A stretch of DNA of 63,591 bases, counting the filler, from Reticulomyxa filosa (lineage: Eukaryota > Protista > Foraminifera): NCBI GenBank assembly GCA_000512085.1. It is 15 parts of 15 records of this genome, joined end to end, with 100 filler letters (N's around TTAATTAATTAA, not from the genome) between each part and the next. Parts side by side here need not be neighbours in the genome. Positions count along the whole stretch, not along the records: positions 24,328 to 33,771 come from ASPP01018789.1; 14 more parts are not named here. One strand, 5' to 3'. The first letter of the stretch is position 1. Every line of letters starts with the position of its first letter. Shown piece after piece: positions 1 to 63,591 of this stretch. The translations under genes and the position numbers were made by a program. The notes beneath the pieces were generated by a model. It worked only from the letters and a program-made list of their open reading frames with translations. It did not search any database and was not told where the DNA came from.

Positions 1-74
1 GTATATATATATATATAACATACATAAATAAATTATATGTAAATATATACACGTATATGTAAACACATATCAAA

Positions 75-839
75 CCCGAATCCCTGAAATTCTTTCCAAC
101 CATCGTGCCATGCATCGAGTGCCAAAATATAGCATTGTTTTTCCAATTACACAGCGCCGAGGATGGTGGGTGCCATGCGATTTTATCTGGCCTGGTGTCA
201 ACGTAAATAATGCAGTTATTAGCATCAACGTGATGACTATCTGGCCACAGCGATCGATTTCGATTGGAAAATTCACGCTCGATCCACTCTTCGCGTGCTT
301 TGCTTATTTCCTTTTCCGCTCTTACTCGCACTGGCATTTGCTCTTTTTCGCTCAGATGCTGCTCGCTCCTACCCCACCAATCCTTCTTATTTATTGGGTC
401 AGTCGTGCGCACATACTTTTTGTCAAATTCCGACCAATATGCTGTCAGCTCTTTGTTGCTTGGCAATACCTTCGTTTGTGTTGTCAACTCTTTGTTTGAC
501 AATGTCTTTGTTTGTCTTGGGATATATCCCTGGGGTTGTTTTTGATTGAGTCTGTTTTTCATTTCACATGAAAGAGTATTTGCTGTCAATCTCTTGCTCT
601 TTTTTTTTTTTTTTTTTTTTTGGGTTTGTTCTCTTCCTTTGTCCTTTTCGTGTTCCAGATAACATTGGTTTGCTGGCACGTAGAAAAAGGTCGACGTACC
701 TTATTACGTCCCATACAATATATATTGAACCGCAAAATACCATCAAGATTATCCCAAGGATAAGGAATTTAAGGGGGTTTTTATCATTCTGGCTTCTTCT
801 TAGGATATGAGGATGCAAAGAGGCACGCATTATATTCAC
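75..839 (-). CDS. Type II single-pass membrane protein of unknown function, incomplete at the window edge
   Basis: ORF 839-564 has a TM segment (FLILGIILMVFCGSIYIVW). After the poly-A run at 601-621 another frame stays open from ~570 to the window start (EMKNRLNQ...NNCIIYVDTRPDKIAWHPP...), consistent with one gene and a homopolymer error. Bases 1-70 are TA-rich and intron-like. Confidence 0.45.
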
Positions 840-1133
840 AGTTCAGTTGTTCCATTCAAAAACTGATCTCCCCCCTTAGACAACTTTTTACAAACTCGAA
901 AGCGACACCGATCAGAATATCAGATTCACTCTTTAAAGCAATTTGCTATGAGAAAAAACTATTAAAATTCTTCAAATTAGACTTGATTTTTTTGGTCTGC
1001 AAAAACAAACAATGCAAAAGTCGTTGGAATGCTAAATCAAGCTAGAGATTGACTTGACAATGTTATTACAAGAAGAAATAGCAACAGAATTCATTTGGAT
1101 CCAAGTGACTAAAAAAAAATTAATAAAGATATG

Positions 1134-1697
1134 TCAATGAGGTTTTGGTTTGTAGCCATCAACAGCAAAGTTTCTTGTTGCTTTTGGCAAAGTAATCGTT
1201 GTACCATCAAAAGATTCATCAATGATAATCTGACAACCCAATCTACTTGTCTCTGTAAGCCCAAATGCCAAATCCAACATATCATATTCATCATCTGTCG
1301 GTTGTTTTAATTTATCATAAATATTCGGCTCTAATATGACATGGCAAGTGCTGCATGCCAGTGAAGCTTCGCAAGCTCCTTCGAGCTCTATATCATTACT
1401 ATGAGCGGCCTCCAGTATACTTAGACCTACTGGTACTTGTGTGGTGATGTTCTCATTTTCTGGTGTTATCCAATGGATTGTGACTTTTTTCTTTGTATCT
1501 GCTGTGTTTGTTGTATCGGGACCAGGTTTCGCTGAGTTGTGTCGTATAGAGCATTTTATTGGATTTTGCTGGAAATTTTGGCAGCTTTTCTTCCAAATGC
1601 CAAATGTATGGAATTTAGTTTTTCTCAACTGATATGACATTTGATTTGTTACCAATAATGACCAGATCTTATTCCTCATCAACATTTTTTGGAACAT
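1134..1697 (-). CDS. Mitochondrial adrenodoxin-type 2Fe-2S ferredoxin (Yah1/FDX2-like)
   Basis: Motifs LEGACEASLACSTCHVIL and DMLDLAFGLTETSRLGCQI provide four Cys ligands. C-terminus is RNFAVDGYKPKPH. Basic N-terminal targeting-like extension. First ATG is at 1697. Confidence 0.95.
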   Translation of the reverse strand: MFQKMLMRNKIWSLLVTNQMSYQLRKTKFHTFGIWKKSCQNFQQNPIKCSIRHNSAKPGPDTTNTADTKKKVTIHWITPENENITTQVPVGLSILEAAHSNDIELEGACEASLACSTCHVILEPNIYDKLKQPTDDEYDMLDLAFGLTETSRLGCQIIIDESFDGTTITLPKATRNFAVDGYKPKPH

Positions 1698-2374
1698 TGA
1701 AGAATTTTTCGGATTACAAAAATTCCACTTTGACACAATTGAAGAGTTAGTTCCGTGTTTAAAGGATTTGTCGTAAAATAAACACCAAAAGGAAAAAAAT
1801 TACAGTTTTTCTTCTGGAAGTCTATTTTTGTTAATATGTGAAAGTTTCAACTACTATGCATAAGGGCGAATACAGAATAAAATTTTAATATACTTTTTAT
1901 TTTCAATAAAAAACATAACCAAATATCAATAAATTTAATGAAATATCCAACGAGAACACAATATTTTGTTTTTACAATAACACAAGACGATTAATAACTG
2001 TATATTTTGCAATCTTTCACTGCTTATTTGCAAACTTTTATCGAAACGTGTACTCAGAGCATCTTTTCCAATTCATGCAAAGGTGGCTAAGTTGAGCATC
2101 ACCTTTATGAGAAAATAAGCGATGCTTATAAATAATTGCTACCACCATTAAGTATTGCGTGTACTTCATAAAATCAATTTTTACTGTTAATGTAAATTAC
2201 TGCGCTGTGATTATTGGTGGAAAGATCCATTTGATAAGATGGCATTTTTACAGAATTATACATTTGAGGTAACAAAACTTCCAATGTTTTTGTGATTGGC
2301 TCTGTAAATTTTTACTGGTTGTAGAAAAAAACAAAAAGACTTTTTTTCTCTAAGAGTTTGTTTCATCAAAAATT

Positions 2375-3332
2375 ATGGAAAATTTGTTACAAAATACTAC
2401 ATATTGGCGTTGTATAAGCGAATATCTAACTTTATATGAAAAGACTTGCATTTCTATTTTGTTGAGTAGTTACCATCGTAACTTTCTTTTTGACAAAGAA
2501 AACCGTTATTGGTTACTCAAAGAATGTGGACGAGAAGAGAAAGAGATTCAAATTCTGTCAAAAAACGACGAACTGGAACAAAGATTGAAGAATTTGCTCG
2601 AAGTTAACCCTTATCAGTTATGTGTTTTTGCGCGTATGTATGGGTTATTATTCACTCAACAAACAAGTATTAAGCAAATCACGTCATCTCTGCAATGGGG
2701 CGAAATTAATACTTTCAATGAGTTGCATACATCAATTTTAAATACTGCAAGATTTATCTTAAAAACAAATAGTCGTCATTATGCAATGCGACTAATTTGC
2801 CATGACTATTTATTTCATTTTTCAGGTGACAAATAATTTTTTTTTTAAGTCTTGGATAATGTGCAAGGATACCTCATAATTTTTTAATGTACAAACATGT
2901 GCAGCGCATGTGTATGAATTATCAATAAAAAATATGGAGACAAGGCATAAAGAAACAGCTCAAACTTTGAAAGAAAGAATACGACAACTTCGATCGTTGG
3001 CTGAGCTTTTACATTTGAAAAAAGAAGAATTAAGAAATGAAGAATCTCAAACGAGACAACAAGAACAACAGGAACAACAACAATTATTATTACATCGTAT
3101 TAAAATTGAGAAATTGACAAATGAATTATTAATTATTGCAGAACAACTTAAACATTATAAATGTGAAGTACACACGGAAAGAAAAAAAATGGAGATTCTC
3201 TTAAAAACCATGGCCAAAGAAAGTGCTAAGAGGGAGGAGCTTCTATCTGTTTTTGGCTCTATAAAACATCGACTTCAACAATTACTTGCAGTCGAAAAAA
3301 ATTCCACAAACACAGCCACAACTGCCGAATAA
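2375..3332 (+). CDS. Two-exon coiled-coil protein of unknown function
   Basis: GT-AG intron 2826-2904 joins ORFs 2375-2836 and 2910-3332 in frame (phase 1). The C-terminal half is heptad-like and E/Q/L-rich. Confidence 0.65.
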
Positions 3333-5699
3333 AAAAAAATTCAAACTGAAAAATACAAAGATTTCTTAAATTGGAAATAAAACTTCTTTTTTTTAAATAG
3401 AAATTCTATTTCAATCAAAGGTTGAACATGTTATACCTTCATTATTTGACTTTTTTCATTGTCACCAATAATGTTTTGTTTTTTCAATTTCTTCTTTTTT
3501 TGTAATCGATTGTGTATACAAAAACAAAGATTCTCTAACCACTGCATTTGCAATTTTATTCACGAAAAATTAACATTTACTTGAATTCTTTTTTAAATGT
3601 CCACACATTCTGATGAATCAAAAAATTATTTAGTTATTAATAAAAATATGGAGTCTTTTTAATTTGACAAAAATTGAGGATTCGTTTACATATTAAGGAA
3701 TAACATATTTTGTTTTTTCTAAATATTATTTTTAACAAATCAGTTTTTCATAAATAAAATTGCAAATGTTTGTATTGTTCATTTTTAAACGATCTTTTGT
3801 TTGTAGATATTAGCATAATAAATAGCATGTATATTTGCGATAAAAAGTGAAATATTTGAAATTTAATAAGTTTTTTATTTGAAACGAAGTTATATAACAA
3901 CAAAGCAACAAATTTGAAAATAACTGAGCAATATTATAGTACACATTGATTCTTGTATTAACAATTCGTTAATAGTAATTACATAAATATTATACATATT
4001 ATCGATGTGCACATGTTCGATTTGAAATTTAAAAATCTAACTAATTTGGCTAGTGAAAAGTTTGAACTAATGTAATAATGAAAGTATCCAAAATGCAACG
4101 TAGTGGTACAACTTTGTCTCTGGAGTAAGTATTTAAGTTTGTAAGCCGTTTTGTTGTACGTTGCACACTCACACTTAAGACTTGTCTGTCGTTACAAGTA
4201 TACACAGCTTGCTATTTTTCATACATTCGTTCAGAACCTGATACTTGTAATCCGCTTTTTTGTGGAATAAAATGTCGAGATAAAAAATTTCAACTGAAAC
4301 TTTAAGACGTGCAAAAAGTTCTCCAAACTTGGCCTAGTTTGTCCATATATACAACTGATATGCGGGAGGACTCTTCATCATGATGGGATTTTTCTGCAGC
4401 TATGTTAAAACCTTTGGAAAATTGGAGTTTGTTTTGTTCGGCACAAAGCACTTCATTTTTCAAATTGTACTGCAAAAAAAGGGCTGTTGTCTTTTTCCCT
4501 CAGCTCAAATGGGTTGGAATAATCTACTAAAAAAACATTAAGAATGGAAGAAAATAGAAATATTTAGCCAAAAAAATTGACAAAAGAGATTCGCTTTTAA
4601 TTACACAGAACTGATAGCAAATAGGTTATTTCAAGGCGTACTGACGACAAGGATTCAAGAAGGAGACAATAATAGAAAAGATACACCTTTTCTTGGTTTA
4701 CTGTATTCAAATTCGAAAGTCTCACGAAACCCTCCAAATAAACAACGAAACAAAAAGTCATTGCAAGGCGATAAAACAGCAAATTCACAAATTGCTCCAA
4801 AAACGAAAACAGGTTACCAATGGTAGCACAAACAAAAACATGGAACCCACACAACAATTGATTCCAAATTATTTCAATTTTTGTTTAAAAACTCTTTCAA
4901 TAAACTTGAACAATTTGTAATTTGATCCTCAAGTGCAAAGACTCAGTGGGAAATGGTTTGAATAAAACCGACAATGGTGCTATAGAATCCATAAACGCAT
5001 AATAATAATAACAAGAATATGAAGACCTCTGTACAAACAGTAAACACAATCAACACGTGAGTAACAGTTTCTCTTTTTTTATTATGTTTTACTTTTGTTG
5101 GTTACAACTCTTACCGACAAATACTTGTTCCCATGGATCTAATACAGATGCTGATGTAAGCATAGAATAATGGTGCTTCAAATCTTTGATAGTTTTCCAC
5201 ATATTAAATTCTAAGCGCGCCTAAATGTGAGATGCACGAGCGGATTTTTTAGCTGACAGTTTAGCACCTTTTTTAAAACAAAAAGCTGAACATTTACTTT
5301 TCAAAAATTTATTTACAACTAAGCAGGCCACAATACTAAATAATAGTCACAACAATCCGCCAAAAAAAAAGTTTAAAATTGTTAACGTTAACTTTTCCAC
5401 CAGAACAGAGCGTTAGAAATTTAATTATATATTTGAATTTAAAGGGTAGGAAAAAGAGTGGGACGGGGGGCAAAACGAAACAGTTTTTGTTCCTCAAAAT
5501 TTTAGGGTTATTCAATAAGTACAGGACTTTGAGTTTTGTTTTTATTAAACATATTGGCAAACAAAGTTGTTGTTGAATGCAAGTCACTGTTAAGATCATT
5601 TTGAGGAGGAAGCATGTGTTTGTTTGCATTATTGACGGGACAAGACAAACAAGCCTACAATCTACACCTACATGGACCGCAACAACATACAAAAAAAAA

Positions 5700-6050
5700 A
5701 AAGGGATCAAATCTAATAAAAGTATTTGTAGAAGAAAACGGAGATGAGACTACCGAATCGAAGTTACCACCATCAAAAACAGCGAATAGTCACGGCAGCA
5801 TTGTGGGTCATGGTCGGCTGTTAAGTATGATGTGGTCGAAAATGAGCCCATCGAATGGAGTAGTGCCACGAATCGAGCAGCGTTCGAATTCGACAACTTC
5901 AGTGACGAGCCAATGGACAACGGTGGCTATTACGCCAACAACAACAGTGGAAGAAGTGTTGCGAATTGTTGCAAAGAAGAGAGACTTAGCGTATGAGTCT
6001 GGCAAATACGAATTGGTTATCACAGATACGGACGCTGACACTACTGAAAG
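5700..6050 (+). CDS. Internal exon with a Ras-association/ubiquitin-like segment, partial gene
   Basis: WTTVAITPTTTVEEVLRIVAKKRDL...YELVI matches the RA/ubiquitin-fold pattern 'T(v/l)x(v/i)xxxTTvxEvixxvxxK'. Likely GTGAG donor near 6050. Confidence 0.5.
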
Positions 6051-6180
6051 TGAGCGTTTTTTTTTTTAATAAGTCTAATAAGAAAAACATTTTTTTGATT
6101 GGGTGTAAAAGTGATTATCTCTACAATAAAAAAAAAAAAAAAAAAAAACTGGGGGTAAATAATTCAAAGGTTTTGAAACC

Positions 6181-6280
6181 NNNNNNNNNNNNNNNNNNNN
6201 NNNNNNNNNNNNNNNNNNNNNNNNTTAATTAATTAANNNNNNNNNNNNNNNNNNNNNNNNNNNNNNNNNNNNNNNNNNNN
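6181..6280. other. Artificial contig spacer N44-TTAATTAATTAA-N44 (first of 14)
   Basis: Identical 100-bp spacers with a stop-codon linker also at 9864, 15091, 17780, 24228, 33772, 35895, 38265, 47614, 52251, 54324, 58253, 59529 and 60852. Confidence 0.99.
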
Positions 6281-7284
6281 TATCATGGCAAACACAATTT
6301 AGTGGATTAAGATAAATAATTAATCCAACAAAAACTTAAAAAATTCAATATAGATAAGAGCAAAAGGTGAAAGGCCATCATCATTGTGAGTATCACAATA
6401 TGTGCTAAGATATTATGTCTATGACTCTATTCGTCCTGATGTGATCTAACATTTGCCTTGCTAAGACATGAAAAATTTTAAAAGAATTCGAAAAATTAAA
6501 CATTATAAATCAAGAAATCAATAAAAGCGCTGTGAATGAACAATACACAGTATAGTTGATATCAAGCTATTAAACGAAATTTTTGTGCAGTTTTACTGCA
6601 CAAACAAAATATTTAACGTATACCGTGCAACCACACAATAAGTCGGCACAATACAACAATAAGAATTGCGGTCAAATTAATGCTTATGAACAACGGAAAA
6701 AATTTTTATTTGTCTAAGATTAATGTAAACTTTTAAACAGTTTCATTCCAAACAAACTTAAAATATGTTTAAAACCGTATTAACATTAAAAGACGTTATA
6801 TCTAGAAAAAATAACAGCGCAAAGCAGTGAAAAAAAATTTACACTATGAGAAGAGAAAATAGAGACATAGACGCAGAGTTTTCCTACTCCAATACACTTT
6901 TAAGGATTGTTTTTTCTGAAGAGTAGTGTTAGCTTTTAAAAAGAAAGCGTCGCAAAATATCATGTTACCAAATTAGTTTTTCGCAGGTAGTTTTTTGAGC
7001 CGAGTGCAATAGCGTCACTTAAAATGGACGCCGGGAACGAAAAGTGACGAGAGGGACAACAGATTAAACTAATGCCCTATCTTCGTCGTAAATGAATTTC
7101 CAATTTGTATTACGTTTGTAATACAAGAGGAAAGGTTTAGTTTGGACACATTACCTCACAACGCCTTAACAACAGGAACAAAAAAAAAGAAAAAACAAAA
7201 AAGGAATATCTTACATGAATACTTTCAACTCTCAATGAAGCAAGCGTTTTTTTTTTGGATCAAATCAATAAAACAAGAAAAAGT

Positions 7285-8218
7285 TTAAACATATTCTTTG
7301 TTTTCATCATCACTAGCAACATTAGCAGCAGCAACCTCATCTGCGTCGTCTTCAACAAAGTCATCATCGCCGCGGGTTTTCGGCTCAGCAACTTCCACCT
7401 CATCTCCAGCGACGACATCATCGTTTTTCTTTTTGTAATAATCAAAGTCAATGTCAACAGAAACCCCCTGATCATCTTGCAGTCCTTCTTCAAAAGGGAG
7501 TACAGTCACCCCAAAATAGACTTTTTGATCAAACTCCTCCGATTTGTTCTCAAACCACCACATTGACACTTTTTCAATCAAATCTTTGCTTATCTCCTCA
7601 CCTTTTTTTTTTACAAAAAAAAAAAAGGGTTCAAATTATCTTTTTCCTTCCGTCCTTCCCCCCCTCCCTTTTTTTTAAATAATAGTCGAGTTTTTTTTAT
7701 AACAAAATATGCATACTCCCATCCCCTTCAATGCGCTTTTGTTTCTCTCCTCTCTCCTGTTCTCAAGTTACCGGCTGGTATGGCGAGTGACTCGATCCCT
7801 TTGCATAAAAACAAAGTCTCCTTTTTTTTGGGTTCCATGCAATGCCTCGGAACAGTCCATAGTGTCCGACTTCTCGAAAACGCCAGCGGCAATTGAAGAA
7901 CTTTCCTTCCAATAAATAGAGCTTGAATTTGCTTTCGTCAAATACCAAATAAACGTCTCCAATCATATCGTAGTGCCAAAATACTGGCCTCGGCACAAAT
8001 GCAAAAAAACAAAATATCACTGCGCCAATAATAAAGTTTAAATATCCGACCGTTGACGAGTTTATAGCGTCACGGATGGGAGGCAACACTATAATTAATA
8101 ATCCTCCTAACATTAGTATGGTTTGAATTACTGCTGTTATTATCATTTTTTTACCGTATTTATCCAGTACAAATACCACTTCGAAATCTTTTGAGTCATA
8201 TTTCTTGGAAAGACACAT
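7285..8218 (-). CDS. Multi-exon two-TM membrane protein with acidic C-terminal region, function unknown
   Basis: ORF 8218-7763 has two hydrophobic helices. A downstream D/E-rich exon (~7600-7290) follows a pyrimidine/poly-T intron. Confidence 0.5.
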
Positions 8219-9040
8219 CTCAGCTATTCTTTAAACTCTTAAATGAAATGATTGATACAACAAATTGTATTGACCCTTTTTTTTGTTTGCATGTTTAGAG
8301 TTTTTTGAACTTGTTCACCGGAACCGAGGGACCGTTCAAGTGTTTATTTTTGCTAAGTAAGCAATTCAATGTATACTCTTTTTGTCTGCAAAAATGTTTT
8401 CTCGAATAACCAATTTTTATATATCGTGTCATCTTTACCAAAGCCAGAAATTATTTAGCAATATGAAATGTATTTAAGAGAACAACAACCATCAATCCAC
8501 TCGAACATTTTGAAAAGATCTACTAAAATAGAAAGCAATCAGTTGTAAACAGGAAACCGTGTTGAAGTAGTTTTTCGTTCACATTTTTATTAAAAAACTG
8601 TCAGACAAAATGGAAGCAGATAGCACTATCATCAGTTCTATTATTGAATCACATTTAAGCAAAAAGGTGAGGTATTCCGAGCACAGGTAACTGCTGTTGA
8701 TGGAAATTACTGAAAACACGCAGTTTGTGTATGTGTTGTATTTTATTGCAATGATTATTGCAGGCACTGGAAGTTAGAGCAATGCCAATGTGCAAAAGCC
8801 AAAGACAACATCATGCGTGCGTCAATTTCAAGTTTCAGTATTGGCACAAGATATCAATTATCAAACAAAATCAAGCAAGAGAACTTATTTGCGAACGTCT
8901 TCACAATGATAAAAGTATAAAATGTTTTTTTTTATTTTAAAAATGAAAATCATTGACTAAAAATGTATTAATTTTTTTAAAAGCAATATCAAAGAAAAGA
9001 TGGACATGTTTACCTTGAAATCAACAAACTCTGTGGAGGA

Positions 9041-9863
9041 ATGAATATGAATGGCAACAAAGAAGCGCAATCAATTGATGGAGTTCCACAACTGGTAAGG
9101 AAGAGTAGTTTATTACTACATGATTTATTTTATTGGTAAAAAAAAAACCGTTGCCTTATCCGAATGAATTGTGGAGGAAAGAAATAGAATGAAAAGAAAA
9201 TAAAAATAATTTTAGAACATTGGCTTAGTTTATATTCTATTGATTTGGGATGGATTGATGACTTCAACAAAATGATTATTCAATATGTTAATTTTATTTT
9301 ATTTAATTTTGAATTTTAATTTTGAATTTTTAATGATAAAAATATTTACATAGGCAAAATATTTTACATTATTGAAAGTGATTAGAAGTGGAGTGCGATC
9401 AAGAACAGTAAGATTTTCACCAGATGGAACCAGAATTGTATTATCTTCATCAGATACTAAAATTCGAATAATAGATTTAACAGGAAATATAATTCAAATA
9501 TTGCAAGGACATAATGCTGCACTTATAATGTGCAATTTTCATTAGATGGAAATATGATTTTATCGTGTTCAGATTATATAATTCGATTATGGGATATAAA
9601 ATCAGGATTAGAATAAAAAAATTTGTAGGACATACACATGTTGTATTAAGAGCTCAATTTTCACCAAATGGACATACTATTGTATCATGTTCATTTGATC
9701 AAACAATTCGAATTTGGAATATAAATTCTGGAAAAGAAATAAAAAGATTAGAAGGACATTTACATTGGTTATATGATGTACAATTTTCACCTGATGGTCA
9801 AAAACTTGTATCATCGTGTAATGATGGAACAATTGGAATATGGGATATAGAATCAGGTAAAAT
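9041..9863 (+). pseudogene. WD40-repeat family gene with N-terminal LGWIDDF module; frameshifted and cut by the contig end
   Basis: Repeats GHTHVVLRAQFSPNGHTIVSCSFDQTIRIWN and GHLHWLYDVQFSPDGQKLVSSCNDGTIGIWD. Exons 9041-9094, 9188-9286 and from ~9353. Frame breaks near 9520 and 9612 could be decay or sequencing error. Confidence 0.75.
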
Positions 9864-9963
9864 NNNNNNNNNNNNNNNNNNNNNNNNNNNNNNNNNNNNN
9901 NNNNNNNTTAATTAATTAANNNNNNNNNNNNNNNNNNNNNNNNNNNNNNNNNNNNNNNNNNNN

Positions 9964-12900
9964 ACCAAATCGAATGCAGATCGATATTGAAAGGATTGGT
10001 AAAGAAAGCGAGCTTAAGAAATTAGAACGTGAAATAGAAATGTTAAAAAACTTGAACCACCCTCGCATACTAAAAATTCGTGATTTTTGGAGTAATCCTC
10101 GGACTCGTCAAGTGTGCTTTATAACAGATATAATCCAAAGTGGCAGCTTGCGACGGTTTATCCGCGAGCGTGAAGTGAATTTGGCATCAGTGAAAAAGTG
10201 GTGTCGACAAATGCTCGCAGCATTGGATTATTTGCATACACTAAAGCCTTACCCGGTGATCCATCGCGACATCAAATGTGACAACATTTTCATTGACGGT
10301 CCGACCGGATATATCACCATTGGAGACTTAGGGCTGAGCACGACCTTCCGTCGTTTCAGCAACGCTAGCGGTGGTATTGGTGGAGATAGTGATGTGGAGG
10401 CCAATCGTATTACACTTCACCGTTCTCAAGCACGTGATGTTCAAACCAATCATGATACCAACAACGATCATGCTCATCATAACCGCAGTCAAAGTCACAG
10501 TCACAATCATGATCATAATCACAATCACAACCATAATAACAACCGGCATCCATTCAACTCTCTCTTTGTCTCCACTACCGACAATTGTAAAAAAGCGCTT
10601 AGTGTTGTGGGCACAGCTGAATTTATGGCGCCTGAATTGTACACTGAAAAATACAACGAAAAAGTGGACATTTATGCGTTTGGCATGTGTGTCGTGGAGA
10701 TGATCACGAGGAAATATCCCTACACTGTTGAGAAGAAAGCAAAACAAACAAACAAAAAAGATGGACACAAAAATCTGTGATAACCCATACACATACATTT
10801 ACATTTATATTTATATGTATACATGCTGATATCATATTTGTATACGTACATGTACGTAGCAACTAAGCAAAGTCGTTTTTTTTTTTGTTTTTTTTTTTTT
10901 TTCAAACAAGAATTTACAAATCTAAGATAATGATAACACATATATACATATACATATGTACACTTATACTTGTGTATAGACATAAGCAAACAAACAAATA
11001 AAATAGGAATGCGCTATCCTTATCACATATTCCAAAAAGTAACTCAAAAGAAACCACCAGATGTGCTGAAGACGATAAGGTCTCGCAGTGTCCGAGCGTT
11101 TATTGAGCTGTGCACGGAATTTGATCCTGTCAAACGTCCCACGGCAGCGGAACTATTAACGCATCCCTTTTTACAAGACGCAAGCAATGTGAAGGATCTA
11201 TGGCCAGTGAGTCGCTTTTTGCAGAAGCGACACTCGCGTTCCAGCTCCGAACGACGATACGACATGTTGTCCGAGGACGCGGAGCAGACACAAGAAGACA
11301 CGATTCCGACACAAGAGAGCGTCAAGATAAGCGCCGACCCGAGCAATCTGCCCTATGTATACGACGTCAGCGCCATGTGCTTGGACGAAAACAGTGGGGT
11401 GATGAGCATCGGATTGAAGATCAACCCCCCTGAGGTCGCCGGTGGCCCACACAAGGTCAATTTCACATTCCATCCCATCAAGGAAAGCATTCACAATGTG
11501 GTGGAGGAAATGGTCCGCGACTTGAAGTTAGATCCTTTGCGCGCAAACGAAATCGTGCAAACCATTGAGGAAAAGGTCATTTGCGAGGCCAAGCGAGTTC
11601 CTCATTTGCGAAGCATCGCTATTTCCATGGCCGAGCCCTCCAAATGCGACACAAAAGGGTTGTCAATCCATTGCCACGTCAATCAGCCACCCAAAGCGAG
11701 CGATGTGATCAACGGATCGCCGACCAATCACATACCACTCAAGTCGGACGCAGCCAAGACCTACGTCAAAGACGACAAGTCACTTTTGAATGGACAGCAG
11801 TCGCAGAAGGAAAATGGAACAAATGGCATCATCCACGAGTCTACTTTGATTAGTAATGTCCACCACAATAACAATAATAACATCAACAATAACTATAATA
11901 ACAATAATAATAACAACAATAACAATAATAACAACAATAACAATAATAACAACAATAACAACAATAACAGCAATAACAACAATAACAACATTAACAACAT
12001 TAACAACATGAATAACATTAACAATAACTATAATAACAACCACGGTGCCAATCCTTCATTGCCACAAATGCCAACGGACGAGGGTATTGCCGTCCCCTCA
12101 AACGCAGGTTTTGTGCAAAACCAAGTCAAGTTTTCGGAGCCGGTGGCATTTGCGAATGTGAACCCACTGCTGACGCAATCAAGCCCATTGCATATCCACC
12201 ATCCGAGCCACATTACTCCAATGGAAAGCAGCCTGGAGATAGGGAATAACGCGCCGACCGCTTCGACTCCCGCGCTAGCGACGCTATCGACTCCAAGCGC
12301 TAGCAAGACGAGTCAAGTGTCCCCGCAGCCAGTGGCGCTGCCGTCGTGGCCGACGCTGGATCCCTCAGTACCGCACCACCTGACGACAGACCAGACCACG
12401 CACTCGCATTGGACCACAGACAACGGGACGGGCAGCTTGCTGACAGGCGGACCACCTCCTGCGTCCATCACACTGAACGCGAACCTGCATGGTTATGCAT
12501 TCATGACGGCACCGCCAGGGCCACCGCCGTTGGCATATTACGGGACGGCCGGGACGACGCCGGCGTACTATCAGCTGATGTTCGACACGACATGCAACAT
12601 GTACGAACCCACCACGCCCAGTGGCCTACACATCTATCCACCGCTGTCGTTCAACAACTCGATGGCTATGGCCAATCATAACCCCTTTGCCGCGACGGGC
12701 GGACAGCAGGTGCAATCGGCGACCGCCGCTCCACACGTGCTCGCGGGCATTCCGTTTGCGTCTGGTGTCGTCGAAAGCACATCCACCGAATGCAAGGACG
12801 ATGGCATGACTGCTTGCATTGCCAACGGGTCGATGTCGTCGCAATATCCCACCATTGCTAATGCTAATGTCAATGTCAATGTCAATGCCAATGTCAATGT

Positions 12901-14988
12901 CAATGCCAATGCCAATGCCAATGTCAATATCAATGCCAATGTCAATGCCGATTGTCACCACGTGTCCATCTCGGCTATCACCGTGCCCGTGCATGCCATG
13001 TCTCATATGCAGCATATGCTGGCGTCCAAGCACCACAGCGCTAGCGTCCCTGTTCACATTGCCGAAGACACACCCAGTGAGGTCTCATTTAGTGTGGCCA
13101 GCGCACGCCCCGCTCTCGTTGATGTCGACGCCGAAAAACACGACGTCGCCTCCAACTTTCCCTTGCCACCTGCGCTCTTGATTCCGTCGTTGCAAACCAG
13201 CGACTTGTCATCCAATGAAAATGACCACGATCATGAATCCGCATGTGAGCATCAACACCAACACCAACAACATGTCCATGCCCATATCCATGTCCATACA
13301 CATGAACATGAACAAGACCAGGGACATTCGCATGAGCATATGCATGTGCAGGAGGTAGACATAAAGATCGAGCAAGAACAAGGATTGACACAGACAGGAG
13401 AAGAAGAAGAAAAAGAAGAGAAAGGAGGAGAAGAAGAACAAGAGGAAGTGGAAGGAGGAGAAGAAGAAGAAGAAGAAGAGGAACAAGCAGAAGAGCGGCA
13501 GAAACGAGGACAGATAGAAGAATCAACACAGAACCAAGAAGAACAAGGACACGAACAAGAGAAGGAGCACAAGCACGGACATTCGGACGCAAAAGAAAAC
13601 AAGGCCGAAACAGAGTTCAATATAATCGAACAGCGCCTGGACAGGTTGCGACACGAACGAAGTATTGCGATGAAACTGAAGCTGCAAAGCCAATCCGAAA
13701 AATGCAAGGCCAACATCTTCACGCCATTAAATCGAGACAAAGAGGAGGAGGAGTACCTGCAAAGATTAAAAAACATTGAAAAGGATATCGCCGAGTTGAA
13801 GGAGATGCAGAAGAACCTAATTCGCAAGGAGAAGGAGAAAGAAAAAGAAAAGGAAAAAGGAAGGGAAAAAGAAAAGGGAAAACAAGTTGAATGTGAAAAA
13901 ACTGAAATGAGAACACTTGACATTAATCAGGAAAACAAAAAAGGAGAGCGAGGTCGAAAGAGAGAAAGATTACGACATGTTTCTGTCAAAACCATGAAAG
14001 ATCAAACTCTTGATCGACTTTGTCCACAATACGAGCATATCCCACGTTCCCAGAGTTTTTCCGGAAAATTAGCTAAATCGTCGGTATTTAGCAAATCAAT
14101 ATACATATATACATATATACAATATGTGTATATATACGCATATATTATGTGTATACATAGCATATACGTACAATACACACATTGTCTGTAGAAAACAAAA
14201 CAATTTGCCATTACATTTTAAAACTAACCTTTGTTATTGAAATAAAAAAGGCAACTTTTAACTTCAACGAGATCAGTTTAGATTTGGGACAAATAAAAAA
14301 GCAAATTCCTCAAAACTCTCGTTCACCATCGTTCAGTGTTCGTCCGCGCCAAGCGGCCAATAGCGATTCCTTGTCTCCAGATCGTGACATGGCGGAATGC
14401 GGCACCGAGGGCGGAGTGCGTTTATTTCAACAACACTCGCAGGAGATATCCAGCACAAGTTTGGCATTGCCAACACCAGTTTCGCAATTGGAAGGAATAG
14501 GGATCAGTCCGACCAGCAGCAGTGCGTTTATCGGGTTCCCTGACAACAATGCTACGCCGACGCAATTTCAAATGCCCGTGGTCGTCACCACCCCGTCGCT
14601 AATGGAAACAACGACAATGCAACCGGCCTCGCCTATGGCCATAGATCAACATTTGGCCGTTTGGAATGACAACTTCAAGAAAATGGGAAGCGACGAATGG
14701 GCGACGGAGGAAAGCGCATCTCTCGCGACGTCGACGATGGGAAGCATGTGGCCCTCCACTTCCGTGCTCATGGCCGAGGAGACGTTGTCGCAGTTCCCAC
14801 GGAGTTTGGAGATCAATGAGTGCAAAAAGTTGGATGCGCCGCCGTTCTGTAATAACAACATTTATCAAAAGGCAAACAACAAAATGATTTGCCTTCGACA
14901 GCAGCTGTTGTGCGAATACAACAACTACATTGCCGAACAAGAGGATATGCTCATGTTGCTCTTGCTGAAGCATCAAGGTTACGTATAA
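9964..14988 (+). CDS. WNK-family Ser/Thr protein kinase (5'-partial) with CCT-like domain and long low-complexity tail
   Basis: Kinase motifs [43 protein letters not shown] and KVDIYAFGMCVVEM. Intron 10727-11006. CCT-like segment HKVNFTFHPIKESIHNVVEEMVRDL. Poly-N, (VN/AN)n and E-rich tracts downstream. Confidence 0.9.
11868..12040 (+). repeat. (AAT/AAC)n microsatellite encoding poly-Asn within the kinase tail
   Basis: Continuous aacaataat repeats seen directly. Confidence 0.9.
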
Positions 14989-15259
14989 TGAGAGAAGAGG
15001 AGGGTTCTTTCTCTCTCTTTATCAAATACCTTTTGATCTGTGTAATATAATACATATCAACGAGGTATTATATATACATATATATATGTANNNNNNNNNN
15101 NNNNNNNNNNNNNNNNNNNNNNNNNNNNNNNNNNTTAATTAATTAANNNNNNNNNNNNNNNNNNNNNNNNNNNNNNNNNNNNNNNNNNNNTTTTTTTTTT
15201 TTTTTTTTTTGGAAAGTGAAAGGGAGGAAGAAAATTCAAAGAGGAGGGACAAACTGCCT

Positions 15260-15687
15260 TAAGATTTCTTGTTCTCCAGAATTCGGCGGTTGTTTGCGGT
15301 TACGGAAATTGTAACGCTGAGGAAACACGAAAGCAATTTGTGGTGCTGGGACAGATCTTGATCGCTTGGGCGTTTTTTGACGGTTTAGTTTTTTAGTCTA
15401 ATGAGAGAGAGTGGAGGGAGGGAAAAAATAAAAATAAAAAGATCGAAACAATTGGTGGGAACATTTTTACCCTCTCCTCTTCTAAAAATTCTCTTTACCT
15501 CCTTGACACAGTGGTCACACAGTGTGCAACCACATTGCCCCGTTTGGAACCTGTAAAAATTGTCATTTGTTTTTTCTTTTTTGTCTTGGACTGGTTTCCG
15601 GAGGCACATTTTGCATTTTGAATCTTCAGACACAATGTACCACTCATCGGAAAAATTTGGCCGGTCACAAAATGGACAATTTGTCAT
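15260..15687 (-). CDS. Cys-rich zinc-finger (RING-like) protein, 5' part
   Basis: CPFC, CKMC and CGCTLCDHC motifs. Probable intron ~15475-15398 followed by an open exon. Confidence 0.45.
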
Positions 15688-16974
15688 TGTTAATTATCTA
15701 TGGGAGCTACACAACGAAAAATTAATTAACGAACCAACGTTTCAAAGAAAACCTCAGAGGCAGTGAGCTTTTTAAAACGATTACAATCACCTGACACTTA
15801 TTATAAAACGCTGCTTGAAAATATTCTGGCAAAGAATAGTATCACTCATTTAAACCAAGCAAGAGTTGATTTTTCTGTGTATCGTGTTTTGGTCCACAAA
15901 TCGATCAATTATCTGTCAAACATGAAGTTAGAATTTTTGTAATTGTGCAGTAAAAAAACAAAAACATATTAGAAATAAAACAAATGTATTGCAGTTTAAA
16001 TTATAAAACAAAAATTCACTTATATAATGACGTGGAAGAAAAAAAACAATTAATTTTGCTTTAAGTTTGTCTAAATTTGCGTTCACTCTTTTGTATTGCG
16101 AGACATGTAATTGTTTGCTTATTCTACGGTTTGTTATTTATCAATGAATAAGTAATGTTAATATGTCATTTTATTAAACTGCAGCATTATTAAAAGAAAT
16201 TTCTTGAAAATTCAATTTTCAAAAAGCAAAATCAAGACCGAAAACACAATGTTGATGTTTAGTAAAATAAAATTTATTTCTGGACAATAGACTTGGCATA
16301 GAAACTAATGAAATTTGCTCAAAATAATAGCCTTTATTGTACCTTGTGCTACGTAGTGACTATGTCTAAAATAATAGTTTTATGCAAGTATATTCAGCAT
16401 AAATAGATTTGTAATTGATGATATATTTATCGTGTTTAATTATTGTGGATGTACACACAATCAGAGAGACAACACGTGGAGGAGATTCCAATGTCCCAAA
16501 AGGATTTTACAATTGGTCTTGTCCAGTCATGCAATGTGTATTACTTGAACTAAAGGGATAGTTGGTAAGTAAGAAAGAAACTTTTTGTAAATCAATTTCG
16601 CTAAAACAAGATTTACACTTTTATCAATTCTTCTTTGGAAATGGAAAAAATGCTTAACCACACAATTTTTGGAAAAATACTTTATTTCGAATTTATTTAA
16701 ATGTAGATATAAAAATCTTGACATATGATGATTGACTTTTTATATGAAAAATCACATTTTTGAAAAGATCTAAAAATCTTCAAGTGTTTCAAAATTCATT
16801 TTTTTTCTAAATTTTATAAATTTTACTTTTTTTATATAAATTTCGAAATTTTTTGTATCAAATAGCAAAGTGGCTAATAATCAAATAATAGTATTCAAAT
16901 AAACATTGTTCAATTTTAATTTTTTGACAACTAATTAGCCAACAGTAGAAAAAAGTTCAATTTTTCTTTTTCAT

Positions 16975-17720
16975 CAAGACGGACATACTGGTTGTTTATG
17001 GAGTATTGATTATTCAAAACTTGATATTGATCAATTCACTTGTTATGGATCATCTGATAAAACAGCCAGTATACGCGATGTTGACAACAACAAACAAATA
17101 TGTTCATTTAATGGACGTTCAGGTCAAGTATTTTGTGTGAAATTTTCACTATATTCTTATCATCATCATTGTAATGTTGTTTGTTCTTCATCAAATGATA
17201 AAACAATTCGTTTTTGAGATACCAAACATAATCAACAATTGCAAATATTGAACGAACATACTAATGCTATTTATAGTATTGAATTTTCACCGGATATACA
17301 ATTTGTTCTGGATCATGCGGTAGAGCAATTCGTATATGTGATATTAAAACAGCTAAACAATTCATTATATCAAAGGACATAGGGTTCATGTGGGTAGTGA
17401 AAATATGGATCAAATGAATTAGGAAATATTGTTTGTGCAAATACAATATTATCTGGATTATTTGATAAAAGTATTTGGTTGTATGATATTTGATCAAGTC
17501 AGCAAATTCAAGAATTTAATGACATATAAGTTGTGTGAATGCTGTTGAATATTACCATTCGTATCAAATAATATTGAAGTCTGTTGTTGTTCAAATGTGA
17601 TATGTTCTGCATCAAGTGATAATACAATTCGTTTTTGGGACATTCGATCAAATAAGATTAATTGTATGTGATCAAGCAGATAAAAAAGAAAATAGTTGAA
17701 TATTGTACATTAAATTGCAA
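16975..17720 (+). pseudogene. Decayed WD40-repeat pseudogene
   Basis: Manual translation gives GHTGCLWSIDYS...SSDKTASIRD, SSSNDKTIRF*D (TGG>TGA) and SASSDNTIRFWDIRSNK, with several stops and frameshifts and no long ORF. Confidence 0.85.
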
Positions 17721-18498
17721 AAAAAACTGCCATAACTAAATGGCACTATATGAAGAGAATCGATTTTCTCCATGAAAAANNNNNNNNNNNNNNNNNNNNN
17801 NNNNNNNNNNNNNNNNNNNNNNNTTAATTAATTAANNNNNNNNNNNNNNNNNNNNNNNNNNNNNNNNNNNNNNNNNNNNCCGGGTTTTTAAAAACCCGGA
17901 ATTCAAACCCTTTCGGTTCCAACTTGAATACAAATGAACGTCACCTTCTTTTCCCTGGGACGACAATCTTTTTTTCTCCTCTTTTTTCACATGTGCATCC
18001 ACAACAGTTTTGTTACGGGTAATATCACTGTTATAATTTGTTTTAAAGATATTTCTCAAAACTCCAAACGCGAATTTAACAACCCTTTGCCGGTCATCCA
18101 CAGCAAAATGCTTATATTTCACATCAAAATAGCGAGTATGAAAAGCTGTGTCATCGGAAAGAAAAGTGTTTGTTGACAACTGTCTAACTGTTCCAAAACG
18201 TCATATCACATTGTTTGGAGACTACCCTCAAAAAAATCCAAAAGAGGAGCACTCACAAGTAAGAATCACACAAAAACTCATAGCCCACACTTTTTGATTT
18301 TACTGTGACAAATTCTTTGTTTAGTTTTTTTTCTTTTCTTGCAGGAGCACTAAAAAAAAAAAAAAAGAATAAAATAAATAACAAGAAAGTTACATCACTA
18401 GCTACAGGTAAAAAAATCACTGCAGCAACAAACAAGTACAAAACTCTCAAGCAAAAAAAAAAAAGAAATCAAATCCAAAGGAATTGTGCATAACAAAT

Positions 18499-19899
18499 TT
18501 AGGTTTCTGTCTTGCTCTTTTGTTTGTCTAGCATGCGTTTTCGTTCATCTCTGACGCCCCTTACTTGCATAAACTTTGCAAAAGATAACCTATCCATAGA
18601 TATAATGTGTACTTAGTATATATGCATCATAGTGCAAGGAGTCCGAACAAAAATCTTGCACAAGGGAGAAATAAGTAAATATTGAGAAAGAGATAGAGAA
18701 AAAAAAAAAAAGGGAACAAAACTTATTGTCATCACAATTGGCATTTTTCAACAAAGCCTTAGCTTTGTCTAAAACTTTTTCTTTGGAATATCTGATAACA
18801 GAGGAATTGACACCACCTTCAAGAGTTGCAGCAATTTGATTTTCGGTAAGCAACAATCGACCAATGTCTTCAACGGTCAAGTATCCATCATCATCGTAAT
18901 CATAGCACAGAAATAGGATGTATGCCGCCTCTTCATCATCGCCACTTACCAATGCGCTGATCCCACTGCTGAAATCAAAAAAATCAATGCATCCAATGGG
19001 TTCATCCAACTCATTCTCGCCTTTGGGCTGTTTGAAGTTGAAGTATTCTAACACACGGTTCCGCGCATGTGGAAACAGCCGAATGCCTAAGCTCAAGAGC
19101 GCCTTTTCCAATCCTTCTTCGTCCATTAACTTTTCATCTATGTGCAATGGACAGAAGATCCAACGTTGCATAGTACTATGTAATATTAAACATTTTGCAT
19201 ATGCGCTTCTTTTCTTAATTGCGTCACTGCGATGTGTATTTTAGACCCCTCATCTTCTTTCCCCCTTTTTTTTTTTTTTTTTGTCTTTTTTTGCACCGCA
19301 CGTTGGTCATTTCGATATTGTTGCGCGCATGTGTTCATTTTTTTTTTTTGAGTTTTACAATAGAATACCATGTATTGCGGCACTGTTCACTGCTGCAAAC
19401 TTTTCGTACAAAGGTTTCGTACTAAATGCTTGTCCTTGTGCATACGTATCGTATTGGTGATCAAACATACTCAAATTCCTTTGTGATTGCTCTTCCAAAA
19501 CAGCTTTTTTGTCATGTCCACGTAGCGAGTCTACAAACCGAGCATCTTTTAGGATATTTTCTGATGGTTCGTCGTCGTTTTTTTCATTGTTGCTAATTTC
19601 ACTGTTGCAATTACGTATACATGCACACAAGTTAGGAATTGTTAATAGGTTCTTTTTTTTTTTTCATTTCAAAACTTCTCATTAATTTCTGCTGGTGTAA
19701 TAACAATGTTAGCCTTTTGGACTACTTCTGGCTCTTGTTGTTGTGTTTCTTTAGTTTGATCAGGCGCGTTTTGTGTCGGCTGAGGTGCTGGTGTGTTTGA
19801 CTGCACTTTTTTATTTGCCTCTTTGGTTGCTTCTATCTTCTCTGGAGTATCCACATTTTTGTTTTCTTCTGCCGATTTGGACCCTTGACAACAGCCCAT
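18499..19899 (-). CDS. Calcineurin-B/NCS-like EF-hand protein with N-terminal MGCC acylation motif
   Basis: EF-hand loops YDYDDDGYLTVED and IDFFDF. Last exon LSFAKFMQV... ends at a stop at 18499. First exon begins MGCCQGSK. Confidence 0.75.
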
Positions 19900-20407
19900 T
19901 ACTTCTCAGAGTAGATTTTTTCCGTTCCTTTTTTTTTTCCCCTCCCTTATAACAAAAAAAAAAAAGACAAGAAGAGCGAGCGCACGTACAAATACTGACT
20001 GTGCTCTAGATACGGCAAGGTACTGTCCGAAAAAAAAAAAAAGGACTGTTTGTTACTGTCGTCGCAAAGGTTTGTGGTGTCTACAGCGACACGCCCTGCC
20101 ACACACTTTTTTTTACTGTTGCGATGCATGAAAAGTAATTTAAAAAGAGGAAACAAAAAAAAAAAGAATGCGAAATATTAGGACTGGTTTATTTCCATCG
20201 CTCTAATTTTTTAAAATTCTTGCGAATCCAAAAAAAATAAACAGGTTCGATCATTTGACAAAAATATGTTGTAAGATAGATTGACATATGTATGCAGAGA
20301 AAAGAGTATAGTGAGAGCAAGGATGCGCATAAGAAGAGATTGATAGATAGATAAGAGAGAGAGTAAAAAAAAAAAAAGATTAAAGCAAGTCAAGTGAACA
20401 ATTTTCA

Positions 20408-21448
20408 TTAAGCATAGTCGGTCTTTGTTTTTGGAGCAAACAAGTGCGAAGGAAGTTTAACCCAAACAGGTTCACGCCCAAGTAAACTGCCAAAAAAGCC
20501 GTCGAGATTGAAATTTTGACTTTTTGCGCGTTTTCTTGCGGCGACGATACTCCTTTGATCTTTGGATAAAAGAGAATAAAGTTCGAGTTTGTGTTTGTCT
20601 TTGGGACTAGCAACGGAAGCAAAGAGGTCGGACTTGAGGAGCGTTTTTTCCTCGTCAGCCAAAGTGTCCCAATGTGAAGGATAGCGAGCCAAAGTTCGCA
20701 GCAGCTGTTGTTGGCGTTGAATTTGTTCGGCAATGTACAAACTGTGAAAGTCGGTATGCGCTTGTATACGTCGATAATAGCCTTCATTAATTTTTGGAAA
20801 ATACATGGCAAGAAACACGCAATTGCGCGAAGCCAGTTCATACCAATTGTCACTCAGCGCCGTTGCTGTCATAGCAGCGACGCTCCAACAAGAGGAATAC
20901 TTTAAAATATGTGTCCACGTCACATTGTACTTGGACGTCAATGCGACAAAGATAACCATCCCACTTAAAAAACCCGCAATCCCTCTCGCCGCTATACTTT
21001 CACCCAATTGAAATCGCGCGTCTTTCAAAAAGTCAAACTGATACACACACGAGTGCAACAGACATTCGAAAATGGGCGTCGATGCCCCAAAGTATGTCCC
21101 GCGGACACCCCACTTGCACAACTGGAAAAATAACATTGATGCCCAAGGGTACGTCGATTGCCGGTTGAAATGCTTCAACCCTCCTATCTCCCACAGTGAG
21201 GACGGCCGGAAGTCACCACTGTGTGCCAGCTGTGGCCTCATTAGTCCACTCGTCGGCTTCAGCTTCGAGTTCGTTTGTCGCAGCAGTCGCTTGTGCTGGT
21301 GGTGCATTCTCAGAAAAAAACCCAAACCCGAGAGCAGGCCTGTTGCACAGCCGGTGGATGTGCAAAACCATATATAATGTGATTTACTTGAATCATACAC
21401 AATCGAGGAGGCAATATCATTATGACTTTCTATTGAAGCCATAGACAT
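20408..21448 (-). CDS. 346-aa intronless membrane protein, possibly Tim17/Tim22-family
   Basis: Gly-patterned hydrophobic helices (GCATGLLSG; FGAS..IFECLL; GIAGFLSGMV) resemble Tim17-family TM segments. The family call is weak. Confidence 0.45.
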   Translation of the reverse strand: MSMASIESHNDIASSIVYDSSKSHYIWFCTSTGCATGLLSGLGFFLRMHHQHKRLLRQTNSKLKPTSGLMRPQLAHSGDFRPSSLWEIGGLKHFNRQSTYPWASMLFFQLCKWGVRGTYFGASTPIFECLLHSCVYQFDFLKDARFQLGESIAARGIAGFLSGMVIFVALTSKYNVTWTHILKYSSCWSVAAMTATALSDNWYELASRNCVFLAMYFPKINEGYYRRIQAHTDFHSLYIAEQIQRQQQLLRTLARYPSHWDTLADEEKTLLKSDLFASVASPKDKHKLELYSLLSKDQRSIVAARKRAKSQNFNLDGFFGSLLGREPVWVKLPSHLFAPKTKTDYA

Positions 21449-22084
21449 GTTATCCCGTCAAGACTGAATTTTTCCTGCACTTTTTAGCGATACCATTTGC
21501 CAGCATAACTTTATCGCGCTAAAACGTAGATGCTAGACGATACAAGCACAATTTTTAAAATTTTCATTCAAATAGTCAAAAAAAAAGGCCATATCTTGAC
21601 TTATCATTTTCTTTTATAATACTAGGTTTGCAAAGAGGGTACTGTATTTTATTTGCTTCGACCTGAACGTAGCAGAATCAAGTTTGAAAGTATCGAAACA
21701 AGGAATTCTTGCATTCACATTAATCCTGTATCATTCACTGTCGAGGGTTTTAACTTAGCGAAAATAATTTTTTTGGAAGTTTCTTGCATTCTGCTAATAT
21801 GAAACCAATGATTGATAAGGGTGGGTGACAAATTACATTGTTGCAACAAGTTCAACTTTGAATTTTGAAAAAGAAATGCAACGTGATTTTGCAAACCACG
21901 GGTGGATATGCCGTTGCAATTTTTTTTAAGAAAAAAAAAGAAAATGTGTGAACATAAACTTTTTTTTCAAAAAATGTTTGTTTAATGAAAACAAAAGAAT
22001 ATCAAACACCGATTCTAATCAATCACCCAACTTTCTTTTTTTGACACAAACATGAACGTTTATGTCAAGCGCGAGTTGTTGAAT

Positions 22085-23050
22085 TTAGTGATGACCCTTG
22101 TGAGCTGGGGTGTGGTGTTCGTGCTTGCCATGTTCATGCTTGTCGTGATGTTCGTGCTTGTCGCCGTGGGAATGATTTTCATCATAGCCAGGATCATGAG
22201 GTTCATGATGGGCATGGTCTGTGTGTGGAATCCATGAGTGAACGCCCGGAGCAATTGCAGATGCTTCACCATTCTTGAACACATAAGGTTGCAAGCCCAA
22301 GTCTTGTCTCTTACGCCACAACGCTACATTAGCAGGTGTTGGTGGTAGCGTTTCCCAATTGTAACCTTGTGGAACTTCCCATCCTATGTTTTTCGGTTCA
22401 GTGTGTTAACAACATTTTTAAAACATTGTTCCCCCCTTTCTTTTCAATCAAAACAAATTTGTGTTACTTTTTTTTAAAGGTCAATTGTCTAATTTTTTTT
22501 TTTTTTTTTTTAATTTAAAAAAAACTACATAAAAAAAAAACACCCTTTTTTTCTTTTGAACCTGGTGCTGGATATTGCTTCACAACCTTTGGTTTCCTGC
22601 TCAAATAATACAAACCAAATTGAATGGCGAGCGTAACACCGAAGACTGCGGGAAAAAAGACTCCTACTGTTTGCTATCACATTGTTGTTTTGTATCGTTT
22701 TATCAATGCAAGTGTTGTGTCATAATTCTGCGAATTGACATAAACAAACCACGCGCACACGCAACACAATTTATCAATTCGCGGCAAACACAACGCGAAA
22801 ACAAATACAAATAAAATAAAAAAAAAAGGGAAATATTTTAAACATGTCTGCGGTTGTTCAAGACGTCAATTCGAATGTCGGACCCTTTTAAAGGTAAATA
22901 TTTGTTCCAAAAACCATTAATTTGCTCTGCAAACCCGGGTGACAGCTCCAAGTAGTTTGCTCTCACCGGGAAATTGTAGATTGGTCGTCCCCATCTAAAC
23001 CAACGACATGAAGCATTCCAAGTTGTTACCAATAACTTTTCGAATACCAT
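22085..23050 (-). CDS. Three-exon, 205-aa single-pass membrane protein with His-rich C-terminal tail
   Basis: Exons 23050-22844, 22673-22562 and 22383-22085 join in frame through GT-AG introns. TM segment VGVFFPAVFGVTLAIQFGLYYL. Tail HSHGDKHEHHDKHEHGKHEHHTPAHKGHH. Confidence 0.75.
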
Positions 23051-24374
23051 TGCAAGAGGAATGCGTATTACTTGTCTGAATTCAAAAAAAAGTTGATATG
23101 CCTTCAGCCAAAAAAAAAGTGTAGCTGCTCAGCAACTGTCTTTTCTACGTTGTGACTGTTTTCGCTCTACAAAAAAATTTTGTATATCCATTGTTCTCAG
23201 ACTAATTTTTTGTTATTATGCTTTAAATAACTAACTTTTCCTTGACAAAGACCAATTTATACAATTTTTCTCAAGTTTATTATAATTTTGCTAACATTTT
23301 AGCACAAACATTTCTAAAACTTGAAGTCAAACAGATAAAATTTCAATGTGTCAGCAGCTACAAATTATAAGAAAATATTGTCTAATGTTAACTATTCCTT
23401 TAAAGTTTTCTTGAAAATTCCAGGCTTGTCTGAGTCTTGTGAGATGTACGTATGGCATACAGTCTCGTAAGAGTTAATGTGATTAAAAGTGACATCTTAT
23501 GAACAACTTAGAAAAGGATGATGAACATTTTGTTTCTTAAACTTTTCTTGTTTGTCTGTTGTATTTTGGGGATTATTTGTTTTAATGCATTCATTGTTGA
23601 AATAAAGTACACTAATCGGACTAACTCTTCCTATTTTTTATTTGAAAGAAAAACAAGTATTATTGACAAAACAACATATTCTATATTTTGTATTTAAGTG
23701 AACAAATTTGATTTAAATTTTAAATTTTTTGTGGCTTTTTCTTTGTTTGCTGTTAGTCAGCTTTCTTTTGTGTTTTATCACTATATCCTATGAAGCATTT
23801 TATTATTTGAAATTTGAGTAATTTACATAAAATATGGTTTACAACAAAAACAAAATTTATAATTGCTTCACCATAATACTTTTACTTTCTGTGTTTATTT
23901 TATGTTAAATACTTTAATATTAGTCAGTATAATTAATTTTAAACTTTTTTTGTTTGGTAAGATAGTAAAATATACAGTTGCGACAAAAAAAAATGGTCAA
24001 TAATAAAATATGAACTTTTTGTGTTTCTAACAAAAATTTTAGTAGCAAATTTGATTATTTTTTCTGGTTTACTGGATATACGTTTACACTTTTATAAGTA
24101 GTTTGTAAAAACAATAAACAAAAATTTAGAAAAATTGGAAGAAAAAAATTTTCAAAAATGATTGGAGTTGAGGTACAATCTCAACATCACCTTGAGGTAG
24201 GTAGCAGAATGTATTTGCTTTTTACAANNNNNNNNNNNNNNNNNNNNNNNNNNNNNNNNNNNNNNNNNNNNTTAATTAATTAANNNNNNNNNNNNNNNNN
24301 NNNNNNNNNNNNNNNNNNNNNNNNNNNAAATAAATAAATATATACATAAATATTTATATGTATACACAAACACG

Positions 24375-25629
24375 CATACTCTTTAATAGAGTTCTCCTTC
24401 GAATTGTCGATATCACGTATCGATGGATGAAAAGGAACATCTTGCTGTTCCTTGATGCCATAAACAGGGAATCCGTGTCGAATCATCAATGACGGATAGT
24501 CGAGAGCAGGGAAAAACAGCAGGTCTTCTTCCATGTCTTGCATGAGACTATAAATGGACTCCTCCTTACTCGTTCCGTTCCGTTCATGCTTCGCATATGC
24601 AGTCGGTGTGCTCACGGATGGCTCGCGCGTACATGACAAATGAATATCGTCCATTTGATCCATTGACATTCGTATACTCGAATTCAAAGTCGAATTGGTG
24701 ATCAAATCGTTCTTTTCCAGCATCAAAGTATCGTTGGTACTGCTGCTTCGACTATTACGATTGCTTTTGTTTTTGCTATTGTCATTGCTATTGCTATTGC
24801 TGTTACTGTTGCTGTTGCTGGTTTTGCTCCTTTGTCGTCGATTCAAATCGCGGGGACTAATGTTCTGCAACTGCTTCAACAGAAACAATTGTCTCTGACT
24901 TCCAATCGATGCGTTCGACAACACCAACGAAGACGATATGCTTTCGGAATGGCTCATCCACGATTCCAACGAATACGAGACATTGGATATCGAATCACTT
25001 CCGTGTGTGTGATGAAAAGGATTGAAATATGCATTGCTGTTGTAATGACTATACATATTATTGCAATTGCATGGAATTATATTGCTGTTATTGTTGCCGT
25101 TGTTCGAATTGACACCATAGACACCATTTTGCTGATATGTGGGGTCGCTATCCCAATCCGATGAGGCATGTGAGGTTGGTGACGAACAGCTCGATGAATA
25201 TTCATTGTCTGATGCTGAAAGAGATTTCGTCGAACGAGAGGAGCTATTCGATTTGGGTGAGCCTCCGCTGTCTCCATTTTCTTCACTTGATTCCGATGTC
25301 GTACCTTCTTCGTCTGAATTTACTTCCTCTACCTTTTTGTTCAAAGGCTCATCACCTTCTTCTCCTTCTTCTTCTTCTTCTTCTTCTTCTTCTGTCCATG
25401 GCTCATCCACTAAGGTCGTGTTTCCATTCTCTATCATGTCGTTCCTTCTTTTGTACGGCAGTTCTGCTTTATTTCTTTTCTGGTTCACCAATCGCGTCAA
25501 CGCTGACAGAGATTGTGGCGTTGATGCTGCTGAAACTGGACTATCAGTTCCATCTTCAAAAAAATTTTCTTTTGATTTTAAAAGCGATTCAAGACTCACT
25601 AAAGTTATTGTTTCTTCATTTCTTGCCAT
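24375..25629 (-). CDS. Ser/Glu/Asn-rich low-complexity protein, 5' exon, truncated by gap
   Basis: Long ORF of about 420 aa with poly-E and (SN)n, ending in TA-rich intron-like sequence. Confidence 0.6.
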
Positions 25630-26202
25630 TTTTTCTTTAGTTTTGGTTTTTCCTTTTTTTTTTCCCGTTCCTCTTTCACTACTCGATTAATCACGTTTGC
25701 TGAATATATTAAAGCAAAAAATTTGCACTTGCTATTGGAACTGGAGGTTATTAAGTAATACTCGAATTTGTAGACAGCAAGCGAGTTTTAAACTTTTGGG
25801 AAAATATCGTGAACATTTGACTCTTGCTTTGCAAGAAAGCGATATTTCAGAAATCTGTTGATCATATCGGCTTGAAGCTTTTATTATTGTCAGCATTAGC
25901 CTTCTCCAAAATAAAAAATGAAAGGCGGTAATAGAAGTGACTTACTTCTCTTTCTTGTTTCAACAAAACAGTATATTGGCAGATAAAAAAACGATAAAAT
26001 GGAAGTTGCATTTTAAACAATGGGGAAAAAATTGTATAGCGTTCGGTAACTTGAGCTTTAAGAATCGATTTTCTGGGAAAATCAGCAACGTTTGTTTTTA
26101 TTGTATCAAAAATGAAACCAATCTTGTCTCCCAGTTTTCCCCCTCCCCTCAACTTCCAATGAACCAACGAAAGCAAAACAAACAAAAACAAAAAAAAAAA
26201 GA

Positions 26203-28306
26203 ATGAAAGAGCGATCCGAGAATATGCGAAGTCGCCTTTTTGGACGTGGTAAGAATCAGTCTGGTGAACAAAAAAGTTATGAAAAAGGAAGGGGGGGACA
26301 AAGCCATAGGCAAACGTATACATATGGCTGTTTGTATTGTTTGTTGTGTGGGTTGAATCGCATGCAGTCAGCGAAATGCTTTCGGGCACTTGGGGCGTGG
26401 AAATACCGCACAGTGGTGGTAACGCCCAAGTTCAAGGGACGGAACCGGTGGACAAATCATTAAATATGATGCTTCCTTTGGTTCAAATCAATGAAAAAAC
26501 ATTGGAAGTGATGTTGTTGCCATTGAATGGAGATATTTGCAATAATCCAAGCACTCAACAATATTTACATGGAATTATTAAATCGGAGCAATGTTATATT
26601 GAAATAAATAATGAAGAAAGCGGACTCGTACAAATCGTATGGTACAATGGCGAGTCAAACACAGAGAAGCAGCTATTGAATGTTCTTTCTCCCAAAGATA
26701 CTCAATCTTCACAATCGCAGTTATTCGCCGAAATGGACAGCAAAGACGAACACGAAAAAGATAAATCGAATGCGAGCATTGCGACTACAACTGCGAATGT
26801 AAACACAGATGCGAATGCGAATGCGAATGCAAATACAAACGCAAATGCAAAAGCAGACGAAACAAGCACTGTTGCCAATGAACATGACATACATACCCAA
26901 AATTCACAATCCAATGCAAGTGCGATCACAAACAACAAACACACAATATTGGAAGGGACTATTGAAAATTTCTGTATCCGTTGGAATGATGGGTCGCAGT
27001 GGCATAAAATTCAGTCTATTCACAATGACACCGACACGGCCACTGAAAACGAGGATCGCACATTAGAAGCCAATGTGATGACGCCAGTTTCGGGTACTGG
27101 GTCCTTCTTCAATTCTACCAATCCCACTGTCTCTGCTGTTGCCAAAAATACATCCGACGCAAGCTCTGCAAACACTGGTGCTTCCAATAATACGCTGCCT
27201 ACACCACGGGGTCAAGATTTGGTCTCCATTGATTCCTTAGGTTTTTTTTGTTTTTTTTTTTTTGAGAGAGAGGGACCAATAGATGTGATTAGTTGACTCC
27301 CTTTTTATAAAAAAAAAAAAGGAAAAAGTAACAACGACGGAAACAAACCTGAAGTAACACAAAAGTTACGAGAGACAGAAGCTCGTGTACGAGCGTTGGA
27401 GGACAAGTTAACTTTGAGCAAATCACAGACGCAGACCATGATGACACAATTGGCAGATTTGTCGAAACAATATGCGGACATCCAAACAAAATACAAAGAC
27501 ATGGAAAAAAAATACACGGACGCAAGCAATCAATTGGAAGCAGCCCAAATGGAGGCCAAAACAATGAAAGAGTCATTCGCAGAGATAACAGACCAATTAC
27601 GTAAAGCCAAAGACGAAGTAGTATATAAAAATGTGCAAGACACACAAGTAAAGCTGTTACAAATGAAAGAAGAAAATGCACAATTCCAACAACAAATCAA
27701 CGCACAACAACAAAAGATTTTGATGTTAGAGGAGCAATTACAACGCTCACAATTGTCTGCCAAGGTTATATGCATATACATATATATTTTTTTTTTATTT
27801 TTTTATTTTTGTACCTTTTTTTTCTACCTTTTTTTTCTAAAAAGAAAAACAAATGCAATGAATACACAAAATATCTAAAATACATACATATTATATATTG
27901 AAAACAGCAACATATTAAAACAACACAAGAATTGGAAACAAGACTAAGTGAACAAGAGAAACAATATAATGAAAAGACCACACACACGAGTGAATTGAAT
28001 GAAAAAATAACTTCGTTGCAACAACTTGTGAATGAGCTCACTCTCACAAAGGAGACATCGTCCAAACGATTTGAAGAAAAACTGGCCGTGTTGCAGCAAC
28101 GACACACGAACGAAATCCAACAATTGGAGCGAGGCTTTCAGGAAACATTGCGAACAAATCAAAAGCAAATCGATGAGTTGGAAGCATTACGAAACAGTTA
28201 TGCTAAAAAAAATACCAGTTTGTCCAAAGATGTTCGACGACTGATCCAACAATTGGAGGCACAAACAAAAACGACTGTCGCAAGTATGGGCACTGGATTT
28301 GCTCCT

Positions 28307-28341
<35 letters not shown>

Positions 28342-29665
28342 GACATTTGGCGGTACTTCCAGCCCTTTCGCTGCTGGCAATGATTCCGTCGAGAATCAAC
28401 AACTCCAAGAAATGGGACGCTTGCGACATGAAAACATACGACTATCTGAAGAATTGATTCGAAAATCACAAAGCTTAGTGGATGCACTGCGGGCCATTGC
28501 CGAGTTGCATGAAAACGCAGAAGATGAAACGTTGAAAATTACTCAATCGTTGTCCATGGCAACACGACAAAAGCCTGACCAACATACCCCTGGCCATTAT
28601 CATTATCATCATCATCGACATGCAAGTGGAACTGGCGTTGAATGTTCTCACAGCAACCAAGACTCGTGTTCTGAAGGCTTAGATGCCAAAACCAATGAAG
28701 TTGTCTCACTCGATGAAGTAACCGACCACTTGCATCATCAAATGGTTATGTGCGTGTATATTTTGTTTTTTGACCCGAATGTTTTAAAAAAGATGTGTCT
28801 TGCATGTATGTATAGACAAAACATCCCTCAGGCCAATTGTTGAGTGAAACCCCGTCAAGAAGCAACATAGAAAGCAATGACACTCACAATGGTCATACCA
28901 ACCATTCCAATAGCCGAAGCAAGAATACCAATGCCAAAGATCGGTTGAACGAAATTCGCAACCGAGTTGGTGGACGTATCAAAAAGTCACTCGAAGATGT
29001 TCAAAAAAAAGTAAAAGAAAAGAGATTAATGTCTCCGACCGCCGCCTTGGCGAATCGATTGAATTCGCACTCCGCTGTGGTTTCTGGGCATTTGAGCAGA
29101 GGTCAATTGCAAAGTCAATGCGATACTTTGCAATCGTTGGCAAATGAACTGGCCCTCACTGTTGAACAAAAAGAGGAGGTAACTTATAGATAAATATATG
29201 TACATATATTTTTTTTTTGTCTACTCTCAAACGAGATAAATGGTGTAATGGAATAATTTTTAGTGAAAAGATATGTTTTTTTTATAGATGTTGGATAGTT
29301 TGCGATTTGCCAACACGTTCTTGGGAAGAAGAGTTATTGCACTGGAGCGATTGTTACACATGCAACCAGGAGCCGCAATTCCAGACGAACAAGCACTAAT
29401 GGAGCAAGCTTTAGGAATAGAAAACTCTTCGGCTGATATATCTGATGCGAATGCAAACCAAAATCAAAATAAAGATGAACAAAAGAATGCTCAAACAAAC
29501 TTACAAAATGTATCCGATCAACCACAGAGCCAAAATCAAACGGAATACAAGAAAGAAACAGAAGGCACTGCTGAAAAAAATAATATAATTGTAGATATTG
29601 AGGGCTCAAAAGAAATACCAAAACTGGAAGACAATACCAAGAACACCTTAAACCAAGCACTATGA
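26203..29665 (+). CDS. Multi-exon long coiled-coil protein of unknown function
   Basis: Successive same-strand ORFs (26337-27296, 27396-, 27932-, 28837-, 29288-29665) separated by T/TA-rich GT-AG introns, with extensive heptad repeats. The 5' end is uncertain. Confidence 0.7.
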
Positions 29666-30028
29666 CGGAAAATAATGTGTCTTTTTCATTTCAAAAAAAC
29701 AAAAAATTTGTTTTTGTTGCACTTTTTGGGTTTGACCCAATCCACTGGCTGCAAAAAAAATTAAAAAATCTTTAAAAGTTTTTCCTTAAAATTATTCAAT
29801 GAAACAATGCATCACCATTTATCTATTGTAAATGTAATGTAAATTTACAATATGGCAATATTCAAAATAAAGAATGGTTCATTAAGGTTGTTAATTGAAA
29901 TGAACTCGGTTTAAAAAAAACCATATACTGTACTTTTTTCGGCCTACTTATTAATAAATGCTTTAAAAAAAAAATAATTATTATGCCACAAACTCTTCAA
30001 CAACCTTCCGACAAATCAAATACAGAAC

Positions 30029-30552
30029 TCAAAGAAGTTGTTCACCCACTCCTTCTTTCTGTTTCAAGGTTGGATAATACTTTCCTGAATCATGTCCGGG
30101 ATCAACAATCTCCACCTTGTTGTCCCCAGGAGATCCGCTGACATTAACTACTGTTGGACGACCACCAATTTTGCTAAGACACGCACCAAATGTTAGTGAT
30201 AATGCATCTCCGATCATCTTTGCCAATGGCGTATATGCCATTGAAAATACTTTCTGTATATTATCAAACATGCTCTTTAAGCTAATTATGGCTCATTCCT
30301 CCAAAAAAAGACAAGAAGACGTATAAACATAACAGTGGCCGGATGGACAAGCCAAATCAATAAAAATTCAAGAGCACCCATCACAAGGCCCCAACCAAGA
30401 GATAAAGGAACACCAATCAATATTGACAAAAAGTTGAAAATTCCTTTTCGGCAAGCACTGTAGGTCTGCCTTTGAACGTTTCGCACTGATTCCCATTCAT
30501 CACTGTCAGGAAAAGTAACATCAAAAGAAATTTGTAAAGGATCCTTGTTCAT
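30029..30552 (-). CDS. Caveolin-like protein (two exons, 154 aa)
   Basis: Exons 30552-30334 and 30274-30029 with a 59-nt GT-AG intron. LSILIGVPLSLGWGLVMGALEFLLIWLVHP matches the caveolin-1 intramembrane segment [30 protein letters not shown], and the alignment continues without gaps across the splice. Confidence 0.82.
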
Positions 30553-30973
30553 TGTCTCTAAATACGGTGAAGAGGATATTTATTTCTATTAAAAGGTGTC
30601 GAACGTTACCAAGACTTTTCTTGACGTTCGGTTTCCACTAGTTTTTTTAGAGTTGGAAACAACCGGCTGCATTAAAAACAATTGTTTTTTATTTACTTCA
30701 TTCTCTTTCACATTTAGCTAAGTCAAGAAAATAGAGTCAACAGTGAAACATGAAATACGCAATCAACAAAGGTGCTTTTTTTTTTTCCTGAAACAAAGAA
30801 ATGGAAAACCAAACCAAACAAAACACAAGTAAAATAACACAAAAGCAGCAACTAAACAACAAAATGACAAACATTCAACGGTTCTTTTGATTTTTGTATA
30901 ATATATTTTTTTGTAACAAAAACATTTGAAAAAAGCAACGTGCAAAAAAAAATGCTTTGTTCCTTTTTCGAAA

Positions 30974-33686
30974 TCAATCAAAATTGACTTGATCAATGCA
31001 ATGCCTGCATGTAGGGCATGCACGCTTATCTGCCAACCATTTGTCAATTTCTTTTTTATGAAAATAGTGGAAACACGGCAAAGTTTTGACTTCATCGCCT
31101 ATAACACAAATTTTTTTTTACTCCATTGAATTAAGAGATTATTTAGAAAACATGATAAAAGAGACAAACCTTTTTTGAAGTCTTCAAAGCAAATACTGCA
31201 TTGCTGATTCTTGCTCATCTGTAAGTCGGTTTCGGTGATCAAATGTGTCGGCAAGGATTCAATTGACACCGAATGTTTTGTCTTCAAAAGCAAATGTTCT
31301 TCTGACACGAAAGATAATTCATCACTTTCAAAGAAACGATGACTAGAAAAAATAGGAGATCGTTTATATATATATATATAACATACATGTACACACAACT
31401 GTATATATATATACATATATATTGCATGTTTTTCTCAACTCACAAGCAAGATCATTTTATTTACAATACTTGTGTGTAGAGAGCCACCGTGCATTGCAAA
31501 AAAGAGATGAGAAAAACAAAAAAATTAGTTCGAAACGTGTCAGTTATTCTTGCCCCAGGGAGATCTTCAAAAGCCATCAGCTCTCGCATGGTAGGACTGA
31601 TGCTAACACTGCCTCTGGACAAGACGCTACGTGGAGACAAGACAATGACCGACGACGGCAGCGAGAAAGGCGTCAATCCTGTCGGGTTTGATCGATCAGC
31701 GCTTAGCGAAGTTCGCGGGATAGGTGTTCGTGGCGTAGGCATTGAAGGCACAGGAGTACGTGGGATAGAGAGATCTGCGGCCCGTTCTATGCGATGATGC
31801 GATGTGGCTGCACGTTCCTGCTCGTTGTCCCATTGTGAAGACTCTTCGGATGGATGAACGGAAGTTTGAATGCGAAAAGAATGAAGAGGAGCAACAAACG
31901 CCTGCGCATGAGAATGAGAATGAGAATGAGAATAAGAGTAAGAATGAGGATGAGGATTGGGATGAGGATGAGGACGAAGATAATTACTATCGTGTGATCG
32001 TGTCCGTTCACGATTGAAATGGTTAATTGTTGGCCGAGGACTAAACGCATGGACACGACTACTGCCTGTCCTTTCGAATCGATGTGGATCTCTTCGTCGT
32101 CTTGGAAATTGTTGTTGTTGCTGTTGTGATGGTTTATTTCTTGGCTGTGTTTGAGACGAAATGTTGCCTGGCATCGTTGGCGGGCTTGTCATGGGTGGTG
32201 TTGTCTCGCGCGCCGAAGAAGACGACCCGGTTGGCTCATTTCTCGTCAACTGCGACAAGATTGTCTGACTATGACTTTGCTGCTGTAACTCCTCTGTGGC
32301 CGACTGTGGGAAACACAGCAATTGCACTCCTTGTTTAGTTGGCGAATGTGAAAACAAAATAAACAAAGAGAAAAAGAGAGAATGTGAAATTACATTAAAA
32401 AAAAAAAGTGTATACGTATTTATATATATATATATATATATAGTAACCATTGCAGTGACGGGAAGTGAGGACAACGGTGCGAGTTGAAGCGGAGAAGGAG
32501 ATGGTGGTTGAGATGAGGAGGACAGTCGCGGTGAAGGAGAAGACATGGTACCAATATTTGGCGTAAACGAGTGAATCCAATGATAACTGAGCGGCTGTCG
32601 ATTTTGAAATACACTAACGCCACTACTGATTCGACGATGTTCGTGGTTTGGAAATTCACTCCTGCTCGGCCTCGTCGTCCCCATTGTCATACTCCCTCGA
32701 CGAGAATAAGTCCTTGCCTCGCCAGCCATGTTAATCCTATTGCCAATCAATCCCGCCGATGCATTCGCGCCTTTCAATGGCGGTACATTGTTTCCCCCCG
32801 TTCGGTGTCGTGTGGCCTGTGTCTGCACTTGTGCTTGCATTTGTGCTTGCATTTGCGCTTGCATTTGCGTCTGTGCGGAATAGTCGGACAGCTGTGGAGC
32901 TGCATATCGGACGTGATTTGTGGCAGACAAGAATAAGGGAATATTTCTTCGTAGAGTGGTGGTGGGATGCAAGGGGGTGTCTGGCCACAATGACGTCTGT
33001 TGTGTGGAGGTATTGAGGGAAGACGAAGAAGAAGAAGAAGAAGAAGACAATGAGGATGAAGAGGCTGAAGGAGAAGAAGAGAAAGGGGATGATGATGAAG
33101 GCAGAGAATAAATAGGAGGTGGAATTTGCAACGTGCGTTCAGACGTGTGATTTACATTTGTGGGTGCAACTGACTGAAAGCGTATTCTTTGGTGAGACCC
33201 AATATGGATTGGAGGCGGTGGAAGATGAAGAGAAGATGATGATGATGAAGGAGAAGAAGGAGGAGAAGGAGCAGGAGGAGGTGGTGGTGGAACAGGAGAT
33301 GATTCATTTTCATTTTTATATATACTCTCTTCTTCTTCTTCTTCTTCTTTTGCTTGTTCTCGTAATTCTTCTTCTTCTTCTTCTTCTTCTTCTTCTTTTA
33401 CCCCTTCTTTTTCTTCTTCTTCCTCTTTTGTTATGTTTCGATTTCTTGGCTCATTTCTACTCCGATTTTTGTGTCGATTGCTTTTGTTAGCTGCCATACA
33501 AACACGTCCGCTGGCATAGTCGCGTCCTCGATCGCGACCACGTCCACGTCCACGTGCTCGTTCACGTCGATGCAATAGTGGTGGAGGGGTGTTGCCAATC
33601 GACGAGTCCGACAGAAATCCGTTCATTGATGAATCCCGAACTACTTTCGCTGGCCTTGGGTACACTGTTGTTGGTATCAATCCCAT
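30974..33686 (-). CDS. RING-H2 E3 ubiquitin ligase-like protein with long disordered N-terminus
   Basis: Spliced C-terminus CSICFEDFKKG/DEVKTLPCFHYFHKKEIDKWLADKRACPTCR, stop at 30974. Upstream P/S/E/Q-rich ORF with internal introns. The 5' end may lie beyond the gap. Confidence 0.8.
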
Positions 33687-33735
33687 GCTTTCCCATTGTC
33701 GTGTGCTTTTTTCCTCTTCTTTTCTCTCATTTTTT

Positions 33736-33771
<36 letters not shown>

Positions 33772-34489
33772 NNNNNNNNNNNNNNNNNNNNNNNNNNNNN
33801 NNNNNNNNNNNNNNNTTAATTAATTAANNNNNNNNNNNNNNNNNNNNNNNNNNNNNNNNNNNNNNNNNNNNGACATGTGACAAGCATTCTCGTTCTAATG
33901 TGAAAAGACAAAGTAGCAACCAATATTTTTTTTGGCACAGTGGAAAAAATAAAAAATTGCAAAAAAAAAATAAAAAACCAAAAAAATTATTTTTTGTCTT
34001 GAGTTGTGTGAAAAAGAACATTCAGTTTAAACGTTATAGTTGTTTTTAACTGTTTTGGAATTGAAAGACATTTGAAAATTATTATAATGATTTTTCCCCT
34101 CTTTTTTTTGTGCAGAACTTAAAACAACGTAAACCAATATGAGATTGTAAACATGATGATTAAATTTAATTATGAAATTTTGTTGTAATTAGTTTTCCGA
34201 ACTCCACATTTGATATACGCTATAATAAGAAACAATTGCACTTTCTAATTACAAGAAAATGAATTTCTTCATTAAAAGTTAAGTGTTTTTTTTGGATTTG
34301 AATTTATTCAATTTCCCCCGGAGGTGATTATTGAAAAAATAATGGTGTCAACATCGCAGTATCTTTTTTTAATATTAATGTGAAAAAAAAAGGCTAAAGC
34401 AAATAAATTTGGGGGCAAATAAAATAAAATTAAAAAAAAAAAGTACAAATCCTTATTGTGACAATGATATCACAAATACATGCTCGCGC

Positions 34490-35433
34490 CACGGACCAGC
34501 CACCATGGCGAAAAGCAGCATCAACAGTCGCAGCTTGAGCGGCCATTCGAAAGTGAAGCAGCACAATGCAGATCATTTGCCCACGTTATCCACGTTTTGC
34601 ATTGGTGCAAATCTTCATCCCACCCTGCCCAGTTGCAGTGAAAAGACTGTTTTGGACGAAGTATGTGAGTGCATTCAGTCCCAGCAATTAATCGACCCCT
34701 GCGCCGAAAAAGACACTATCATGGACCAGCGCTACCATCCTAACTTGAATCCCAAAACACCTCATCTCATTCTACCCCGTCCTCTTCTATTCACCAACTC
34801 AAACAAAAACACGACGGCGCTAACACTGACAGCTCGTCCAAAAAAGAGTTGGAGCGCAAGGATTGGAAGTACTACATGAGAATGAAAATCGCACCTAAAA
34901 CGATTGATCGATTAGGAGGTTTGCTTTTTTTAAGTCATATATGCATATATAATATATTATATTGTTTAATTGATTCAATTTCGATAATGCATATTTATTG
35001 TATTTTTTTTAAAAAAAAAGGGGGAATGTCATTCATATCTCATCAACTGTCGAGCCACTCTAGTAACGAGATAAGGGCGGTGAAAGCGGGGACGAGAGAG
35101 ACAACGGAGAAGACTGTTGGAACGACGCGCCAGACGAAGCAATCGAAAGAGCAGCAAGCGCATCCGGTGCATTTGCTAACGAACACTAGCAACATGACAT
35201 ACATTCCTTGCATACTGGAGCTGGCGCAGTTGTATTTTTCTCGATTGGAGACACCCGCGCATATTGTGGAGTGCAGTGACAACGACGAAGAGAATATGTT
35301 GATGATATCGCTGTCGGACAGCTTGGAAAAGGATGGTGTCGAAAATAGCACGGACCAATTGAAAATCTGTCGCAATAATCGTCTTCCAAACGTCCCGCAC
35401 ATTCGAGACATCACACGGGTATCACACAAATGA
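34490..35433 (+). CDS. Hypothetical protein (at least two exons)
   Basis: GC-richer open frames separated by an AT-rich intron at ~34920-35020. No recognised motif. Confidence 0.35.
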
Positions 35434-36099
35434 CAGTCAGGTCAATAGCAATGGTACCAACACGTTGTACATTTATAATCACAACAACAGCCATCATCAC
35501 TACAAACATAAAATAAAGTCGACATACGGTTGAACGAATATCACGATTTAACCACAGGAAGAAGAAAACACCTAGCAAATACTTGCGATTTCGGTGCGAT
35601 AGTGGACAGCAGCGGAACGAGTGGTGTGAGTAGTGGAATACTAGTACCAAATCATGTATAAGTTGATGAAAGTGCTTTGTGTGCAATTGCAGTTTCTGCC
35701 ATCCATTTAAATCGTCTCATCCATAGATGTCATCACCAAAGCAGACACCGGCACCGAGACTGTGACAGGCACCACCACTGAATCGGTCACTGCTACTACC
35801 ATCCTTGCGACAGGAACAACTACAACGATAACTGCAAGCGGAATGACAGTAGTAGTAACGGGAACTGTTGGAAAAACAACTGCTATGGTACTGGNNNNNN
35901 NNNNNNNNNNNNNNNNNNNNNNNNNNNNNNNNNNNNNNTTAATTAATTAANNNNNNNNNNNNNNNNNNNNNNNNNNNNNNNNNNNNNNNNNNNNTTTTTT
36001 TTTTTTTTTGTGTGTGTTGTATCATGTGTTTTCGTTTTGTGGCTCATGCTTCCCCCTCTTCTTTCTAATCTTTTTGCACTTTGTGTTTTGTTTCGTCGT

Positions 36100-36836
36100 A
36101 CCGCTTGTAAAATGAAAAGTCGTTCTTTATTTGACCTTTCATATCCTTTAACGTGTCCAAAATCATCATGCGGTCCAACAACAAGTTCAACACGGTCATG
36201 TGGTCCCTCCACAACGGTTCTTTTTTTTCAAGCGGATACACCAACGTACGCAGGTTCTTTGTAAAGCACTTCACCATTCGTCCGTGGTATGCCAGCAATC
36301 CATTTATTTTATTAATCTGAGGGGTCAATATCTCAAACACTTGTTTATACAACGACTTTTTCTCTTCATCCCCCAATTCTGCTGGAATCTTACATTTACC
36401 ACACACACGACATATGTACACGTCACACGTATGTATGGACCAACACAACACAAACACAAATACCATTGGCAAGGGCTTCGAATAGCTTCGATAAGTATAT
36501 CTATCGTCATTTGTGTTGTGACGTATTGTTTTGTCCTTCATATTTCACTACGAAGGGACACAGCTTTGTGCTGTGTAATTGCAAACAAACAAACAAACAA
36601 AAACAAAACAGGGTATGAATATAATAGTCGGCTTCCGAAATGCATTCTTCAATCTCGGAGAGGTTACTCAATTCATCCGCAAATTTGTGATGATGTGCCA
36701 CATGATCGATCAAATTGCTCACCGTTTCACCAATTTGCTTGTAATGTACTGCTTTACTAAAGTCATTCAACGGCACCGATTTTTGACTGAAACGGTGCGC
36801 TTCAAATTTCGCTGATGCTTCGATTTTTACTGACAT
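36100..36836 (-). CDS. CYFIP: CYFIP/Sra1/PIR121 (WAVE regulatory complex subunit), N-terminal exons
   Basis: YIHTL/YTYRSYSKPLP, LYKQVFEILTPQINKI and MILDTLKDMKGQIKNDFSFYKR match CYFIP LYTWRSCSRAIP, IYEKTVEVLEPEVTKL and [21 protein letters not shown]. Confidence 0.88.
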
Positions 36837-37689
36837 TTTCTCCGTCGTCTGTGTTTATTGAAAGTCCTGATATAGCATGGATGTAAGCAACAAAAAAATT
36901 AACACAACGAAGAGATTACCTCAAAAACACAAAGATCTGTTGTTCAGATTCTCCTATTCCCTTATTTCTTAAAAAGGGCAATGATATCTCCTTTCTTCTT
37001 TTTGAGTGGATACAGTAGTGTTTCTGTTTCATCAATTTCTTTTTCAGCAAATATCTTGCTCACTTTTAAATAGTATTGCTTTTTCACTACTATAAAAGGC
37101 AATGTACTTCATTCAATAATTTTTTCAAGTCAGAAGACAATTAACTCAATCATTTAATGAAACAAGATCAATGGTTTTAAAAAGTAAAACAATTAAATGC
37201 CTTTTTTATTTGTATGAATCTATGTATATATGCGTGGGAAACAGACAACACTATCCGATCAAAAGTCTTTATAAATAATTCTTGTGAAAGTGTGCAATGA
37301 ATTGTTAAAAATGAAAAATAAGACTTTGATCGTTTGAGTCCACATCTTTTTGGTTGCGTTTAATTATAAAATTGTCGTTCATTTTTTCTCTGTAGTATTG
37401 TCATTCAAGAAGACAAACATTTACACCCTGCAAAATTCTGGAAGAAAAATCAAAGCAATCACCACTTATTTTTCTGTTTCTTATGTTGAGTGAAGCCAAT
37501 AAATACTAGTTATTGTGTTGCTGAAGCAGAACTTGGGACTTTAAAACAGATACATATGTTGTAGATTGTTTTATCGGATCGTATTTTGACGGAATTGAGA
37601 TTATCAGTCGACGTGCCCCAAAAAACAGTAGTACCGACCTAAAACAAGTCAAGCTCTTTCTAAAACGAGCCTTCCCCCTTCGGACTAAG

Positions 37690-38232
37690 ATGTCTCTCCA
37701 AGACACAAAAGACAACTATTCCCCAATGGATATCAAGGAAGAGGGAGGTTTGTTGAAAAATGGCATTTGGCCATCTTTGCGTGTAACAAATAACATTTAA
37801 AACAAACAAAAAAAGAGGAAACAGCAGAAGCAACAGAAGACGAATACTTTGAACGAGAGTTGTTAGATTTTTTGGAGATAATAGAAACAGTGAAAACGAA
37901 GCTAAGCAGTTGAGTGGGCGAAGTACAAAAACGGACGGTAGTAATAGAAAAAATATACCTGAAGACACGTATTGATTTTAAGCATTGCAAATTGAATAGA
38001 AAAACAGGCAGTAGGTGATGAGCCAACAGATACAATAATTCCAATAATAACTCGTTTTGGAAAAATGAGTTGTGAAATGCCGGAAGATCAATATACCCGA
38101 GTATACGACGGATTGAAAATCCTAAGTGACTTGGTAATGCCACAGCCACAGCTCTTTGCACGTTGGACGTCACTGCCACAACTTTTCAAAATTGCCAAAG
38201 AATATAAAGCAAAATACCCTGTCCCAAAGAAA
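37690..38232 (+). CDS. Hypothetical protein, 5' exons, truncated by gap
   Basis: Short open exons (MSLQDTKDNYSPMDIKEEG; ...MPEDQYTRVYDGLKILSDLVMPQPQLFARW...) separated by intron-like sequence. Confidence 0.35.
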
Positions 38233-38364
38233 GGCATGTCCATTCTGCTTTTTTTTTTTTTTTTNNNNNNNNNNNNNNNNNNNNNNNNNNNNNNNNNNNN
38301 NNNNNNNNTTAATTAATTAANNNNNNNNNNNNNNNNNNNNNNNNNNNNNNNNNNNNNNNNNNNN

Positions 38365-38962
38365 CTTCTATCTCTCGTGGGGGTTCCTGTTAGGAGGAAT
38401 GTTGATTTTGTATTGGGTCATGGATGAATATTATCGAAAGCAAGTCTCCTTTGCTTACCAAAGGGATCTGCTCTGGTACAAAGAGGTCGTTATGCCACCA
38501 TTCTGGACCTTTTCTCCCATCGCGACCACACGCTATGGTAATCCTGCTGCGCCCATCATTATGCAACGTGATACCCATGGCCCTTCGTTGAGTTTTTTTT
38601 TTTTATTAAATGTATTATATTTTATCTTATTTTGTTTTATGTTTTTTTGATGTGTAGTGTGTACATCCTCAACTTTTTTACTGAGGAGAAATGTATTTTA
38701 TTTAATTTTTTGTAATGTGTGTTACAGACGGTTCTTCCCACGCCGTGGTCAGTTCGTTTTTGTAAAGGGTGGAGAGGAAGATGCTTATGGCCATGTGGAT
38801 TATTGGAAATTCGATTGGAACGTTGATGGTCATATTCATCCCTCTTTGAGGAAAAAACACAAGGATGGACATCATGACAGTCACCACCATGATGATCATG
38901 GACATGAAAAACATGACGACAATAGTACACACTCTCATCATTCCACATCTCATTCACATTAA
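38365..38962 (+). CDS. Single-pass membrane protein (5'-partial) with His-rich C-terminal tail
   Basis: TM segment LYLSWGFLLGGMLILYWVM. In-frame GT-AG intron 38587-38727. Tail HHDSHHHDDHGHEKHDDNSTHSHHSTSHSH. Confidence 0.7.
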
Positions 38963-39873
38963 ATCACACAAGAATTAATCACATAAGAACAGCCATGTAG
39001 ATACAAAAACACTGCCTTAAAAAAAAAAAGTTTTTGTTGTTGTTACAACATTGAGCTTGGTGTTGTCAACGTAACTAATCGCTTTACCAAAAAAAAACAA
39101 AACAAAACAAAACAGAACAACTATTATTCTCAGCCTTGTGATGCAGAATTTGAGTTTATTACGAATTGTTCAAGAACCATTTTTTTTTGTGCAGAATAAA
39201 CTATTCTTAATTAATCATTGGCTGGCTTTTTTTGGATAACCGATTTCTTAAAAAGTCCGCTTTAAGAAATGTTAAAAATAAAATAGCTTTGAATTGTTTT
39301 TTGAAGGAACAAAAAATAAAGGGCATTTGTTTTTAACTTTTTAAATATCAGGTAGATCCACGCAAAAAAAACTTTAAAAACATCCTGATCTTAAATGTTC
39401 GCGAATTCAGAGCTTTGTAACGGAAATATAACATTTGCTTAGGCGAGTGATAGTGGTTGATCAGTTGCATTATATACAAAAGTAGACTTTTAATATTCCA
39501 AAACAAGAACACGGTTTGTTAATTGACATCTTTATAAACAATGAAATTCATAAAATTTATAATAACTTCCAAAGCCAGATTATTCCATCACTAGAAGATA
39601 AAACAAATGTAGTGCCATCCGTTGAAAATACTCCGGTTACGCACTTTGAATGTACTTTCAGTTTTTGCGTCTACTAATTTTGCATCACATAATCGAATAG
39701 TCTCATCTCTCGGGCGTGACAATAGTTCGGCAATCCTGAAAGAAGCACAAGTCACTTATTTCTTCATTATGCAAAGCATTTTTTCAACTGATTACTTGTT
39801 ATGGCGTTTCATAACCGAACTATTCTATCGTTATAACAATACACAACAAAGAAGCTACTAGTGAAAAATTAAG

Positions 39874-40579
39874 TTTAAAAGTGTCACTATCTAATTTTTT
39901 ATTTTTCCATGCTTCGTTCCATTCTGTGTCCTGTATGACAATCGTCATTTCTATCTTTTGTTTTTCTTCTTTTGTTGTTATTTTGATTTTATGTATGTTT
40001 TCGTTGGATTCCGAGTTGTTTCTGGTATTATTCTTGATATCTTCTTCGCTGGTAGATTGGTCTTCGTTTTTGTAGTTTTTTTCTTAGTTGTTTTTTCTGG
40101 AGTCGTTTTTTTTTTAGACTAGTCTTTGTTTTTAGAGTTTTTTCCGAAGTCATTTTTTCCAGAGTCGTTTTTTTTGTTTGTATAGTCTTCATTTCTGGTA
40201 TTTTTCTTTATATGGTCATCGTTTCTGAAGACTAGACAAACAAAAAAAACGACCCCAAGAATGAAGACCATTATACTAAAAAAAACGACTCTGGAAAAAA
40301 TGACTTCGGAAAAAACTCTAAAAACAAAGACTAGTCTAAAAAAAAAACGACTCCAGAAAAAACAACTAAGAAAAAAACTACAAAAACGAAGACCAATCTA
40401 CCAGCGAAGAAGATATCAAGAATAATACCAGAAACAACTCGGAATCCAACGAAAACATACATAAAATCAAAATAACAACAAAAGAAGAAAAACAAAAGAT
40501 AGAAATGACGATTGTCATACAGGACACAGAATGGAACGAAGCATGGAAAAATAAAAAATTAGATAGTGACACTTTTAAA
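39874..40579. repeat. Long inverted repeat: 302-bp arms (39874-40175 and 40278-40579) around a 102-bp spacer
   Basis: By eye the arms are exact reverse complements. The ORF track reports an identical peptide on + (39881-40075) and - (within 40378-40752). Confidence 0.95.
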
Positions 40580-42345
40580 ACAACTCGAGTCACATGAATA
40601 TAATGCAAACAGCACGTAATAAAATGAATAAAAGAAACACAAGGACTGTAAATGAAAATTGAAGAAAATAAAAAAATTATAATCTCAGTAAAACAAGAAT
40701 TGCTCAAAGAAATAGCAAAAAACTGGAGTAATGCATTTATATCAATAATCACCTGAATAAAGTAATCATAATTTACATAAAGAAATTTAATAACGAAAGA
40801 ATAAACCTAGAAAGAATTATAACAGACATAAGAGTCCTAAGAGTAATTAAAGACAAAGATAACAATGACAATTTGAAATCTGTTACATAATATCAGAAAA
40901 TGAAATTAATACAATAATGGAAAGTATAAAATTTAAATATCAAGAACAACTAATAATACACAAAAATAAGAAATCCAAACTTAAGACTAATTCAAGCAAA
41001 TGAAAACAGATAATTCCAAAATCAAGAATAGTTAAAAAATTCAAAAGACCATAAAGACATACAAATAAGAAATAGAAGGAATTATAACAGAAGTACACAA
41101 TTATCAACAATGAGAGAACAACTGAAACAGAAACAAAGACTAATTAATAGCAACACAACCACAATACCGATAAGAAGCAACGAAACATCAAGGAAAGCAT
41201 CATAAGAACAAAAAGAAGAAGAAAAGGAAAAGTAAGAAATAAAAGAAACAAATGAAATAATAGAATGATACAAAAACACTACTATTTCCTTTTCGTTTTG
41301 AAGTGAGTACACGATCTTTTGATCTTCTCCGCTTATTACAAGTAAGCTTTTGCTTCAATAAAAAAAAAAAGATAAGTATGTGCGTATAAATCATTTGTAA
41401 ATGACTTTGATTGATGTGAACTTTTTTAAAAAAATTATACTTCATTTCATTTCAAACCTAGTAGAACTATCTTGACCGGGCATGTTATCACCATGACTTT
41501 AATTTTATGTTTGAACATACCAATTTTAAATAAAAATTTTATATTATTTGTAAATATTTGATTAATATTCTCTTATACGTTTCCCAAATTTTTTACTAGT
41601 TTAAGTATTTTAATTGGTGCTTTTTTTTATTGAAAAGATATTCATCAGAAATTATTTTATGTTTTTCTAACTTTTTTGATTATTTTTTATTTGTTTGCGC
41701 TACAATTACTCCTTTCAAGTACTGTACGCATGAGTTGTATATTGGCTGAATGATAGTTACTTTAAAAAAAAACTTCTGCTAAATTATCAAGTTTTTAACA
41801 AAATAAACAAGTTGAAACTAAAAACAAGAATAATAAAATTTTCTGAAATGCTTGGAAAATTGACAATTTCATGAAACGAAAAACACGATTATCAACTTTT
41901 TATACGAACTGCACATTCGTAGATATGTAAAAAATTTTGATAAGTGCTGAGTTCAGAGATAATATTGGTGATCTTTTAGATGTTTTATGTTAACTTTTTT
42001 TGCATTCTACTACATATGTAAGTAAAATTAATTTCCAAATTGTCTAATAAATCGAATTATATTTACTCCACGTTTTCAAAATCTTTTTTGTCAAATCTAT
42101 TAAGTCTTGCCAATGGTCCCATCAAATAACCTGAGTTGGGAATATAGTTAATGCTTTAACAGTATTTTTCATAAGTTGATAATTCTCTATTGCTTGATCC
42201 TACAAATTTTTTTAAAAATGTTGATGTGAAAATTATCGCTAATTTGTGTCATCTTCCAATTTATTTAATTTTCACTCACGCTTTTTTTTCCTAAATATAA
42301 AAACTAAATATCGTATGTTTTCAATTGACAAGGAAAATCTAATTA

Positions 42346-43740
42346 TCATCCACTCAATGTTTTCACCTTTTCTTTTGCTTCTAATGTTTCTGGATGCCAA
42401 TCTCCCAATGTTCTACTATATGTCTTCCATGTTTTTTCATAATATTTACCTGCAGTTTTCATTTCATCTTTTTCCTCAAACACCCTTCCCAAATTCCAAT
42501 TCAAATCGCCAATCACGCGGTTTGTGTTACAAACATCTGTTCCCATATGTATAATGACTTTTCGTAATAGTTAATTGCGTCCTCATATTGTTGTTTATTA
42601 TCATAGACATGTCCTAAATGGTTATATAAATTTGCAACCCAAGCATGATTTTTTCCAAAAATTTTTAAAGTGATTTTCAATGACTTTTCATAACATTCAA
42701 TCGCTTTTTCATAGTGGCCCTTTTTATCATAGGAAAGCCCTAAACTGTTATATGAATCCGCAACATAAGCGTGATTGGGTCCAAAAGCGTTGATGGAAAG
42801 GTCCAAAGCTTTTTGGAATTCAAAAATGGCATAATCAAAAACATTTTTTTTGAAGCAATCTTTTGCTTTGTCTTGAAGACCCTGAAGTCGTACTGGAATT
42901 TCATAGTGAAATCTAGCATTCCATTGAATTGGTGAGATAATATGTTTAAATTTTTGATGAATAATAACATTTTTTGCAAAAAAAATCTGCGTTGTAATAT
43001 TTGCATTCTCTTCGAGTCGAATTTCACAATCAATTGCATATATATTTCCATCGATATTTATTCCATTCAGTATCACCAATTTCTTTTTAATCACATACAC
43101 CCAATAATCTCCAAATTGATATTTTTCATCTTTATCATTATTGATTATTGTAATAAACGGAAAATTATCATCAATCTCAACTAATTTTGTACTTGCTGCA
43201 TTGTGCCATTGATGTATTTTTTTGCCACAACAACCAATCCCTGCTCACTTTGTTTTGTCATTTGCTCAACTATTTTAGCAGCTTCGACATTTGATTTTAT
43301 CCAATCTGCATTCCAGTGATTCTTGAAATCTAGGGTTTCATGGATGATATCCTCTTCCATTAATGATACTGCATTGTTGCTATCACAGTCATCATTAATC
43401 TGATTTTCCTTATTTTCCCCGACATCCTTTTTAAATGAATGTTCTGTTTATTGATTGGTTTGTTTTGATTTTGTCATTGTTAAGATTTTTAAAGTACACA
43501 GAATGCACCTGGCCAAAAATAAGCAACGAATTGAGGCTGACCATTCTTAACCACGTATTGGACATGTTGATCTGTTTCAACACCATAACCATCACCGTTG
43601 GTTATTTTCACCAATGTATTTCCTTGTTGATCAGGCTTGCTTACTTTTGTGATTTGTTCTTGCAAACTTCCGACTGTCAAGGTTGTCAATGCGAGTTCAT
43701 ATTTCTTTGACCCAATAGTTACAAAGGCTTTGCAGGACAT
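42346..43740 (-). CDS. TPR-repeat protein (kinesin-light-chain-type 42-aa TPRs) with small N-terminal beta-grasp-like exon; frameshifted
   Basis: Repeats FGPNHAYVADSYNSLGLSYDKKGHYEKAIECYEKSLKI and FGKNHAWVANLYNHLGHVY. Frame breaks near 43220 (poly-A) and 42550. Confidence 0.8.
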
Positions 43741-44529
43741 GTCTTGGTCTTCACCTTTTTGTCTTTGCTGAAAAATTTGAGGTTAAGAATCGATGAAAGA
43801 TTATGTTTTGGAAAAAAAGTTGATCTTTTCCTTTGGAAAACGTTCAACTGCTCTTTTGAAGATGCCCAATTTTTTATGTGATATTATTGTGATGGATTAA
43901 ACGAAAGATATTTTTTAGAATTACCAAATTTAGCATTGTTTAGCTAAAAATTTGTTAAAATGTTTAATTATTTGTGGTCCAAATAAAAATCTTGCCTCAA
44001 ATATAAATGACAAAAATACTTTTTGTTTTTATTGATTTTGACATTGTTTACACTAAATTGTAAATCAATGGCGTATATTTTTCAGTGATTGGTAAACACA
44101 ACCAAAAGTTAATCCCGTTTCCTCAAAATTCCAAATGTTCGTCAGTTGGCAACCCGTGAAAAGTTTAGATTTAATAAGACTTATTGTTAACAACCCAAAC
44201 AATAGCCCGCTGTTTTAGTCTTAACATATTTTCAATTGCATTACTAATTTTTAATTGTAATCTTTTTAGAAAATATATTTTAAACTTATTTTATGATTCG
44301 AAAATGAGCTGAGAGAATACTCTTGTTAAATTTAAATTAGAACGTTGCTTTTGTACGAGAAAACTTATTTTCAGTGTTAAGTGCGCACATTTTGTCATAA
44401 AACTGAAATTTAACAAGTCATCTTGGAAGTTGTTTTGATGCAATTGTTGTGTAGAAAAGGTCAATAAAAAGCTGGAAAACAACAGTCAACTAATTGCAGT
44501 TTTTAATTCAAAGAAAAAGTTGTATTTTT

Positions 44530-45914
44530 TTAATCTGACTCAGCGCCAGAATCACCACCACCTCCAAATGGATCTGCTGGTGCAGCACTAGACTCTTTTT
44601 CTGCTTCCGCTTCAGGTTCTTCTTTTGCTGCGGCGGCAGTTGTGGTAGCAGCGCCAGTTGTGGGTGCTGCAGCTGCGGCGAAAGCTCCAGGGTTCTCCAA
44701 CACCTTTTTGACCTGTTAAAACAAAAAATTGATAATTTTTTTTTTCTCTCATTTTATAGTTTATTTTCAAACATACAAAAAAAAAAACAAAAACGAAACT
44801 ACGTCCAAATTTTCCCAAGAATATTTCTCCAAGGATAAACCAAGCGCCAAGACTTTCTTGTATGCATTGAGAGTAGAATGAGGTACTGTTGCGGCAGTAG
44901 GATGGTTTATACCAAAGGAAAATGCTGCCACTTGTCGAAGTCCCGCCACAAATCCGTTAGCAACATCTTGAGAGGTAATGTCTAATGCTGATGCATCATA
45001 TGCGTCACCATTATCATAAACAGATTTGACCTGTTTACAAAAAACACATTGCAATTTCAAATTCAAAATTCGAGTTAAAAGAAGATAGAAAAAAACCACT
45101 GTGGCGGAATCTCGCAAAAAAAAAAAATTATTAGGAAAATGAAAAACACAAACAACAATCATTGTCAAAGAAAAAAGTAACAATAGCTAAACTTTCATGC
45201 CGTAGAAAAATGGCTTCATGTTTAATTTAGTCAAAAGGGACGCTTGAGATGGGGAGACTTTTTCGCCCTGTTTGATCAAGTGCACTTCGTCAGTAATGTC
45301 GATTTGGCCACGGTTAATACGGGTACCAATGTTCATGGTTTGGAAGAATGTGGTTTGGGTCGGCTCCATACCTGTTGGTCCAGGAGGAATAAACACATCC
45401 ACTGGCGCAATTGCACCGGCTTTAGCTGGCGTTTGGACTTGACGTGATGTAATTTCTTTTCTCAAAGTTCCTATGTCTCCTTTTGTAAAGAAAAACCCAG
45501 AGTTTCCACGGCACAGGTCCAGCAAAGCCATCAAGTCGCGGTTTCCAGTTTTTTTCATGAATTCACGAATACATTTACGGATCAATGTCTACATACATTT
45601 CGTTGTTTACGATAAGTGTTTTGAGAAATGAGGAAAGGGAAATTTTTTTTTAAAGACATGTAAAAAGTATCATGGAAATGCTTAACATTTTTTCCGAACA
45701 AAAATCTTCCTTGTTTACGTAAATCTTTTCTCATCTCACCAATTTGACTTGAGCCGACATTTGTCACTGTCACAATCAAGCAAGTCTTGTATTCTTCCAA
45801 CAAACGATCTAATTTTTTAGCATATTCGATTTTTCTTGCAGGCACTTGGTAGTTGACTCGAACACCAGGAATTTCGACTTCGATTTCTTCTTTTTTTTCC
45901 TCTACTTTTGCCAT
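44530..45914 (-). CDS. RPLP0: 60S acidic ribosomal protein P0 (uL10)
   Basis: Motifs NVGSSQIGEMRKDLR, FGKN/TLIRK, PAKAGAIAPVDVFIPPGPTGMEP and LLTKLNMKPFFYG, plus an Ala-rich hinge. Four exons; stop at 44530. Confidence 0.97.
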
Positions 45915-46654
45915 TGATTTGTTTGTCTTTAGATTTGATTGCCTAAACAAATTATCAGAGTATTCAAGAATTCTCTTTTTTTTCTTTCTTGGGAGAACAA
46001 CCGCTCAGCTTACAGTCTCGTGAACTTCCTCGCAACTACAAGGAAAAACTCACCGAAGGCGAAAAGCGTCAAGCACTACAAGCACCAAGCGTGTAACGAT
46101 TGAATGAATGGTTAATTAAGAAAAAAAATTGAAGATATTGCTAACACAATCACAACCAGGACCATTGATATGACACTTGACCAAGAAAAGTCTTTTAAAA
46201 TGATTTAATGGATGCTTGACTTAAAAAAAGCAACTTTTGTTATGCTAACATTTTTGGATGTCCTGAGGCTCTTAATTCTCAACTACTCTTTTTGCAGTGC
46301 TAAGTTGAACACGAATTTCTTGGCTTTGTGGCCTCAGAACCAGAACGACTTTTTAAAAAAAGACGATATCAAACACCTTCACTTTAGAAAAGATCTCAAA
46401 AAGTCTAGTAGGTGTGTACAAAGTCTAGTGTCAAACAAAAAAGTCTGAACGTCGGAAATTGGGGGCAAAGCTGTTTAGTGTTGTAATCACTCCTTTTAGA
46501 AGCAAAAGAACTTGACTTTTTTTTTTGCCTAAGCGACTTTTTCCTTGTATAAACCAATTATTTCCTTGTGTACTTTTTTTTTTGTATACGTGCAAGAGAA
46601 GCTAACTGTGCCGCACAACTCTTAAAAAAAAAAAATAGCGACGATTAAAAAAAA

Positions 46655-47494
46655 ATGACCATAAGTGAAACGGCAACAGCAGAACAATTGAACTATGTGA
46701 ACTACGTGATGCACGGCTTCTTGCCTCCGCATATGCGAGCAAACAAAGGATCAAAAGAGCATCAGCAACAACAACAACAGCAACAGCAGACAATGAATTC
46801 GATGCGCAAATGGAACTGGTTACCACCAGCGAACAACAACAACAATAATAACAGCAACAACAACATTAGTAACATTAGCAATGTGACATGGATGAATCAA
46901 AAAGGTGAGTTAAGATTAAGCGAGGAAAAGACACAAAGTTGTGTGAGCCCAGCCATGTCACAGAATGGAATGGAAAAAGACGAAATGAAATGGAATAGTG
47001 ACAACAGCAGCACGTGCTCTGAACACGAAAGTCGATGTTATTCCAAATCGGACGGCAACATAAGTAGTATAACGGAAGTATCGATTATGAACGATGGTAA
47101 CAGCCCACGATACGTAACCATCTCTTCCAATACGTACAAAGAAACGAATCACGGCCATAATACGAATACGAATACGAATACGAATACGAATATCAATACC
47201 TATGGCATTGCCAAGAGGGGAGGCAGCAGTAGTATCACTACCCACAGTCCACACTGGCCCGTCCAATCGGCGACGATGGCAGCACTCTCGCCACCCTATG
47301 CGCAAACTACGTATAACAATCACATTCCTATCTCAAATGGGGTGTTGCCAAATGCCTTTACCGACCATTATGCCAATTCCAGTCCGACCTATTTGTGTTC
47401 ACAGCATTGGATGACTATTGTCATTGTTCCTCAAAATCCCGTCCCAGAAAATGTCAAAGAAATTAACGCTGGATTGTGTTGGGATTTTGATTGA
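46655..47494 (+). CDS. Low-complexity (poly-Q, poly-N, (NT)n) protein, probably partial
   Basis: 279-aa ORF with coding-like GC content and no recognised domain. Confidence 0.5.
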   Translation: MTISETATAEQLNYVNYVMHGFLPPHMRANKGSKEHQQQQQQQQQTMNSMRKWNWLPPANNNNNNNSNNNISNISNVTWMNQKGELRLSEEKTQSCVSPAMSQNGMEKDEMKWNSDNSSTCSEHESRCYSKSDGNISSITEVSIMNDGNSPRYVTISSNTYKETNHGHNTNTNTNTNTNINTYGIAKRGGSSSITTHSPHWPVQSATMAALSPPYAQTTYNNHIPISNGVLPNAFTDHYANSSPTYLCSQHWMTIVIVPQNPVPENVKEINAGLCWDFD

Positions 47495-47713
47495 GCACCA
47501 TTTCTTTTTTTTTTTTTTTTTTCTCCTTTGTTTCGTTTTTTTTTTCATTTGATTTGTTTTGTTATATTAATCTATTGTTGCTTGGGTCTGATCATTCCAT
47601 CTTTTTTTTTTTTNNNNNNNNNNNNNNNNNNNNNNNNNNNNNNNNNNNNNNNNNNNNTTAATTAATTAANNNNNNNNNNNNNNNNNNNNNNNNNNNNNNN
47701 NNNNNNNNNNNNN

Positions 47714-48716
47714 ACATCAATAATGAAGGCATACAACAGAGAGAAACAAAAGACAACACGTTTAAAGTATTTTTTGAAGCAGCAAGTAGTGGCCGGTTTG
47801 TTCCAAGAAGCCTTGCAGTTAAAGCATGACTTCATTTTGTGTATTAATATAATTAAAAAAAAACAACAACGTGCGCATATGCGCAATATATATTTTTTTG
47901 CAAAAGTGCAGGTAGATTTGGAACCAAATGTAATAGATGATATGAAGTCTGTGGACCACTTGGATCATTGTTTAATGTCAATAATTTATTATCAGGAAAT
48001 GAAGATTCAACAAGCACTTTTGCACGAGGTCATTACATGGCCGGGAATCGAATGATTGGCAAAGTGAGAGATCAATTGCGAAAATTGGCGGATAGTTGCG
48101 ACAATATAATGGGATTTATGATGACAAATAGTATTGGGGGGAGGAACAGGCTCTGGTTTGGGCATGTCGATTTGGGAAAGAGTGCAAATAGATTACCAAA
48201 AAAAAAAAAAATAACAAAAGTGGGATGTGTGATATATCCATCGCATACCTTTTCGATATCGATACTTGAACCATATAATGCGCTATTTGGAATGCAATGG
48301 TTAGTGAATTTCACCGACATTGTGTTGGTATTTGACAATGAGAGTATCTACAATATTTGCCAAAGGAATCTGCATATTGCAAAACCTGATATAAGCAATG
48401 TGAATCGATTGATTGCAAAAGTGATATCATCAACAACTGCATCTTTGCGATTCAGTGGAGAATCGAGTGCAGATTTGAATGAGTTGCAAATGAGCCTGGT
48501 TGCTTTCCCGAGATTACATTTTATGACCACAGGCATGAGTCCAATCGTTTCAAAGATGGATATAACCACAACTCCCAATGATATGCAAGCTATCACCGAT
48601 AAATGTTTCAAACCTACCAATTGGTTGGTTCGTTATGATTCTTTTGATCCCACTGAAGATAAATACATGTCCGTCATGCTCAATTATCGTGGAAATGTCA
48701 CCAGCAGACGAGGTTG
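47714..48716 (+). pseudogene. Divergent alpha-tubulin, frameshifted and lacking the C-terminal third
   Basis: Motifs FKVFFEAASSGRFVPR/VDLEP, FARGHY, GGGTGSG (off-frame), LEPYNA, FDNESIY, TASLRFSG and DLNELQMSLVAFPRLHF. Intron 47818-47911. Three to four frameshifts, at least one outside a homopolymer. Confidence 0.8.
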
Positions 48717-48989
48717 GTGATGACTATGTCGATGATGACGATAATACTAACTATTATTAATTTTGTCAGTGATCTGTCAGTTATAATTAATTTTTTTTGT
48801 TTTGTCACGAATAAAAATAATCAACAAGTTTAATTATTGTTATTTCAAGTATATTTTTATTTTTTGTTCTTGCTCAATGCAAAATAGAGAAAAATGTTAA
48901 TTTGAGTGGAGTTCGTTGTATTTTTTTTTTAATGACACTTGAAAAATATAATCATTGTATTTCAACATATTTTTGTTTCTCTGAATGTT

Positions 48990-49297
48990 AAATTCAAGTA
49001 TTCAATGAGCATTTAAATATTGTATGATCTGTTGAATATTCACCATTTATAATAAAGGATAGTATTGGTAATTCGAATGTGATATGTTCTGGATCAGTTG
49101 ATAATACAATTCGTTTTTGGGATATTCGATCAAATAAGAATGAATTAAACTTGCTCAAAGGAAATGAAAAAGAAGATCGTGGAATATTGTGTCTTGAATT
49201 TATTGGATTGGAAAAGAAAGATAAGACAAGGAATGTTAAATATGATTTAAGTTTGTGTTATGGTTCATACAAAGGTCTCATTCGTATTTGGAGATAA
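48990..49297 (+). pseudogene. 3' fragment of a WD40-repeat gene
   Basis: IQVFNEHLNIV*SVEYSP...ICSGSVDNTIRFWDIRSNK...LCYGSYKGLIRIW, the same family as 16975-17720, with an in-frame TGA. Confidence 0.8.
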
Positions 49298-50810
49298 TTT
49301 ACTTGTTTGTTAAATAAGAAATGAAGTGGTTTTTTAAAAGTTTGACTAAAAGAAAAGTAAAATGATATTAAACTTGTTTGATTTGATTGAATGCATGCAC
49401 TGAAATATATTTTCTATTTTATTGTTATATTCTTTATGGCGTTTTCGTGAACACACAACAAAGTCTGTCAAGTTTTTTGTTGCCGAATGGAAAAACCATG
49501 ATATTGACAATGCGAGTAATTATTTACGGCTAAGACTATGCCTTTTTTTGGGTATATGTTACTCCATCTTCTCTCACTTCAAATTACATTTTGACAAACA
49601 ATTTTTTGAACAAACATGATCTGATGATATCGGACTAGTATCGCAGCTTGTTTTTACTGAACAAAAACACGTGATGTCATGGACATTGCTTTTTTAATAG
49701 AAAATTATTTGCTCGAATTATGTTATCAATTATTTTTTCGATTTCAGAGACGAGCAACTCAAATTTTCTTAAAGGAAAACAAATTGAATAAAATATAACA
49801 AAGATTAACTTGTTGTTAGAGGAATATCCCATCATTGCTTGAGAATAAGAAAATAGAGTCAGACGAGGTGGCATCACTAAAAACGAATTAATTTTTGTAT
49901 AAATACAGGACGAAAAGGGGTAGATTGAACATTGGTGTAAAAAAAAAAAAAAGATACCATTCTTTAACAATACAGCAACAACAAAATTCCTTTTCCTCTT
50001 CATACTCAAAGCCAGTATAATTTTTTACAAAGTTTTTTCTTTTTCACAAGCGTTCTGTTTAAGAAAAAGAATGTATTAATCTTTTTTTTTAAATGCAGAA
50101 TACACAACATTATGTAATTTCTTGATTTACATAATAATTGTTTAAAAAGCAATCATATACTTAGGTTTAAATAAATTACTCTGTTTGCAGAAGTGAAATG
50201 CTGTCAATTCAATTATTTATGATTTTTATAATAAAAATGAATTTGCAATTCCAGTTTAATTGATTATCACATCTTCTACTTTGCCCTTCATTCGATTGTA
50301 ATCTAAGTATTAAAGTGCATCTAATGAGCGTTCATGCAAAATTTCACTATCGAATTTTTTAAAAAAGAATTGTTGTAATTGAAAAATAATGTTGTAGGAA
50401 TAAACAATACGTGAACCTTTATTTATTTTCTTCTTAAAGGATTACTTTAATAATATCAAAATAACAAGTGTTTTTATTTGAAACAGACTCAATTTTGAGC
50501 TGACCTTGATTTGTTTTTGGAAAAAAATACAAGATAACAAATATATATCTCAAAAATATATTATAACAAATAGTCAAATTTCAATGTTTCAAAGACTTTT
50601 TCATCGTATTAAAAGCATTCTGCACCTTTTAAAATAGTCTTGCTGACTAATTATACCATTGTGATACAATCAATCTTATTATAAAAAAGAACATAATTTG
50701 TATTTCCAAGTCAAATTACACTTTTTTATACTTTTAAAAAGACGAATTTTTTTATGCGTCTCACCTTTTAAAAAAAACTAAATACTTCATAGTTCCTTAA
50801 CATTAACAAT

Positions 50811-52030
50811 ATGAGCAACCAAACCTTTCAAACTTTAAAGGAGTTACCCATTCCATTCATTGAACCTCAATGTGTGCTACACAAACACGAAATCCTCATT
50901 TGTGGAGGTTACAAACAAACAGCTTGTTATTCTTATCATACACTCAAAAACGAATACAAGTTTATCTGTGAGTATCCAAGAGACATTAAATTAGATGGAC
51001 ACTGTGTAGTGAAACTAGATAACAGCAATAAAGACAGAAATCAAATCAATTTGTTGTCTTTTGGTGGATCGGAATATACAACACGGCATACATTGGTGAT
51101 GAAATATGTAAGTATTTGGAGTAATATATCAGATATATCAAAAAAATCAAATGAATTCAACAATTACAATCAATGGGTTCCTTTCAAAAACAATCACGAT
51201 CAGCCCATTATCATTTCAAGATCTACTAATAGTTGTCGAGGAGCGCGTGCAGTGATCGGTGGAATCAACAATAATTTGTTATTTATCACTAATTATTTTA
51301 ATGAGATTAATGTGTTTGATTTAAATAAATTTAAATTTATTAAATATGGTAAATTACCAATTTATAATCCAATATGCTATCATTGCTTTGTATCAAATTC
51401 AGAAAATGGACAAGGACAAGAGAATAAACAAAATAATCAAATGCTGTTGTTTAAAAAAAATATAGGATTATTAATTGAATATGATGAAGATGAAAACACT
51501 TTTCAATTCCATGAACTACCTGTTTGTGACGCTATTGCATCATTCTATGCATATGCATATGTATGTATCAATGATGCTATATTCTTCTTTGGTGGATATG
51601 ATTGGAATAACGATAAACATATTTTTTCAAAATCAGTGCACAAGTATTCAATTCGAGAAAACAAATGGACGACATTTAAAAATACTTTACCCAGTCCATT
51701 ATATAATCTTGTTGCAATATTGAATGAAGAAGGCAATAATATGCACATCATTGGAGGACTAGATGATAAAATCACAGGAAGATCAACCCATATGAAGACT
51801 AAAGTGCGTGTATGGGACGCTTCACATTTGGTAATGATTTGTTTATTTATTATTTATTTATTTTGATAAAACACAAATAAATTGTATTTTGTAACACTGA
51901 TTGGCAAATTATAAATAATGAATAGTCAAAAAATGAAATAAAATTGATTATTGAATATTGGAATCGAACTTTAAAGATAAAATTAGGATGGATCGATGAT
52001 TTTGATAAGATTATTATAAAATACAGTTGA
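50811..52030 (+). CDS. Kelch-like beta-propeller protein with C-terminal LGWIDDF module
   Basis: Kelch-type motifs ILICGGY, LLSFGG, IFFFGGY...VHKYSIRENKW and MHIIGG. Phase-0 intron 51831-51925. Last exon 51926-52030. Confidence 0.85.
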
Positions 52031-52350
52031 AAGAAATAAATTACTATATAAAGAGATAATTAATTTTTCCATAAAGATGAATTTAAAATATCCGCAAATA
52101 ACGTCTTTTTAAATATGGTTTTGATTTCGCATTTGTGAACCATACATTGACTAAGTTGATGCATTTCAATAACGTTTGTAACAATTTTTGCTTTTGTTTT
52201 AAAGCAATTAAATTTGTAAAGACCACTAAATGACAAACAATCAAAGTGTTNNNNNNNNNNNNNNNNNNNNNNNNNNNNNNNNNNNNNNNNNNNNTTAATT
52301 AATTAANNNNNNNNNNNNNNNNNNNNNNNNNNNNNNNNNNNNNNNNNNNN

Positions 52351-54062
52351 ATACATGTGTCTTGGTTTTATCTAGGTCCTCGTTGTCTTTCTCGGCTATC
52401 ACCTGCGCCAACTTGTCGAAGAACCGTTTTGCATCCGAATGCCACCCGCCTGTCGTTTCAGCAATGATAGGAGTGTACGATTTGTCCGCTTGTTCGCAAC
52501 GGAGACGGTGCTTTCTTATCTTTGTTCTGTAGTATGTTTCTAGTGCCCATTTGTCGTTGTCAATAATCGTTTGTGTGCTTGAATAGGTGAAATGTTGGTG
52601 CGTAATGCCGATGTCAATGCATTTTTCATCGAAGGGGTCGTCAAACCACTTCAAACAGATGTCACCGGGTCTGTGGTGCGTTATATCATTAGCTCGGACC
52701 TCTAGGTCATGTGGAATATTTGCTCGCTTAAGAAGATTGGATATGCAAGCGACTATCCCATCATGACGGGCGACCCGGCCTTTCCCGAAACGGCATGAGA
52801 GTGCATGGTTCCCGAGGAAATCCATTGGCGTGATACAAGCTGGATTGGACTGGCATTGGCTTTTAAACGTTTGTTTCATTCAGAGACGGAACCGCAAAAG
52901 CGCGCGGAGTTCCCTGTTATCAAGTAGCGTGCGCCTGAATTTATTGGGGAGGGCGTTGAGATAGTTGGATGCATGCGGCTTGGAAATAGCCTTGGCGAGA
53001 ATCCGTTGCTCGTCTGTTCGTTTGTTATGGAGTTCCTTTTGGATCCGCGAGTTAATTTTCTTAGATAGTTGGCTTTGGCTTGGGGCGAAGGTCCAATCTG
53101 TTATGTTGTCTTGTGGTTTTGTGTTTTTGTTGTAGTGCGTGATAGCATCTTCGACTTCGTCTTGGGAGGACCAGTCAACGCCTCGAATGTGTGGATGAAT
53201 TAGAGGTAATTGTTGCTCTGCCGCTAGGGCGGAAGTGATGAAAGCATCGCTCGAGTGCGCGTTTGCGGAATTGATGCCCAGGCCCCCCTTTTTCATTGGT
53301 AATTGGCACTGAAGCCACTGACTATTTGTAAGTTGGCATGAGATGATGGATTCGGTGCAGCGCTTGACATTGTCGTCGAATTGATTGGTCCAGTTATGAG
53401 CGCTCTTCACAAAGTTAGTTCTCATGTGATAGATTGCTTTTGTCGTGTTGAGTGAGTTTCTTAGTAGCAATAACATGGTTTGTGCATGTTTAAGGTTGAG
53501 CAGATTGTTGAATTGGTGATCCCAGTCCCGGAGAACCGTGTCCATCTCCTTCTTTGTGTGTTCGTCATCGCCGATGGGGGCGCCCACGATCGATGTATTG
53601 AATGATTTGTTATGCGGAATCTGGATGAGCCTGTCCGGAGGGGGCGCACTCTCGTCGGCGATCTATTCACATTTGTCAAGGTTGATTCTTGTGCCGTGCG
53701 AGTCGGCTGTTGCAAGTAGCGCCGATACTGCGCGAGAAACGATGTTGGGGTCATCGGCGGCGATGGTCAAATCGTCGTGATAAGCCGCGTGGTATAGATT
53801 TGGAACGGTGGCGAGTGCAAATTTGAGGGCATCGGCGAGAATAATCGCAAAGAAGGTCCCGCCTAAAGGGTCCCCTTGGTGGACGCCGGACCTGGATGGG
53901 ATCGTGTGCCCCGATGGAAGGAAGAGAGGCACGTGTTTTGCGTAGCATCCTCTGGCGTACTCGTATAGCTCCGGGATTCTTTTTCGCCCCAGATCCAAGA
54001 GTTTTCGTCGTTTGCAAGAATTGAAAGCGTTCTGAAAGTCGATTTTAACAGCTACGCCTTGT
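52351..54062 (-). mobile_element. CRE-like non-LTR retrotransposon (RT + restriction-like endonuclease); 5'-truncated, 3' end in gap
   Basis: RT motifs KIDFQNAFNS, SGVHQGDPLG, AYHDD, GAPIG and LPMKKGGLGI. Cys/His finger C..C...HALSC. RLE motifs RHD, RPGDI, CIDI and PIIAETTGGW. One reading frame with stops at 53663 and 52880. GC is clearly higher than the flanks. Confidence 0.92.
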
Positions 54063-54423
54063 TTGTTTTTTTGTATCTTATTGTTGTAATATAAATCGCG
54101 CTTTTTTTTATGTCATCGGTTGTTACCACCATTTGTTTTATGTGTGATATTGTTGAATTCCTTTTATTTAATCTTTTTACTTTACTTGTTAATTTTTGTT
54201 ATATTGCAATAGCGATATTTATTGCTGATGGCTAACAAACGTGATGTTAGTTTGTCAGTATTGATTAATATATGATTATCATGAATTTCATTTATGGGTC
54301 TCAAACTTTTACAAGAAGCAGAANNNNNNNNNNNNNNNNNNNNNNNNNNNNNNNNNNNNNNNNNNNNTTAATTAATTAANNNNNNNNNNNNNNNNNNNNN
54401 NNNNNNNNNNNNNNNNNNNNNNN

Positions 54424-54463
<40 letters not shown>

Positions 54464-54892
54464 GCATGCGGATGCAACGGACAGCTCCCACAAAATTGCG
54501 AGAACAAATTTGTCAGTCATTGATAACGATTTTCGAAAGCATATCTCCACTGTCCGAAGACAAGAAGAGTGACAAATTGCAACGTGATGAAGTCGAGAAG
54601 AAACAAAAGTTTTGTACATTTTGGGAAAAGTGACACCGAGTTGTCACTTGCAACTACGTTCATTGGAGTGCACGCACAATAAGAGAAACATCCACCCTCT
54701 CCTTGTCAAACCTAATTTGGAATTGGAAATACCTTTGTCTACCACAAATGCAACACAACAACACAATAGTCAAAATGAAAAGGCAAAGACAAATGAAACA
54801 ACATTACCTGACAAAGTTTCGATTGTGTTTGTTCGTGTTGTTTCCAATTTTGTTTGAGTGATTGTGGACGTGTGTACCTTGTGATTAGACAA

Positions 54893-57800
54893 TGAACGAA
54901 AGCGAAATCAAACAAGCAAAGAGGAAGAAGAAGAAGAAGAAGAAGAAGAAAAGATCCAAATGAAAAAAAAAAAAAAACTTCAAATAAGTGTAAATGCTCC
55001 ATCTCCCGTTGTAAATCAAGCGAGGCCATTGTTCTATTTGAATATTGAAACAGATAACAATCCAAATGCAATGAATAACAATTATCAACATCACAAAAGA
55101 CACAAACACCAAGGAGTGAATGCATATTGGAACGAATTGTTGAAATCGCAAAGCAAAAATGCGCACGTAGGTATAGCGCCCATCATTCCCACCCAACGGA
55201 GTTGTCCCAACGATGACGAGCGTGAGTACTGGAATTTGTACTACACGATTTTCAATCTCGTGGAAGAATGGTCCCATCACACGCAATGCACTCACTTTTG
55301 CTACGAATTGATCATCAAAATGACTTGTTGTGCCAACATTCCTTTTTATTACCACGTGTTGCGCTACAAGCCGGTGAGTCGATCTGGATATTATTTGCCA
55401 CACGAATACGATGTCTATCGTCGTAGATACACTTCGGAGTTGCGATCTAACCAAGCCAATGAAAATGTCAAACACGATGATCGAGCTGCTCCCTCGGATT
55501 TCCCTCTCAACATTGTTATTCATCCCTCTTCTGTCAACCACGACCGTAAGCAGCCTCCGACAGACAGTGATAATCCATTGCCTCGCGCCCCAGAACTAAC
55601 ACCGGCGGGACATTTGAAAGCATTGACCTTTCGTCCAGACGAGTCGTACTTTATCAATCACTTGGCTAAATTCTTAACACAGAACCACAATAAAAAGAAT
55701 GTGTTGGAATTAATTTTGCAAATGATGACGTTTGTAAAAAAAAATTCTTTCTTTGGGTGCTCACTCACATCTTTTTTTTTTTTTTTTTTTTTTTTTCCCA
55801 ACTCTTTTTCTTTTTGTTTGTTCCACATGTACATGCCCGCATGTAACAAAGGGAACTTCCTCAAGATTTTATTGATGCAGATGTGAAGTGGTATGAAGAA
55901 CTGTCTCGCTATTTGCGCCAAAAAATAGCCGAAAACATATCGTTGATACCAGAAAATCAATTTGAGGAGTACGTTGACATTGCGGCTAAAATCTTCCTTG
56001 CAGATGGACAAAGAGATATTCCAAACTACTTTGTACCCGTTATCAAAGATCTCTTGGAAGCCAACTCTTTGGTGGAACGAATCATTGGTATGAAAACATT
56101 GCAATTGGCTGTCAAACTGTTTGGACCGAGACTTGGCCCGTTTAATTCGGAATTGGGTCCAGTGCTTTCACCGTTTGAAATTTTTTTTTTTTTTTTTGTC
56201 CCTCCCTTCCTTTTTTTTTTAAAAAATATTTTTTTATTTTTAAACTGAATAGATATTTTTCATATAATGACAACGAGATGTTTTTACATATCGCTTTGGA
56301 ATGCTGGCCCATTGTTCGTTCGCCATCGAGTCACATTGAAAATATCCACAACGAAGTAGTGAAAATGGTTGAACTGATGCAACACAGCGATGAAAATATC
56401 GCGAAAATGGCGGCACGCAATCTACACGATTACGTCATTATTGACTTTGAACGACATCTCATCCCTGTGGTGTTACGTGTGTGTGTGTGTGTGTATGTGT
56501 ACTATCATTTTTTACTGTAGTGCATTCCAACAACAATAACAACATGCACTATTGTGCATACGTATAATAACATGTACAAACCACACAGGAGCTCGTTGAT
56601 CTCGCCAATGCGTGATTTTGAACAGTACGAAGTCGAATATTTGCAAAACACTGTGAACACACTAAAAAAAATAATGAATGCTTTGAGCGTGCACTTTTTG
56701 AAAAAAGAAAAGGCAAATGAAAATATGGTGAATCATCAAGCGAATAAACATTCGGCGACGTCGGTGGGATCGATGGACGGGACAACAACTCACGAGAGCT
56801 ACTGGAGTCCACCCAATGCGACCAAGATTGGACCGGACCAAAATCCTCACACGAACAAATGGGGAGGGGACGAAGAAGAAGACGAGGGACAGAGTGACAC
56901 AAACGAAGACGATGATGGCCGTATCATGTCAGGTCCGACTATGGGCTTGACGCTGCACGAGACCAAGACTCCCCATGGCAAAGCTGCTCACAATCGTTTG
57001 AAAAAGTTTCAAAATGCTGAAAATCAAAAAGCTCCGTCTTTGCAGCAAATGTGGCCACATATTCGTCAATTGATGGAAGGATATATTTTATTATGGTATT
57101 GCCATCCAGATGAACAAGTGAGTATTTTTGACTCCATTGTTTTCGCACACACACACACATACTTTGACATATACGTATGTACATATATACATATATGTAC
57201 ATATATGTATATGTATAAAATAAGGTTCGTATTATCTTGAAAGAGCTATTGCAAGCAGTTACCAACGATGTGATTGTGCGCAATATTGATGACTTTCACA
57301 CTGCGCCATCCATTGTCAGATATCTTGGACGAGGACCGTTAGAAACGAAAAGTAAGGATTGGAGTAGAAACAAGCCGCCTGAGGAACAGTGGAGAATCGG
57401 CAAAGCATTCGGCCAAGGACTCAACACATTCGATAAAGCATTGGAACGAATGCTGTTGAAACGAAGAAGTGGTTTTGAAGGTGTGTTGCTTCTCTTTTGA
57501 TGTATCACGACTCACTTGAGGCTACTTTGCAGCGGCAATGATATGTACCTTATTACTATTACTTGCAATAGGGCTATTGAACTGGACTTTTCGACGAATC
57601 AATCCTCAATTGACGCCGTTTTTAAATTGGCTAATGAATTTGCAAAATGGACAGTCGAACGCGCATTCCGAGGACAGTGATTGGTTTCTCTTGTGGAAAA
57701 ATCGCTGGCGATTAATGTGTTTAAGTCTTCGCATCGACGAATCGTTTTACTCCCAAGATGCCCCTGCGGCTCGTCGTGGCCAAGTCTATGGTTTGAGCGA

Positions 57801-58180
57801 TGCCTCACGGGGATTGGGTGGACCGTTGCTATTAGATTCGCACCTGTTCCCCAAGTCCGGAGGGCCTTCATTATTTTTTGCCGAAGAAATCAATCAGAAA
57901 GACACACGTCAACACGAGGACGCTCACGAAGCCACAAAGGGCGGCACAAGCCGATTCATTGCGGCAAACTTTCATCAAGATGACGAACAAGATCCATATG
58001 TCAATGATTTGATCGCAAATGCAAATGCAAATGCAAATCTCCAGAACGATATTATGTCACCGCGTCCATTGTCCACTGATGGATATTTCCGTCCTCATCA
58101 AATTACAATGTTTTTATCTCCGATGAAAAAAATTCAAGTGCCAAAGCATGAATTATTTTCATTTTTTGATAAAGTTGGGC
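54893..58180 (+). CDS. Furry/MOR2/TAO3-like HEAT-repeat scaffold, N-terminal part, multi-exon
   Basis: Ordered similarity to the Furry N-terminal region: ERIIGMKTLQL, FLHIALECWPIV, LMQHSDENIAKMAARNLHDY, MEGYILLWYCHPDEQVR..LKEL and LWKNRWRLMC. Recognised from memory, not by search. Confidence 0.55.
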
Positions 58181-59628
58181 TATTTTTTTTTTTTTTTTTT
58201 AAAGTAAATGACAATTTGATAAATTGTTTTTAAATGGAAAAAAAAAAAAAAANNNNNNNNNNNNNNNNNNNNNNNNNNNNNNNNNNNNNNNNNNNNTTAA
58301 TTAATTAANNNNNNNNNNNNNNNNNNNNNNNNNNNNNNNNNNNNNNNNNNNNTTTCTTTGTTAATTATATCTATCAATTATCCAGATAACAACAAGTATG
58401 TGACAATCTAGTAAAATAAGCTATGCTAATATTAATGATACCAAAGACAGTAAAACTAGTTTTACTATGTTAACTTAACCAAGCACGTTCAAATGATTTT
58501 TTGTCCAGGTTAAAGTTTGTATTTTGTTATTTACATTGAGTTCTAAACAGAAAAATCAAAAATATCTCAGGATCACAAAGAGAATTAGGTGGTAAATCTC
58601 CTTTAATAATGTTTGACAAGTTTGTAGTAATGGTACTCGTGTTTTTAGAAAATTTATTACAGCAAATATCGTCATTCAACGTTGATAATCCGCAATTAAC
58701 AAGGTTTATAAAAGATTGAAATGAAACTTACCAATGCAATTTGCGTTAAAACCTCGAAGTCGTCATTCTTCAACACCTTTTGATTTTGCACTTAAGATTT
58801 TATTAGAAGTAAGATGAAACTATTTAAACTTTTTTTCTCTAGAGTCAGAATAAATTAATAGATTGCACATTTTTTTATGTTGACTTAGCTTAGCAAAGGA
58901 TGTGGTATGTTTTATACCGTTAGAATGGAGTCGCAATGATTTTAATGCTATTTTTTTTTATTTAGATCACAATCATTTTTTCTTTTAAAAAAAAATTTTT
59001 TCAGCCCTGCCGCTCGTCATTTTTGCACCAAAATCATCAATTTTTTTCTTCATAATGACGAATTCCAAAAGCAAAAGGAAAAGAAAATATATTCATCGAA
59101 GTGCTTAGATGTGAATAAAAATTCTTCGAACACTTGGTAATTTGCCAGCAATAATTTGTTCAGAGAACATCAAAAATCCGCGAATTTTTCGAAAGCAAAT
59201 TTTTTTCATGCAAAAAATCTTATTGAAAACTTTGTTTTTATTTTTTGTTCTTGTGATTCAAATTTGTTTGATACTTCCAAGTCATGCGACTCTGTGTGTC
59301 AAAACTGCAAACGTTATGCACGAGAAAAAAATTTTATCGTATGTAGTTGATTTTAAAACAACAAAACTCGCAAAAAACGCCAAAAGTGCTAAAGTTGAAC
59401 TCAGGGAGAAGTTTGACATACACACGTTGAAAAAAGCAAATAATCTGATAAACTTGCAAAAAATGTCTCAAAAACCTTGTTCAGACGCGCAACTGCAATC
59501 CATTACGTTTGCATTCGAAACAGCCGGANNNNNNNNNNNNNNNNNNNNNNNNNNNNNNNNNNNNNNNNNNNNTTAATTAATTAANNNNNNNNNNNNNNNN
59601 NNNNNNNNNNNNNNNNNNNNNNNNNNNN

Positions 59629-59666
<38 letters not shown>

Positions 59667-59680
59667 AGTGTTAAGCGTCA

Positions 59681-60728
59681 TTAGGGACAATTGTCGTTGT
59701 CCTGACATTTTTGGGAATCTTCTTGTTGGCTATGGAAAAGATGATTATTGGAGTTGGACCCGGATGGAAAGTTGTGAATTAGAGGAACATTGTTATTATG
59801 ATTGCCATTGCCAGTGGCGATTAAAGGTAGATTAGCACGAGCATGTAAGGTTCCCATAACAAAGCCCAAGATTTCATGTCGAAAGTGTGCAAGAGTGTGT
59901 TCATTCAAAGATGTTTTGGACTCTTCGACGACTTCGGTGCCAAGAGCCAAAGGTTTGATCCCCCATTTTTGTACCTTTTGAGTGTTGCTATCAATGAATT
60001 TTTTTACAGCGTTATCGGCCAATTGAATCAAGGCCATTCTTTCTACGTGTTGATGATCCTCAACCAATTTCTCAATGTCAATACTACTTTTGTAATTCAT
60101 TTGCTCCATCTGCAAGCGCATGTTCAATTCGTTTTCCAGTTGCGTCACATGTAGCTTTTTCCACTCGTTATACGTCTGACAGAACAATCGCAGCTCTTCC
60201 ACGTTCCATAAAAACAGTAAGCCGCTCAACAATACCAACAATAACACCAACAAACAATAACATTGACAAACTGGCAGTGTTCGCATGCAACTGCTCCAAT
60301 TGCAACTGCAACTGCAACTGTTCTTCACCAATTCATTACAAAATCCACCACAATTTCGACCCATCCATGCTCCAATCATTTCATCGTCCGACTGGTCACT
60401 AGCTTCATCATTTGCATTTGCATTTTCTTTTTTTCTTTTTTTTTTTCTTTTTATCATCTCGACTTGGACTTGTTGGTCCATCCTGCTTGCACACCTTGTC
60501 TTTGTATGTTTTTTTGATCTCTTCCATTTTATCTGTTACAACCCTCATCACCTGGGCACAATCGCCACACATATCCCGTTCTTGCTTGTTGTTACCACTC
60601 TCGTCTTCTTTATGATCACTTGATGTGCATTTCTTCTTTATAAAGGATCGCACACTGTTCACGGATTTTTTCACATCCTCCACAAATGGCGAATTTGCCG
60701 AGGCCGCGATCACATCAAATGACGACAT
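59681..60728 (-). CDS. Single-TM coiled-coil protein with Cys-rich juxtamembrane segment
   Basis: ORFs 60728-60408 and 60481-59681 can be joined at the poly-A run. Sequence CSCSCNWSSC...CQCYC, then LLVLLLVLLSGLLFLW, then a coiled coil. Confidence 0.55.
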
Positions 60729-61039
60729 TGTGCGTTTGAATTCTTGAATTTTTTTTTTTTTTTGACGACAGATATTCCCTGTCGTTTTTTTTTGGTTTCT
60801 TTTATGTTATTTGTCATTTTGGGACTGGAGGAGAAAATTGTCACGTTGTCGNNNNNNNNNNNNNNNNNNNNNNNNNNNNNNNNNNNNNNNNNNNNTTAAT
60901 TAATTAANNNNNNNNNNNNNNNNNNNNNNNNNNNNNNNNNNNNNNNNNNNNACAATCATTTGTTAAAATGTACGTGCATACGTATATATGACTTTTTTTT
61001 TTTTGTATGCCTTTTTTTTCAGGTATGGCATTTGCAAGT

Positions 61040-61502
61040 GTGCAAAATTAATTACTGTGCTAGATGAAGGAGACACTGGACGAACAGAAACGACGTGCTT
61101 ATTGAATTCAATCGAAGGAAATAGCTTGAAATGCTTTGCATAAGCGTTCAAATAGTTATTGATATCATCTATCGACGCATAATTCGATTTTGTGTTGGTC
61201 GATTGCCACGGGAAACTTGGATAAAACATCGTATATTTTGAAACGTTTGCAAGCAATTGCGGCCAACCGTATCCATCTGCATTTTGTAAATTCCATATTC
61301 CACCAACGCTGTTTGCTGATTCGTACAACGTGACATTTTTAAATCCAACTTCTTGCAGCTCTTTTAAAGCCGACAAACCGCTCCAACCCCCTCCAATTAC
61401 ACATACACTTTCATTCTTTGCGGTAAAACGCCGAAAGCTAATACGTATCAAGCGTTGTTTTGGTCGAATTTTCCGTTGCAATAGTTTGAACCATTTATGC
61501 AT
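61040..61502 (-). CDS. Flavin-containing monooxygenase (FMO), first exon
   Basis: FAD-binding motif VCVIGGGWSGLSALKEL, then YESANSVGGIWN and YLNAYAKHFKL...IEFN. Confidence 0.9.
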
Positions 61503-62397
61503 CCTTTTTGAATACTTGAAAGAATTTTTTGAGTCAAGCAGTTTTTTCCACTGTGCAGAGGGCTACTCACTGACCTAATCACAATTGATTCACTCTGCGT
61601 AAAAGAAACAAGTTAATTGTACCTGATCCAGAACAGGACATGGCACTAATAACATATAACTAAACTCAAAATAAGTTTTTTAAAAAAATTACGAAATATT
61701 GATAATGTTTTTTGCAAATTCTTAATAAAAGGTTAAATTTCATGATTTCTATACATGCACGACTGTCACTTTTTTCAAAATTTAACATCATTTAAAAAAA
61801 TATATAATCATGTAGTTTTTGAATATGATTTCGATTTTTTATTAAATATTTAATTGTTTGAAAATTAGAATATTTTAATTATTTTTTGGAAAATGTTCGG
61901 TAAAAAGTTGACAATACTGCATTTATCGTAACTGTGAAATTTGCAATTTTTTTAAGCATTTTCAGAAAGTGCTCAATTTGTAGATACTTTTAAAAAAATT
62001 AAGTCTAAATGTTGTTTTTTCATTGAGAAAATCAATTATTTCGATAATATATTGTTTTATGTTTAAATCTTCTTTTGCATTATAATATCTTCTTCTGATT
62101 AACGAATACTCAATATTGCTATGCAAATGTCAATACAATGTAATACAATTTTAAAGCTTTTTTCATTCATATAGCTAGCTTGATTATCTACTTTGAAATA
62201 TTAAAATTAATATATTGATATCTAATTTGATCTTCATTAATATTTTTATGCTTTTATCTTTTTAATGCTTTACAAGTCAAGTAGTATCAATACACTTACT
62301 TGTGAATATCTTCAATTTGTTGTTTCTTTTAACAAAAAAGCAATCATAATTTCGAATAAAAAAAAGAATAACAACAGCAACAGATATTTTGTGGTTA

Positions 62398-63530
62398 CTA
62401 TATCTTTTTAAAAGGCGAATATAATATCTTTTGTTGTAACGAATCAAGTAGATTGGGTTGTGCATTGGGACCAACAAGACGGAATTTTTCTGGATAAAGT
62501 GGTTTGGATTTTATCAAAAACTGTCGAACGACATCATCTTTGATTGGTTCGAAATTGGTAAAATCAGGCATGACCTCGATTAATCTAGCAATTTCATCCA
62601 AAATGATTTTGCTGGTGAAAGCGATTTCATTGAATCTAGTGAAAAAATCCATTTCCACAAGGACTTTGTCAATCCAATGAACTTGTTCTTCGTAGGTCAT
62701 TTTATCCAACTTGTTCATGACATCGTTAACATTTGCCCAATAAAATGCAATCAAGCGAGATTGCAATTCACATTGAGAGGGGAAGGACTCTCCAATGCCT
62801 TGTATTCCCACAAATGCTAATGATTTCATATAACATTTTGGTAAAAATGTTAATAAAAATAACAAAAATCGTCTTTCTGATAAAGGTGCGTTCAAAATAC
62901 GATACACAATTTCCCGTGGCAAATAAGGGATATCATTTATTGTTCCATTACAACATATTATGTATGATACATTTTCAAACACAGTCCCATCACTTAGTCT
63001 AACATCTTGTCCGTTGTGCTCGATATGCGTGATTGACCCTTTACGTATATATTTCGAACAACAAAAAGCACACGGATGCATTTGATAAATATAAATACAG
63101 TGTTACAAGTAACCTTTGTATCCTCTGACTTTTCCAATGTTACACCAGTGGTCAAGAGAACGAAAAGGGATCAGAGCAGATGCTCGATGGGTTGGAATTT
63201 CAAATCCATACTTTGATAAATTCGGAAATGTGGAATCACTTGTTTAATGATTTCATTAATGTCGGCGCCTCGATTCAATATTTCATCCATTGGCAAAAAA
63301 GCATTGTCTTTATCGCCTGTTGGTATGAAAAATGGTGCTAATAATATCGGAGTGCGGTACAACATCAATATCTTCTGGCATCCCAAGTGGCAACACAGTT
63401 CCGTCATTTCCATTGCCGAAATGCCGTTGCCAATAACAATCACATTTTTATCCTTTAATTTACTGCCATTGCCATATTGTTTGAAGTCCGGCAAACTCAA
63501 TACTTTACCTTTAAATTTCTCTACTCCGGT
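62398..63530 (-). CDS. Second flavin-containing monooxygenase, C-terminal half
   Basis: Motifs EKFKGKVLSLPDF, NADPH-binding VIVIGNGISAME, VRLSDGT...IICCNG, LAFVGI, CELQSR and FRLVGP. One-base frameshift near 63225. Confidence 0.85.
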
Positions 63531-63591
63531 CTTAATGAGCGAAATAACAACAAATCAAAAAAAAAAAAAAAAAACAAAAAAAAAAAAAAAA

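Follow-up and report, generated by a model that had tools for sequence, protein, structure and literature searches.

A two-exon caveolin-family gene on a Reticulomyxa filosa contig and its Foraminifera-labelled relatives

Within a 63,591-nucleotide stretch of Reticulomyxa filosa DNA (assembly GCA_000512085.1; 15 parts joined end to end with filler, the whole of which we call the window), we identified a real and intact two-exon gene of the caveolin family. It occupies positions 30029–30552 on the minus strand, in the part that comes from ASPP01018789.1 (24,328–33,771). We consider it likely that this is a native, expressed gene for a 147-aa caveolin-family protein, and that it belongs to a diversified clade in which the only named members are labelled Foraminifera.

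Caveolins have been treated as present in Metazoa and in Salpingoeca rosetta, with none found in Capsaspora or Creolimax (2025 J Cell Biol, PMC12330381). The S. rosetta protein F2U793 is the only non-animal caveolin described so far, and the origin of the family has been placed at or near the choanozoan ancestor, with a transfer between choanoflagellates and animals left open (PMC12330381). Our full-text literature search found no report of foraminiferal or rhizarian caveolins, nor of Reticulomyxa caveolin or PF01146 genes. The database proteins of the Foraminifera-labelled clade already carry automatic Pfam labels, so these sequences are not unseen; no description or interpretation of them was found. 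Depending on the host organism, the window gene would represent a new member of the caveolin family in an unexpected lineage.

Gene structure and splice site

In the ORF list the gene appears as two adjoining frames on the minus strand, one of 88 aa (30286–30552) and one of 80 aa (30029–30271), and the initial annotation was right to read these two unremarkable ORFs as parts of one gene. Translation places exon 1 at 30334–30552. Its ATG (30552–30550) is the first after an in-frame TAA and is followed by 72 codons, 73 in total, which encode a degenerate signature or hook (FDVTFPDSDE), a scaffolding-like helix and a 33-residue hydrophobic segment ending in HPAT. A phase-0 GT..AG intron of 80 nt (30254–30333, minus strand), with in-frame stops on read-through, separates it from exon 2 (30029–30253), which comprises 74 codons and a TGA (30031–30029). 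Exon 2 encodes a spoke-like region (KVFSMAYTPLAK...FGACLSK), then the conserved G-x-x-V-V-N-V motif, and at the C-terminus a polar tail of ~36 residues.

The initial annotation had proposed a 59-nt intron (30333–30275) and a product of 154 aa. Its donor GT at 30333/30332 stands. Its acceptor AG (30275–30276, minus strand) is in frame but used by no contig, and the acceptor given by both a public contig and the homologues is 30255/30254. The contig, 392 nt long and ~97% identical to the window, comes from the public run X1 and covers 29969–30253 and 30334–30438; it joins 30334 directly to 30253, so that precisely 80 nt are missing, bounded by GT..AG on the minus strand. In tblastn searches with the full-length homologues P0007, P0010 and P0011, the match resumes at 30253. 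Likewise, homology to exon 2 in our family alignment (A1) begins at the Lys encoded at 30253, leaving no room for seven extra residues. When the longer exon 2 of the 59-nt splice was aligned with the family profile (A2) using hhalign (probability 95.8%, E 7e-9), the match began two residues ahead of this Lys, at positions that the homologues fill from exon 1, so that the seven additional residues, SMFDNIQ, have no place. They have a counterpart in no homologue and are most likely intronic. Since the contig skips to 30253 and the homologues restart there, the intron is 30333–30254, exon 2 is 30253–30029, and the product is 147 aa, the same length as that of the closest relative, P0003. The acceptor at 30276/30275 may still see minor alternative use, as both acceptors are in frame and the 80-nt splice is known from a single contig. 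For annotation, the consequence is that ORF callers split this gene, and that 147 aa is the correct length to record.

The X1 contig, the only public contig that holds the gene, stems from a run dated 2015 that we can only guess to be RNA. It also provides a 3' untranslated region of at least 60 nt (29969–30028, minus strand). Over 29969–30438 it differs from the window at ~2.6% of positions and by one 1-nt deletion in the 3' untranslated region, and must therefore derive from another strain, an allele or a recent paralogue rather than from the assembled individual. Four of the five differences in the coding part are synonymous third-position changes, the fifth being a Pro-to-Ser change in the tail, which indicates that the coding sequence is under purifying selection.

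Membership of the caveolin family

Searches with the window protein were made exon by exon. Exon 1 alone scores above the curated cut-off of Pfam Caveolin (PF01146) in HMMER, with 38 bits against a cut-off of 25 and an E-value of 1.9e-9 over profile positions 37–91 of 133. It also matches human caveolin-1 (CAV1; PDB: 7SC0) with an E-value of 7.2e-6, residues 2–71 aligning collinearly with CAV1 60–132. Scores of this size lie far outside what chance would give, and the observation of a caveolin is real. Aligned to 7SC0 in HMMER, exon 1 shows again the matches that the initial annotation had listed along the intramembrane hairpin (LS, G, P, WG, L, FL, IW and the closing P), all within the 33-residue segment. 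The same alignment bears out its remark that the FEDVIAEP signature is degenerate: the aligned segment reads FDVTFPDS, in which the F-D/E-x-V of CAV1 is kept.

With exon 2 alone, neither Pfam Caveolin nor any of the solved caveolins gave a detectable match, and in hhalign this exon matches the C-terminal half of its own family. The residue-by-residue register with the spoke helices of human caveolin-1 that had been suggested across the splice is thus not borne out, and the corrected acceptor shifts that register by seven residues. Each of the ten family members searched scores above the cut-off of Pfam Caveolin, at 35–49 bits. Several of them span profile positions 18–131 of 133, and full-length homologues remain collinear with the model through the exon 2 region, up to position 131.

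A profile of the family retrieves all three solved caveolin discs, with E-values of 3e-13 for 7SC0, 3.9e-10 for 9DN1 and 8.7e-10 for 9DN0, the latter two being the caveolins of S. rosetta and Strongylocentrotus purpuratus, respectively (PMC12330381). Profile–profile comparison of the family with the animal caveolin hits in hhalign gave a probability of 99.3% and an E-value of 2.5e-20 over 91 columns, a match that extends ~20 residues beyond the conserved Pro and does not reach the strand. In the alignments, the hydrophobic segment of ~33 residues, with its G/P, WG and closing Pro, is preceded by the scaffolding helix. When the new clade and the animal rows are taken together, conservation is 90% or higher at W54, G55, F63, W67 and P71, as numbered in P0003; at the signature motif, the first Phe alone varies hardly at all among the rows.

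We considered whether a hydrophobic hairpin could have arisen by convergence, with no true homology to caveolins. The similarity is strongest in the hydrophobic segment, where composition can inflate scores, and exon 2 lacks direct similarity to animal caveolins. Convergence is nevertheless highly improbable, as the match extends over the polar signature and scaffolding region ahead of that segment, the other matches of exon 1 in the PDB are non-significant (E above 1), the relatives are collinear with almost the whole Pfam model, and a language-model search of the ESM Atlas returned caveolin clusters only. The window gene belongs to the caveolin family.

Genomic neighbourhood

A gene on the same strand, with a split RING-H2 finger at its end, precedes the caveolin gene by ~420 nt. 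This upstream gene (30974–33686, minus strand) consists of a long low-complexity ORF rich in Ser, Pro, Glu and Gln, followed by the intron-split finger, the halves of which read C-S-I-C-F-E-D-F (within 31099–31416) and P-C-F-H-Y-F-H ... C-P-T-C-R (within 30974–31081). On the other side, a multi-exon coiled-coil gene on the plus strand (27396–29665) is convergent with the caveolin gene. The splice donor of the caveolin gene, GTTATG, resembles the GTTATA of the coiled-coil gene, and the GC content is continuous across the piece. Donor style and composition are therefore common to the caveolin gene and its neighbours, in agreement with their earlier description as native-looking.

Throughout 24328–33771, introns and spacers are rich in (TA)n-like and other dinucleotide runs, which appear as IYIYIY in ORF translations, and the coding regions contain long homopolymeric or dipeptide runs (E, S, N, NS, HS and QM). 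The same intron style is seen at a caveolin locus of another organism (L004).

None of eight neighbouring ORFs matched a Pfam family above threshold, and the 741-aa ORF in this neighbourhood has no identical sequence on record. A homology search with the coiled-coil ORF found two relatives. On the metagenome contig chicken_3 NODE_14907 (L009:268–2640), a collinear orthologue of the coiled-coil gene reaches up to ~65% identity in segments; no caveolin gene lies beside it on that contig, which consequently provides no synteny support.

Relatives, phylogeny and host lineage

A phmmer search with exon 1 against 1.84 billion cluster representatives returned 33 hits at E-values up to 1e-3. The top ~25 representatives form a distinct family, and the lower part of the list consists of bona fide animal caveolins, annotated as such in Rotaria sordida and in fishes and echinoderms (Engraulis, Tachysurus, Thalassophryne, Amphiura and Strongylocentrotus). 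Over exon 1, identity reaches 45–60% within the separate clade (E down to 1e-31), compared with 28–40% for the best animal hits (E 1e-4 to 1e-6). Members of the family share a pattern that reads D-P-L ... F-D-x-x-F-P-x-S-D-E ... R ... Y ... R-K-G-x-F-N-x-L-S ... W-G in the first half and F-x-x-I-W ... P-x-x-K ... P-x-A ... F-G-x-C-L-x-N ... G-x-x-V-N-V in the second. A word-indexed protein search with the family profile (A2) found only four members, all already known; the same search with the 88-aa ORF, and a scan of viral contigs with exon 1, gave no relative.

The named members of the clade come from EukProt and are labelled Bolivina argentea (P0010, P0011) and Nonionella stella (P0017, P0018, P0034), labels that refer to transcriptomes of collected specimens. 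One further member, P0004, is an MMETSP transcript. The remaining relatives are unlabelled contigs from NCBI, ENA, JGI and Logan, including GCA_024449935.1, and most are from metagenome assemblies.

The phase-0 intron of the window gene falls just past the Pro that closes the hydrophobic segment, and this position recurs at other loci of the clade. L004 has an 85-nt GT..AG intron (445–529) at the homologous position, P0006 on L001 carries a 28-residue in-frame insertion there, and the ORF-called proteins P0005, P0008, P0009 and P0012 run into non-homologous sequence at the same point. The second caveolin domains of the genes on L002 are also split there. Such a recurrent intron position is a sign of long residence in a eukaryotic lineage.

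Between 308 and 5216, L002 (ENA ERZ893790 contig k147_3123392, GC 27%) holds three tandem caveolin genes, each encoding a single chain in which a Cys-rich segment at the N-terminus and one predicted transmembrane helix are followed by two caveolin domains, the second of which is the one interrupted at the family's usual intron position. We came across no earlier account of a double caveolin with a membrane anchor. On L008 (ENA ERZ26692669), a low-GC contig of 7.7 kb, three caveolin-domain genes lie within ~2 kb (4730–6865). The caveolin family is thus clustered locally in at least two organisms.

We computed a maximum-likelihood tree from 35 rows and 126 columns, in which the window was represented by exon 1 only. 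P0030, P0031, P0036, P0037, P0039, P0013 and P0020 were left out, and the tree included neither choanoflagellate nor sponge rows nor a true root. The window sequence pairs with P0003 (88/92), and both lie in a 28-row group that contains every Foraminifera-labelled row and stands apart from the six animal rows (94/53). With modest support, the window sequence is placed outside the animal caveolins sampled; the tree does not give the order of events.

These data bear on the possibility that the contig is an animal or choanoflagellate contaminant carrying an ordinary holozoan caveolin. In its favour, Metazoa and S. rosetta are the only other known sources of caveolins (PMC12330381). We judge such an origin very unlikely: the animal hits are more distant in exon 1 than the separate clade, the tree sets the group of the window apart from the animal rows, and the neighbouring genes lack animal-type Pfam domains and resemble the caveolin gene in donor motif and composition.

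A second possibility is that the caveolin is real and the clade belongs to some other eukaryote, neither animal nor foraminifer (for example a prey organism, a symbiont or a protist living in association), which contaminates the foraminiferal transcriptomes and is also the source of the contig. P0011 and P0034 are 150-aa caveolin-family proteins that are 100% identical in the B. argentea and N. stella data sets; cross-contamination or a shared associated organism may explain this identity, which weakens attribution at the species level. Most relatives come from unlabelled metagenome assemblies, and the orthologue of the neighbouring coiled-coil gene was found in an unrelated metagenome sample. 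Set against this is the presence of several distinct paralogues under the Bolivina and Nonionella labels (P0010, P0011, P0017, P0018 and P0034), and we regard a contaminating eukaryote as unlikely, although less so than a holozoan source.

We therefore favour a host that is foraminiferal, or at least non-holozoan, and hold this with good confidence on the basis of the Foraminifera-labelled relatives and of the gene style that the caveolin gene has in common with its neighbours. The earlier proposal of a caveolin homologue from a non-animal is upheld, on the strength of the matches to Pfam and to solved caveolins, the profile–profile comparison, the labels of the relatives, and the donor style and composition shared with the neighbours.

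Comparison with known caveolins and predicted organization

By homology, the window protein contains the elements of a caveolin in order: a degenerate hook and signature, the scaffolding-like helix, the 33-residue hydrophobic segment, a spoke-like amphipathic region, a V-N-V motif and the polar tail of ~36 residues. The V-N-V motif lies 36–40 residues downstream of the closing Pro, a distance similar to that between P132 and the strand at 170–176 in CAV1 (PMC12330381). The initial annotation had read TVVNV as beta-strand-like. The motif itself holds up as a family-conserved G-x-x-V/I-N-V; the strand does not appear in the monomer model of a homologue, where none is predicted and pLDDT is below 50 in this region.

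Compared with human CAV1, which forms the 11-mer 8S disc seen in 7SC0, the resemblance covers the signature and hydrophobic segment described above, and the family profile aligns out to CAV1 residue 169. The two proteins differ in several respects. The window protein has no N-terminal variable region, because it starts at the equivalent of CAV1 residue 59, and its pin motif is at most a remnant. The FEDVIAEP signature is preserved only in degenerate form, and in the spoke region no sequence similarity can be recognised. Furthermore, the polar tail extends ~36 residues past the putative strand, whereas CAV1 ends at the strand; we liken this tail to the C-terminal variable region described in other caveolins (PMC12330381).

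The S. rosetta caveolin F2U793 (PDB: 9DN1) resembles the window protein in being a caveolin of a unicellular eukaryote without the pin motif (PMC12330381). Its signature, in an accepted caveolin, is similarly degenerate. The family profile and F2U793 have in common an F-D-x-x-F-P-E ... E-S-V-R-K motif that is absent from the animal signature. In contrast to the window protein, F2U793 has 233 aa, a long N-terminal region and a hydrophobic segment without WG. The Type I caveolin of S. purpuratus (PDB: 9DN0) is similar in size (159 aa), and its pin motif is likewise at most a remnant (PMC12330381); here the sequence match is limited to the N-terminal two thirds.

Because the window protein has these elements by homology, it is expected to be a monotopic protein that packs into a disc embedded in one leaflet. 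Most likely, the 33-residue hydrophobic segment and the amphipathic helices would insert into the cytoplasmic leaflet, and copies of the protein would pack side by side into a membrane-embedded disc, as the human, sea-urchin and choanoflagellate caveolins do. By analogy with these proteins, the disc would remodel or buffer the membrane.

Structure predictions were made for P0003, the closest full-length relative, as a proxy for the window protein. The AlphaFold2 monomer is a single long helix with a pLDDT of 76. Foldseek found no match to this model in the PDB, and a shape search of the Atlas returned unrelated helices. A wide search with VIA-align gave coiled-coil ties only; 9DN0 is among them at a Z-score of 6.0, which carries no weight. 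A complex prediction for four copies of P0003, run without controls, scored 0.00. The monomer models and fold searches are uninformative, and neither they nor the complex score count for or against a caveolin fold.

Implications for caveolin evolution and function

Taken as a whole, the family makes it reasonably likely that Foraminifera (Rhizaria) carry a diversified and long-resident set of caveolins, with a phase-0 intron of their own, several paralogues per species, gene clusters, and double-domain forms with a transmembrane anchor. Caveolins would then extend beyond animals and choanoflagellates. If this is true, either the origin of caveolins lies far before the choanozoan ancestor and was followed by wide loss, or the gene passed between supergroups by an ancient transfer. 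If a distant supergroup has a well-separated caveolin clade with multiple paralogues, the timing and mode of origin of the caveolin disc would have to be reconsidered, and such very divergent natural sequences would test which residues the architecture of the disc needs. For the organism itself, the fast-remodelling reticulopodial membranes of foraminifera would possess a caveolin-disc system free of cavins, a setting in which one could ask what caveolins do without caveolae.
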